From Bdellovibrio sp. (GTDB lineage Bacteria > Bdellovibrionota > Bdellovibrionia > Bdellovibrionales > Bdellovibrionaceae), in the NCBI GenBank assembly GCA_046318155.1, contig JBKCUU010000057.1, positions 1 through 33,253 on the forward strand: DNA of 33,253 nucleotides, given 5' to 3'. Below the pieces are notes generated by a model. That model ran no database searches. It saw nothing but the letters and a program-made list of their open reading frames with translations, and was not told the DNA's origin. The position numbers were made by a program, and so were the translations under genes. Of this stretch, positions 1-33,253 are shown one piece after another (position 1 is the first letter of the stretch; each line of letters opens with the position of its first letter).

Positions 1-113
1 CCGGGAATTCCGCCCCCCCCCCGGGGCTTTTCTAAAGCCCGCTGCTCCCCGTCGAGCAGCGGCGCCTTTGCCTGAAGGGATCTTTTGTTTTAATCAACCA
101 AGCTGAACAGATA

Positions 114-941
114 TTAACCGACGAGTTTCAATGCCATGCCAGGGAAAGTGTTCGCCTGAGCCAGCACCGAAACCGCCGCTTGCTGAAGAACTTGGGCAGA
201 AGCCATCTCAGCAGACTCTTTTGCCACGTCGGTATCGCGGATACGTGAATTAGCCGCCGACAAGTTTTCATACTGGATATCTAAGTTCGATGTCGTTGCA
301 TTCAATCGACTTTGCACAGCACCGAAGTTGGCGCGAAGTTTACCGATTTTTTCAAGAGCATTGTCGACCGATACTAAACTCTCTCGAGCCGACGCCTTGT
401 CTTGCATACTGATTCCTTCTAGACCTAATTCACCTGATGTTGCGTTGGCATCGAGAGAATAAGAGATCGTGTTTTCCTCACCGGCAAATGGGCCGATGTG
501 AAAGGTCATCTCTCTGCCCGATCCGTCAAGAAGGTTCCTGTCACCAAACCGAGTTGTTTTGGCAATACGGTCGGCCTCCGCAATCAACTGATTGGTTTCT
601 TCTTGTAAAAAGCCGCGTTCTTTGTCGCCGATGGTATCAGATGCGCCCTGAATGCCCAACTCTCGCAAACGGATCGCGATGTTGGTAATTTCGTTCAGTC
701 CACCTTCAGAAATCTGAATGGATGATACCGCGCTGAAAGCATTGTTTCGAGCCATGGCCACCCCTCGGATTTGACTGCGCAAAGACTCAGAGATCGCAAG
801 TCCGGCGGCATCATCTGCGGCACTCACGATACGTGATCCCGAGGCCAAGGCTTGTGTCGCATGGTTCATGCGGCTTTGCTGTTTACCCAGCACTCGCTGG
901 GCAGAAATCGAAGGCAGATTCGTTTGTATTCTTAAGCCCAT
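114..941 (-). CDS. fliC: Flagellin (short, 275 aa, little hypervariable domain)
   Basis: N-term MGLRIQTN..ASGSRIVSAADDAAGLAISE and C-term RANFGAVQSRL..SRIRDTDVAKE..LAQAN; start moved to ATG 941 with SD GGGAGG. Confidence 0.95.
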   Translation of the reverse strand: MGLRIQTNLPSISAQRVLGKQQSRMNHATQALASGSRIVSAADDAAGLAISESLRSQIRGVAMARNNAFSAVSSIQISEGGLNEITNIAIRLRELGIQGASDTIGDKERGFLQEETNQLIAEADRIAKTTRFGDRNLLDGSGREMTFHIGPFAGEENTISYSLDANATSGELGLEGISMQDKASARESLVSVDNALEKIGKLRANFGAVQSRLNATTSNLDIQYENLSAANSRIRDTDVAKESAEMASAQVLQQAAVSVLAQANTFPGMALKLVG

Positions 942-1147
942 AAAACAGTCCTCCCAACAGACTTGCGCAATCAGAGTTGCGACTAATGACCTTTGTTTAA
1001 TTGGAGGCCCTGCAAGCCTTGTGGTGACAGACACTCGGCTTGCAGGATTCTTCGAGGAGGACTTTCAGAAATTCTCGTTTGCTTGACTGCGCCGAGGTTT
1101 CTTTGGGTCGATCTCTTTGTCTCCAACGTGTTTAACTACCAACCCAC

Positions 1148-1174
1148 TTCTCGGCCTTGGTCTGGGAACCTTGA
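1148..1174 (-). promoter_or_regulatory. Sigma28/FliA-type promoter of the flagellin at 114-941
   Basis: Minus strand TCAA-N15-GCCGAGAA vs consensus TAAA-N15-GCCGATAA. Confidence 0.75.
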
Positions 1175-1327
1175 GGACCTTGGTCTAGTCTAGTTTATAA
1201 CGCGACGCATCTTGTATTTGATATTGCAACAGAAAGAGCAAAGTAATTTTTTTTAGACCAAGGTCTAGTTTGACTCAAGCTGAGTCAAAAAAAGGAGAGC
1301 CCGTTGCCAGCCCTAGAAGGGTGCTCC

Positions 1328-1366
1328 AAAAAGGGAAAACCCGATCTCTTTTGAGAGGAGTCGGGT
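1328..1366 (-). terminator. Probable intrinsic terminator after the flagellin at 1423-2250
   Basis: Hairpin ACCCGA..TCTCT-TTTG-AGAGG..TCGGGT followed on the minus strand by TTTTCCCTTTTT. Confidence 0.5.
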
Positions 1367-1422
1367 CTTGTCTTGTTCTTTTTGAGCTTTGGCGGGGTCA
1401 ACAGGAGCCTGAAGAGCTGTGG

Positions 1423-2250
1423 TTAGGCCAGGAGTTTCAAAACATTCAGGGGGAACTGGTTCGCCTGCGCAAGAACCGCCACTTGGTATTGCTGAAGCGC
1501 TTGCTTCTTGAACATCTCACTCGTCGCCTCGGCAAAGTCGGTGTCTGCGATGCGCGAGTGCGCCGCCTGCAAATTTTCGTGTTGAACGGCGGCGTTGCTG
1601 ACGACGCTCTCGAGCCTTGATTGAATGGCGCCAAAATTAGCTCTTGCTTTAGCAAGAGTCGTGAGTGCCGAATCAAGCGACTCTAATGAATCGAGCGCCT
1701 CACTTCGGTCATCAACCGATAGGCTCGACACTCCGAGACCACTCGCGGTGGTATTGGTGTTCGACTCATACTTAATCACATTCTCTTCGCCTTTATAGGC
1801 GCCGACCTGAAATTCAAAACTCTTGCTGTCGCCCGAGAGCAATTTGTGAGAGCCAAACTGCGTGGTTTGCGCAATCCGATCGACTTCGCTTCGAAGTTGC
1901 TTAAACTCCATATCCAGCAACTCCCGCTCTTGATCGTCAAAAGTGTCGCTCGCTCCCTGCACAGACAGCTCGCGCATTCGAATCAGAATATTGTTTTGTT
2001 CGTTCAGCCCGCCCTCGGCGATTTGCACAAAAGAAATCGCGTTGTCTGCATTCATCTGCGCCGCGCGTGTCCCTTTTATTTGCCCCCGCAACCGTTCAGC
2101 AATGGCAAAGTCACCGGCGCCAACCGTCGGGTCAGAAAATCGACTGCCAGAAGCCAATTGCTTCAGGTTACTTTCAACTTTTCGTTGCGATTGGACCAAT
2201 TGCCGTTGCGCCGCAATCGACGCGAGGTTGGTATTAATTCGTAGTCCCAC
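1423..2250 (-). CDS. fliC: Flagellin (short, 275 aa), paralogue
   Basis: MGLRINTN..QIAEGGLNE..RMRELSVQ..RANFGAIQSRL..SRIADTDFAE..LAQANQ; GTG start, SD AAGGAGG. Confidence 0.95.
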   Translation of the reverse strand: MGLRINTNLASIAAQRQLVQSQRKVESNLKQLASGSRFSDPTVGAGDFAIAERLRGQIKGTRAAQMNADNAISFVQIAEGGLNEQNNILIRMRELSVQGASDTFDDQERELLDMEFKQLRSEVDRIAQTTQFGSHKLLSGDSKSFEFQVGAYKGEENVIKYESNTNTTASGLGVSSLSVDDRSEALDSLESLDSALTTLAKARANFGAIQSRLESVVSNAAVQHENLQAAHSRIADTDFAEATSEMFKKQALQQYQVAVLAQANQFPLNVLKLLA

Positions 2251-2388
2251 GTGAAAAACCTCCTTGATAAGGAGGAGTCAAAACACCTTGTTTCCGGGCC
2301 TGGACCTTAGGCTGTCACACCCAAGTCCTTGAGTCCCGTTCGCCCACAGATTCGACCCTTAAAGAACCTTCTAACGCAGTCTTCATAC

Positions 2389-2415
2389 TATTCGGCGCAG
2401 CGCGTCAAGACTTTA
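2389..2415 (-). promoter_or_regulatory. Sigma28/FliA-type promoter of the flagellin at 1423-2250
   Basis: Minus strand TAAA-N15-GCCGAATA. Confidence 0.8.
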
Positions 2416-2520
2416 GGATTATTTAGGTTTTTAGGAATTACCAGGTGCAAGTTCGAGCAAAGATTGGGGTTTCTCAAATTGAGACCGAGGCCTCGCCTTT
2501 GGCCCTGATGAGGACACGCC

Positions 2521-3153
2521 CTAAACAAGTCTTCCATTTTCGATTTTCTGAACTCTCTGGGCAAGGGCTTTGAGATCACGGTCATCGTGCGTGACCAAAA
2601 GTGCCGGAATTTTTTCTTCAAGCAAAACTTCTCGAACCAGTTCGCGGGCTTCAGCTCGCAAGTTTTCATCCAAGGCCGAGAAGGGTTCGTCTAAAAGCAA
2701 AAACCGGGGCCGGCTCATCAAGGCCCGCGCCAGAGCCACCCGCTGCTTCTCCCCGCCTGAGAGCAACTGCGCCTTGCGGGTCAAGCAACTCTTCAGACCC
2801 AACCGCTCGGATAGCCGCGAAAGCTGCGCTTTGGTATCAGCCTTGCTCAAGCTTTTGGCTTCGGCCGCGAAGAGAATATTTTCTTGAGCGGTCAAATGCG
2901 GAAATAATTCGTAGTTTTGAAAGACGACGCCCAGATTTTTCTTGGCGACCGGGAGCTTGGCCAAGTCTTGATCCTTGAATATCCAACTAAGCCTGGAGCA
3001 CTCTTCTAGACCCAGCAGAACTCGAAACACCGAGGTTTTGCCCGAGCCACTCGGCCCCCACAGAGCCGTTACTCCAGAATCCAAAATCTCCCAGCGCGGA
3101 ATCTCGAGCTTGAAACTTCCGTAATCACGGATCAGATCCTTAACGACCGACAT
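2521..3153 (-). CDS. thiQ: ABC transporter ATP-binding subunit (ThiQ-like)
   Basis: Walker A GPSGSGKT, LSGGEKQRVA signature, LLLDEP Walker B; operon with thiP/thiB; start at ATG 3153. Confidence 0.8.
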   Translation of the reverse strand: MSVVKDLIRDYGSFKLEIPRWEILDSGVTALWGPSGSGKTSVFRVLLGLEECSRLSWIFKDQDLAKLPVAKKNLGVVFQNYELFPHLTAQENILFAAEAKSLSKADTKAQLSRLSERLGLKSCLTRKAQLLSGGEKQRVALARALMSRPRFLLLDEPFSALDENLRAEARELVREVLLEEKIPALLVTHDDRDLKALAQRVQKIENGRLV

Positions 3154-4558
3154 CTCCCAGCCTCCAAAAAAAAGTAAACAACAGTCCGCCCGAGAACAAA
3201 ATGAGAAAGCCAACGCCCAAGCCCGCCTCGATCCGGTAGCTCGACATCAAAGATTCAGAGAGCAGAGCCCAATTCAAATTTTGCGAGAGCAGCACTCGGC
3301 CCATTGCAAACTCACCAAACGCCCATAGACTCGAAATACCCGCAAGCACGCAGGCTACCTGCCAAATTTGGGGCCTGATCACCCGCCGCCAAATCAAAAA
3401 ATCACTGGCCCCTAAAGTTTGGGCCGTCAAAATTTGCCCTTCAATTGACTCTAGCTTTCGATCAAGACCCAAGCGAAACAGGGGCAAGAAAAATAAAAAG
3501 GCCAAGACAACCGCGTATGTGATCAGGGGATACTGATCGCCGATGCCGAGAAAAGCAAAACCCAGCAGCACCGTGCTAGGCGCAAGCCATGCTCTTGCGA
3601 TGCGCGTGATGTGGTTGCGCGGAAATCCGAGCGAGAACAATAAAAACAGCACTAAACATAAAAGGCCAGTCGCCAAAGAAATCAAAACACTTGGCACCAT
3701 CAACTCCAGCAACTGCTCCCAAAGACCGTCGATTTGATCAATGGCAAGATAGGCTTCTGGCAAATTTCGAACAAGTGGAAACCAAAAAAGCAAAACATAA
3801 AGCGCGCAGCCGGCCAGCCCCCAGCGACTTTTGAGCACGTGCAAGCGTTCGGCCCGGTGGGCCTCAAGTCGCACCTGACTTCTAGGCAAAAAGAGAAACA
3901 GCGCCATAATGGCGAGTTGGATCAAGCCAAGCCCGAGAGCCTCGCCCATTTGACTCGAGACTCTGATTTTTTCATAAATGAGAACTTCTATGTTTGTCGC
4001 GCGTCCGCCTCCGATCACAAGAGGGATCGAAAAGTTGGCAAAGCAAAATGAAAAAATCGCGACGCCGACCGAGACAAGATCTAAAAAAACGAGACGAAGC
4101 GACCTTCGAAAAAACAAGAACCGCGAAGATCCCAACACAAGTGCTGCTTCAGAAAGACCCTGCAACTTTGTTTCAAAAATCCGCGCGAGCAGCACGGCGG
4201 CGAGCCCCGCATTCAAAAAACCTTGGACAAGAACAACGCCGATCAATCCCACCGGAAACGGATCAACCCAAGTTAAAAAAGACAAAAGAACAAATAAAGG
4301 CGGAAGCAAAGATGGCAGCAGCAAGAGCCAAGACAGCAAACCCTTGAACCGCTCTTGGACCTGCCAAAGCCCGAGCATCAATGGGATTGCCGCAAACAGC
4401 GCAACGATCGAAGAGCCCAGTCCCTGAAGAAGTGAATTTTTAAGTGCCCATAAAAGTTCAGAGCCCTCGGGCAAACTGAAACTTGCAATTTGGCGGGTCA
4501 GCAAAAGATAGGGAAGGGCCAGCAGCAGTAAGGCGAGGAACAAAATTCCCCTGCTCAT
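3140..4558 (-). CDS. thiP: ABC transporter permease, two-module (ThiP-like)
   Basis: Multi-TM with two EAA-like loops (EAALVLGSS, TAQTLGAS). Confidence 0.8.
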   Translation of the reverse strand: MSRGILFLALLLLALPYLLLTRQIASFSLPEGSELLWALKNSLLQGLGSSIVALFAAIPLMLGLWQVQERFKGLLSWLLLLPSLLPPLFVLLSFLTWVDPFPVGLIGVVLVQGFLNAGLAAVLLARIFETKLQGLSEAALVLGSSRFLFFRRSLRLVFLDLVSVGVAIFSFCFANFSIPLVIGGGRATNIEVLIYEKIRVSSQMGEALGLGLIQLAIMALFLFLPRSQVRLEAHRAERLHVLKSRWGLAGCALYVLLFWFPLVRNLPEAYLAIDQIDGLWEQLLELMVPSVLISLATGLLCLVLFLLFSLGFPRNHITRIARAWLAPSTVLLGFAFLGIGDQYPLITYAVVLAFLFFLPLFRLGLDRKLESIEGQILTAQTLGASDFLIWRRVIRPQIWQVACVLAGISSLWAFGEFAMGRVLLSQNLNWALLSESLMSSYRIEAGLGVGFLILFSGGLLFTFFWRLGDVGR

Positions 4559-4561
4559 CTC

Positions 4562-5593
4562 TTACTCCATCCGGCGCAGAGCCGACCACTTTCGCAGCAA
4601 GCGCTCGCGCTCCGCCTGCGATGGAACAATCTCATAGGGGCGAAGCTTGTACGGAGGGATCTCACCAAAAATCGTTCCGTCTTTGACGGCCTTAATGACG
4701 GGGAACATGTAGTTCTTCTCCATCACGACTTTTTGGCCTTCTTTAGAAAGAACCAACTCGGCAAACTTTTGGGCCAAATCACATTGTTGGCAATTGGCAG
4801 GGATCCCCATAAATTCAAATTGCAGGGGATGGCCTTCGTTCAGTTCAACGGCCACAACATCCAGATTTTTTTCTTCAACTTTATGGTAGACCGGCGATGT
4901 TGTGTAACTAAACACCGTCATCGCTTGCGCTTTGGTGAAGAGCCCGTAAGCCATTGACCAACTTGTCGAATACGCTTTCACCTGCGCGTTGAATCTTTTG
5001 AGATACTCCCAAGCTCCCTCTTCACCGCGAATATCGATTAACCAAAGCAAAAACTGCAAACCAGGCGATGAGGTTCGCGGATCCTGCATTGATATCTGCC
5101 CTTTCCATTCAGGCTTCAAAAAATCGTCTAAGTTTTTTGGAAACTGCGCGAGCTCTGATTTGCGAAAAACAAAACTCATCACGCCGAAATCGTAAGGCAC
5201 AAATTCAGGCTGCGCCAAAGCGGGCTTGGCCTCGTCTTCAAAATCAAGCCCTTGAACAGAGATGGGCTTCCAGTTAATCCCGGCCGTTGCCATCTCGAGG
5301 TCAAATTGATCAAAACCCAATACGATATCGGCGCCAACGCGCGCCTCGGACTTCAAACGCTGCATCAAAATAGTCGAGTCAGCACCATCAAAAAATTCGA
5401 CTCGGCAATGGCACGTTTGCTCAAACTGAGTCCGCAGCCAAGGACCGGGACCCCACTGGGCAATAAACGAAGACGACGCAAAGACGCGCAAGACAGGTTT
5501 TGTTTCTTTCGAAGGGTCGCGGCTATTTTTTACAAAAAGGGCCAAAAACAAAACCGCAAAAATGACCACCAAGAACGAGAGGAAATGTTTCAT
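4562..5593 (-). CDS. thiB: Thiamine ABC transporter substrate-binding protein
   Basis: WGPGP, DPRTSSPG, SYTTSP motifs typical of TbpA/ThiB; N-terminal anchor; start ATG 5593. Confidence 0.88.
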   Translation of the reverse strand: MKHFLSFLVVIFAVLFLALFVKNSRDPSKETKPVLRVFASSSFIAQWGPGPWLRTQFEQTCHCRVEFFDGADSTILMQRLKSEARVGADIVLGFDQFDLEMATAGINWKPISVQGLDFEDEAKPALAQPEFVPYDFGVMSFVFRKSELAQFPKNLDDFLKPEWKGQISMQDPRTSSPGLQFLLWLIDIRGEEGAWEYLKRFNAQVKAYSTSWSMAYGLFTKAQAMTVFSYTTSPVYHKVEEKNLDVVAVELNEGHPLQFEFMGIPANCQQCDLAQKFAELVLSKEGQKVVMEKNYMFPVIKAVKDGTIFGEIPPYKLRPYEIVPSQAERERLLRKWSALRRME

Positions 5594-5594
5594 G

Positions 5595-6077
5595 TTACCA
5601 CCAGATCCCGCGGCGGCGTTTGAAGAAGTAGTAATCAAATCCCAGACAGCGGCCCGCACCGATCCAAGCTAGTAACAAATGGGTCGCCATCAATAAGCGC
5701 GCAAGCTCATCATTTCCTGGTCCCGCCAACACCAATTGATTGAGCGCCATCAGCGCCGCCAAAATCGCGATCGGACGAACAACGTAACCAAGTAAATAAG
5801 AGATCGCGATGGCGAACTCGAGCCCCACGACGACAAACGCAAAAGTTTGCCAGTGCGGAATAAAAACCGAATCGATCACATTTTTATACCAGAGAGGAGC
5901 TTGCAGAGCGGGAAGGATCTCGGCAATTTCACCCGCTAAGCGAGGCCGAATGAGATAATCTGAATTAAATTTAAGCAGGGCTGCTTGCAAATACGTGTAA
6001 CCCAAAAAAACACGCAAGAACGACAAAGGAACTAAATGACCGACGTATTTAACGCTCTCAAAAAACGCTGCAAACAT
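5595..6077 (-). CDS. DoxX-family membrane protein
   Basis: LRVFLGY, GLEFAIAISYLLG, GAGRCLGFD motifs. Confidence 0.75.
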   Translation of the reverse strand: MFAAFFESVKYVGHLVPLSFLRVFLGYTYLQAALLKFNSDYLIRPRLAGEIAEILPALQAPLWYKNVIDSVFIPHWQTFAFVVVGLEFAIAISYLLGYVVRPIAILAALMALNQLVLAGPGNDELARLLMATHLLLAWIGAGRCLGFDYYFFKRRRGIWW

Positions 6078-6083
6078 AATGGC

Positions 6084-6824
6084 TCATTTGACCCCACGGC
6101 GTGGACACAGGTCAAACAAGAAGCAGTGATCGCACTGTGGGTTACGAGCTTTGCAAACTTGGCGCCCATGAAAGATCAGCAGGTGAGAAATCAAAATCCA
6201 ATCCTCATGTCGAATTTGTGGCTGCAAATCACGCTCGATAATGACGGGGTTTTCAGACTTGGTCCAACCAAACCTGAAGGAGAGTCGTCCTACATGCGTG
6301 TCGACGACGATTCCGCTGGTCATACCAAACGCATTTCCAAGAACGACGTTCGCTGTTTTTCGTCCGACGCCAGCCAGCTCGATAAGGGCCTCAAGTTCGC
6401 GGGGAACTTCGCCCCCATAGCCCTCGACCAAGGCCTGGGAGCAGGCCTTGAGATTCCGGGCTTTGTTTTGATAAAACCCCGCCGAACGCACCAGCTCTTC
6501 AAGGTGCGAAATCTCGGCCTGGGCCATGGCCGAGGAAGTGGGATACGCTTTGAAGAGGCCCTTCGTGACCATATTGACCCGCTCATCTGTACATTGCGCC
6601 GATAAAATCGTGGCAATCAGCAGCTGAAAAGGGCTGTCATGGTCCAAGGCACAGTGGGCATCAGGGTAATGTTTTTTTAAGAGCTGGACGGTCTCCGTGA
6701 CGGAGGCCGCCTTAAAGGGCTTACTCTTTGTTGCCGAAGTCGCCGATGGCTTCGACGGGACAGCCTTCCATCGCTTCTTTGCAGGCGGCCTCTTCTTCAG
6801 GAGTTGCGGGCTGTTTCGAGACAT
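6084..6824 (-). CDS. nth: Endonuclease III (start uncertain)
   Basis: LLIATILSAQCTD, HhH LAGVGRKTANVV, VDTHV, C-terminal CKARNPQCDHCFLFDLC Fe-S motif. Confidence 0.93.
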   Translation of the reverse strand: MSRNSPQLLKKRPPAKKRWKAVPSKPSATSATKSKPFKAASVTETVQLLKKHYPDAHCALDHDSPFQLLIATILSAQCTDERVNMVTKGLFKAYPTSSAMAQAEISHLEELVRSAGFYQNKARNLKACSQALVEGYGGEVPRELEALIELAGVGRKTANVVLGNAFGMTSGIVVDTHVGRLSFRFGWTKSENPVIIERDLQPQIRHEDWILISHLLIFHGRQVCKARNPQCDHCFLFDLCPRRGVK

Positions 6825-6960
6825 AGGCGTGACCTTCGTCCTCATCCATTTTGAAATTATCGGGAGCAGCCAAAACGCAGGCATCACAGGCGATACAAGA
6901 CTGGTCGACAAACATTTTGCCGGTCTGGTTTTGTTTCCATTTTTGTGAAAGATCCGCCAT
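6721..6960 (-). CDS. Single-cluster ferredoxin
   Basis: CIACDAC...CPVEAI motif; SD GGAG. Confidence 0.9.
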   Translation of the reverse strand: MADLSQKWKQNQTGKMFVDQSCIACDACVLAAPDNFKMDEDEGHAYVSKQPATPEEEAACKEAMEGCPVEAIGDFGNKE

Positions 6961-7056
6961 GGTTTCTCCGCTTGAGCCTAGCCCCTTGGTCGTGATTTTT
7001 TATGATGCTTTGGGTCTCCTGTCAAATAGAGATAAAATAAAGAGACGGAGGTGACC

Positions 7057-8151
7057 ATGGAAGGTCCCAGAGCACCACGGGAAGCGGAGCTCCCCGAATT
7101 GCTGAAATTTTTGGATAATGCCTTACGCCCTGACCACAAGTGGTCCTTGCTGAATGAGTACCCCACGGCCTTCGGCAAACAGAACATCAATAACATCAGA
7201 ATCATCACCGAAAATGACCGAGTTCTCTCTCACGCGGTCATGAAGCCACTGATTATCAAAACGCCCCTGATGATTTACAAGGCGGCTGCGATTGGGAGCG
7301 TTGTCACCGACAGCGAGCACCGTGGCCAAGGACTTTCGAGCCAAATTTTGGACGCCTGCCTTGCCGAAGCCCAGAGCCAAGACTGCGACTTTGCGATTCT
7401 GTGGACCAACTTGTATGACTTTTACCGCAAAGTTGGTTTTGAACTCGCCGGCTTCGAAGAGAGCGTCGTTTTTGAAAAAGAGTTTGCAGTCCCCCACCAT
7501 GAACTGACTTTTAAAAACGGTTCGCAAGTCGACTCGGCGGCGATTTTAAGACTCTACGCTCAGCACTCCGTCGGGACGGCTCGCAACGCCGAAGAGGTGC
7601 GAAAGTATCTGCAAATACCTAAAAGTATTGTGCATACGGCTTGGGACAAAAAGGGCACGCTGGTTGCCTACGGTGTCGAAGGCAAAGGTGCAGATTTAAC
7701 TGACTATGTTCATGAATGGGGCGGTTCTGTTCAAGCCTTGATTGCCATGATGTCGCACCTACGAAGGGCCAAAGCGCGACCCTTCACGATGATTTTACCC
7801 AATCATTCAGTGAACTTGCTTTCACAATTACAAAGACTCCCCGTGACGATCAACCAAGGCTACCTGGGAATGATCAAAATTTTAAAACCTGATGTGTTCT
7901 TCACTAAAATCCAGAAAGCAGCACGCACCTTGGGGATCTCGGACTTAACTCTCGAGCGCGGCGAAGGCGAATTCAAAAATGGCTTTCGAGTGGGGTTCGG
8001 TGGCGACGTTCGCACACTCCCCACTGAGCGCAATCTTGTTCGCTTTGTATTTGGACCCAGTGAAGACTTGGGCTTTCTTCCGAGCGCGGCCCAAAAATCA
8101 AGTCGACTCTTTCCTTTGCCACTGTGGTTTTGGGGCTGGGACTCCATATGA
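7057..8151 (+). CDS. GNAT acetyltransferase (Eis-like architecture)
   Basis: IGSVVTDSEHRGQGLS acetyl-CoA motif, FYRKVGF. Confidence 0.8.
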   Translation: MEGPRAPREAELPELLKFLDNALRPDHKWSLLNEYPTAFGKQNINNIRIITENDRVLSHAVMKPLIIKTPLMIYKAAAIGSVVTDSEHRGQGLSSQILDACLAEAQSQDCDFAILWTNLYDFYRKVGFELAGFEESVVFEKEFAVPHHELTFKNGSQVDSAAILRLYAQHSVGTARNAEEVRKYLQIPKSIVHTAWDKKGTLVAYGVEGKGADLTDYVHEWGGSVQALIAMMSHLRRAKARPFTMILPNHSVNLLSQLQRLPVTINQGYLGMIKILKPDVFFTKIQKAARTLGISDLTLERGEGEFKNGFRVGFGGDVRTLPTERNLVRFVFGPSEDLGFLPSAAQKSSRLFPLPLWFWGWDSI

Positions 8152-8993
8152 ACAAAAATCGCAATTGGCTCTTTTTTCTAGGGATTACTATCGAAGCTCT
8201 TATCTTTGTTTTAATTTTTACGGGCTGCATGAAAGAACCCGACTTCAAGCAAGACTTCGGCGACGAAGTGGCCGCCCAAGAAATCGATCAGATTTTAAAT
8301 GGAATTTATGATTCGACCGCAAGCCCCTATGACATTAAAAAAGGCGAGTTCTCTTACCTGGAGCGCACGCAAGTGATTGAATCGTTTCCGCCCATTTTAA
8401 TTTTACAAAAAGCCGACACGGTCACAAATCGTGTCGATACCCCAACCGAGATTGTTTTTACAATCGTCAGTGAGATTCGCGAACTGACTGAGGGACAAAT
8501 GAAACCCTCGCGTGAAGAACGCGAAGTACCATTGAAAAAACCAACAACCCCCTCGCCTTTGGCGGCGGGCGAAACTGCGGCTGAAGGCCCACCAGGTGGT
8601 GCGGTGAATGAAAAGCAACTCCTCAGCTGGAAATCAATCCGTCAGCAAGACGTGCAAACCAAAGCGCGCGTGACTTATCACCGTCTCACAAAAAAAGACG
8701 ACTTCATTCAGGTCCCGCCACTTGTTCAAACTCACCCCAATTGCGGCGGCTTAGGAACTCGCGATTGCTTTGCCCCCTTGCCCGTTTCGATTTTGCGATT
8801 TGACCGTGTGGATTGGGAAGGTGAAACCGGTAGCAAAACGTCGTACCTGTTTGTCTTCAGTCCCAAAGTTCCCTATTTTGCTTCACAACTCTTGGGCTGC
8901 GCCGAAACGACGGTACCTTACGAGGGACAGCGCGTGAAGCTGCGCCAATGCGACGAGGTGAAAGACTTTGTTTTTGGGAGTGACACTTTTTAA
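8148..8993 (+). CDS. Hypothetical lipoprotein
   Basis: Hydrophobic signal ending IFTG-C lipobox; ATGA overlap with upstream gene. Confidence 0.65.
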   Translation: MNKNRNWLFFLGITIEALIFVLIFTGCMKEPDFKQDFGDEVAAQEIDQILNGIYDSTASPYDIKKGEFSYLERTQVIESFPPILILQKADTVTNRVDTPTEIVFTIVSEIRELTEGQMKPSREEREVPLKKPTTPSPLAAGETAAEGPPGGAVNEKQLLSWKSIRQQDVQTKARVTYHRLTKKDDFIQVPPLVQTHPNCGGLGTRDCFAPLPVSILRFDRVDWEGETGSKTSYLFVFSPKVPYFASQLLGCAETTVPYEGQRVKLRQCDEVKDFVFGSDTF

Positions 8994-9016
8994 AATGAAA
9001 GGCATACAAATCCTGT

Positions 9017-9673
9017 ATGCCAAAAAAAATCGCAGTCGTCCTTTCAGGTTGTGGAAACAAAGATGGCACCGAAATCACCGAGGCCGTCAGTCTCATGATC
9101 GCACTCAGCCAGCAGGGCGCGACCGTCCAATACTTTGCTCCCAACCAAGAGTTCCCGGCACAAAATTTTTTGACTGACCTAACTTTGCCAGCAAAACGCA
9201 ACGCCCTAGTTGAGTCCGCGCGCATCACGCGCAGCCAAATCAAAGATCTGGCGACTCTCGATCCCCAAGACTTTGATGGCATTGCGCTCCCCGGCGGATT
9301 TGGTGCAGCCATGAACTTGTCGACGTGGGCGCAAAAAGGCGCGGCCTGCACCGTCAATGCTGACCTTGAGAAAGCGCTACATGCTTTTTATAGGACGAGC
9401 AAACCGATCGCGGCGATCTGCATTGCCCCCGCTTTGATCGCACGTGTTTTGGGCTCAAAAAAAATTACGCTGACGGTCGGCGCTGACTCTGAAGCCGCTC
9501 TCGAGATTAAAAAAACGGGTGCCATTCATGAGGCTTGCCCGGTCGATGATTTTATCACCGATCGCCTTCATAAAATTATTTCAACACCGGCGTACATGTA
9601 TGATGCCGCAACCCCCGCCCAAGTTTTTAGAGGCGTTTCAGGTCTAGCAAAAGAACTTGTCGAGATGGCTTAG
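9017..9673 (+). CDS. elbB: ElbB/ES1 glyoxalase (DJ-1/PfpI family)
   Basis: VVLSGCGNKDGTEITE, ESARITR, PGGFGAAMNL, ICIAP, STPAYM. Confidence 0.9.
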   Translation: MPKKIAVVLSGCGNKDGTEITEAVSLMIALSQQGATVQYFAPNQEFPAQNFLTDLTLPAKRNALVESARITRSQIKDLATLDPQDFDGIALPGGFGAAMNLSTWAQKGAACTVNADLEKALHAFYRTSKPIAAICIAPALIARVLGSKKITLTVGADSEAALEIKKTGAIHEACPVDDFITDRLHKIISTPAYMYDAATPAQVFRGVSGLAKELVEMA

Positions 9674-9743
9674 AACTCTTCTTTAGTCTGTGAATGACTC
9701 TTGCAATCTAGTTGGAGGTGGCACCAACTAGAGGAGAGCCTTC

Positions 9744-9950
9744 ATGCAGCTTGGAAAAATTCATTACTTTGAAAAAGTCGAGACACCACAGCACCGCGAG
9801 TTTATCAATGCGCAAAACCACTGCATCTTGTGTAGCAACGTGCTGGAGCTCCGACACGTACGGGTCGACCAAACCAAAGAAATCAAAGAAGAAGCGCATT
9901 GCCCACAGTGTGACCTGCGCACGCGCGCCAAAACTTATTGCGTCCAGTAG
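9744..9950 (+). CDS. Small zinc-ribbon-like protein
   Basis: CILC...CPQC; SD AGGAG. Confidence 0.6.
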   Translation: MQLGKIHYFEKVETPQHREFINAQNHCILCSNVLELRHVRVDQTKEIKEEAHCPQCDLRTRAKTYCVQ

Positions 9951-10002
9951 TCGTTTTTTGACTCAGGCCCGTCAAAGAACCCGCACTTTTTGAAATGTGT
10001 CA

Positions 10003-10026
10003 AAAAATAAGGCCCCTTCGGGGCTT
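10003..10026 (-). terminator. Intrinsic terminator after the ALDH-like gene
   Basis: Minus strand AAGCCCC-GAA-GGGGCCTT followed by ATTTTTT. Confidence 0.55.
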
Positions 10027-11231
10027 CAAAGGTTCATTCGGTCCGAATAAAAGAAGCCATTCCAGCGGGGATCTAATGTTCCCGCAAAACTTGATTTCAA
10101 ACCTTGGTTCCAAGTCTCGAGTGCTCCGATCCAGGAGCGCCGAAAAACCTGCGCCGTTTCTAATTTTGGCAGCAGCTTGTCGATCTTTTCATCTGAACCC
10201 CAGACCTGAAGCCCCAAAGCATTGGGTAAGTTATTGATCCACTTCGCCGCATCGAAAGCGTACTTAATCGAAATGAGAAAGAGCACGGGGGTTTCGAGTT
10301 CGAGTTGATGGTACTCTGAGCAATTCGAAACGTTTTCGAGTGCCGTCACGGGAGCGCCTTCAGCCAAATCTCGGGCTTGCTCAGAGGTCAGGGCTCGCAG
10401 CAGGGCGCTTTTTTTTTGCTGAGCTGAATCCGTGACTTGCATTCTTTGAGCGAGCAATTTGTTCTGTAGGATTTTTTTAAACTCAGACTCAATGGCCTCA
10501 AGGACAATCACCCGCGAGACATTCCAAGACAAGGTTCCTTGCCCCTCGCTCACCGCTTTAATGATGCCGTCGGCGGCTTCTTCAAGATCGGCATCGGCCA
10601 AGACCAGAGCCGAGGTCTTGCCAGAGCGAAAAACTTGCCACTTCTTATCGAGCCAAGAGACTCCAGCCAGCGCTTTTTCTATAGTTTCATCTGTTCCTAA
10701 AACTGTAATCAATCGGACGCCAGGATGCCCCAAAAACAACGGGAGCGCCTCGTACTGATCATCATTCATGGCTTGAAATGAGCCTTGCGGAAAGCCGGCC
10801 AGCAGCACCATTTGCTCAATCAAGCGCATCAGATCTGCTTGCGTGCGTTGGTGACAGCAGAAGACAGCGTTTCCGGCTGCGAGACTGGCACCAAAAACTT
10901 CGATCATCGCAGGCAAGGGAGTGCGGTGACTGACAAGAACTGTATGCAGGCCCGAAGCCCGCCGCTTGGATGACTCCGAGTCCTCGTCCATGAGACGAAC
11001 GGTTCGGTCCAAGGTCTCGGCTGCTTTTGAAATCAGCGTCGTTTGATAAAACTCACGTGAGTAGACACAGGCCGCCGGATCTTTGGCGTAAAACTCAACG
11101 GCACTCTCAGAAAACTTCAGCGCCAGGTTTGAAAGCCACTCCCTGCGCTGGGCATCTGTTGGGAGCTCATTTTGAACGAGGTATTTTTTGCCGACCTGCA
11201 GTTTTTGAAGAAATTCGGGAATCACAGACAT
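10026..11231 (-). CDS. Aldehyde dehydrogenase-fold protein, degenerate
   Basis: ASLAAGNAV, AGFPQG, HPGVRLITVLG, GKTSALVLADADLEEAA, SRVIV; catalytic residues not evident. Confidence 0.75.
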   Translation of the reverse strand: MSVIPEFLQKLQVGKKYLVQNELPTDAQRREWLSNLALKFSESAVEFYAKDPAACVYSREFYQTTLISKAAETLDRTVRLMDEDSESSKRRASGLHTVLVSHRTPLPAMIEVFGASLAAGNAVFCCHQRTQADLMRLIEQMVLLAGFPQGSFQAMNDDQYEALPLFLGHPGVRLITVLGTDETIEKALAGVSWLDKKWQVFRSGKTSALVLADADLEEAADGIIKAVSEGQGTLSWNVSRVIVLEAIESEFKKILQNKLLAQRMQVTDSAQQKKSALLRALTSEQARDLAEGAPVTALENVSNCSEYHQLELETPVLFLISIKYAFDAAKWINNLPNALGLQVWGSDEKIDKLLPKLETAQVFRRSWIGALETWNQGLKSSFAGTLDPRWNGFFYSDRMNL

Positions 11232-11255
11232 GTGAGGACGCTACCACAGACCCCC

Positions 11256-11291
11256 AAAAAAGTGAAAGGCGATGACTTAATGTCATCGCCC
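11256..11291 (-). terminator. Intrinsic terminator
   Basis: 9-bp stem GGCGATGAC/GTCATCGCC followed by TTTCACTTTTTT on the minus strand. Confidence 0.8.
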
Positions 11292-11430
11292 CTCGGTTTC
11301 TTGTGACGGCGGTGTGTTGGGTTTTAACCCTTCACATCGTGACGGCTATGAAGCCGCCACCTCCGCCTTGGTAATGTCACTTGTCGTCTTCACCAAGCAT
11401 CACCCCCTTTCGTGCGACATGAGTCGCAGT
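11256..11430 (-). ncRNA. Candidate small RNA / small-ORF transcript
   Basis: Sigma70-like TTGATC-N16-TATCCT (11437-11464), 5' hairpin TGCGAC-TCAT-GTCGCA, AAAGGGGGTGAT, own terminator. Confidence 0.55.
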
Positions 11431-11492
11431 TCCTCAAGGATATCCCGCACGCCCTGTTGATCAAAGAGAAATTCGATCAAATGCGGCGTCGT

Positions 11493-12149
11493 TTACTGAT
11501 TCTTTACAATTTTTATGAGCGTTGTTCCTTGTATTTCAGCATACGCAGAGACTTTTCCCGAATATCGGAAGCGCCGTTCAATGTGTAAAAGAGTTTGAGT
11601 TCCATGCGCATCATCGGTTCGCACAAGCACAAAGGCTTGGCCCCCGGGCGCCAGCACTCGGTCAATACAATTCCAAAGCTCATCTGAAGACGAGTCGATA
11701 AAAAACCGGCAGCGCGCTTTGAAATCCCCAATCGAAGTGGGCCCCTGCTGAACTTCGAAATAAGGGGGATTGCACAAGATCAAATCATAGGTGCCCAGAA
11801 CTTCGTGCGACCGCAAAGACTCATAATTGGTCTGCATCCAGCGCCACCTCGAAGACATTTCTTCGGCCTTCTTCGAGTCTGTCCGGGTGCTTGCAAAACG
11901 CCTACGGTTTTCTTCAAAGTGAGTTTGATAAACCGCCTGCACCTCGACAAAATCAAGTTCAAAGTCGGTTCCTAGAAAGCAAGACAGTTCAAAACCCATC
12001 ACGCCAACGCCAGCACACAAATCCAAGACTCGGCGAGGAGGCGTGCCTTGCTCAATCAAACCCTGCGCCACCCGCCACGCGGCCTCGATCGAGTCGAACG
12101 AGAAGTGGTACTCGTCTGGCTGTGAGTAATGAAACGTAAAGGGCTTCAA
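11493..12149 (-). CDS. SAM-dependent amino-methyltransferase (YfiC/TrmN6-like)
   Basis: VLDLCAGVG motif I and CNPPY motif IV. Confidence 0.8.
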   Translation of the reverse strand: MKPFTFHYSQPDEYHFSFDSIEAAWRVAQGLIEQGTPPRRVLDLCAGVGVMGFELSCFLGTDFELDFVEVQAVYQTHFEENRRRFASTRTDSKKAEEMSSRWRWMQTNYESLRSHEVLGTYDLILCNPPYFEVQQGPTSIGDFKARCRFFIDSSSDELWNCIDRVLAPGGQAFVLVRTDDAHGTQTLLHIERRFRYSGKVSAYAEIQGTTLIKIVKNQ

Positions 12150-12535
12150 AGGGCTTCTTGAATTTTGGCTTGAATGTCTTTCATCTCAGTCTCAGAACGC
12201 TTTGATGCTTTCGAAAAATTGAGATCCGCCATCGACCAAGCCGGGATCAAGTGAAGATGGTAATGTTGAACTTCAAATCCAATTGCAGCCGTCAAAACGC
12301 GCGAGCAACCCGTCGCAGCTTTGATGGCTCGAGCCACTCTTTGGGCGTTGAGCTGAACTTGAAGGTAGGCCGCCTCGGGGACGTCAAACCAATGATTCAC
12401 TTCTTGCTTTGGAATGACCAAGCAGTGACCCAAATGAATAGGCTCGATCGTCAAAATCGTCATGGTTAGTTCGTCTTCGTGAATTTTGTAAGAAGGGAGT
12501 TCACCGCTGATAATTTTTGTAAAAATAGACGCCAT
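12146..12535 (-). CDS. HIT family protein
   Basis: SIFTKII, GHCLVIPK, HYHLH triad. Confidence 0.92.
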   Translation of the reverse strand: MASIFTKIISGELPSYKIHEDELTMTILTIEPIHLGHCLVIPKQEVNHWFDVPEAAYLQVQLNAQRVARAIKAATGCSRVLTAAIGFEVQHYHLHLIPAWSMADLNFSKASKRSETEMKDIQAKIQEAL

Positions 12536-12536
12536 T

Positions 12537-13238
12537 CTAAAATCCCTTCATGAGCCGCTCATACACTTCATCTACATCCAAAAATGTACAGCCGTAACCT
12601 GATTTTTTTTGATCGATATCTTTGACCCACACGATGCGGGCGTTAAACTCAAACTTGACTGGCTCCGCAGCCATCAATCTGATTTCAATCTTGATTTCGT
12701 CTGTGGGTTTGAGCTGCAAAGTTTTGTCTTCGCTTTCAAAAAAAGCCCCACCGACGGACATGTTTTTCATGTAGCCCGCCACTGGGGCTCCGCCATTTTT
12801 AAGGCTAATCAAAATCGGTTGCTCGGTCAGATAACGCGGATGGATCTGCTGCTTGCCGGCCTCCCACGTCGTGGTGATATCTAAAATTGAGCGGTACAGC
12901 ATAAAACCGTCCAGCGGCGGTTTCAAAATTCGCACTTTACTAAAAATTGAAGTGAGCTGCAAAACGGTCTGAGAAATGTCCGGCGAAATCAAAATCAGTG
13001 GGAGCGAATGCGGAACATCTTTGCGCAGCTTCGAAAAAAAAGCGGCCTGAAGAAGTGCATCTTCGGGCAGCGAGATGATGAGAAGATCGATTCTAAGTTG
13101 TGACCACCAACCCGCGGTCTGTCCAAAGCTGGCTGTACTCTGAAACTCAAAATCCAAACCTTGCTCGTGATTTCGGGCGACCTCTTCAACCATCTCTTGT
13201 TCTTGGGACGAAGGAGTGATGAAGAGGACTTTTTTCAA
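12537..13238 (-). CDS. Degenerate receiver-like domain plus PilZ-domain protein
   Basis: C-terminal QIHPRY..NMSVGGAF..ARIVW..YGCTF; N-terminal REC-like alpha/beta pattern; start moved to TTG 13238. Confidence 0.7.
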   Translation of the reverse strand: MKKVLFITPSSQEQEMVEEVARNHEQGLDFEFQSTASFGQTAGWWSQLRIDLLIISLPEDALLQAAFFSKLRKDVPHSLPLILISPDISQTVLQLTSIFSKVRILKPPLDGFMLYRSILDITTTWEAGKQQIHPRYLTEQPILISLKNGGAPVAGYMKNMSVGGAFFESEDKTLQLKPTDEIKIEIRLMAAEPVKFEFNARIVWVKDIDQKKSGYGCTFLDVDEVYERLMKGF

Positions 13239-13239
13239 A

Positions 13240-14388
13240 TTAGCCCCGTTGACCCACGGGCTTCCATTGTTGATCCATTTTTCCGATCCATTTCCCACGC
13301 GGACGGTAAATGCGGTTCTTCTCGAGCTGCTCCATCGAGTGGGCGCACCAGCCGACGATACGTGAGACGGCAAAGATTGGCGTGTAAAGATCAACGGGTA
13401 TGCCCATGCTGTAGTAAACAGTCGCTGAATAAAAATCCACGTTTGGCATCAGGCCCTTTTCTTTGTTCATGGTGTCGTCAATCAAGATCGACATCTCATA
13501 CCAGTGGTGTTCACCGATTTCTTTGGTAAGCTTGTCGCTCGTCTTGCGCAAGATCGCAGCTCTGGGGTCACCATCTTTATAAACACGGTGCCCGATTCCC
13601 ATGACTTTTTCTTTTGCATTCAAAGCATCTTTAACAAACTGCTGCGCTTTTTCGATCGTGCCGATGCGCTTGAGCATGATCATGACTTGTTCGTTGGCAC
13701 CGCCATGCAGAGGGCCTTTTAACGCACCAATCGCCGACACCACGGCCGAATAGATATCGCTCAGTGATGAAGTCGTCACGCGAGTGGCGAAGGCCGAGCA
13801 ATTAAGTTCGTGGTCCGCGTGCAGAATCAAACACATATCAAAGATTTTAACGTGCTCCGCCTTGGGCTCGGCGCCGCCTTTGAGCATCGACATAAAATTC
13901 CAGGCTAACGACTTGTCTTTTTTGGGCTGAACGGGCTCTTTGCCATGGCGGATGGCTTCAAAAGCACAAACGAGGGACCCCATTTTTGCTGTCATCTTGA
14001 CAGCTTTTTTCATGTTCGCAGTCGGCGAATTGTCTTGAGCCTCAGGATCCCAATGAGCCATTAAAGAGACGGCCGTGCGAAGCCAAGCCATCGGGTGCAC
14101 TTTTTTTGTGGGCAAGGCTTTGAGGGCTGCAATAAACTCGGGCGACAGGGTTGCTTCGGTTGCCAAGTCAGTTTTCATTTTCTCGAGTTCGCTTACTGAA
14201 GGAAGACGGTCGTTCCAAAGTAAAAAAGCCGTTTCTTCAAACGTTGAATTTTGCGCGAGATCTTCGATGGTGAAACCACGGTAAGACAATGTGTTCCCTT
14301 GGATCGAAGAAATCGCCGTGGTGCACGCCACGATCCCCTCCAGACCCTTATCGATTGCTCCCTCATAAGTTTGCGCTGCCTCAGCCAT
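13240..14388 (-). CDS. gltA: Citrate synthase (short type; methylcitrate synthase not excluded)
   Basis: HADHELN, LKGPLHGGANE, GIGHRVYK, DPRA, PNVDFYS. Confidence 0.9.
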   Translation of the reverse strand: MAEAAQTYEGAIDKGLEGIVACTTAISSIQGNTLSYRGFTIEDLAQNSTFEETAFLLWNDRLPSVSELEKMKTDLATEATLSPEFIAALKALPTKKVHPMAWLRTAVSLMAHWDPEAQDNSPTANMKKAVKMTAKMGSLVCAFEAIRHGKEPVQPKKDKSLAWNFMSMLKGGAEPKAEHVKIFDMCLILHADHELNCSAFATRVTTSSLSDIYSAVVSAIGALKGPLHGGANEQVMIMLKRIGTIEKAQQFVKDALNAKEKVMGIGHRVYKDGDPRAAILRKTSDKLTKEIGEHHWYEMSILIDDTMNKEKGLMPNVDFYSATVYYSMGIPVDLYTPIFAVSRIVGWCAHSMEQLEKNRIYRPRGKWIGKMDQQWKPVGQRG

Positions 14389-14453
14389 GGTGGACGTCCT
14401 TTCATTCTTCGAATCTTATTGCCTAAATTTAAGGCGTTATCATCAGTTAATTT

Positions 14454-15344
14454 TCAACGTTTCGCAAGTTTTATCACTCGGTCTTTGACTTCCATCACGA
14501 CGACGGTTTGGTCACGAAAGGGCTCTACAAGTCCCGAGAATTTTTCGACCTGAAATAAAACTTCATTGCGCACTTCGTGAACGCCCGCTTCAGGCGCTTG
14601 CTTCAAGCAACGAAGCAGTCGGTCATGTCCAAACTCTTCGCCGTCTTTGTTTTTCGCCGACATGACACCTTGTGTGCACAGAACTATTCGATCCCGTGGT
14701 CCCATGATCAAGGATTGCTTCATGGGATTGGCGCTAAAACCTTTTGCCAGTGCCGGCGCTGTCGGCTCGATGCGTGACCACGAATCCGACTCCTCACTCT
14801 GATGAAACGCCGCAATGGGTCCACACGAAGAAAAGCTGAGTTCAAAATTGCGGCGGTCCATCACCGCATAAAAAATGTGCGCTTGGTCTTTTTCGTGAAC
14901 ATTCGGAACGATCTCTTGTGCCATTTGTTGCAAGACAATTTCTGGAGAAAGACCTTTGCGGGCCTCGATTCGTGAAGACATCTGAATCAGGACCGATAAA
15001 AACAAGGCACTCATGGCGTAACCGCTTGAGCTTGCAACCACGATTCCAAACTTGAGCTTGTCTTCGTGTTCAAAAACATCGAAGTAATCGCCGCCCGAAT
15101 CTGATCCTGCTAAAAACTTGGTGCTAAACTCGACGCCGCTGATATTCGGAATTTCGGTGGGCGACAAAACACGCTGGATCAGGGCCGCCATTTTTAGATC
15201 TTGCGACAAATCACCGATCATCGCCTCAAGCATCGCATTTGTTTTCAGCAGTTCGGCACGGTAACGGGCCAACTCTTCGTCGCGATGACGAAGCTGTTGC
15301 TGCAGGTCTTGAATTTGCTGATTGGGATTTTTTTCTGACACCAA
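14454..15344 (-). CDS. Coiled coil plus SpoIIE/RsbU-like PP2C domain
   Basis: AALIQRVL, GGDYFD, EEFGHDRL, DQTVVV. Confidence 0.8.
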   Translation of the reverse strand: MVSEKNPNQQIQDLQQQLRHRDEELARYRAELLKTNAMLEAMIGDLSQDLKMAALIQRVLSPTEIPNISGVEFSTKFLAGSDSGGDYFDVFEHEDKLKFGIVVASSSGYAMSALFLSVLIQMSSRIEARKGLSPEIVLQQMAQEIVPNVHEKDQAHIFYAVMDRRNFELSFSSCGPIAAFHQSEESDSWSRIEPTAPALAKGFSANPMKQSLIMGPRDRIVLCTQGVMSAKNKDGEEFGHDRLLRCLKQAPEAGVHEVRNEVLFQVEKFSGLVEPFRDQTVVVMEVKDRVIKLAKR

Positions 15345-15350
15345 ATGATG

Positions 15351-16370
15351 TTAGCTTCTTGATGTTCGCTTGTCTTGGAGTTCGTTTTCATCAGACCAAG
15401 GTCCTAAGCGTGCGAGCTCGGCCAGTCTTTTTTGGTGTTGCCGCAGGACCGCTGGCGGGATTTGAGCACGGGTTAAGGGATCAAGGGCGGCGTCTTGAGC
15501 TTGCAATTCTTTAAGGCGCTGGTGCGCGGTTCTTTTGAGTTCGCCCAACAAATGCCGGTCGCTCAGACTTTGCCATCGGCGAAGCCGCAAACTCCAAATC
15601 TCCGTCGTCTTGTCATCACGGACCCAAAAAAAATAAGCATGCAAAAGCGAAAGAGCAAACACGGTCTCGACGGCCGCATAAAATGCGAGGCCCAGACCAA
15701 ACTGCAAAAAGCGCAGGTCAGGATCAAAAGGTGCTCCGCCCATGATCGATTGCAAAACACCACGTGCGAGGGGTCCGGTGAAGGCCAAAAACAAAACGAC
15801 GGCCAACGCCAAGAGGGCGCGCAAAAACAAATCTTGCCGGGCGGCCCGATCTCCCGTGACCAAAAGAAACCGAAACCAAAGAGCAAGGCGCTCGGCAAAA
15901 ATCATCATCCAAGCCCCCGGAATTGACAAAATCCCTGCAAACAGAGCTGCGGGCGCCAAGATCCACATCCAACCCCCATAGCCCGTCACGAGCGCCGGCA
16001 AAAAACCAATCGCCGCACACAAAAGCAAACCTTGCCAGCGGGCCTCACCCACCAAAAAGATCAACTCAGGAGGCTCAGGGAGGCGGGCCGGCGCCCACAT
16101 CCAAGTCCAAACACCAAAGTAAGAAACGGCATGACTAAAGACGGCAAACACGACCAGCGGAACGAGCGCAGCGAGCCACGAAATGCCAAGGGACAAGAGC
16201 CAGGTCCGACGACTCTCGAATTGAATTCGCGATCGCACCAAGCGAGTCACAATAAAGTTTTCGAAGTGAACATAAAGAGGGCTGGTTAAAACAGCTTTTG
16301 GAATCAAACTATAAAAGTTTGGACTTTCCCAGATTCGGTTCAGACTCTTCTGTTGAAAAACTCGCTTCAT
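15351..16370 (-). CDS. Hypothetical membrane protein
   Basis: Long ORF in operon with several TM segments. Confidence 0.6.
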   Translation of the reverse strand: MKRVFQQKSLNRIWESPNFYSLIPKAVLTSPLYVHFENFIVTRLVRSRIQFESRRTWLLSLGISWLAALVPLVVFAVFSHAVSYFGVWTWMWAPARLPEPPELIFLVGEARWQGLLLCAAIGFLPALVTGYGGWMWILAPAALFAGILSIPGAWMMIFAERLALWFRFLLVTGDRAARQDLFLRALLALAVVLFLAFTGPLARGVLQSIMGGAPFDPDLRFLQFGLGLAFYAAVETVFALSLLHAYFFWVRDDKTTEIWSLRLRRWQSLSDRHLLGELKRTAHQRLKELQAQDAALDPLTRAQIPPAVLRQHQKRLAELARLGPWSDENELQDKRTSRS

Positions 16371-16379
16371 GCCCGTCAA

Positions 16380-17036
16380 TTATGCGCCTGAGAGCTTCGG
16401 GTTGTAAAGATCGTAGCGTATCGTGGTCCCTTCAAATCGATGCTGCACGCCCTCAAGTAAGGGCGGCTCTCTTAAAGGTCGTTTCACGACGACACGGTCC
16501 TGCGCAACACGCAAGGCTTCGCGCAAGAGGTCGGTGGCATCCGTGTCTGCTCCGACCAAAGAGCGAAATATCTGCATCTCTTTGCGTGGAAGCGCGGTCT
16601 TTTTTTTCTCAAAAGAAAACATGGGGTCCATGTAGATCACCGACGGACCCTGATTTCTCTCGAGCGTCCGCAAGTATTCAATGGCGTCCTTCGCTTGAAA
16701 TTCAAAACGAGAGGCGATCTCATGCGTTTTCTCGGCCTTGAGTGCTCGTTGCCAAGCGTCTTGGACGATTGCTGCGATCAATGGCTGACGTTCAAACGCC
16801 GTGACCGAAGCTCCAAGTCGCACCATGAACCAAGCGTCTTCGGCCAGTCCAGCCGTCAAATCCCAGACTTGAGAAAAGCCTTTTGGCAGACCAATGGCTT
16901 TGGCGATGAGTTCACTTTTTCCGCGATGGGGCCTCTGGTACCGCTGCAGATCATTGACGAAATCCAAATGTAAACGCAAACCCTCGTCGGTGATAAGTTC
17001 GGCACCTTTTTCGGTGTACTCAATTTTTGCACTCAT
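16380..17036 (-). CDS. rsmJ: 16S rRNA m2G1516 methyltransferase RsmJ-like
   Basis: DLTAGLAEDA, VIYMDPMF, RVVVKRP, IRYDLY. Confidence 0.88.
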   Translation of the reverse strand: MSAKIEYTEKGAELITDEGLRLHLDFVNDLQRYQRPHRGKSELIAKAIGLPKGFSQVWDLTAGLAEDAWFMVRLGASVTAFERQPLIAAIVQDAWQRALKAEKTHEIASRFEFQAKDAIEYLRTLERNQGPSVIYMDPMFSFEKKKTALPRKEMQIFRSLVGADTDATDLLREALRVAQDRVVVKRPLREPPLLEGVQHRFEGTTIRYDLYNPKLSGA

Positions 17037-17044
17037 GCTGGGGC

Positions 17045-18127
17045 CTAATTCAAAATCTCAATGACGAGCCAGTAAAAGAACGTTTGGAGTGTCCACAAGA
17101 TGAGCGTCAGCAATGCCGCCGTTCGGCCGAGCCTCACAACGTGAGCGACGCGTGATCCAACAGAAGACTTGAGTTTTCGCAGTGAAATCAAAAACCCAAG
17201 TGAAAAAATCAAAGGCAAGACAACAAAGCCAAGAAACCATTCGGGCGAATGGTAAATCCATTGATAAATCGCCATCACCGCGACAAAGCCAAACCACCAA
17301 AGCTCAAGCACGCGCCGGCCCCGTTCAAATCCCAAGAAGCTCATGGTGTTTTCAAAACCAACTTGCGAATTGACCACCAGACTTTCAAAATTCTTAAGCT
17401 GAACCAGAAAGACAAAGTGCCAGCCCGTCAGGCAACCAATCCACGCGGCCTCGAGGTCAAACCCAGCGCCAATCGACATCTGGTAACCAACTGTCAGAAA
17501 GGGTCCAAACAGGAGGAAGACGACAACTTCAGCTCCCCGCTTGTACTTGAGGCCGAGGCGAGGAGAGATCCAGGCCAAGAATGCAACAAAAGCGGGAACC
17601 GAAACGACGGGAAGCAGCTCAGGAAAAACCCACAGCGAGGGCACTCCCAACAAAAAACCAAAGCAGAGATAAGCAATCGCCCACGACTTGGTGGCGGCGG
17701 CAGTGACCCACCCTTTTTGAATCGCTTGGCTGCCGCTTTCGGGGTGAACCCGATCAACACCTTTGATGTGATCGTCATAATCATTCAGTAAAAAAGCGCC
17801 CAGAGCTAAGAACAGCGCACCCAGTCCCGACAGGATTGCCAGCACGGGATCAAATTCAACTTCATCAAAAGCGTTTTTCGTCAAAATCAGGTAGAGCGGA
17901 AACAAAACGAAAATAAAATTACGAAAACGAAACACCTCTCGCCACAATTTAAAAAAAGAAGGGCGCTTTATCTCGGCCAAAGGCACGATTTCAAACGTCA
18001 CCGTTTCATGAGGAGTGCTGACGTTGAGAGATTTCACCGGGAGGGCCCGGTGCGTGCGAGAAAAAGTTCCACGCAGGTAAGACAAAAACTCGGGGTCCGT
18101 TTGGGCCAGCGTTTTCAGCTCTGCCAC
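17045..18127 (-). CDS. UbiA/MenA-like prenyltransferase paralogue
   Basis: NDYDDHIKGVD motif, LKYKRGAEVVVFLLFGP, multi-TM. Confidence 0.75.
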   Translation of the reverse strand: MAELKTLAQTDPEFLSYLRGTFSRTHRALPVKSLNVSTPHETVTFEIVPLAEIKRPSFFKLWREVFRFRNFIFVLFPLYLILTKNAFDEVEFDPVLAILSGLGALFLALGAFLLNDYDDHIKGVDRVHPESGSQAIQKGWVTAAATKSWAIAYLCFGFLLGVPSLWVFPELLPVVSVPAFVAFLAWISPRLGLKYKRGAEVVVFLLFGPFLTVGYQMSIGAGFDLEAAWIGCLTGWHFVFLVQLKNFESLVVNSQVGFENTMSFLGFERGRRVLELWWFGFVAVMAIYQWIYHSPEWFLGFVVLPLIFSLGFLISLRKLKSSVGSRVAHVVRLGRTAALLTLILWTLQTFFYWLVIEILN

Positions 18128-19063
18128 TTAGACACGTCTCCAGTAAAGGAGATCCGTCAGTGGCAAAAGCTTGTCGATGAGCTTGAGTTCGCCCGGTTTC
18201 AGATAGGACTTCAAGTTTTGCAGATGATGTTGGTACAGCTGTATCAGAAATTCATTTTTACGGTCAAACTCGGCAAGCTTAGCCTGGAATTTATCATGGC
18301 CACCCATGGCCGTCGCAAAATCACTCACCGTTTGGCATTGCTTAAACACCAAGCGACGTTCAGACGAAAGATCCGACGTCGCAAAAGCAGCAAATGAATT
18401 CATGTAGCCCGATTTGAGGTCGCCCATGACGGCCTTGCCTTCGTTATTACGAACATCGAAATCGAGCAAATCATCACCGCGCTGAAAGAGTTGACCCAAA
18501 AGTGTTCCCGCTTCTTCAAGGCAGGTGTGCAAACCGGGCTCATAACGTTCTTGCGCAATAAAGGGACTTCGCAAGCACCACTTAAAAAGCGACGCCGTTT
18601 TTAAGTTGTGCACGCGGTCCAATTGACTCAAGTCCAATTGAAAGTCGCCAACCAAAGAGTCTTGCAGCCATTCACCCTCGAGAAGATCTGAAATCATTTC
18701 GGCGGTGTATTGCACAAGCCGGATATTACCGTGACCCGACAAATTGACCATCACGCGGGCGAGCAAATAATCACCAGCGAGCACTGCGTACTCGGGCGTA
18801 AACCTGAGCCAGGCGGCCGATTTTCCTCGGCGCAAATGCGAGCGGTCAACAAGGTCGTCGTGCAAAAGAGAGGCGTTGTGGATAAACTCGATTGTCTGTG
18901 CGAGCAAATGCTCGGACTTCTCGTTCAAATCAATTTGATCGCCGACGAGTTTGATCAGCTTCGCGCGAAAACCTTTGCCGCCCGAGAACAAATCATCGTA
19001 AAGCGTATCCAGCTGAGGCAGGTACGCAGGAAAATCTTTGGGATCGTAGATCTTTAAATTCAT
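18128..19063 (-). CDS. Long-chain polyprenyl diphosphate synthase
   Basis: GGKGFR, LLHDDLVD..RRG, AVLAGDYL, KTASLF, FQRGDDLLD; start likely ATG 19063. Confidence 0.9.
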   Translation of the reverse strand: MNLKIYDPKDFPAYLPQLDTLYDDLFSGGKGFRAKLIKLVGDQIDLNEKSEHLLAQTIEFIHNASLLHDDLVDRSHLRRGKSAAWLRFTPEYAVLAGDYLLARVMVNLSGHGNIRLVQYTAEMISDLLEGEWLQDSLVGDFQLDLSQLDRVHNLKTASLFKWCLRSPFIAQERYEPGLHTCLEEAGTLLGQLFQRGDDLLDFDVRNNEGKAVMGDLKSGYMNSFAAFATSDLSSERRLVFKQCQTVSDFATAMGGHDKFQAKLAEFDRKNEFLIQLYQHHLQNLKSYLKPGELKLIDKLLPLTDLLYWRRV

Positions 19064-19122
19064 GACTGATGGTGTTATAGCCTTCCCCTCTGTGGCTTGC
19101 AACTCTAGACTGGTGACAACGG

Positions 19123-19536
19123 ATGGCGAAAACCTATCAAAAACAGATTCAAATTCGATTTCGTGAGGGCGACCCTGCTCGAATCATGTATTTCCGAAAC
19201 GTGTTCGATCTCGCGCATGATTGCTTCGAAGACTTTATTCAGGCTCAGGGCCTTAGCTGGAGTGATTGGTTTGACAAAAACCCGTGTTTGGTTCCGATTC
19301 GCCATGTTGAAGCGGATTTTCTGGCGCCCTTCATCCCCGGCGAGACTTACACCATCAGCACCGTCGTTGCTCAGATTCGAGACACCAGCTTTCAGATGAA
19401 GTACGTGTTCGAACAAAACGCAAAAGTTCATGCCGTGGTGACGATGGTGCATGCTTACCTCGATCCGAAGACTCAGCAAAAGACGAAGGTTCAAGAGCAG
19501 ATTCGCAACTTGCTGACCCCCTACTTGGAGGCCTGA
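19123..19536 (+). CDS. 4-HBA-CoA-type thioesterase (possible DHNA-CoA thioesterase)
   Basis: IRFREGDPARIMYF hotdog motif; located in men cluster. Confidence 0.75.
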   Translation: MAKTYQKQIQIRFREGDPARIMYFRNVFDLAHDCFEDFIQAQGLSWSDWFDKNPCLVPIRHVEADFLAPFIPGETYTISTVVAQIRDTSFQMKYVFEQNAKVHAVVTMVHAYLDPKTQQKTKVQEQIRNLLTPYLEA

Positions 19537-19994
19537 TGAAAAAACCGAGAGCGGCCAAACCCCAAGCCAAACAGTGGTGGTCCGAAGGAATCCAGTTCCA
19601 GTGCCAAGGCAGCGGGAAATGCTGCACGTCTCACGGCGAATTTGGTTTTGTGTTTTTGACCAAAGAGGACCGAGCGCGCATGGCGGCTCACTTTGGCATG
19701 ACGTCTTCGGCGTTCACGCGCAAGTACTGCGATAAATTGGCGGATGCGTTTCATCTCAAAGAAGATCCCAAAAACTTGGACTGCATGTTTTTAAAAAACA
19801 AACAGTGCTCGATCTACGACGCACGCCCGGTTCAGTGCCGGACCTGGCCTTTTTGGCCCGAAGTCATGAACGCCAAAGCTTGGAAAAAGGAAGTCGTCGA
19901 CTTTTGCCCCGGCGTCGGCAAAGGCCGCCTCTGGAGCGCCGAAGAAATCCAAAAAAATCTCGACGAGCAGATCCGGTCAGAAACAGCCCCGTAG
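19536..19994 (+). CDS. YkgJ-family Cys-cluster protein
   Basis: FQCQGSGKCC..CMFL..CSIYDARPVQCRTWPFW..CPG. Confidence 0.85.
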   Translation: MKKPRAAKPQAKQWWSEGIQFQCQGSGKCCTSHGEFGFVFLTKEDRARMAAHFGMTSSAFTRKYCDKLADAFHLKEDPKNLDCMFLKNKQCSIYDARPVQCRTWPFWPEVMNAKAWKKEVVDFCPGVGKGRLWSAEEIQKNLDEQIRSETAP

Positions 19995-20025
19995 GGGCCT
20001 CATTTACAGAAGCCCCGTAGGGGCC
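19985..20025. repeat. Direct repeat of the 15-bp hairpin AGCCCCGTAGGGGCC
   Basis: Copies at 19985-19999 and 20011-20025 between convergent genes. Confidence 0.8.
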
Positions 20026-20031
20026 GAACTG

Positions 20032-21225
20032 TCACGAAGACGCCTTGAGGCTCTCGCGAAGTTTTTCAGTGAGAACTTTACCGACGGCTGAGCGCGGGAG
20101 CTTTTCAATTTGACGAAACTCAAGGCGCTCGAGAGGAAAACAAATTCCGTTCCATTTTTTAAGAACGTCATCCCATCGAACTTTTGATTTGACCTCGGCT
20201 GCCAGAACAAGCCGAGCGCCATCGCGCTCGTGCGCCACATCAATCAAGGTGTATTCTTCGATGGTCATCGCAATTTTTTCGGTCAGGGCCCACTCAAAAA
20301 AACGCGAGCGAAGAGCCGCCATATCGACGCCCTCGCCCTTGACCTTAACAAAATCTTGCATGCGGCCCTTGATCGACAGAAAAATCTCGATCTCGGTGGT
20401 CTTTAAATTTGTCCGCGCTTTGACTTGCGCCTGATCCTTGGTTTTCCAATATCCATTTTTAAGTTCGGTAGTCACCCATCTGGGGCCCTCGGGCCCGACT
20501 TGCCCGTAGCCTGTCATCAAAGCGTCTGACTTGATTTGCAAAAGCCCGTCGCTTTCGGTTTTAACGTCAACATGACTCAGGACTCGAAGATCATCCGAAA
20601 AGGTGGAGTTTAACGAGGCGGTCGCGATCTGCGAGCAAAGCTCAGTCATTCCAAAGCTGGCCAGCACGGGCCAACCCAGAACCCACGCCTGCTGAGCCAA
20701 TTTGGATTCAAGTTTTGCACCGCCAATGACAACGGCGCGAAGCGATTTGGGAGCACGATGTCCCGCTTTTACTAAATCAAAGAGCTGTGTTGGTACAAGC
20801 GAGAGCAGGGTGATTTGGCGCTCTGTGAGCCACTCATAAAACGAGTCTGCATTCCACGCTTTGGTGTATTCAAAAAGCGAAGCCCCGCTCAAGAAAGTCC
20901 GAGCATAAATCGACAGGCCCCCGACATGAAAAAGAGGAAGTGCGACACCCCATCTGTCCGTGCGTGTACTTTCAAGATGTTCGTTCACGGCCTGTGCCGA
21001 AATCAGAAAGGCCTGTTTTGAGAGAGCGATCCACTTACTGCTTTCATTTAAAAACTGAGTTGAGCCCGAAGACTGAACCCAGATATGACCCGGCAGAACC
21101 GGAACGTACCTAAAAAGCGGACTTAAAAAGTGGCGCTCCCGGGCTTCGAGACGTGGATTGAGCATGATCTCGGTGTCTTTTGAATCCCAATCGATCGTGA
21201 TCTTTTCTATTTGAGAAGCCTTCAT
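20032..21225 (-). CDS. menE: O-succinylbenzoate-CoA ligase
   Basis: SSGST, LPLFHVGGL, SLVPTQL, SFGMTELCSQIAT, LPRSAVGK; men operon context. Confidence 0.82.
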   Translation of the reverse strand: MKASQIEKITIDWDSKDTEIMLNPRLEARERHFLSPLFRYVPVLPGHIWVQSSGSTQFLNESSKWIALSKQAFLISAQAVNEHLESTRTDRWGVALPLFHVGGLSIYARTFLSGASLFEYTKAWNADSFYEWLTERQITLLSLVPTQLFDLVKAGHRAPKSLRAVVIGGAKLESKLAQQAWVLGWPVLASFGMTELCSQIATASLNSTFSDDLRVLSHVDVKTESDGLLQIKSDALMTGYGQVGPEGPRWVTTELKNGYWKTKDQAQVKARTNLKTTEIEIFLSIKGRMQDFVKVKGEGVDMAALRSRFFEWALTEKIAMTIEEYTLIDVAHERDGARLVLAAEVKSKVRWDDVLKKWNGICFPLERLEFRQIEKLPRSAVGKVLTEKLRESLKASS

Positions 21226-21271
21226 GTTAAGTTCCTTTAACTGCTGCAAGGAGCAGTCTTCTATGACAGCC

Positions 21272-22261
21272 CTACAGAGCCGCCCAAGTCATCCGCTCAA
21301 AGAGATTATCAAAGCCAATTCCCAGGCCCGGGATTTCGACGAGATAAGAACCTTGAACGATCATCGATTTTGAAAAATCATTAGCCTCGTAGGATCTCAG
21401 CGAAAGACAACCGCAATCGAGGAGCCTATCGGGATAAAACTTTTTGAGTTCTCCGGCAACCAATAGAGAATGCGCAATCCCAACCGGATGATCCAGCGAA
21501 CTGGTGACGACCATATTGAGACCAAACTTATTGGCGTGGTCGACGGCCTTTTTGACGTCTTGGCGCGCCGGCTTAATCACAACGACTTTAAACGGAACTG
21601 GGGCCTTCATGTTGTCCCAGGCCACTTTGTCATACTCCTGATCCAATGCCAGAGGTCGCAGTTGATTGGCGGCGGCCCAAAGTTCGGGATCATACGGAAA
21701 CGGATCTTCGACATACTCAATTCGTGACTGCACAGCGGGGCTGAGGGCTCTGACAAAGTTTTCGAAACTCTTGAACGTGCCTTTGCTGTTAAAATCCAAG
21801 CGAACCGTCATTTGATGTGTTCTTAAGAACCGATCGATCCATTTGGCCTCTTCTTCGGGATTGCGTCCCACTTTAATCTTTGCCGTCGTGAACCCTGACT
21901 TTTTCATGTCTTCTATCGTCAGTTCGTCGAGGCGCGAACAATCGGTGATTAAAAAATGATTGTTTACTTTTGCTAAATCCTGAAACGCATTTTTGCCACT
22001 TGATCTTAGCACCGCATCTTGACGTGCAAGCAAAATCGATTGTTCAACCAAGTGACTAAACTGACCTCTTTCGATTGTGGCCAGTTCAGACTCGAGCTCC
22101 GCGTCGCCGAGCTCAGGCCATGGAAACAAGTCAGCGTAGCCAATTTTTTTGTCAGGCCATTGGATTTTAAGCAAAGCCCCCGACCGAGGTTTGTTCTCGG
22201 CCAGAGCCCCAATTTGCGTTAGGGGGTGAAGGGTGTACTTGTGGGACCAAAATTTGAGCAT
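21272..22261 (-). CDS. menC: O-succinylbenzoate synthase
   Basis: Enolase superfamily KIK, RLDFN, YVEDP, ALDQE, VIKP, VVTSS; men operon context. Confidence 0.82.
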   Translation of the reverse strand: MLKFWSHKYTLHPLTQIGALAENKPRSGALLKIQWPDKKIGYADLFPWPELGDAELESELATIERGQFSHLVEQSILLARQDAVLRSSGKNAFQDLAKVNNHFLITDCSRLDELTIEDMKKSGFTTAKIKVGRNPEEEAKWIDRFLRTHQMTVRLDFNSKGTFKSFENFVRALSPAVQSRIEYVEDPFPYDPELWAAANQLRPLALDQEYDKVAWDNMKAPVPFKVVVIKPARQDVKKAVDHANKFGLNMVVTSSLDHPVGIAHSLLVAGELKKFYPDRLLDCGCLSLRSYEANDFSKSMIVQGSYLVEIPGLGIGFDNLFERMTWAAL

Positions 22262-23172
22262 AACACCAGTCCTAGTGAAAGCAGGCAGCCAAAGAGCAGA
22301 TGCAAAGCTGCACTCATCGCCAAGAACCGATTGTACTCGGGACTTGGGCCCGTCTCGTGGACTAGTGTCACGATTTTGAGGCCTAAAGGCAAAGTGATTA
22401 ATGGGAGAAGTGCAGCCCAAAGCCCCGCATGACTAAGCCAGTAAAGATTCAAGATAAACGGAGTGAGTACAAGAGCTGCGATCTCAAATTTTGCAAACTT
22501 TTGTCCAAAACGAACGGGCACAGTTTTTTTGTTCACCTTGAGGTCTTGGTTCACGTCTCTGAGGTTGTTAATGGCAATCAGGACCGTGGCATGCAAGCCG
22601 ATTTGCAGGCCCAAGATCAGGGCGGGTACTTGCCACTCCCCGGTCATTAAAAAAACTAATCCACCCACCGCGATAAGCCCAAAAAACAGGATGACAAACA
22701 GATCACCCAGTCCAAGGTAGGCCAGCGGAAAAGGGCCCGCCGTGTACGCATAACCAAACAAAACCGAAAACACGCCGATGGCGACGATCGGCCACCCACC
22801 ATGCATCACCAGTGGGATCCCGCAAAGGACTGCTGCCAAAAAAAACAGCGAGCCCACCAGCCACACCTGCCGGGCTGTGAAGATTCCTTTTTGTGTGACT
22901 CTGATTGGACCAATGCGTTCTTCGGTATCGGCTCCGCGTTTAAAATCAACGGCATCGTTGATCAAGTTTGTGCCAATCTGAATAAAAAACGAGGCCAGCA
23001 ATGACAGCACTGGGATCCACCAGGCAAATGCAATTCCCTCAAACTGAACGAGCGCCGTTGCCGCAATGATCGGAAGGAGAGCCGCCGTCAGAGTTTTAGG
23101 ACGAAACGCAAGAACCCAAGCCTTCCAGGACGGAAGAACTTGGAGTGTGGTCGTGCTCATCGAATTTGTCAT
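22219..23172 (-). CDS. menA: DHNA octaprenyltransferase
   Basis: RPKTL, NLINDAVDFKRGAD, YTAGPFPLAYLGLGD, INNLRD. Confidence 0.92.
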   Translation of the reverse strand: MTNSMSTTTLQVLPSWKAWVLAFRPKTLTAALLPIIAATALVQFEGIAFAWWIPVLSLLASFFIQIGTNLINDAVDFKRGADTEERIGPIRVTQKGIFTARQVWLVGSLFFLAAVLCGIPLVMHGGWPIVAIGVFSVLFGYAYTAGPFPLAYLGLGDLFVILFFGLIAVGGLVFLMTGEWQVPALILGLQIGLHATVLIAINNLRDVNQDLKVNKKTVPVRFGQKFAKFEIAALVLTPFILNLYWLSHAGLWAALLPLITLPLGLKIVTLVHETGPSPEYNRFLAMSAALHLLFGCLLSLGLVLCSNFGPTSTPFTP

Positions 23173-23181
23173 AATGAAATC

Positions 23182-24027
23182 TTAAGGGAGACGAGGAAAT
23201 TGAGAAAAGTCAGGAGCGCGCTTTTCAACATAGGCGTTGCGGCCTTCTTGCGCTTCTTCGCTCATGTAGTAGAGCAGCGTCGCATTCCCTGCAAGGTCAA
23301 GCAAACCCATCTGTCCGTCGCAATCGGCATTGAGGCAAGACTTCAGGCAGCGTAAGGCCAAGGGCGAATGCTGGAGCATTTCGCGGCACCATTTGACCGT
23401 TTCGATCTCGAGATCGGCGAGGGCAACGACATGATTCACAAGTCCCATCTCGAGCGCTTGTTTGGCGTCGTACTGACGGCAGAGGTACCAAATCTCGCGG
23501 GCTTTCTTTTGCCCAACGATGCGGGCCAGGTAGCTACTGCCAAGTCCGCCATCAAAGGAGCCTACTTTAGGCCCTGTTTGACCAAATTTGGCATTCTCGG
23601 CGGCAATTGAAAGATCGCACACGACGTGCAGAACGTGTCCTCCACCAATGGCGTAGCCCGCGATCATCGCGACGACGGGTTTGGGCATCTGACGGATTTG
23701 TTTTTGCACATCCAAGATATTCAAGCGCGGAACGCCATCTTTACCGACATAGCCCGCTTCACCGCGAACCGTTTGATCCCCGCCCGAGCAAAAAGCCAAA
23801 GGCCCTTCACCGCACAAGATAATCACCCCGATACTTTGATCTTCGCGCGAATGATGGAGCGCCTCTTGAAGTTCAAACACAGTTTGTGGGCGAAACGCAT
23901 TGCGCTTTTCAGGTCGGTTGATCGTGATCTTGGCGATCCCATCAGAGGTTTTTTCGAATTTGATATCTTCAAATTTTTTGATCGGCATCCACTCGGCGCC
24001 AGGAACAATGGGATTCACAGTCGACAC
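23182..24027 (-). CDS. menB: DHNA-CoA (naphthoate) synthase
   Basis: [38 protein letters not shown]. Confidence 0.97.
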
Positions 24028-24156
24028 AAAAAAACTCCTTCACCCGCGCTATGACTAACTCATGACGCTGCGTTTAATGATCTTCGATTCAAGAGTCGTA
24101 AATTACCAGAGAAAAAGTCGGATGACGAAGAAAAAACGGCGTGGCAAGTTCGGTGC

Positions 24157-25314
24157 ATGATTCTTGAAATCGTTTTCGCCGTCTTTGTTGTGTTGGCCGC
24201 CCTGTTCGCCGGTCTGTTCTGGGTCAGCCGGCGCATCGAACGAAACTTGAATAGCCGCCTGGATCTGGGTGTCCAAACCGATCTCGCACAAAAAGCAGAG
24301 GAAGAAACGCGCATTAGTCAGCAGTTTGAACTTCTGGGCCGCCGCCTCTTTGAAGACAGCAGCAAAAAACTCAATGATCAAAGCCTTCAGAACCTCCAAC
24401 TTTTACTCGAACCCTTTAAAGAACGCCTCAAAGAATTCGAGAAAAAGGTCGAAGACGTGTACTCGAATGAAAAAACCGAGCGCGGTACGCTTCGCGGTGA
24501 ACTCAATAAGCTGATGGATCTGAATCAAAAAATGTCGACCGAAACCCAAAGCCTGACTCGCGCTCTCAAGGGCGATGTCAAAACACAAGGAACCTGGGGC
24601 GAGCTTTTGCTCGAGAATATTTTGGAGCGCAGTGGTCTTCGCAAGGGCGAGGAGTACTTGGTTCAAGACTCTCACCGCGACCATGTGGGCGCCGTTGTTC
24701 GGCCCGACATCATTATCAAGCTCCCCGATGGCAAGCACATCATTGTCGATTCTAAAATGTCACTTCTCTCGTACGAAGAGTACTCGCGCGCGGAGGCGCA
24801 GGAGACCAAAGACAAATGGGCCCGCGATTTTGTAACCTCACTGAAGCGCCACGTCGATGGCTTATCGGCAAAAAAATACCACGCCATCGAAACTCTGGGA
24901 TCGCCCGATTTTGTGATCTTGTTCATTCCCTTAGAGCCCGCCTTTGCGATGGCTTTTCAGCTCAAACCCGAAATTTTTAGCGAAAGTTGGGACAAAAACA
25001 TTGCGCTCGTCAGCCCAACGACTTTGCTCACCACACTGCGAACCGTTTCAGCGCTCTGGAAGCAAGACCGCCAAGAGAAAAATGCGCTCGAGATCGCCGA
25101 TCGTGGGGGCAAGCTCTACGATAAATTTGTCGCCCTCGTCCAAGATGTCGAGGCCGTTGGTGAGCAACTTCAGCGAACTCAAAAGTCGCATCAAGCTCTG
25201 GTGAATAAGCTTCACGAAGGCAATGGCAATTTGATTTCACAAGTCGAGAAATTGCGAGAGCTCGGGGCCAAGACCGAGAAGAAACTTGGTCTTTTAAAGC
25301 CCCCCGAGCTTTGA
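24157..25314 (+). CDS. rmuC: DNA recombination protein RmuC
   Basis: ALKGDVKTQGTWGE, RPDIIIKLP, VDSKMSL, DFVILFIP, VSPTTLL, GKLYDKF. Confidence 0.95.
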   Translation: MILEIVFAVFVVLAALFAGLFWVSRRIERNLNSRLDLGVQTDLAQKAEEETRISQQFELLGRRLFEDSSKKLNDQSLQNLQLLLEPFKERLKEFEKKVEDVYSNEKTERGTLRGELNKLMDLNQKMSTETQSLTRALKGDVKTQGTWGELLLENILERSGLRKGEEYLVQDSHRDHVGAVVRPDIIIKLPDGKHIIVDSKMSLLSYEEYSRAEAQETKDKWARDFVTSLKRHVDGLSAKKYHAIETLGSPDFVILFIPLEPAFAMAFQLKPEIFSESWDKNIALVSPTTLLTTLRTVSALWKQDRQEKNALEIADRGGKLYDKFVALVQDVEAVGEQLQRTQKSHQALVNKLHEGNGNLISQVEKLRELGAKTEKKLGLLKPPEL

Positions 25315-25416
25315 TTACGACAACGCCTGAAGGCCTCAAACGCATCCTTGTCATAAACACTTTAAAAAGCAGGATCGCTCTTGATGGTGTCTGAAATCTC
25401 GATGACTTCTTTTTTT

Positions 25417-26508
25417 TCAGAACTGATAACAATTTAAACGCTGATCCTGGCTCGGCAAGAATTGCCCCGACCGCTCATCTTGCTCCAGCATGAGGTCGCA
25501 AAACTCTTGCGGTCCCAGGCGAAAAAAAATGCCGCAGAGCTGTTTCGAGGCGCCCGAGGGCTCGCAGCGAAGGTTTGTTTGGACAGTCCGTGAAATCCTG
25601 TTGATGACGTCGGCGCCATAGGCTTGAGTCAAGAGCTGGTGGGGCCTGTCGAGCTCAAGGTCTTTTTCAAAGGGGCGAGTCACCTTAAAGAGTCTTTGGC
25701 GGAGTTCGGCCTCAAATGCAGGGGCCAAATCCAATCTTAAGGGTGATGCTTTGTGCACGACCGCCGGAGTTGGTTCTTTCATTTTAGCTTCAAGAAGACT
25801 GGTTTGTGTGGGCGTCCAACCGCGCTGGATCTCTTCATCGATCTCAAGCGGCGAAGTTTGAAAACCGGCCAAAACTGAAAGAGCCACTAAGTTGTCAGAA
25901 TTTTGAGTTGTGAGCTTGAGCCACTCAAGCAAAGGACGCGGCTCACCCAAAAGTGTGAGGTCGAGCGAGTAGTACTGAAGTTTGTTGTCGGTCTCGCGAA
26001 CCAGGATAAACGGAGCCACGTGAAAGCCCCATGAGATTTTGGCTTGGTCCAATGGAATATGGCGAGAGATCACCTGCAGGTGACCGCCCAAGTGCAGATT
26101 CATGGCGCGGATGTTTTCGCGAGATTGCAGGTAAAATGAAATCAGTTCCGCGCGCCCCGCGCAGCCATTCATGTCGTAAGAGAACGAAACGGGCAAACTT
26201 TTGATCTTGCTTGTGAGCTCGGCCAACTGGGATTTGGGAACAATGGTCAGCTGCTTGTTCAATTTGGCATTGGCCTGTAAACGTCGCAAAAGTTCTTCGG
26301 GCTCCATAAAGGGCATCCGCGCATACTGCTTTTTGATCTGGCGTTCGCACTCGTCCAAACCCAAATCGGTATAGCGCATGCAGTCTCCATGACGTTTCTC
26401 TAAAAAGTCTTCGAAAGGCGGCTTTGGCTTTTTTGCAGGCGCCGCCGTCACCGGCGCGGAGGCACCGAGAATAAATCCGAGAAAAAAAAGAAGCCTCGCT
26501 GCTTTCAT
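25417..26508 (-). CDS. Secreted protein with protein-glutamine glutaminase-like domain
   Basis: Signal peptide; GCAGRA, WGFHVAP, YSLD resemble the Cys-His-Asp triad motifs. Confidence 0.65.
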   Translation of the reverse strand: MKAARLLFFLGFILGASAPVTAAPAKKPKPPFEDFLEKRHGDCMRYTDLGLDECERQIKKQYARMPFMEPEELLRRLQANAKLNKQLTIVPKSQLAELTSKIKSLPVSFSYDMNGCAGRAELISFYLQSRENIRAMNLHLGGHLQVISRHIPLDQAKISWGFHVAPFILVRETDNKLQYYSLDLTLLGEPRPLLEWLKLTTQNSDNLVALSVLAGFQTSPLEIDEEIQRGWTPTQTSLLEAKMKEPTPAVVHKASPLRLDLAPAFEAELRQRLFKVTRPFEKDLELDRPHQLLTQAYGADVINRISRTVQTNLRCEPSGASKQLCGIFFRLGPQEFCDLMLEQDERSGQFLPSQDQRLNCYQF

Positions 26509-26513
26509 CAAGA

Positions 26514-26999
26514 TTACCGTGTTCCACCCGCTCGGCCCGCATGGGGATTGATGCCGATGGGCTTGAATGTCAGTTCACATTGAGTTTTATTTTCAGCACG
26601 GTCGATGGTGGACGCCATTTTATCGACGAGATTATCCAGTCCCCGTGTGAGGACAGGCAAAGCACTTTCGCGCGTGATATTTTTGAGGTTGAGTTCACGA
26701 AACAGGCGGTTCGCCTCATCAAGCAGCGCATCGGACCCCGTTAGCTCGGCAAGCGCCTTGAGCCTTTCAATTTCACGGACAATTTTTTGAGCACCCAAGT
26801 GGGAAACCTGAAACCGGTCTTCGAAACTTAAATGGGGGGCGTCTTGCTTGAAACGGTCATGGGTCAATCGAAAGTCTTCAAAGCTTTTGGCAATCGACTT
26901 CATCGCGAGGCATTTGGAAACCTCGGTGCTCATCGCGGTGGCTTGAGCCAAGATCGGAAACAGCAGAGTCACAAACAAAATTTGAAGAGTTCGGATCAT
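26514..26999 (-). CDS. Secreted hypothetical protein
   Basis: Signal-peptide-like MIRTLQILFVTLLFPILAQA, SD GAGG; co-oriented with the downstream gene. Confidence 0.6.
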   Translation of the reverse strand: MIRTLQILFVTLLFPILAQATAMSTEVSKCLAMKSIAKSFEDFRLTHDRFKQDAPHLSFEDRFQVSHLGAQKIVREIERLKALAELTGSDALLDEANRLFRELNLKNITRESALPVLTRGLDNLVDKMASTIDRAENKTQCELTFKPIGINPHAGRAGGTR

Positions 27000-27299
27000 A
27001 AAACACCTCAACGATGAGGTGAGCAGAATCCGGGCCGGGCCAAGTCAAAACAAACTCCTGATGAACGATTCGATGACGTCTCAAGATGAGACAGCGCCAA
27101 TTACGCGCGCCACCTGAGAACTCTTTCGACACAAATCGGCGCGTGGCGTGTTGCGTGGTGGGTGAAGCTTCGAGCCCAGGCGCCCCTCTGGCAGGGCACA
27201 AATAGCGTTGAGCTCTTTAGTTGACTCTCCCCCCAACATCGACTGATCATTTTTCAGTTGTTCGTTGTTTTACTCTCTGAGTTAACTAGGAGTCGAATC

Positions 27300-28229
27300 A
27301 TGATTTTTCTTCGTGCTTTTGGGGTCTTCATTCTTTTGAATTTAGGACTTATCTTCGGGGCGCAAGGGGTGGATCAGCCGCCTCCGCCACCGGCGTCCCA
27401 CCCGGGAGGAGATACCGGCTCTTCGGGCTTTACGACCGACTCGTTTCGCTTTGACGGACGGCCCGTTGATGTCTTTCTGCCGCAAGGAGCGGGTCCATTT
27501 CCGGTTGTGGTTTTTGGACACGGCCAAGCTCTTGGCCTTGAACCCTACCGGCTCACGTTTGAACATCTGGCAAAAAAAGGCGTGGCGGTTCTGTTTCCTC
27601 AATACGACACTGGTTTCTTTGATCAAAATTGGAGCCGAATGGCTGGTGATTTTGCCGCGATGACCGAGGCGGCGCTGGCGCGCTATCCACAGGCCTTAAG
27701 AGCCGATCAAATTATTTTCTCCGGTCATTCGAAAGGGGCTTACATTGCCCTCAAAGCGGCCTGCCTGGGGCGACGCTTGCAGAGCCCTCCTCAAGCTTTG
27801 GTTCTGTTTCAACCTGCTGACTTTTCGGCGCAAGATTTTGTCTCGTTAAATAAGTCGACACCCGTGACCTTAATTTGGGCCGAGGAAGACAAAATTATCC
27901 CGGAACAAAAACTCTTGGATCTTTTTAACCAGCTTCCCAGTCGCCGCAAGCAATTGATCACGGCGGTCAGCTATACCGAGACTAATCCCAAGCACCCGGC
28001 CGATCATTTCTTTGTCTTGACCAAGGCGTCGGGTTTTGGCGGACGCACCGGCGTAGGCCCCCTGCACCGTTACGGATCTTGGAAGTGGCTGGTGGGTGCG
28101 GCCTTCGATTTGCGCGATGGCGGCCGAGCAACCAATGATTTTGTGTATGGCTCAGAAACCGATTCGACAGGTGTTGTTGGTCTTAAGCACAAAGTTGCAA
28201 AACAGTGGGCTGCTTCTTCGGAGCAATAG
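27300..28229 (+). CDS. Secreted alpha/beta hydrolase (chlorophyllase/cutinase-like)
   Basis: FPVVVFGHG, GHSKG nucleophile elbow, Asp (EEDK), His (ADHF). Confidence 0.8.
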   Translation: MIFLRAFGVFILLNLGLIFGAQGVDQPPPPPASHPGGDTGSSGFTTDSFRFDGRPVDVFLPQGAGPFPVVVFGHGQALGLEPYRLTFEHLAKKGVAVLFPQYDTGFFDQNWSRMAGDFAAMTEAALARYPQALRADQIIFSGHSKGAYIALKAACLGRRLQSPPQALVLFQPADFSAQDFVSLNKSTPVTLIWAEEDKIIPEQKLLDLFNQLPSRRKQLITAVSYTETNPKHPADHFFVLTKASGFGGRTGVGPLHRYGSWKWLVGAAFDLRDGGRATNDFVYGSETDSTGVVGLKHKVAKQWAASSEQ

Positions 28230-28370
28230 GTCGGTCCTCAAAGCCCAGATTCCGATCTTGCAGCGTTTCAGAATTCATGTTTGGTATAGATTAAGGGTCT
28301 TTTTGGATTTTCCCCGGTTGTGTTGTTTCGCGCCTGCATCTTTAAACAAAAAACTAAAGGAGCTACTTTT

Positions 28371-28904
28371 ATGAAAACTGTTTTTATCCTGATCTCGCTT
28401 TTGCTCTGCTCAGCCCCCGCTCTCGCTCTCGAAACGGTCGCTTCGGTGGATGTCAGCCGCTACGCGGGTCGATGGTACCAGATCTCTCGCAATCCACTTC
28501 CGTTCGAGCCCTTGGACTGCGCCTGCGCACAGCAAACATTGACCGGCCTACCGAATGGCGTGGTGGGAGTTTACAACTCTTGCAATCGTGGAGGTTCGTC
28601 TGGACCCATGATCGAAATTCGAGGAACGGCCACGAGCAACGACCCCGTCTCCAACGCGCAGTTCACCGTCGATTTTGGTTTACCGCAAAAAGGACAGTAC
28701 TGGATCATCGGACTCGATCGCGATTATCGATGGGCTGTTGTTTCGGACCCTTCTTTGAGATCACTCTACATTCTCTCAAAAACTCCGATCTTGGAACAGG
28801 CTCAGTATGAGCTCGCTTTAGCAGAAGCCGCAAAGCAAGTTCCTCTCGATAAATTGGTTTCAACCGTTCATGACGAAGCCTGCAGTTATCCAGCGATGAA
28901 CTAG
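28371..28904 (+). CDS. Lipocalin (Blc-like)
   Basis: VDVSRYAGRWYQI, YWIIGLDRDYRWAVV, LYILSKTP; SD AAGGAG. Confidence 0.9.
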   Translation: MKTVFILISLLLCSAPALALETVASVDVSRYAGRWYQISRNPLPFEPLDCACAQQTLTGLPNGVVGVYNSCNRGGSSGPMIEIRGTATSNDPVSNAQFTVDFGLPQKGQYWIIGLDRDYRWAVVSDPSLRSLYILSKTPILEQAQYELALAEAAKQVPLDKLVSTVHDEACSYPAMN

Positions 28905-28923
28905 AATTTTTTGAAGGCACGTC

Positions 28924-29808
28924 TCAGGATGTGCCTTCCAGAAACTTCTCCATTTTTTTGACTCCAAAAACTTGAACGGCTGCCCGCTGATTGCAAGATC
29001 GACACAAGACGCGAAGGTTTGCTGGCTCTGAAGTCCCACCCAGCGCCCGGGGTTGAATATGATCAACTTCGAGCGCAAAAGTTGACGAACACTTCTCACA
29101 TTTATTCTGCGCACGCAAAAAAAGTTCTCTGCGGCTGACCCTGACTGAATTTTCACTTAAACGTTGCTTGAGCGACTGCCTGGACGCAGATGGGGCCCAT
29201 TCCTTGAGCCCGAGATCACAAAGCCGGTCAAACAGATGACCCAAGCTCCAATGAGGGCGCTTATGCGCCAGGTAGCCGCGAAGCATTGCGATCTTTTTTT
29301 CAACCTCTCGTGGGGCCACAAAGCGAATTTCCGTCCGGTCAACAGACCAAACAGAAACTTGATCGGTCCTCGTTGAAGGCTGTGACGACGAATACGAGTG
29401 GGCTAATCTTTGTGCTTCACGCATTGGCTTCCCCGCCATTTTATCAATCACCTCCATTTTTTTCGTCGACGTGAACTGGTTACAGAGGCGCTGCTCTTGA
29501 CGAAAAAGCGACTGAGCAATTCCAAGGTGGGAAAGAGAAATCTCGCCCGACTCAAGCCGAGCCTCCATTTGCGGCAACTCCCTGAGCAGACGCATGGCCG
29601 CGATTCGCCTGTAGGCTTGATCCTCAGAGTAGCCGAACTTTTTCACTGCGCATTCGAACAAGGACCCATAACCCAGACTTGAATAAAGTCGCCGTCGCTC
29701 AATTTCTCTGAATCTGCGTAAAATTAAGGTGAGTAGTTCACGCTCATCACGAACTAATTTTTCAGTTTCTAAGATGAGCTTTGAATCCGATTCGACTTCT
29801 AAATTCAT
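28924..29808 (-). CDS. HNH endonuclease with N-terminal helical domain
   Basis: CEKC..LEVDHIQPRALGG..NLRVLCRSCN; start likely ATG 29808 with SD GGAGG. Confidence 0.88.
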   Translation of the reverse strand: MNLEVESDSKLILETEKLVRDERELLTLILRRFREIERRRLYSSLGYGSLFECAVKKFGYSEDQAYRRIAAMRLLRELPQMEARLESGEISLSHLGIAQSLFRQEQRLCNQFTSTKKMEVIDKMAGKPMREAQRLAHSYSSSQPSTRTDQVSVWSVDRTEIRFVAPREVEKKIAMLRGYLAHKRPHWSLGHLFDRLCDLGLKEWAPSASRQSLKQRLSENSVRVSRRELFLRAQNKCEKCSSTFALEVDHIQPRALGGTSEPANLRVLCRSCNQRAAVQVFGVKKMEKFLEGTS

Positions 29809-29976
29809 TTGCGACCCCTCCTGCAATGCTGGAGAAATCTGCAAGATGAAATCCAAACTGATATCTGTTTTATCGTCGAACAAAGAGAATCAAAGCCGAT
29901 CCCCGTCTATTTCTGGAATTCATGATTTCAGTCAGCATCAGTTTTACTTTTTATTTTTGATTCCAGCTTTGGTTTT

Positions 29977-30138
29977 AGAAAATGACGACGCACCGTTTTC
30001 TGAACGTCGCGGGTGAAATTAAATGAAATGAAATTTTATTGAGGGATTCAGGTCAACGCCTGGATGTATTGGGTAGAGGTTAGATCAAGAGGTTCTCGCC
30101 AATCAGAGTCCTGCAGGATCGCGAAAGACGTGTTTAAT
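29977..30138. repeat. Repeat R1, copy a (~162 bp)
   Basis: Aligns to 31955-32117; first 68 nt differ at 2 positions. Confidence 0.92.
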
Positions 30139-30143
30139 CGCTC

Positions 30144-31106
30144 TTACCGATGTTGAATCTCGTCAGCAGTTTTAGGAACATGAGAACGTTCTTTCGTTTG
30201 GACTTGATAGGCTTTATCGACGGCTGCAAGTGCGTCTTGTGTCAGCGAGTAGCGGGCGTCATTCAAACCAGTGTGAAGAAGTCCGACAATTCGATACTCC
30301 AAGGCTTTCCTAGCAAACTCTTTCTGGCCCTCTAGTTTTTGCGCACGAACTTGCGTGAGATGCGTGCCGAGCGCTTCGAAAGCCGCGCTCACTTCGCTTT
30401 CGCTTAGGGATTCCGAGTTGACCATCCATTTCGACAACCGTGATTCAATTCCGTCGATTTGATCACTGGTATTTTTGATCTCTTTGACTCCCGCAAAGAA
30501 ATTGTTTTCGAGCGGACGACATCTGTGGTGCACAACCTCAAATTCGCAGCCTTTATTTTTCAGATTTTGTTCACTTCCCTTGCAAGTTTTCGCCATCTCT
30601 TTGTAGTTATCGAAAAACATGCTTTCGTAGCTTTGCACTTTATATTTATCTTTGATCTCCGGACCGTTTTTAGAAAAAACGGTATTGTCGTCGATCCTCA
30701 TAAAACTGTGGTAGTTTCCCCAGTGTTTCCAGAAGAGAGAGCCGATGTCGCCAGTCCGTGGCTTTTCAGAAGCAGGGAGCGCCTTGCAGTATTCTGAATT
30801 CATCCAGAACCAGAACTCGGGTTTTGTCACAGGTCGCGTCGACTTTAGAATACCGGTTGAGATCAAAGCCGCATTCCAGCAGTTAGGTCCATCTGTGCTC
30901 ATCTGAAGATCGTTAAATGATTGAAGAGTCGTTTTTAAAAGTTCAGTAAGTTGACCGTTTGGTCCTGAGCTATCCTGATTGCAATGCACTTCGCCGGCCG
31001 GTGCATACCCGGAGAGCATCAAGACAAAGATGAAAGTAAGCCACGTGCGCGTCACCCCGTCAGAATACCGATGAATGACGACATTGAACCTAAAAATCGC
31101 AGACAC
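30144..31106 (-). CDS. Putative secreted papain-fold (NlpC/P60-like) protein
   Basis: Signal-like segment; GPNCWNAAL, GDIGSL, YHSFM pattern; start uncertain. Confidence 0.55.
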   Translation of the reverse strand: MSAIFRFNVVIHRYSDGVTRTWLTFIFVLMLSGYAPAGEVHCNQDSSGPNGQLTELLKTTLQSFNDLQMSTDGPNCWNAALISTGILKSTRPVTKPEFWFWMNSEYCKALPASEKPRTGDIGSLFWKHWGNYHSFMRIDDNTVFSKNGPEIKDKYKVQSYESMFFDNYKEMAKTCKGSEQNLKNKGCEFEVVHHRCRPLENNFFAGVKEIKNTSDQIDGIESRLSKWMVNSESLSESEVSAAFEALGTHLTQVRAQKLEGQKEFARKALEYRIVGLLHTGLNDARYSLTQDALAAVDKAYQVQTKERSHVPKTADEIQHR

Positions 31107-31127
31107 CTGAACGGAGGTCGGAAGTCA

Positions 31128-31166
31128 AATGGCTTTAGTCTGTCTTCCGATCACTAAAGTACAGAC
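31128..31166. repeat. Repeat R2, copy a (39 bp)
   Basis: AATGGCTTTAGTCTGTCTTCCGATCACTAAAGTACAGAC, identical to 32959-32997. Confidence 0.95.
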
Positions 31167-31285
31167 AGGAACATCGAAAAATCGATCTGCCGGGCTCGGC
31201 CTAAAACATCTTTTTTCCAGGTCGCCAAATCGCGCCAAAAACAAATTCTCCATAAAATTTCGATTCTGAAAGTACTTATGGGGGA

Positions 31286-31648
31286 CTAGTTTTTCCCAAA
31301 GCAAGCAAGTCGGTACACAATTTCTGAAACTTGAATATATTTATCTTTACCTGCTCCTTCAACCGAGCCTCGAACTTCAACATTAGAAGCTTCTCGCACT
31401 CCCGACGCACAGAGAGAATAGGCTTCAGTACGGTAACAAGTGAACTTTCCGTTTTTTGAAATAGAGCATTCTGAAGGATTATTTCCGTCCAACTTCATGG
31501 TTTCATCGAGCAAGGAATCCACATGCTTTTTAACATCTAATATACTGTCGGCGGAGGAGGCGGGCATTCTATTAAAAGCGGATCCAGAATTTTTAGCGTA
31601 AGAATAAGTTGAAAAAAATAGAAGGCTACACAATAGAAATTTAGACAT
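31286..31648 (-). CDS. Small secreted Cys-containing hypothetical protein
   Basis: Signal peptide MSKFLLCSLLFFSTYSYA, AT-rich codons, 4 mature Cys. Confidence 0.7.
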   Translation of the reverse strand: MSKFLLCSLLFFSTYSYAKNSGSAFNRMPASSADSILDVKKHVDSLLDETMKLDGNNPSECSISKNGKFTCYRTEAYSLCASGVREASNVEVRGSVEGAGKDKYIQVSEIVYRLACFGKN

Positions 31649-31781
31649 TTTTAGCTCTTTGATCCCAGCTTAATTCAAGAATTCTTTCGCACAAGTCCAG
31701 GGCACGCATCCAGACCAACGTCCAAGGACTCATAAATCTTTTGGTATTGATCCAGAACGTAAAGTCCAGTCATCCTCCAGC

Positions 31782-31817
31782 TGGCTTTAGTCTGCCTTAC
31801 GATCACTGATGTGCAGC
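31782..31817. repeat. Repeat R2, copy b (diverged)
   Basis: TGGCTTTAGTCTGCCTTACGATCACTGATGTGCAGC, about 5 mismatches in 35 nt to R2a. Confidence 0.85.
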
Positions 31818-31954
31818 AGCCGTTTCGGATACGACAGCGTCGACTTATCGGCGCGATCGTCGTCGGTCAAAAAATACAGATACATCGAAAAATCAACTTG
31901 CCGACCACTTTACCGAGAACATTTTCTTTCCAATAGATCCGTCATTTCCAACAA

Positions 31955-32117
31955 AGAAAATGACGACGCAGCGTTTTCTGAACGTCGCGGGTGAAATTAA
32001 CTGAAATGAAATTTTATTGAGGTCGCCAGTGCAACGGCCAGGTGTCTTGGGCGAAACTTAGATACAGAAGTTCTCGTCAATCAGAGCCCTGACCGATCCG
32101 CGAAAGGAGTGGTTGAT
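31955..32117. repeat. Repeat R1, copy b
   Basis: Aligns to 29977-30138. Confidence 0.92.
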
Positions 32118-32119
32118 AG

Positions 32120-32917
32120 TCAGGTATAGATTTCGCCTTTACGCGCGAGTCGACGCCAGGGGCGAGCAAGCTTCAATGGAACTTCCCATTGCTTGTCCTC
32201 GGGATTTATTTCGTTAACCACGATGGAGTCTACTCCCGAGTGGCATCTTGAAATGACGTCGCCGCTTGGCCCTACAAAATTGGATGGGAGCTTTTGGCTC
32301 TTATTCGTCGGGACCGACATACTCATCCAATAGTTGTTGCAGGCGGCGTGACCTTGAGCTTGTATGCCGAACATCGTTGAGTCGGAGTAACTTGAAAACA
32401 GAACACAATCGACATCCTGCTTTTCATAATCCAGGAAAACTTCAGGAAACTGGATCTCGATACAAGTTGCACAGCCAATGCGAAGTCCATTGACCTCAAA
32501 CACCACCTGCTTTTTGCCAGCGGAGTACCACTCTGTAATCTCCGATTGAGAACAAAATCGCTTATCATATCGATCAAGCACTTCACCCTGAGGGTCAATA
32601 ATATAGAGACTATTGCGCGGACGTGCTGAAGCATCAACAAAATGGCAACTTCCGATGACGGCCCAGATTCCCAGATCACGACAAAGCGCCTGGATTGTCT
32701 TCAACTCGCGCTCAAGAGCTTCCCAGTTAAAATCCTGAAAGCTGTGAATCTGACTTTTGCTTTACCCTGACAGCGCACCCTCGCAAAAGTGCACCAAGTC
32801 GGCTTTCGCGTCGGAAGCCAATTGGATTAAGCGACGTATGTTCTCACCATTTTTACGAATGTCTCGATCAACCGTCGTTTGCGCAGTCGCTATCTTTAGA
32901 ACCCTACTTTGTTTCAT
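32120..32917 (-). pseudogene. Carbon-nitrogen hydrolase (nitrilase family) with in-frame stop at codon 52
   Basis: MKQSRVLKIATAQ..HFCEGALSG*SKSQ.. continues in frame to YDKR and ATCIE; TAA at 32762-32764. Confidence 0.85.
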
Positions 32918-32958
32918 AGTTTGATCCTATCTTCTATGGCCATGACCGTCAGTTAGGC

Positions 32959-32997
32959 AATGGCTTTAGTCTGTCTTCCGATCACTAAAGTACAGAC
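32959..32997. repeat. Repeat R2, copy c (39 bp)
   Basis: Identical to 31128-31166. Confidence 0.95.
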
Positions 32998-33154
32998 CGT
33001 AAGCTCGAGATTTCGGATGCAAGATTCAAAAATCTTGAGTTGAACCCCATCCATCTTTTCATCTTAGATTTCTGGCTCTTGATTCTTGGGATTCCATTCG
33101 AAAATCAGAGCGCTATTGACTAACGCATAAATAAAGGCGCAGTGGGCGATGGGA

Positions 33155-33252
33155 TTGCTGAGCGAAAAATGGCGCACAGAGAAAAAGCCCCGGAGGCGTG
33201 GCTAAAGCCACGTCGAGGAGCTTTTTCGAGTACGTCATTTTGTAGCCAGCAA
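33155..33252. repeat. ~98-bp imperfect palindrome (REP/MITE-like)
   Basis: Nested arms TTGCTG/CAGCAA, AAAATGGCG/CGTCATTTT, GAAAAAGC/GCTTTTTC, GGCGTGGC-TAAA-GCCACGTC. Confidence 0.75.
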
Positions 33253-33253
33253 G

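Follow-up and report, generated by a model that had tools for sequence, protein, structure and literature searches.

Comparative analysis indicates that the leaders of three flagellin mRNAs of Bdellovibrio sp. belong to a real and conserved pairing system, in which the leader RNAs very probably pair with each other in trans. The window analysed is a stretch of 33,253 nucleotides containing two of the genes, designated flagellin A (gene 941) and flagellin B (gene 2250), and the third, flagellin C, is located on another contig of the same genome (G000). As judged from related genomes, selection maintains the complementarity of all four contacts (S1 to S4) on the mRNA strand, and loss of B is accompanied by loss of S2. 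A previous reading of this DNA (hereafter the sequence-only reading) had proposed the pairing of the B and A leaders, which stands; it had overlooked flagellin C as a third partner, the kissing-loop contacts and a contact on the ribosome-binding site (RBS) of B.

Flagellin genes and promoters in the window

Both flagellin genes of the window are encoded on the minus strand. Flagellin A (114..941; 275 aa) starts at an ATG at position 941, 3′ of a Shine-Dalgarno (SD) sequence at 949..954; a longer version starting at 1034, given by the ORF caller, was dismissed as being without conservation. Flagellin B (1423..2250; 275 aa) has a GUG start and belongs to a divergent clade. Both proteins contain domains PF00669 and PF00700 and share 51% identity. 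The genome is 95% complete and encodes seven flagellins. A flagellin tree from 16 genomes revealed clades B, A, C, D/E, F and G, and B-A-C was the usual gene arrangement in these genomes; the named relatives are for the most part Bdellovibrionales. On the basis of gene order, lengths and the fit of the published Bd0606 promoter to the C-class consensus, A appears to be fliC1-like and C fliC2-like. Six flagellins are described in B. bacteriovorus (PMC2791853), a species that appears to be devoid of flagellin B. Single deviations were observed among the relatives: genome G020 has two C copies with short leaders, and no sites are recognisable in its A leader; a D-type flagellin is split in G066. 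Elsewhere in the window (25417-26511), an ORF with a Gln_deamidase_2 domain (PF18626) adjoins rmuC-like and HNH genes and bears no relation to flagellin pairing. An Rfam scan of window positions 1-6000 gave two hits only, both below the gathering score, and no match at gathering score was obtained in four related loci.

The separate sigma28 promoters that the sequence-only reading had assigned to both genes were recovered as sigma28-type promoters at 1174-1148 for A and 2415-2389 for B, both on the minus strand. The +1 of A is predicted near 1140 by analogy to the start sites listed in PMC3627812 (Table S2). In part 1 of 2 of that table, the +1 of published FliA promoters is placed mostly 7-8 nt past the -10 octamer, a spacing that makes the first base of the B arm (2381) the predicted +1 of B. 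This base is the eighth past the -10 octamer, the position of the measured Bd0606 start (PMC3627812 Table S2), in line with the proposed location of the arm at the predicted 5′ end of the transcript. Among relatives, 61/66 anchored B arms begin at the predicted +1, as does S1 of A in 61/87 cases. Two RNA read runs contained 5-7% of the words, with coverage restricted to coding scraps and the leaders uncovered. Downstream of B, terminator-like hairpins were identified at 1296..1366 on the minus strand (1366-1339, with a U-tract, and 1314-1296), and a perfect hairpin (1269-1289) is situated between this region and the A promoter.

Inspection of the promoters revealed a palindrome (AYGCRNYGCRT), a candidate regulator site, at 1200..1210 (unstranded), ca. 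40 nt upstream of the -35 box of A, and at 2395-2405, within the spacer of the B promoter. The palindrome is present in 87/119 A promoters and 58/76 B promoters (50 of them within the spacer) and in 0/47 C promoters, and only seven exact copies exist in the genome. A single regulator acting at this site may activate A and repress B, and such placement would fit an order of expression of B and then A. CTRGAC/GTCYAG boxes (1183 and 1263 in the window), candidate sites of a second regulator, occur at a mean of 2.1 copies at A promoters, 2.4 at C promoters and 0.03 at B promoters.

Elements of the A and B leaders

The 5′ end of the A mRNA (1116..1139, minus strand, as are all leader elements below) contains S1 (1133-1121) and the overlapping S4, and is followed by S2 (1085..1113). 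Further downstream are an anti-SD-like GUCCUCC (1056..1062) that pairs with the SD of A in the predicted fold, a hairpin (1009..1046) with loop CUGUCAC (1030-1024) corresponding to S3, and a conserved CUCCAAU motif (1000..1006), followed by an A/U-rich linker. This motif is a candidate cis partner of S1 that would close a domain of ca. 120 nt (helix P1); in relatives, the 5′ domain of A ends between +101 and +143 (median 122). Covariation was assessed by sister swaps, in which partners are exchanged within edge-disjoint sister pairs, allowing for kinship. By this procedure, no covariation signal was obtained for P1 (10 better/10 worse/14 ties) or for the anti-SD pairing (15 better/12 worse/7 ties), and single-leader folding was no better than that of shuffled sequences (z -1.26 and 0.06).

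The B leader begins with the 5′ arm (2349..2381), which overlaps a conserved UCUGUGGGCG (2341..2350) found in 60/73 leaders. This segment pairs in cis with the RBS region of B across relatives (swaps 18 better/3 worse, n=21), and the conservation of its near-invariant UCUGUGGG core (2341-2350) exceeds the apparent need of cis pairing. A hairpin loop GUGACAG (2312..2318), complementary to the S3 loop of A, has counterparts in only 15/73 B leaders. In the start region (2241..2277), the SD (2265-2259) is contained within a hairpin (2277-2259) followed by U5. This arrangement is terminator-like; in relatives the RBS pairs with a UGUGGGC segment.

Pairing of the B and A leaders in this genome

Site S2 in the leader of A (1085..1113) shows complementarity to nucleotides 1-33 of the B mRNA (2349..2381). 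Both arms were located in the leaders of the two minus-strand flagellins, and their alignment by hand resulted in 26 Watson-Crick and 2 G·U pairs with 6 bulged A, in agreement with the claim of some 28 bp in which all imperfections are G-U wobbles or bulged A. The optimal arm duplex calculated with ViennaRNA has a slightly shifted register (-33.8 kcal/mol). Pairing of B nucleotides 1-35 with the whole A leader reached -37.7 kcal/mol, a value attained by 0/1000 dinucleotide shuffles of A (mean -21.8, sd 2.8, best -37.4 kcal/mol) in the control proposed by the sequence-only reading. With the exception of the antisense strand of B itself, the A leader outranked all other candidates when 4,077 ORF-upstream regions were compared (runner-up, -35.5). 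When the arms were read on the opposite strands, the duplex was nearly as stable as on the mRNA strands (-32.0 vs -33.8 kcal/mol). Given this near equality and the modest margin observed in this genome, the strand argument rests on comparative data. It has to be noted that the arm pair was missing from the 25 longest inverted repeats listed by an ungapped repeat finder, as would be anticipated for arms with bulges.

Conservation and covariation of S2

To define the S2 test set, 7 pairs with a weak promoter call and 2 near-duplicates were removed from 65 B-A pairs, leaving 56, and the windows were placed by promoter position alone. Cognate leaders paired with a mean energy of -34.7 kcal/mol, as compared with -21.5 kcal/mol for non-cognate combinations, a difference matched by 0/100,000 permutations; the cognate partner ranked first in 34/56 cases and within the top 5 in 49/56. 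This cognate advantage in 56 pairs places the complementarity in related genomes as well, where its absence had been named as an argument against the system. Among the 7 pairs dropped, pairing was good in 4, partial in 2 and absent in 1. In a held-out set of 19 later pairs, 8 ranked first and 17 were in the top 10 of 73; L181 and L220 failed. Absence of an S2 match in the presence of both genes was recorded for G019 and G034 (both arms lost) and for L220, with L181 at rank 42; G019 and G034 were excluded from the later set of 73 pairs.

Of the 605 cells in columns 1-11 of S2 in 55 motif-anchored pairs, 544 were Watson-Crick; the remainder consisted of 27 G·U, 4 A·C and 30 other combinations. 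With shuffled partners, the Watson-Crick count did not exceed 466. Double changes were observed in columns 2 and 4-9. In sister swaps, the cognate combination was better in 29 cases, worse in 3 and tied in 1 (33 in all), as compared with 18/12/3 in a coding-sequence control. Covariation was also observed in L096, where B is located 8 kb from A. In f14, a family of the same class and another order, the arm sequences are unrelated to those described above, yet they are complementary in 4/4 genomes with both genes, the duplex spanning the short leader of B through its SD in all four. Compensatory changes in orthologous pairs, a check suggested by the sequence-only reading, are thus kept across Bdellovibrionales and in a second order. 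On the other hand, S2 was missing in 9/9 genomes with no B in their flagellin list; since a single genus accounts for four of them, all closed, and some of the others are fragmented, these cases represent perhaps five losses. The comparative data demonstrate, at the level of sequence, that S2 is under selection. Outside the class, the partial flagellin sets of ten genomes contained no helix above 14, and the best ones were mostly A/U-rich. A 12-nt copy of the B arm of L112 (G021) was noticed ca. 309 nt before a D-type flagellin of the same genome, probably by chance.

Strand preference and pairing in trans

Over S2 and S1, G·U combinations outnumbered A·C by 37:4 (p 1e-7; rows not independent), a bias that supports the earlier proposal of selection acting on RNA rather than on DNA pairing. 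At the DNA level, the arms form an inverted repeat on either side of B, and their two strand readings are only 1.8 kcal/mol apart in this genome; they might be regarded as elements for inversion or phase variation, as a protein site used in two orientations, or as a product of chance. We consider such explanations very improbable in view of the G·U to A·C ratio, the frequent bulges, the association of the arm with the +1, and the complete sequence turnover in f14 with retention of pairing. No recombinase was found among 33 scanned window ORFs.

Pairing in cis within a B-to-A read-through transcript would be compatible with the adjacent, co-directional position of the genes in most genomes. However, in 11 of the 73 pairs the genes are separated by 2.9-8.8 kb or lie divergently on opposite strands, and every one of these pairs retained the pairing, with ranks 1-9; the divergent pair L099 contradicts pairing in cis. 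In addition, A is preceded by a conserved promoter of its own and B is followed by terminator-like hairpins, so that there is very little room for this explanation. Furthermore, the partner arms are separate loci with imperfect pairing and are not transcribed opposite their own target, unlike a cis-encoded antisense RNA. The compensatory changes, together with the separated and opposite-strand layouts, argue for the pairing of the two flagellin leaders in trans that the sequence-only reading had put forward.

Additional contacts among flagellin leaders

Analysis of the remaining leaders revealed that S1, the first ca. 13 nt of A, can pair with the C leader (G000:C97:17074-17060) in a 13-bp helix. 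Of the 380 cells in the 38/43 pairs that were anchored, 361 were Watson-Crick (shuffled maximum, 339) and 10 were G·U, with 0 A·C, and sister swaps gave 22 better, 2 worse and 1 tie. In this genome, C shared third place by energy when all upstream regions were ranked for S1, which taken alone is therefore unremarkable here. For S3, the CUGUCAC loop of A is complementary to GUGACAG loops in both C (G000:C97:17126-17120) and B. With 33/43 pairs anchored, 215/231 cells were paired (shuffled maximum, 210; some anchors are wrong), and swaps resulted in 11 better, 0 worse and 14 ties. Matched changes at this site were found in several lineages, with CAAUCAC facing GUGAUUG where this genome has CUGUCAC facing GUGACAG, and a three-way compensatory change was identified in L131 (G007), with CGUCAA in the A loop and UUGACG in the B and C loops.

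The bases just past S1 (S4) pair with the SD-to-start region of B, although more weakly than S2. Cognate S4 pairing averaged -13.1 vs -10.4 for non-cognate partners (0/100,000 permutations; swaps 22 better/8 worse/3 ties). This contact is variable, being in the top 5 in only 27/73 pairs and at rank 13 in this genome, where cofolding places the 5′ end of A across the GUG of B. In an all-against-all comparison of 21 class pairs (seven flagellin classes, 16 genomes), B-A (p 0.0006) and A-C (p 0.0021) passed Bonferroni correction and the others did not; the near misses A-D2, B-D1, A-G and C-G showed pairing without a common position. The GGUCAC loop of D-type leaders is unchanged where the C loop has changed (G054 and G066), G·U pairing being still possible, and C leaders have a conserved GUAGGU hairpin loop close to the start codon.

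Predicted consequences of leader pairing

The contact on the RBS of B points to repression of B by A as the likely direction of coupling, and we consider it probable, from the predicted contacts, that the 5′ domain of A represses B translation. According to this model, the first ca. 120 nt of the A transcript would constitute a trans-acting RNA hub and a built-in antisense repressor of B. Site S2 would anneal to the first nucleotides of the B mRNA, and S4 would cover its SD-to-start region, looping out the internal hairpin of B and blocking initiation. Expression of A would result in less B translation, perhaps accompanied by mRNA decay through RNase III or RNase E/G, and the acting form could be either the full A mRNA or a released leader fragment. 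A profile search of the genome (95% complete) identified RNase III, RNase E/G, CsrA and FliW, whereas Hfq (PF17209), ProQ (PF04352) and RNase J (TIGR00649) were not found in it.

Folding of 70/73 pairs gave an unpaired fraction for the RBS of B of 0.35 alone, 0.28 with cognate A, 0.30 with non-cognate A and 0.345 with shuffled A (cognate vs non-cognate, p=0.056). Since this RBS is already partly paired in cis, the predicted extra repression is small. The reverse arrangement, in which the 5′ arm of B hides its own SD and A frees it, was contradicted by the predictions, as the RBS of B was closed in 38/73 pairs and opened in 7/73. Iida et al. reported that single flagellin mutants keep similar band intensities of the remaining flagellins (PMC2791853), an observation that counts against A repressing B; these mutants may retain the leaders.

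The C leader would meet the A domain through the S3 loop-loop kiss and the 13-bp S1 helix on the first nucleotides of A and, since S1 overlaps S4, C and B should compete for A. When S1 was blocked, the RBS of C did not change (0.55 vs 0.55) and that of A opened slightly (0.41 to 0.47), so folding predicts no outcome for the A-C pairing. A switch in which C frees a CUCCAAC motif to close the SD of A was unsupported (swaps 13/10/11, and the RBS of A was opened instead). Together with the promoter palindrome (B repressed, A activated), the contacts could allow a post-transcriptional hand-over among the three flagellins, which could sharpen the flagellin ratio or the block order in the filament. 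An ordered B-A-C relay is possible but doubtful. We propose with the same reserve its chaperone-free form, with full-length mRNAs, in which A would capture the first nucleotides of B, C those of A, and C would displace B after the loop-loop kiss. If such a relay operates, the order of filament blocks would be encoded by strand displacement between the mRNAs of paralogues, a regulatory logic that we have not found described.

Alternatively, each contact might cap the 5′-terminal nucleotides of the partner mRNA, those of B being covered by A and those of A by C, and stabilise it against 5′-end-dependent decay. The frequent start of the B arm and S1 at the predicted +1, the presence of an RNase E/G gene and the precedent of hly-prsA2 (PMC8722363) are in line with this possibility, but RNase J was not found in this 95% complete genome, and the duplex also covers the SD of B (fully in f14), which is not required for stabilisation. 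Overall we regard 5′-end protection as unlikely, and it may apply to the A-C contact; levels of partner flagellin mRNAs would then be positively coupled. Slightly less likely still is a scaffold without regulation of output, in which the leaders would bind the three mRNAs in one complex and flagellins would be made together near the export gate. A multivalent, chaperone-free design with kissing loops, in a genome where Hfq and ProQ were not found, and the lack of predicted effect on the RBS of C are consistent with such a scaffold; the overlap of S1 and S4 suits competition rather than co-assembly, and occlusion of the SD of B is predicted. If the A-B pairing is repressive, as we favour, it could contribute to the composition of the flagellar filament.

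Discussion

The tapered filament of B. bacteriovorus consists of ordered blocks of FliC3, 5, 1, 2 and 6 (PMC2791853), and no mechanism for this order is offered in the available part of that report. No paper describing flagellin leader pairings was found in literature searches, with most subscription journals outside their scope. The contacts described here between fliC1-like and fliC2-like leaders are defined at the base level and are testable in a predator that is in culture and amenable to genetics. Only a few mRNA-mRNA pairs are known from bacteria, each of them a single case; the flagellin leaders form a three-member, leader-to-leader system held by covariation across a class, and apparently free of Hfq and ProQ. 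These data suggest that other multi-flagellin bacteria and other sets of paralogues merit the same screen.

Comparison with known systems

In ColE1 RNA I/II and CopA/CopT, kissing-loop antisense RNAs are cis-encoded and perfectly complementary to their targets. The flagellin leaders resemble them in combining loop-loop contact and a helix with no chaperone, and differ in being trans-encoded, with the match kept by co-evolution.

The closest functional parallel is FlaX, an sRNA of Vibrio cholerae that is cut from a flagellin 3′ UTR by RNase E, is bound by ProQ and represses flaB (PMC11879080); its authors suggest flagellin cross-inhibition as a general concept. In both cases RNA from a flagellin transcript pairs with the 5′ UTR of a paralogue at several sites including the RBS, as indicated for the A domain by complementarity and covariation only. 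FlaX shifts filament composition and represses its target, and the same is proposed for the A domain. Unlike FlaX, the A element resides in the 5′ leader, from +1 to about +120, its seed covers the first nucleotides of the target, ProQ and Hfq were not found in this genome (95% complete), and the regulator is in turn bound by a third flagellin leader via kissing loops. Compared by description rather than by sequence, the A domain would work like FlaX and appears to be unrelated to it.

Trans pairing carried by mRNAs has been described for the hly 3′ UTR of Listeria, which covers the 5′ end of prsA2, and for the irvA 5′ UTR of Streptococcus mutans, which pairs with the gbpC coding sequence (PMC8722363). 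The flagellin leaders share with hly the contact on the partner 5′ end and with irvA the use of their own 5′ UTR. Those systems, as presented in that source, involve protection from RNase J, unrelated genes and one pair each, whereas here the predicted pairing is between leaders of paralogues, in a genome (95% complete) in which RNase J was not found. In E. coli, the UTR-derived, sigma28-dependent sRNAs MotR, FliX, FlgO and UhpU tune flagellin levels (PMC10578931). They are Hfq-associated, MotR and FliX pair in coding sequences, and the available part of the report describes no pairing of paralogous leaders. Protein-based control of flagellin leaders is exerted by CsrA-FliW (PMC13443453), and csrA and fliW are located side by side in this genome (G000:C50:28053-28822). 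Hairpins with GGA loops, scored by eye, are several in C, D, F and G leaders and few in A and B; this uneven distribution indicates that protein and RNA control may be split among paralogues. Complementarity that is specific to each genome cannot be accounted for by CsrA-FliW, which probably operates in parallel with the RNA contacts.

Finally, the transcriptome of B. bacteriovorus HD100 includes APsRNA3, a 128-nt RNA with a FliA promoter that starts 276 nt before Bd0604 (fliC1) (PMC3627812). Its expression (14,726 RPKM) is similar to that of Bd0604 (11,984), a gene without a row in the available start-site table, and in the accessible text of that report the RNA is assigned neither a function nor a target, and no homologues are given for it outside B. 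bacteriovorus. APsRNA3 fits the 5′ domain of A in place and size (median domain end, +122) and, as judged from the published coordinates, is probably the same element. The A domain may thus be released as a fragment, although similar levels of APsRNA3 and its gene fit a plain leader too. With this correspondence, an orphan RNA of B. bacteriovorus would gain a likely target and a family.

Follow-up and report, generated by a model that had tools for sequence, protein, structure and literature searches.

The window analysed here, a 33,253-nt stretch of Bdellovibrio DNA, opens with a pair of minus-strand flagellin genes, B (2250-1423) followed by A (941-114), in a genome (G000) that carries seven flagellins. 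Each encodes a protein of 275 aa that falls in a clade of its own, of 119 proteins for A and of 75 for B. The B gene starts with GTG, and the start codons of several B genes are unusual or unclear. Matches to the sigma28 consensus place a sigma28-type promoter before each gene, at 1148-1174 for A, where it is kept in relatives, and at 2389-2415 for B, both on the minus strand. The resulting leaders are about 200 nt (A) and 130 nt (B) long, and a terminator-like hairpin (1286-1314, minus strand) lies after B and upstream of the A promoter. Because each gene has its own promoter and this hairpin follows B, the two leaders should belong to separate transcripts, and any A-B pairing would therefore occur in trans. 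A single cis-acting transcript is ruled out by the separate promoters, the terminator and the existence of distant or inverted partners.

Two kinds of DNA motif accompany these promoters. A near-palindromic motif, also found in most relatives, lies upstream of the A promoter (window 1200-1209, plus strand) and within the spacer of the B promoter (2396-2405, minus strand). It is likely a shared transcription-factor site, perhaps with opposite action on B and A. A CTAGACC/CTGGACC-type repeat (1155-1195 and 1250-1272 of the window, and the C promoters of L035-L064) occurs in and upstream of the promoters of A and of C, the third flagellin gene described below, and again inverted just past the preceding gene, and is a second candidate regulator site. 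Short conserved motifs are present in the flagellin promoters too.

The first-pass annotation had reported a hairpin in each leader, and both are present on the minus strand, at the coordinates it gave and in minimum-energy folds. Hairpin 2 of A (1009-1046) is built on a 10-bp stem (1009-1018/1037-1046), which leads through a 2×2 internal loop and three further base pairs to an apical loop of 8 nt (1024-1031) predicted to be 95-100% unpaired. The B hairpin (2302-2328) has a stem with one bulged base (2302-2311/2320-2328) and a loop at 2312-2319, of which only six nucleotides (2313-2318) are open, since 2312 and 2319 are predicted to close as a U-G pair. Consequently, of the seven contiguous loop-loop pairs originally counted, six are freely available and the seventh would require the U-G closing pair to melt. 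The predicted energy of the 7-bp loop duplex is -10.3 kcal/mol. When the B leader was shuffled 1500 times, a loop with seven pairs to the A loop never arose, and one with at least six pairs arose 11 times. Overall, the stability of the two leaders is unremarkable (z of -1.08 for A and -0.11 for B in minimum-energy folds). The B leader also contains a UGUGGGC arm (2342-2350, minus strand) that is conserved in 61 of 71 B leaders and often shows complementarity to the start region of the same gene, with predicted pairing above 0.4 in just 23.

A third flagellin leader, which the annotation had overlooked, resides on another contig of the same genome (G000:C97, loop 17118-17129). Its loop heptamer is identical to that of B. 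To place this gene, C, and its relatives, 317 distinct flagellins were classed by tree into an A clade (119), a B clade (75) and a C/D/E group (121), with C defined as the first C/D/E-group gene downstream of A or the best match. Merging of duplicates left 149 genome groups, 108 of which have A plus B or C, and kinship among these genomes means that the counts below overstate independence. Most of the 76 loci with A relatives belong to Bdellovibrio, Pseudobdellovibrionaceae or Bdellovibrionales. The usual gene order is B-A-C, with B and A separated by 2.9-6.6 kb in 9 of 89 locus pairs and C at 1.2-5.6 kb. Exceptions include an inverted C (L074) and a B gene on a separate contig (G022). In genus g10, A-clade proteins of 274-275 aa share 53-58% identity with their own C proteins of 276-277 aa, values that resemble the 274 aa and 55.3% identity of FliC1 and the 277 aa of FliC2 (Table 1 of PMC2791853). 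In addition, the promoter printed for Bd0606 (PMC3627812) is the C promoter sequence in L142, L148 and L149. By sequence, then, A is the counterpart of FliC1 and C that of FliC2, two proteins that are direct neighbors in the B. bacteriovorus filament, FliC1 preceding FliC2 (PMC2791853).

Judged by complementarity, the C leader is the near-universal partner of the A loop. The two loops form seven of seven Watson-Crick pairs in 65 of 71 genomes, where 20000 permutations gave a mean of 36.7 and a maximum of 48, and at least six pairs in 70 of 71. In the 71st genome (G022) the C loop was called in error, and the tree count omits it. Among the remaining 70, the 5-nt loop cores change 11 times in A, 10 times in C and 11 times jointly, such that every change in C coincides with one in A (about 10 joint changes). 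Three genomes have the A loop without a C loop (G014, L074, G022), three have a C loop without loop 2 of A (G036, L108, L131, the last interrupted by a contig end) and seven have neither. A strict pattern for the C element, which has low sensitivity, matched 9 of the order's 52 genomes and none of 199 others. In L025 (G036), where A lacks loop 2, the C loop is complementary to the loop of A hairpin 1, the site of B's tail, a possible rewiring as read from the sequence.

The first ~125 nt of the A leader comprise a 5' tail, a helix termed P1, and hairpins 1 and 2 with a CU-rich linker between them. The 5' tail and 5' arm of P1 (1121-1140, minus strand) are complementary to an internal site of C (G000:C97:17057-17073), which lies a median of 54 nt past the C loop. 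All ten pairs of this contact are kept in 62 of 76 cases, well above the permutation mean of 29.5 and maximum of 38. Helix P1, closed by a strand at 1000-1007 (minus strand) that pairs with the 5' arm and is followed by an AU-rich linker, reaches a predicted -6 kcal/mol or lower in 84 of the 90 A leaders, with variants matched. The closing strand resembles the C site, and it is also complementary to the Shine-Dalgarno (SD) motif. The CU-rich linker (1054-1063, minus strand) is predicted to pair with the SD region of A (946-955, minus strand) in the minimum-energy fold, and so is already engaged in the free A leader of G000. These structural statements rest on folds of individual sequences; when 25 A modules were aligned by plain MAFFT, RNAalifold returned 0 consensus pairs because helix lengths vary among them. 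The A tail and loop 2 are lost or degenerate together with the C loop in four genomes (G002, G019, G020, G054).

The annotation had called the loop kiss a second contact, and it does accompany a longer first one. The 5' tail of B (2353-2381, minus strand) is antisense to the part of the A leader that holds hairpin 1 and the flank on its 5' side (1074-1110, minus strand), with 23 pairs and -28.7 kcal/mol in the window. A cognate duplex of -18 kcal/mol or better is predicted in 71 of 71 genomes, with a mean of -34.9 kcal/mol against -22.4 for non-cognate combinations and a median of 15 Watson-Crick pairs out of 16, and the own partner ranks first in 33 of these genomes and among the top three in 48. 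The two contacts of B run parallel to their sites on A, giving a crossed geometry that counts against the proposal developed below. At non-canonical positions of the tail contacts, G-U exceeds A-C on the transcribed strand by 36:15 and 17:6, as expected for RNA pairing. The B gene is absent from B. bacteriovorus-like genomes, and was not found in eight of ten genomes checked (five of them complete), the others being a diverged candidate (G083) and a draft (G091). The eight A leaders from genomes without B have no hairpin 1. A crude pattern-based tabulation of hairpin 1 and the B gene (66 with both, 33 with neither, 9 and 8 discordant) was not counted as evidence.

Contacts of the B loop are less regular. 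Among 63 Bdellovibrionales genomes that have B and the A loop, and with the match required to lie in a hairpin loop, the B loop offers at least five contiguous pairs to its own A loop in 27, at least six in 23 and seven in 17, compared with shuffle expectations of 2.5, 0.7 and 0.1. Of 39 other flagellin leaders, one has a 5-pair match and none reaches six. Covariation in homologues had been proposed as a check on the kiss, and loop complementarity is indeed conserved and covarying: the B loop matches a variant A loop in G000 and G001 as well as in G005 and G022. These fall at three distinct points of the tree and are the three lineages that make up the B-loop covariation. A 6-pair loop is nevertheless missing in 40 of the 63 B leaders, including nine genomes with a variant A loop, and two B loops retain only 5 nt of pairing at the expected place. 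Presence of the loop changes 12 times on the tree versus a shuffled mean of 18.9, and its position ranges from 38 to 156 nt past the promoter. Compensation by the loop for a weak tail duplex is ruled out (24 versus 38 genomes, p 0.21; p 0.93 with collapsed clades). The proposed B-A pair is thus a match beyond chance and, in our assessment, a probably genuine kiss. It is also optional, occurring in 23 of 63 genomes with about 12 gains or losses, and the main partner of the A loop is C. By sequence, the B-A kiss is likely an optional second grip, aimed at the loop used by C.

In the genomes collected, A, B or C showed no recurrent perfect match of at least 9 nt to the other four flagellin leaders. 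These leaders have features of their own. An AGUAGGU motif, often in a hairpin loop, is common to C leaders (L035-L064) and to E leaders of genus g10 (L202, L203, L207, L208), with no partner at 9 nt or longer. ACCCA lies near the 5' end of all eight F (fliC3-like) leaders (L034, L222-L239). Several GGA motifs in small hairpins of C, D, E, F and H leaders (L032-L034, L202-L241; L201) resemble CsrA sites, and a second, CsrA-type control layer on these leaders is likely.

With high confidence, then, we regard the flagellin leaders as joined by conserved RNA-RNA pairing, and the comparative data mark the first ~125 nt of the A leader as the hub, with three sites that covary in sequence. As to what this pairing does, the best explanation as a whole, to which we give about an even chance, is a three-mRNA network in which A is the hub, C performs a handover and B holds A low. 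C would kiss loop 2 of A, then capture the A 5' tail and open helix P1, an invasion from the tail that the likeness of C's site to the closing strand of A would permit once the kiss has formed. The freed CU-rich strands would pair with the SD of A and lower its translation, handing filament growth from FliC1 to FliC2. B would dock by its tail and, where its loop exists, occupy loop 2 as well, such that B-bound A is held low and closed to C, with B and C competing for the hub.

Folding models predict that either partner would modestly close the ribosome site of A. When the A tail is blocked, the cost of opening the A ribosome site rises by a median of 1.3 kcal/mol versus -0.15 for random blocks (31 of 36), and blocking the B site on A raises it by 0.49 versus -0.35 kcal/mol (27 of 34). 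These effects, at 0.5-1.3 kcal/mol, are small, and the SD already being partly paired in free A of this genome also speaks against the handover. When the paired sites are blocked, nothing changes at the ribosome sites of B and C (median changes of 0.05 and 0.0 kcal/mol in 62 and 56 genomes). An activation cascade, in which B frees the ribosome site of A and A that of C, was rejected, as the models close A's site and leave B's and C's unchanged. Four-way strand exchange through a helix in C resembling P1 was also discarded (-5.05 versus -4.95 kcal/mol for shuffled arms in 62 leaders, no better). Attack-phase B. bacteriovorus contains about six times more fliC1 than fliC2 RNA (11,984 versus 1,932 RPKM; PMC3627812), which is a poor stoichiometry for silencing of A by C. 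On balance, that A is the repressed target of the modelled interactions falls just short of an even bet.

More speculatively, the RNAs could form a relay that encodes the block order of the filament, each later mRNA capturing the 5' tail of an earlier one. All three mRNAs would be made from the same kind of promoter, A would take the tail of B and C that of A, and competition of B and C for the one kissing loop of A, on which they would exclude each other, would serve as a mutual-exclusion latch. If true, this would be a timer made of mRNA leaders only, with orthogonal and evolvable loop codes. We consider this possible though unlikely.

Slightly less probable still is that the same pairings operate in the opposite direction. 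Cleavage within the AU-rich linker, or transcription ending early there, might set the 5' module of A free as a small RNA that controls B and C, altering their translation or stability, for instance by covering a ribosome standby site in the B 5' tail. In B. bacteriovorus, this RNA would be APsRNA3, a 128-nt, FliA-driven species that extends from 276 to 149 nt upstream of the fliC1 start (PMC3627812). For a leader of such length, this corresponds to the module as far as the U run that follows P1, less about 4 nt of the toehold at its beginning. The median module length is 125 nt, AU-rich sequence comes next in 64 of 86 leaders, the excess of fliC1 RNA would suit such a regulator, and FlaX, which blocks a standby site on flaB, provides a precedent (PMC11879080). 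Weighing against release are the unchanged ribosome sites of B and C in the models and RNA contigs X7, X9 and X11, which begin close to the promoter or run across it and continue from the module into the coding region, although contigs cannot prove a single transcript. X2, which spans everything, likewise crosses from module to gene, X11 starts 280 nt before the start codon, and X1, X10, X12 and X16 start past the module. The RNA runs were available as contigs only, lacking ends and strand, so that uncovered parts prove nothing.

We regard it as improbable that the duplexes (20-30 bp for B-A, about 13-20 bp for C-A) act through decay, by recruiting RNase III or by shielding 5' ends from nucleases, with the kisses only speeding docking. 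In favor of this, the B-A duplex has considerable length and few mismatches, each captured tail forms the 5' end of its transcript, and hly is reported to shield prsA2 (PMC8722363). Decay would, however, leave unexplained the conserved P1 helix, whose closing strand both mimics C and is complementary to the SD. Very little probability remains for a genuine A-C kiss with an incidental or functionless B loop as by-product. Its absence from many B leaders, its variable position and a tail duplex that is no weaker where the loop exists would all fit this account, but the loop occurs about 30-fold above shuffles, in a hairpin setting that the test itself prescribes, and follows changes of the A loop in three lineages. 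Protein-binding sites or DNA-level inverted repeats, brought to mind by the CsrA gene in the genome and by the short conserved motifs in the promoters, can be dismissed almost entirely, because they would need no complementary change in two genes and fit neither the G-U excess on the transcribed strand nor partners separated by 1.2-6.6 kb, placed on different contigs or encoded on opposite strands.

The three-mRNA network, with A as its hub, bears on the question of how several flagellins under one sigma factor come to form ordered blocks, for which PMC2791853 gives the order and no mechanism. We predict that the pairing, as modelled, helps to order flagellins along the filament. As the covarying contacts join the mRNAs of the FliC1-like and FliC2-like proteins, which are filament neighbors, a role in block order is testable by a few point mutations in a predator that is harmless and can be cultured. 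The natural loop and tail variants are also candidate orthogonal RNA switches.

A search of Rfam 15 at gathering score detected no family in window positions 1-3000, with one chance hit at 13.9 bits, and no hits in four related loci. Literature on Bdellovibrio flagellin leaders, small RNAs, kissing and mRNA-mRNA interactions, in a search that covered few subscription journals, does not describe the pairing, and the three-mRNA network is apparently unpublished. The closest published object is APsRNA3 of B. bacteriovorus HD100, which matches the 5' module of the fliC1 leader in position and length, has a FliA promoter and is specific to the attack phase (PMC3627812). There it is listed as an intergenic sRNA with no function, partner or link to fliC1, and a search with the same coverage of journals found it named in its first paper only. 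A role in the pairing network would give APsRNA3 a function, albeit one that excludes the A-B kiss, which does not occur in this species because it has no B gene. A neighboring RNA from the same report, APsRNA4 (98 nt), begins 30 nt past the fliC1 stop (PMC3627812) and is possibly a FlaX-like 3'-UTR RNA.

The first-pass annotation had likened the loops to those of ColE1 RNAI/RNAII and CopA/CopT. As in these systems and pMV158 RNAII, loop-loop recognition is combined with capture of a single-stranded 5' tail (PMC4485353), and both flagellin loops are predicted open and covary. The parallel fails beyond this point. The plasmid antisense RNAs are cis-encoded, fully complementary, untranslated regulators (PMC4485353), whereas the flagellin leaders belong to mRNAs, are encoded in trans and match only in part, one hub serving two partners; A and B lie on the same strand, with separate promoters 1.2 kb apart. 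Moreover, a YUNR motif, read for by eye, is absent from the A and B loops of the window and from the consensus loops. The pMV158 RNAII, too, uses a loop plus a tail without a U-turn (PMC4485353).

Among flagellin RNAs, FlaX of Vibrio cholerae resembles the present case in that RNA from a flagellin transcript makes multiple base-paired contacts with the leader of a paralog's mRNA, flaB (PMC11879080). That pairing changes filament composition (PMC11879080); the same outcome for the leaders studied here is a prediction of our model. FlaX is an sRNA processed from a 3' UTR; it depends on ProQ and masks SD-like sites (PMC11879080). The flagellin leaders do not belong to this type, as all of their sites lie between promoter and start codon. 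They are 5' leaders that link three mRNAs through loop and tail sites away from the SD and covary across an order. The pairing of the hly 3' UTR with the prsA2 5' UTR in Listeria monocytogenes joins two full-length mRNAs in trans and involves one 5' end (PMC8722363), as the flagellin pairing would if the leaders act within their full-length mRNAs. It differs in having one contact, from 3' UTR to 5' UTR, between unrelated genes, with a stabilizing effect and no kissing loops mentioned in the abstract (PMC8722363). The flagellin leaders, which are separately transcribed and carry conserved complementary untranslated regions, would thus constitute a rare mRNA-mRNA pairing that is backed by covariation across an order.
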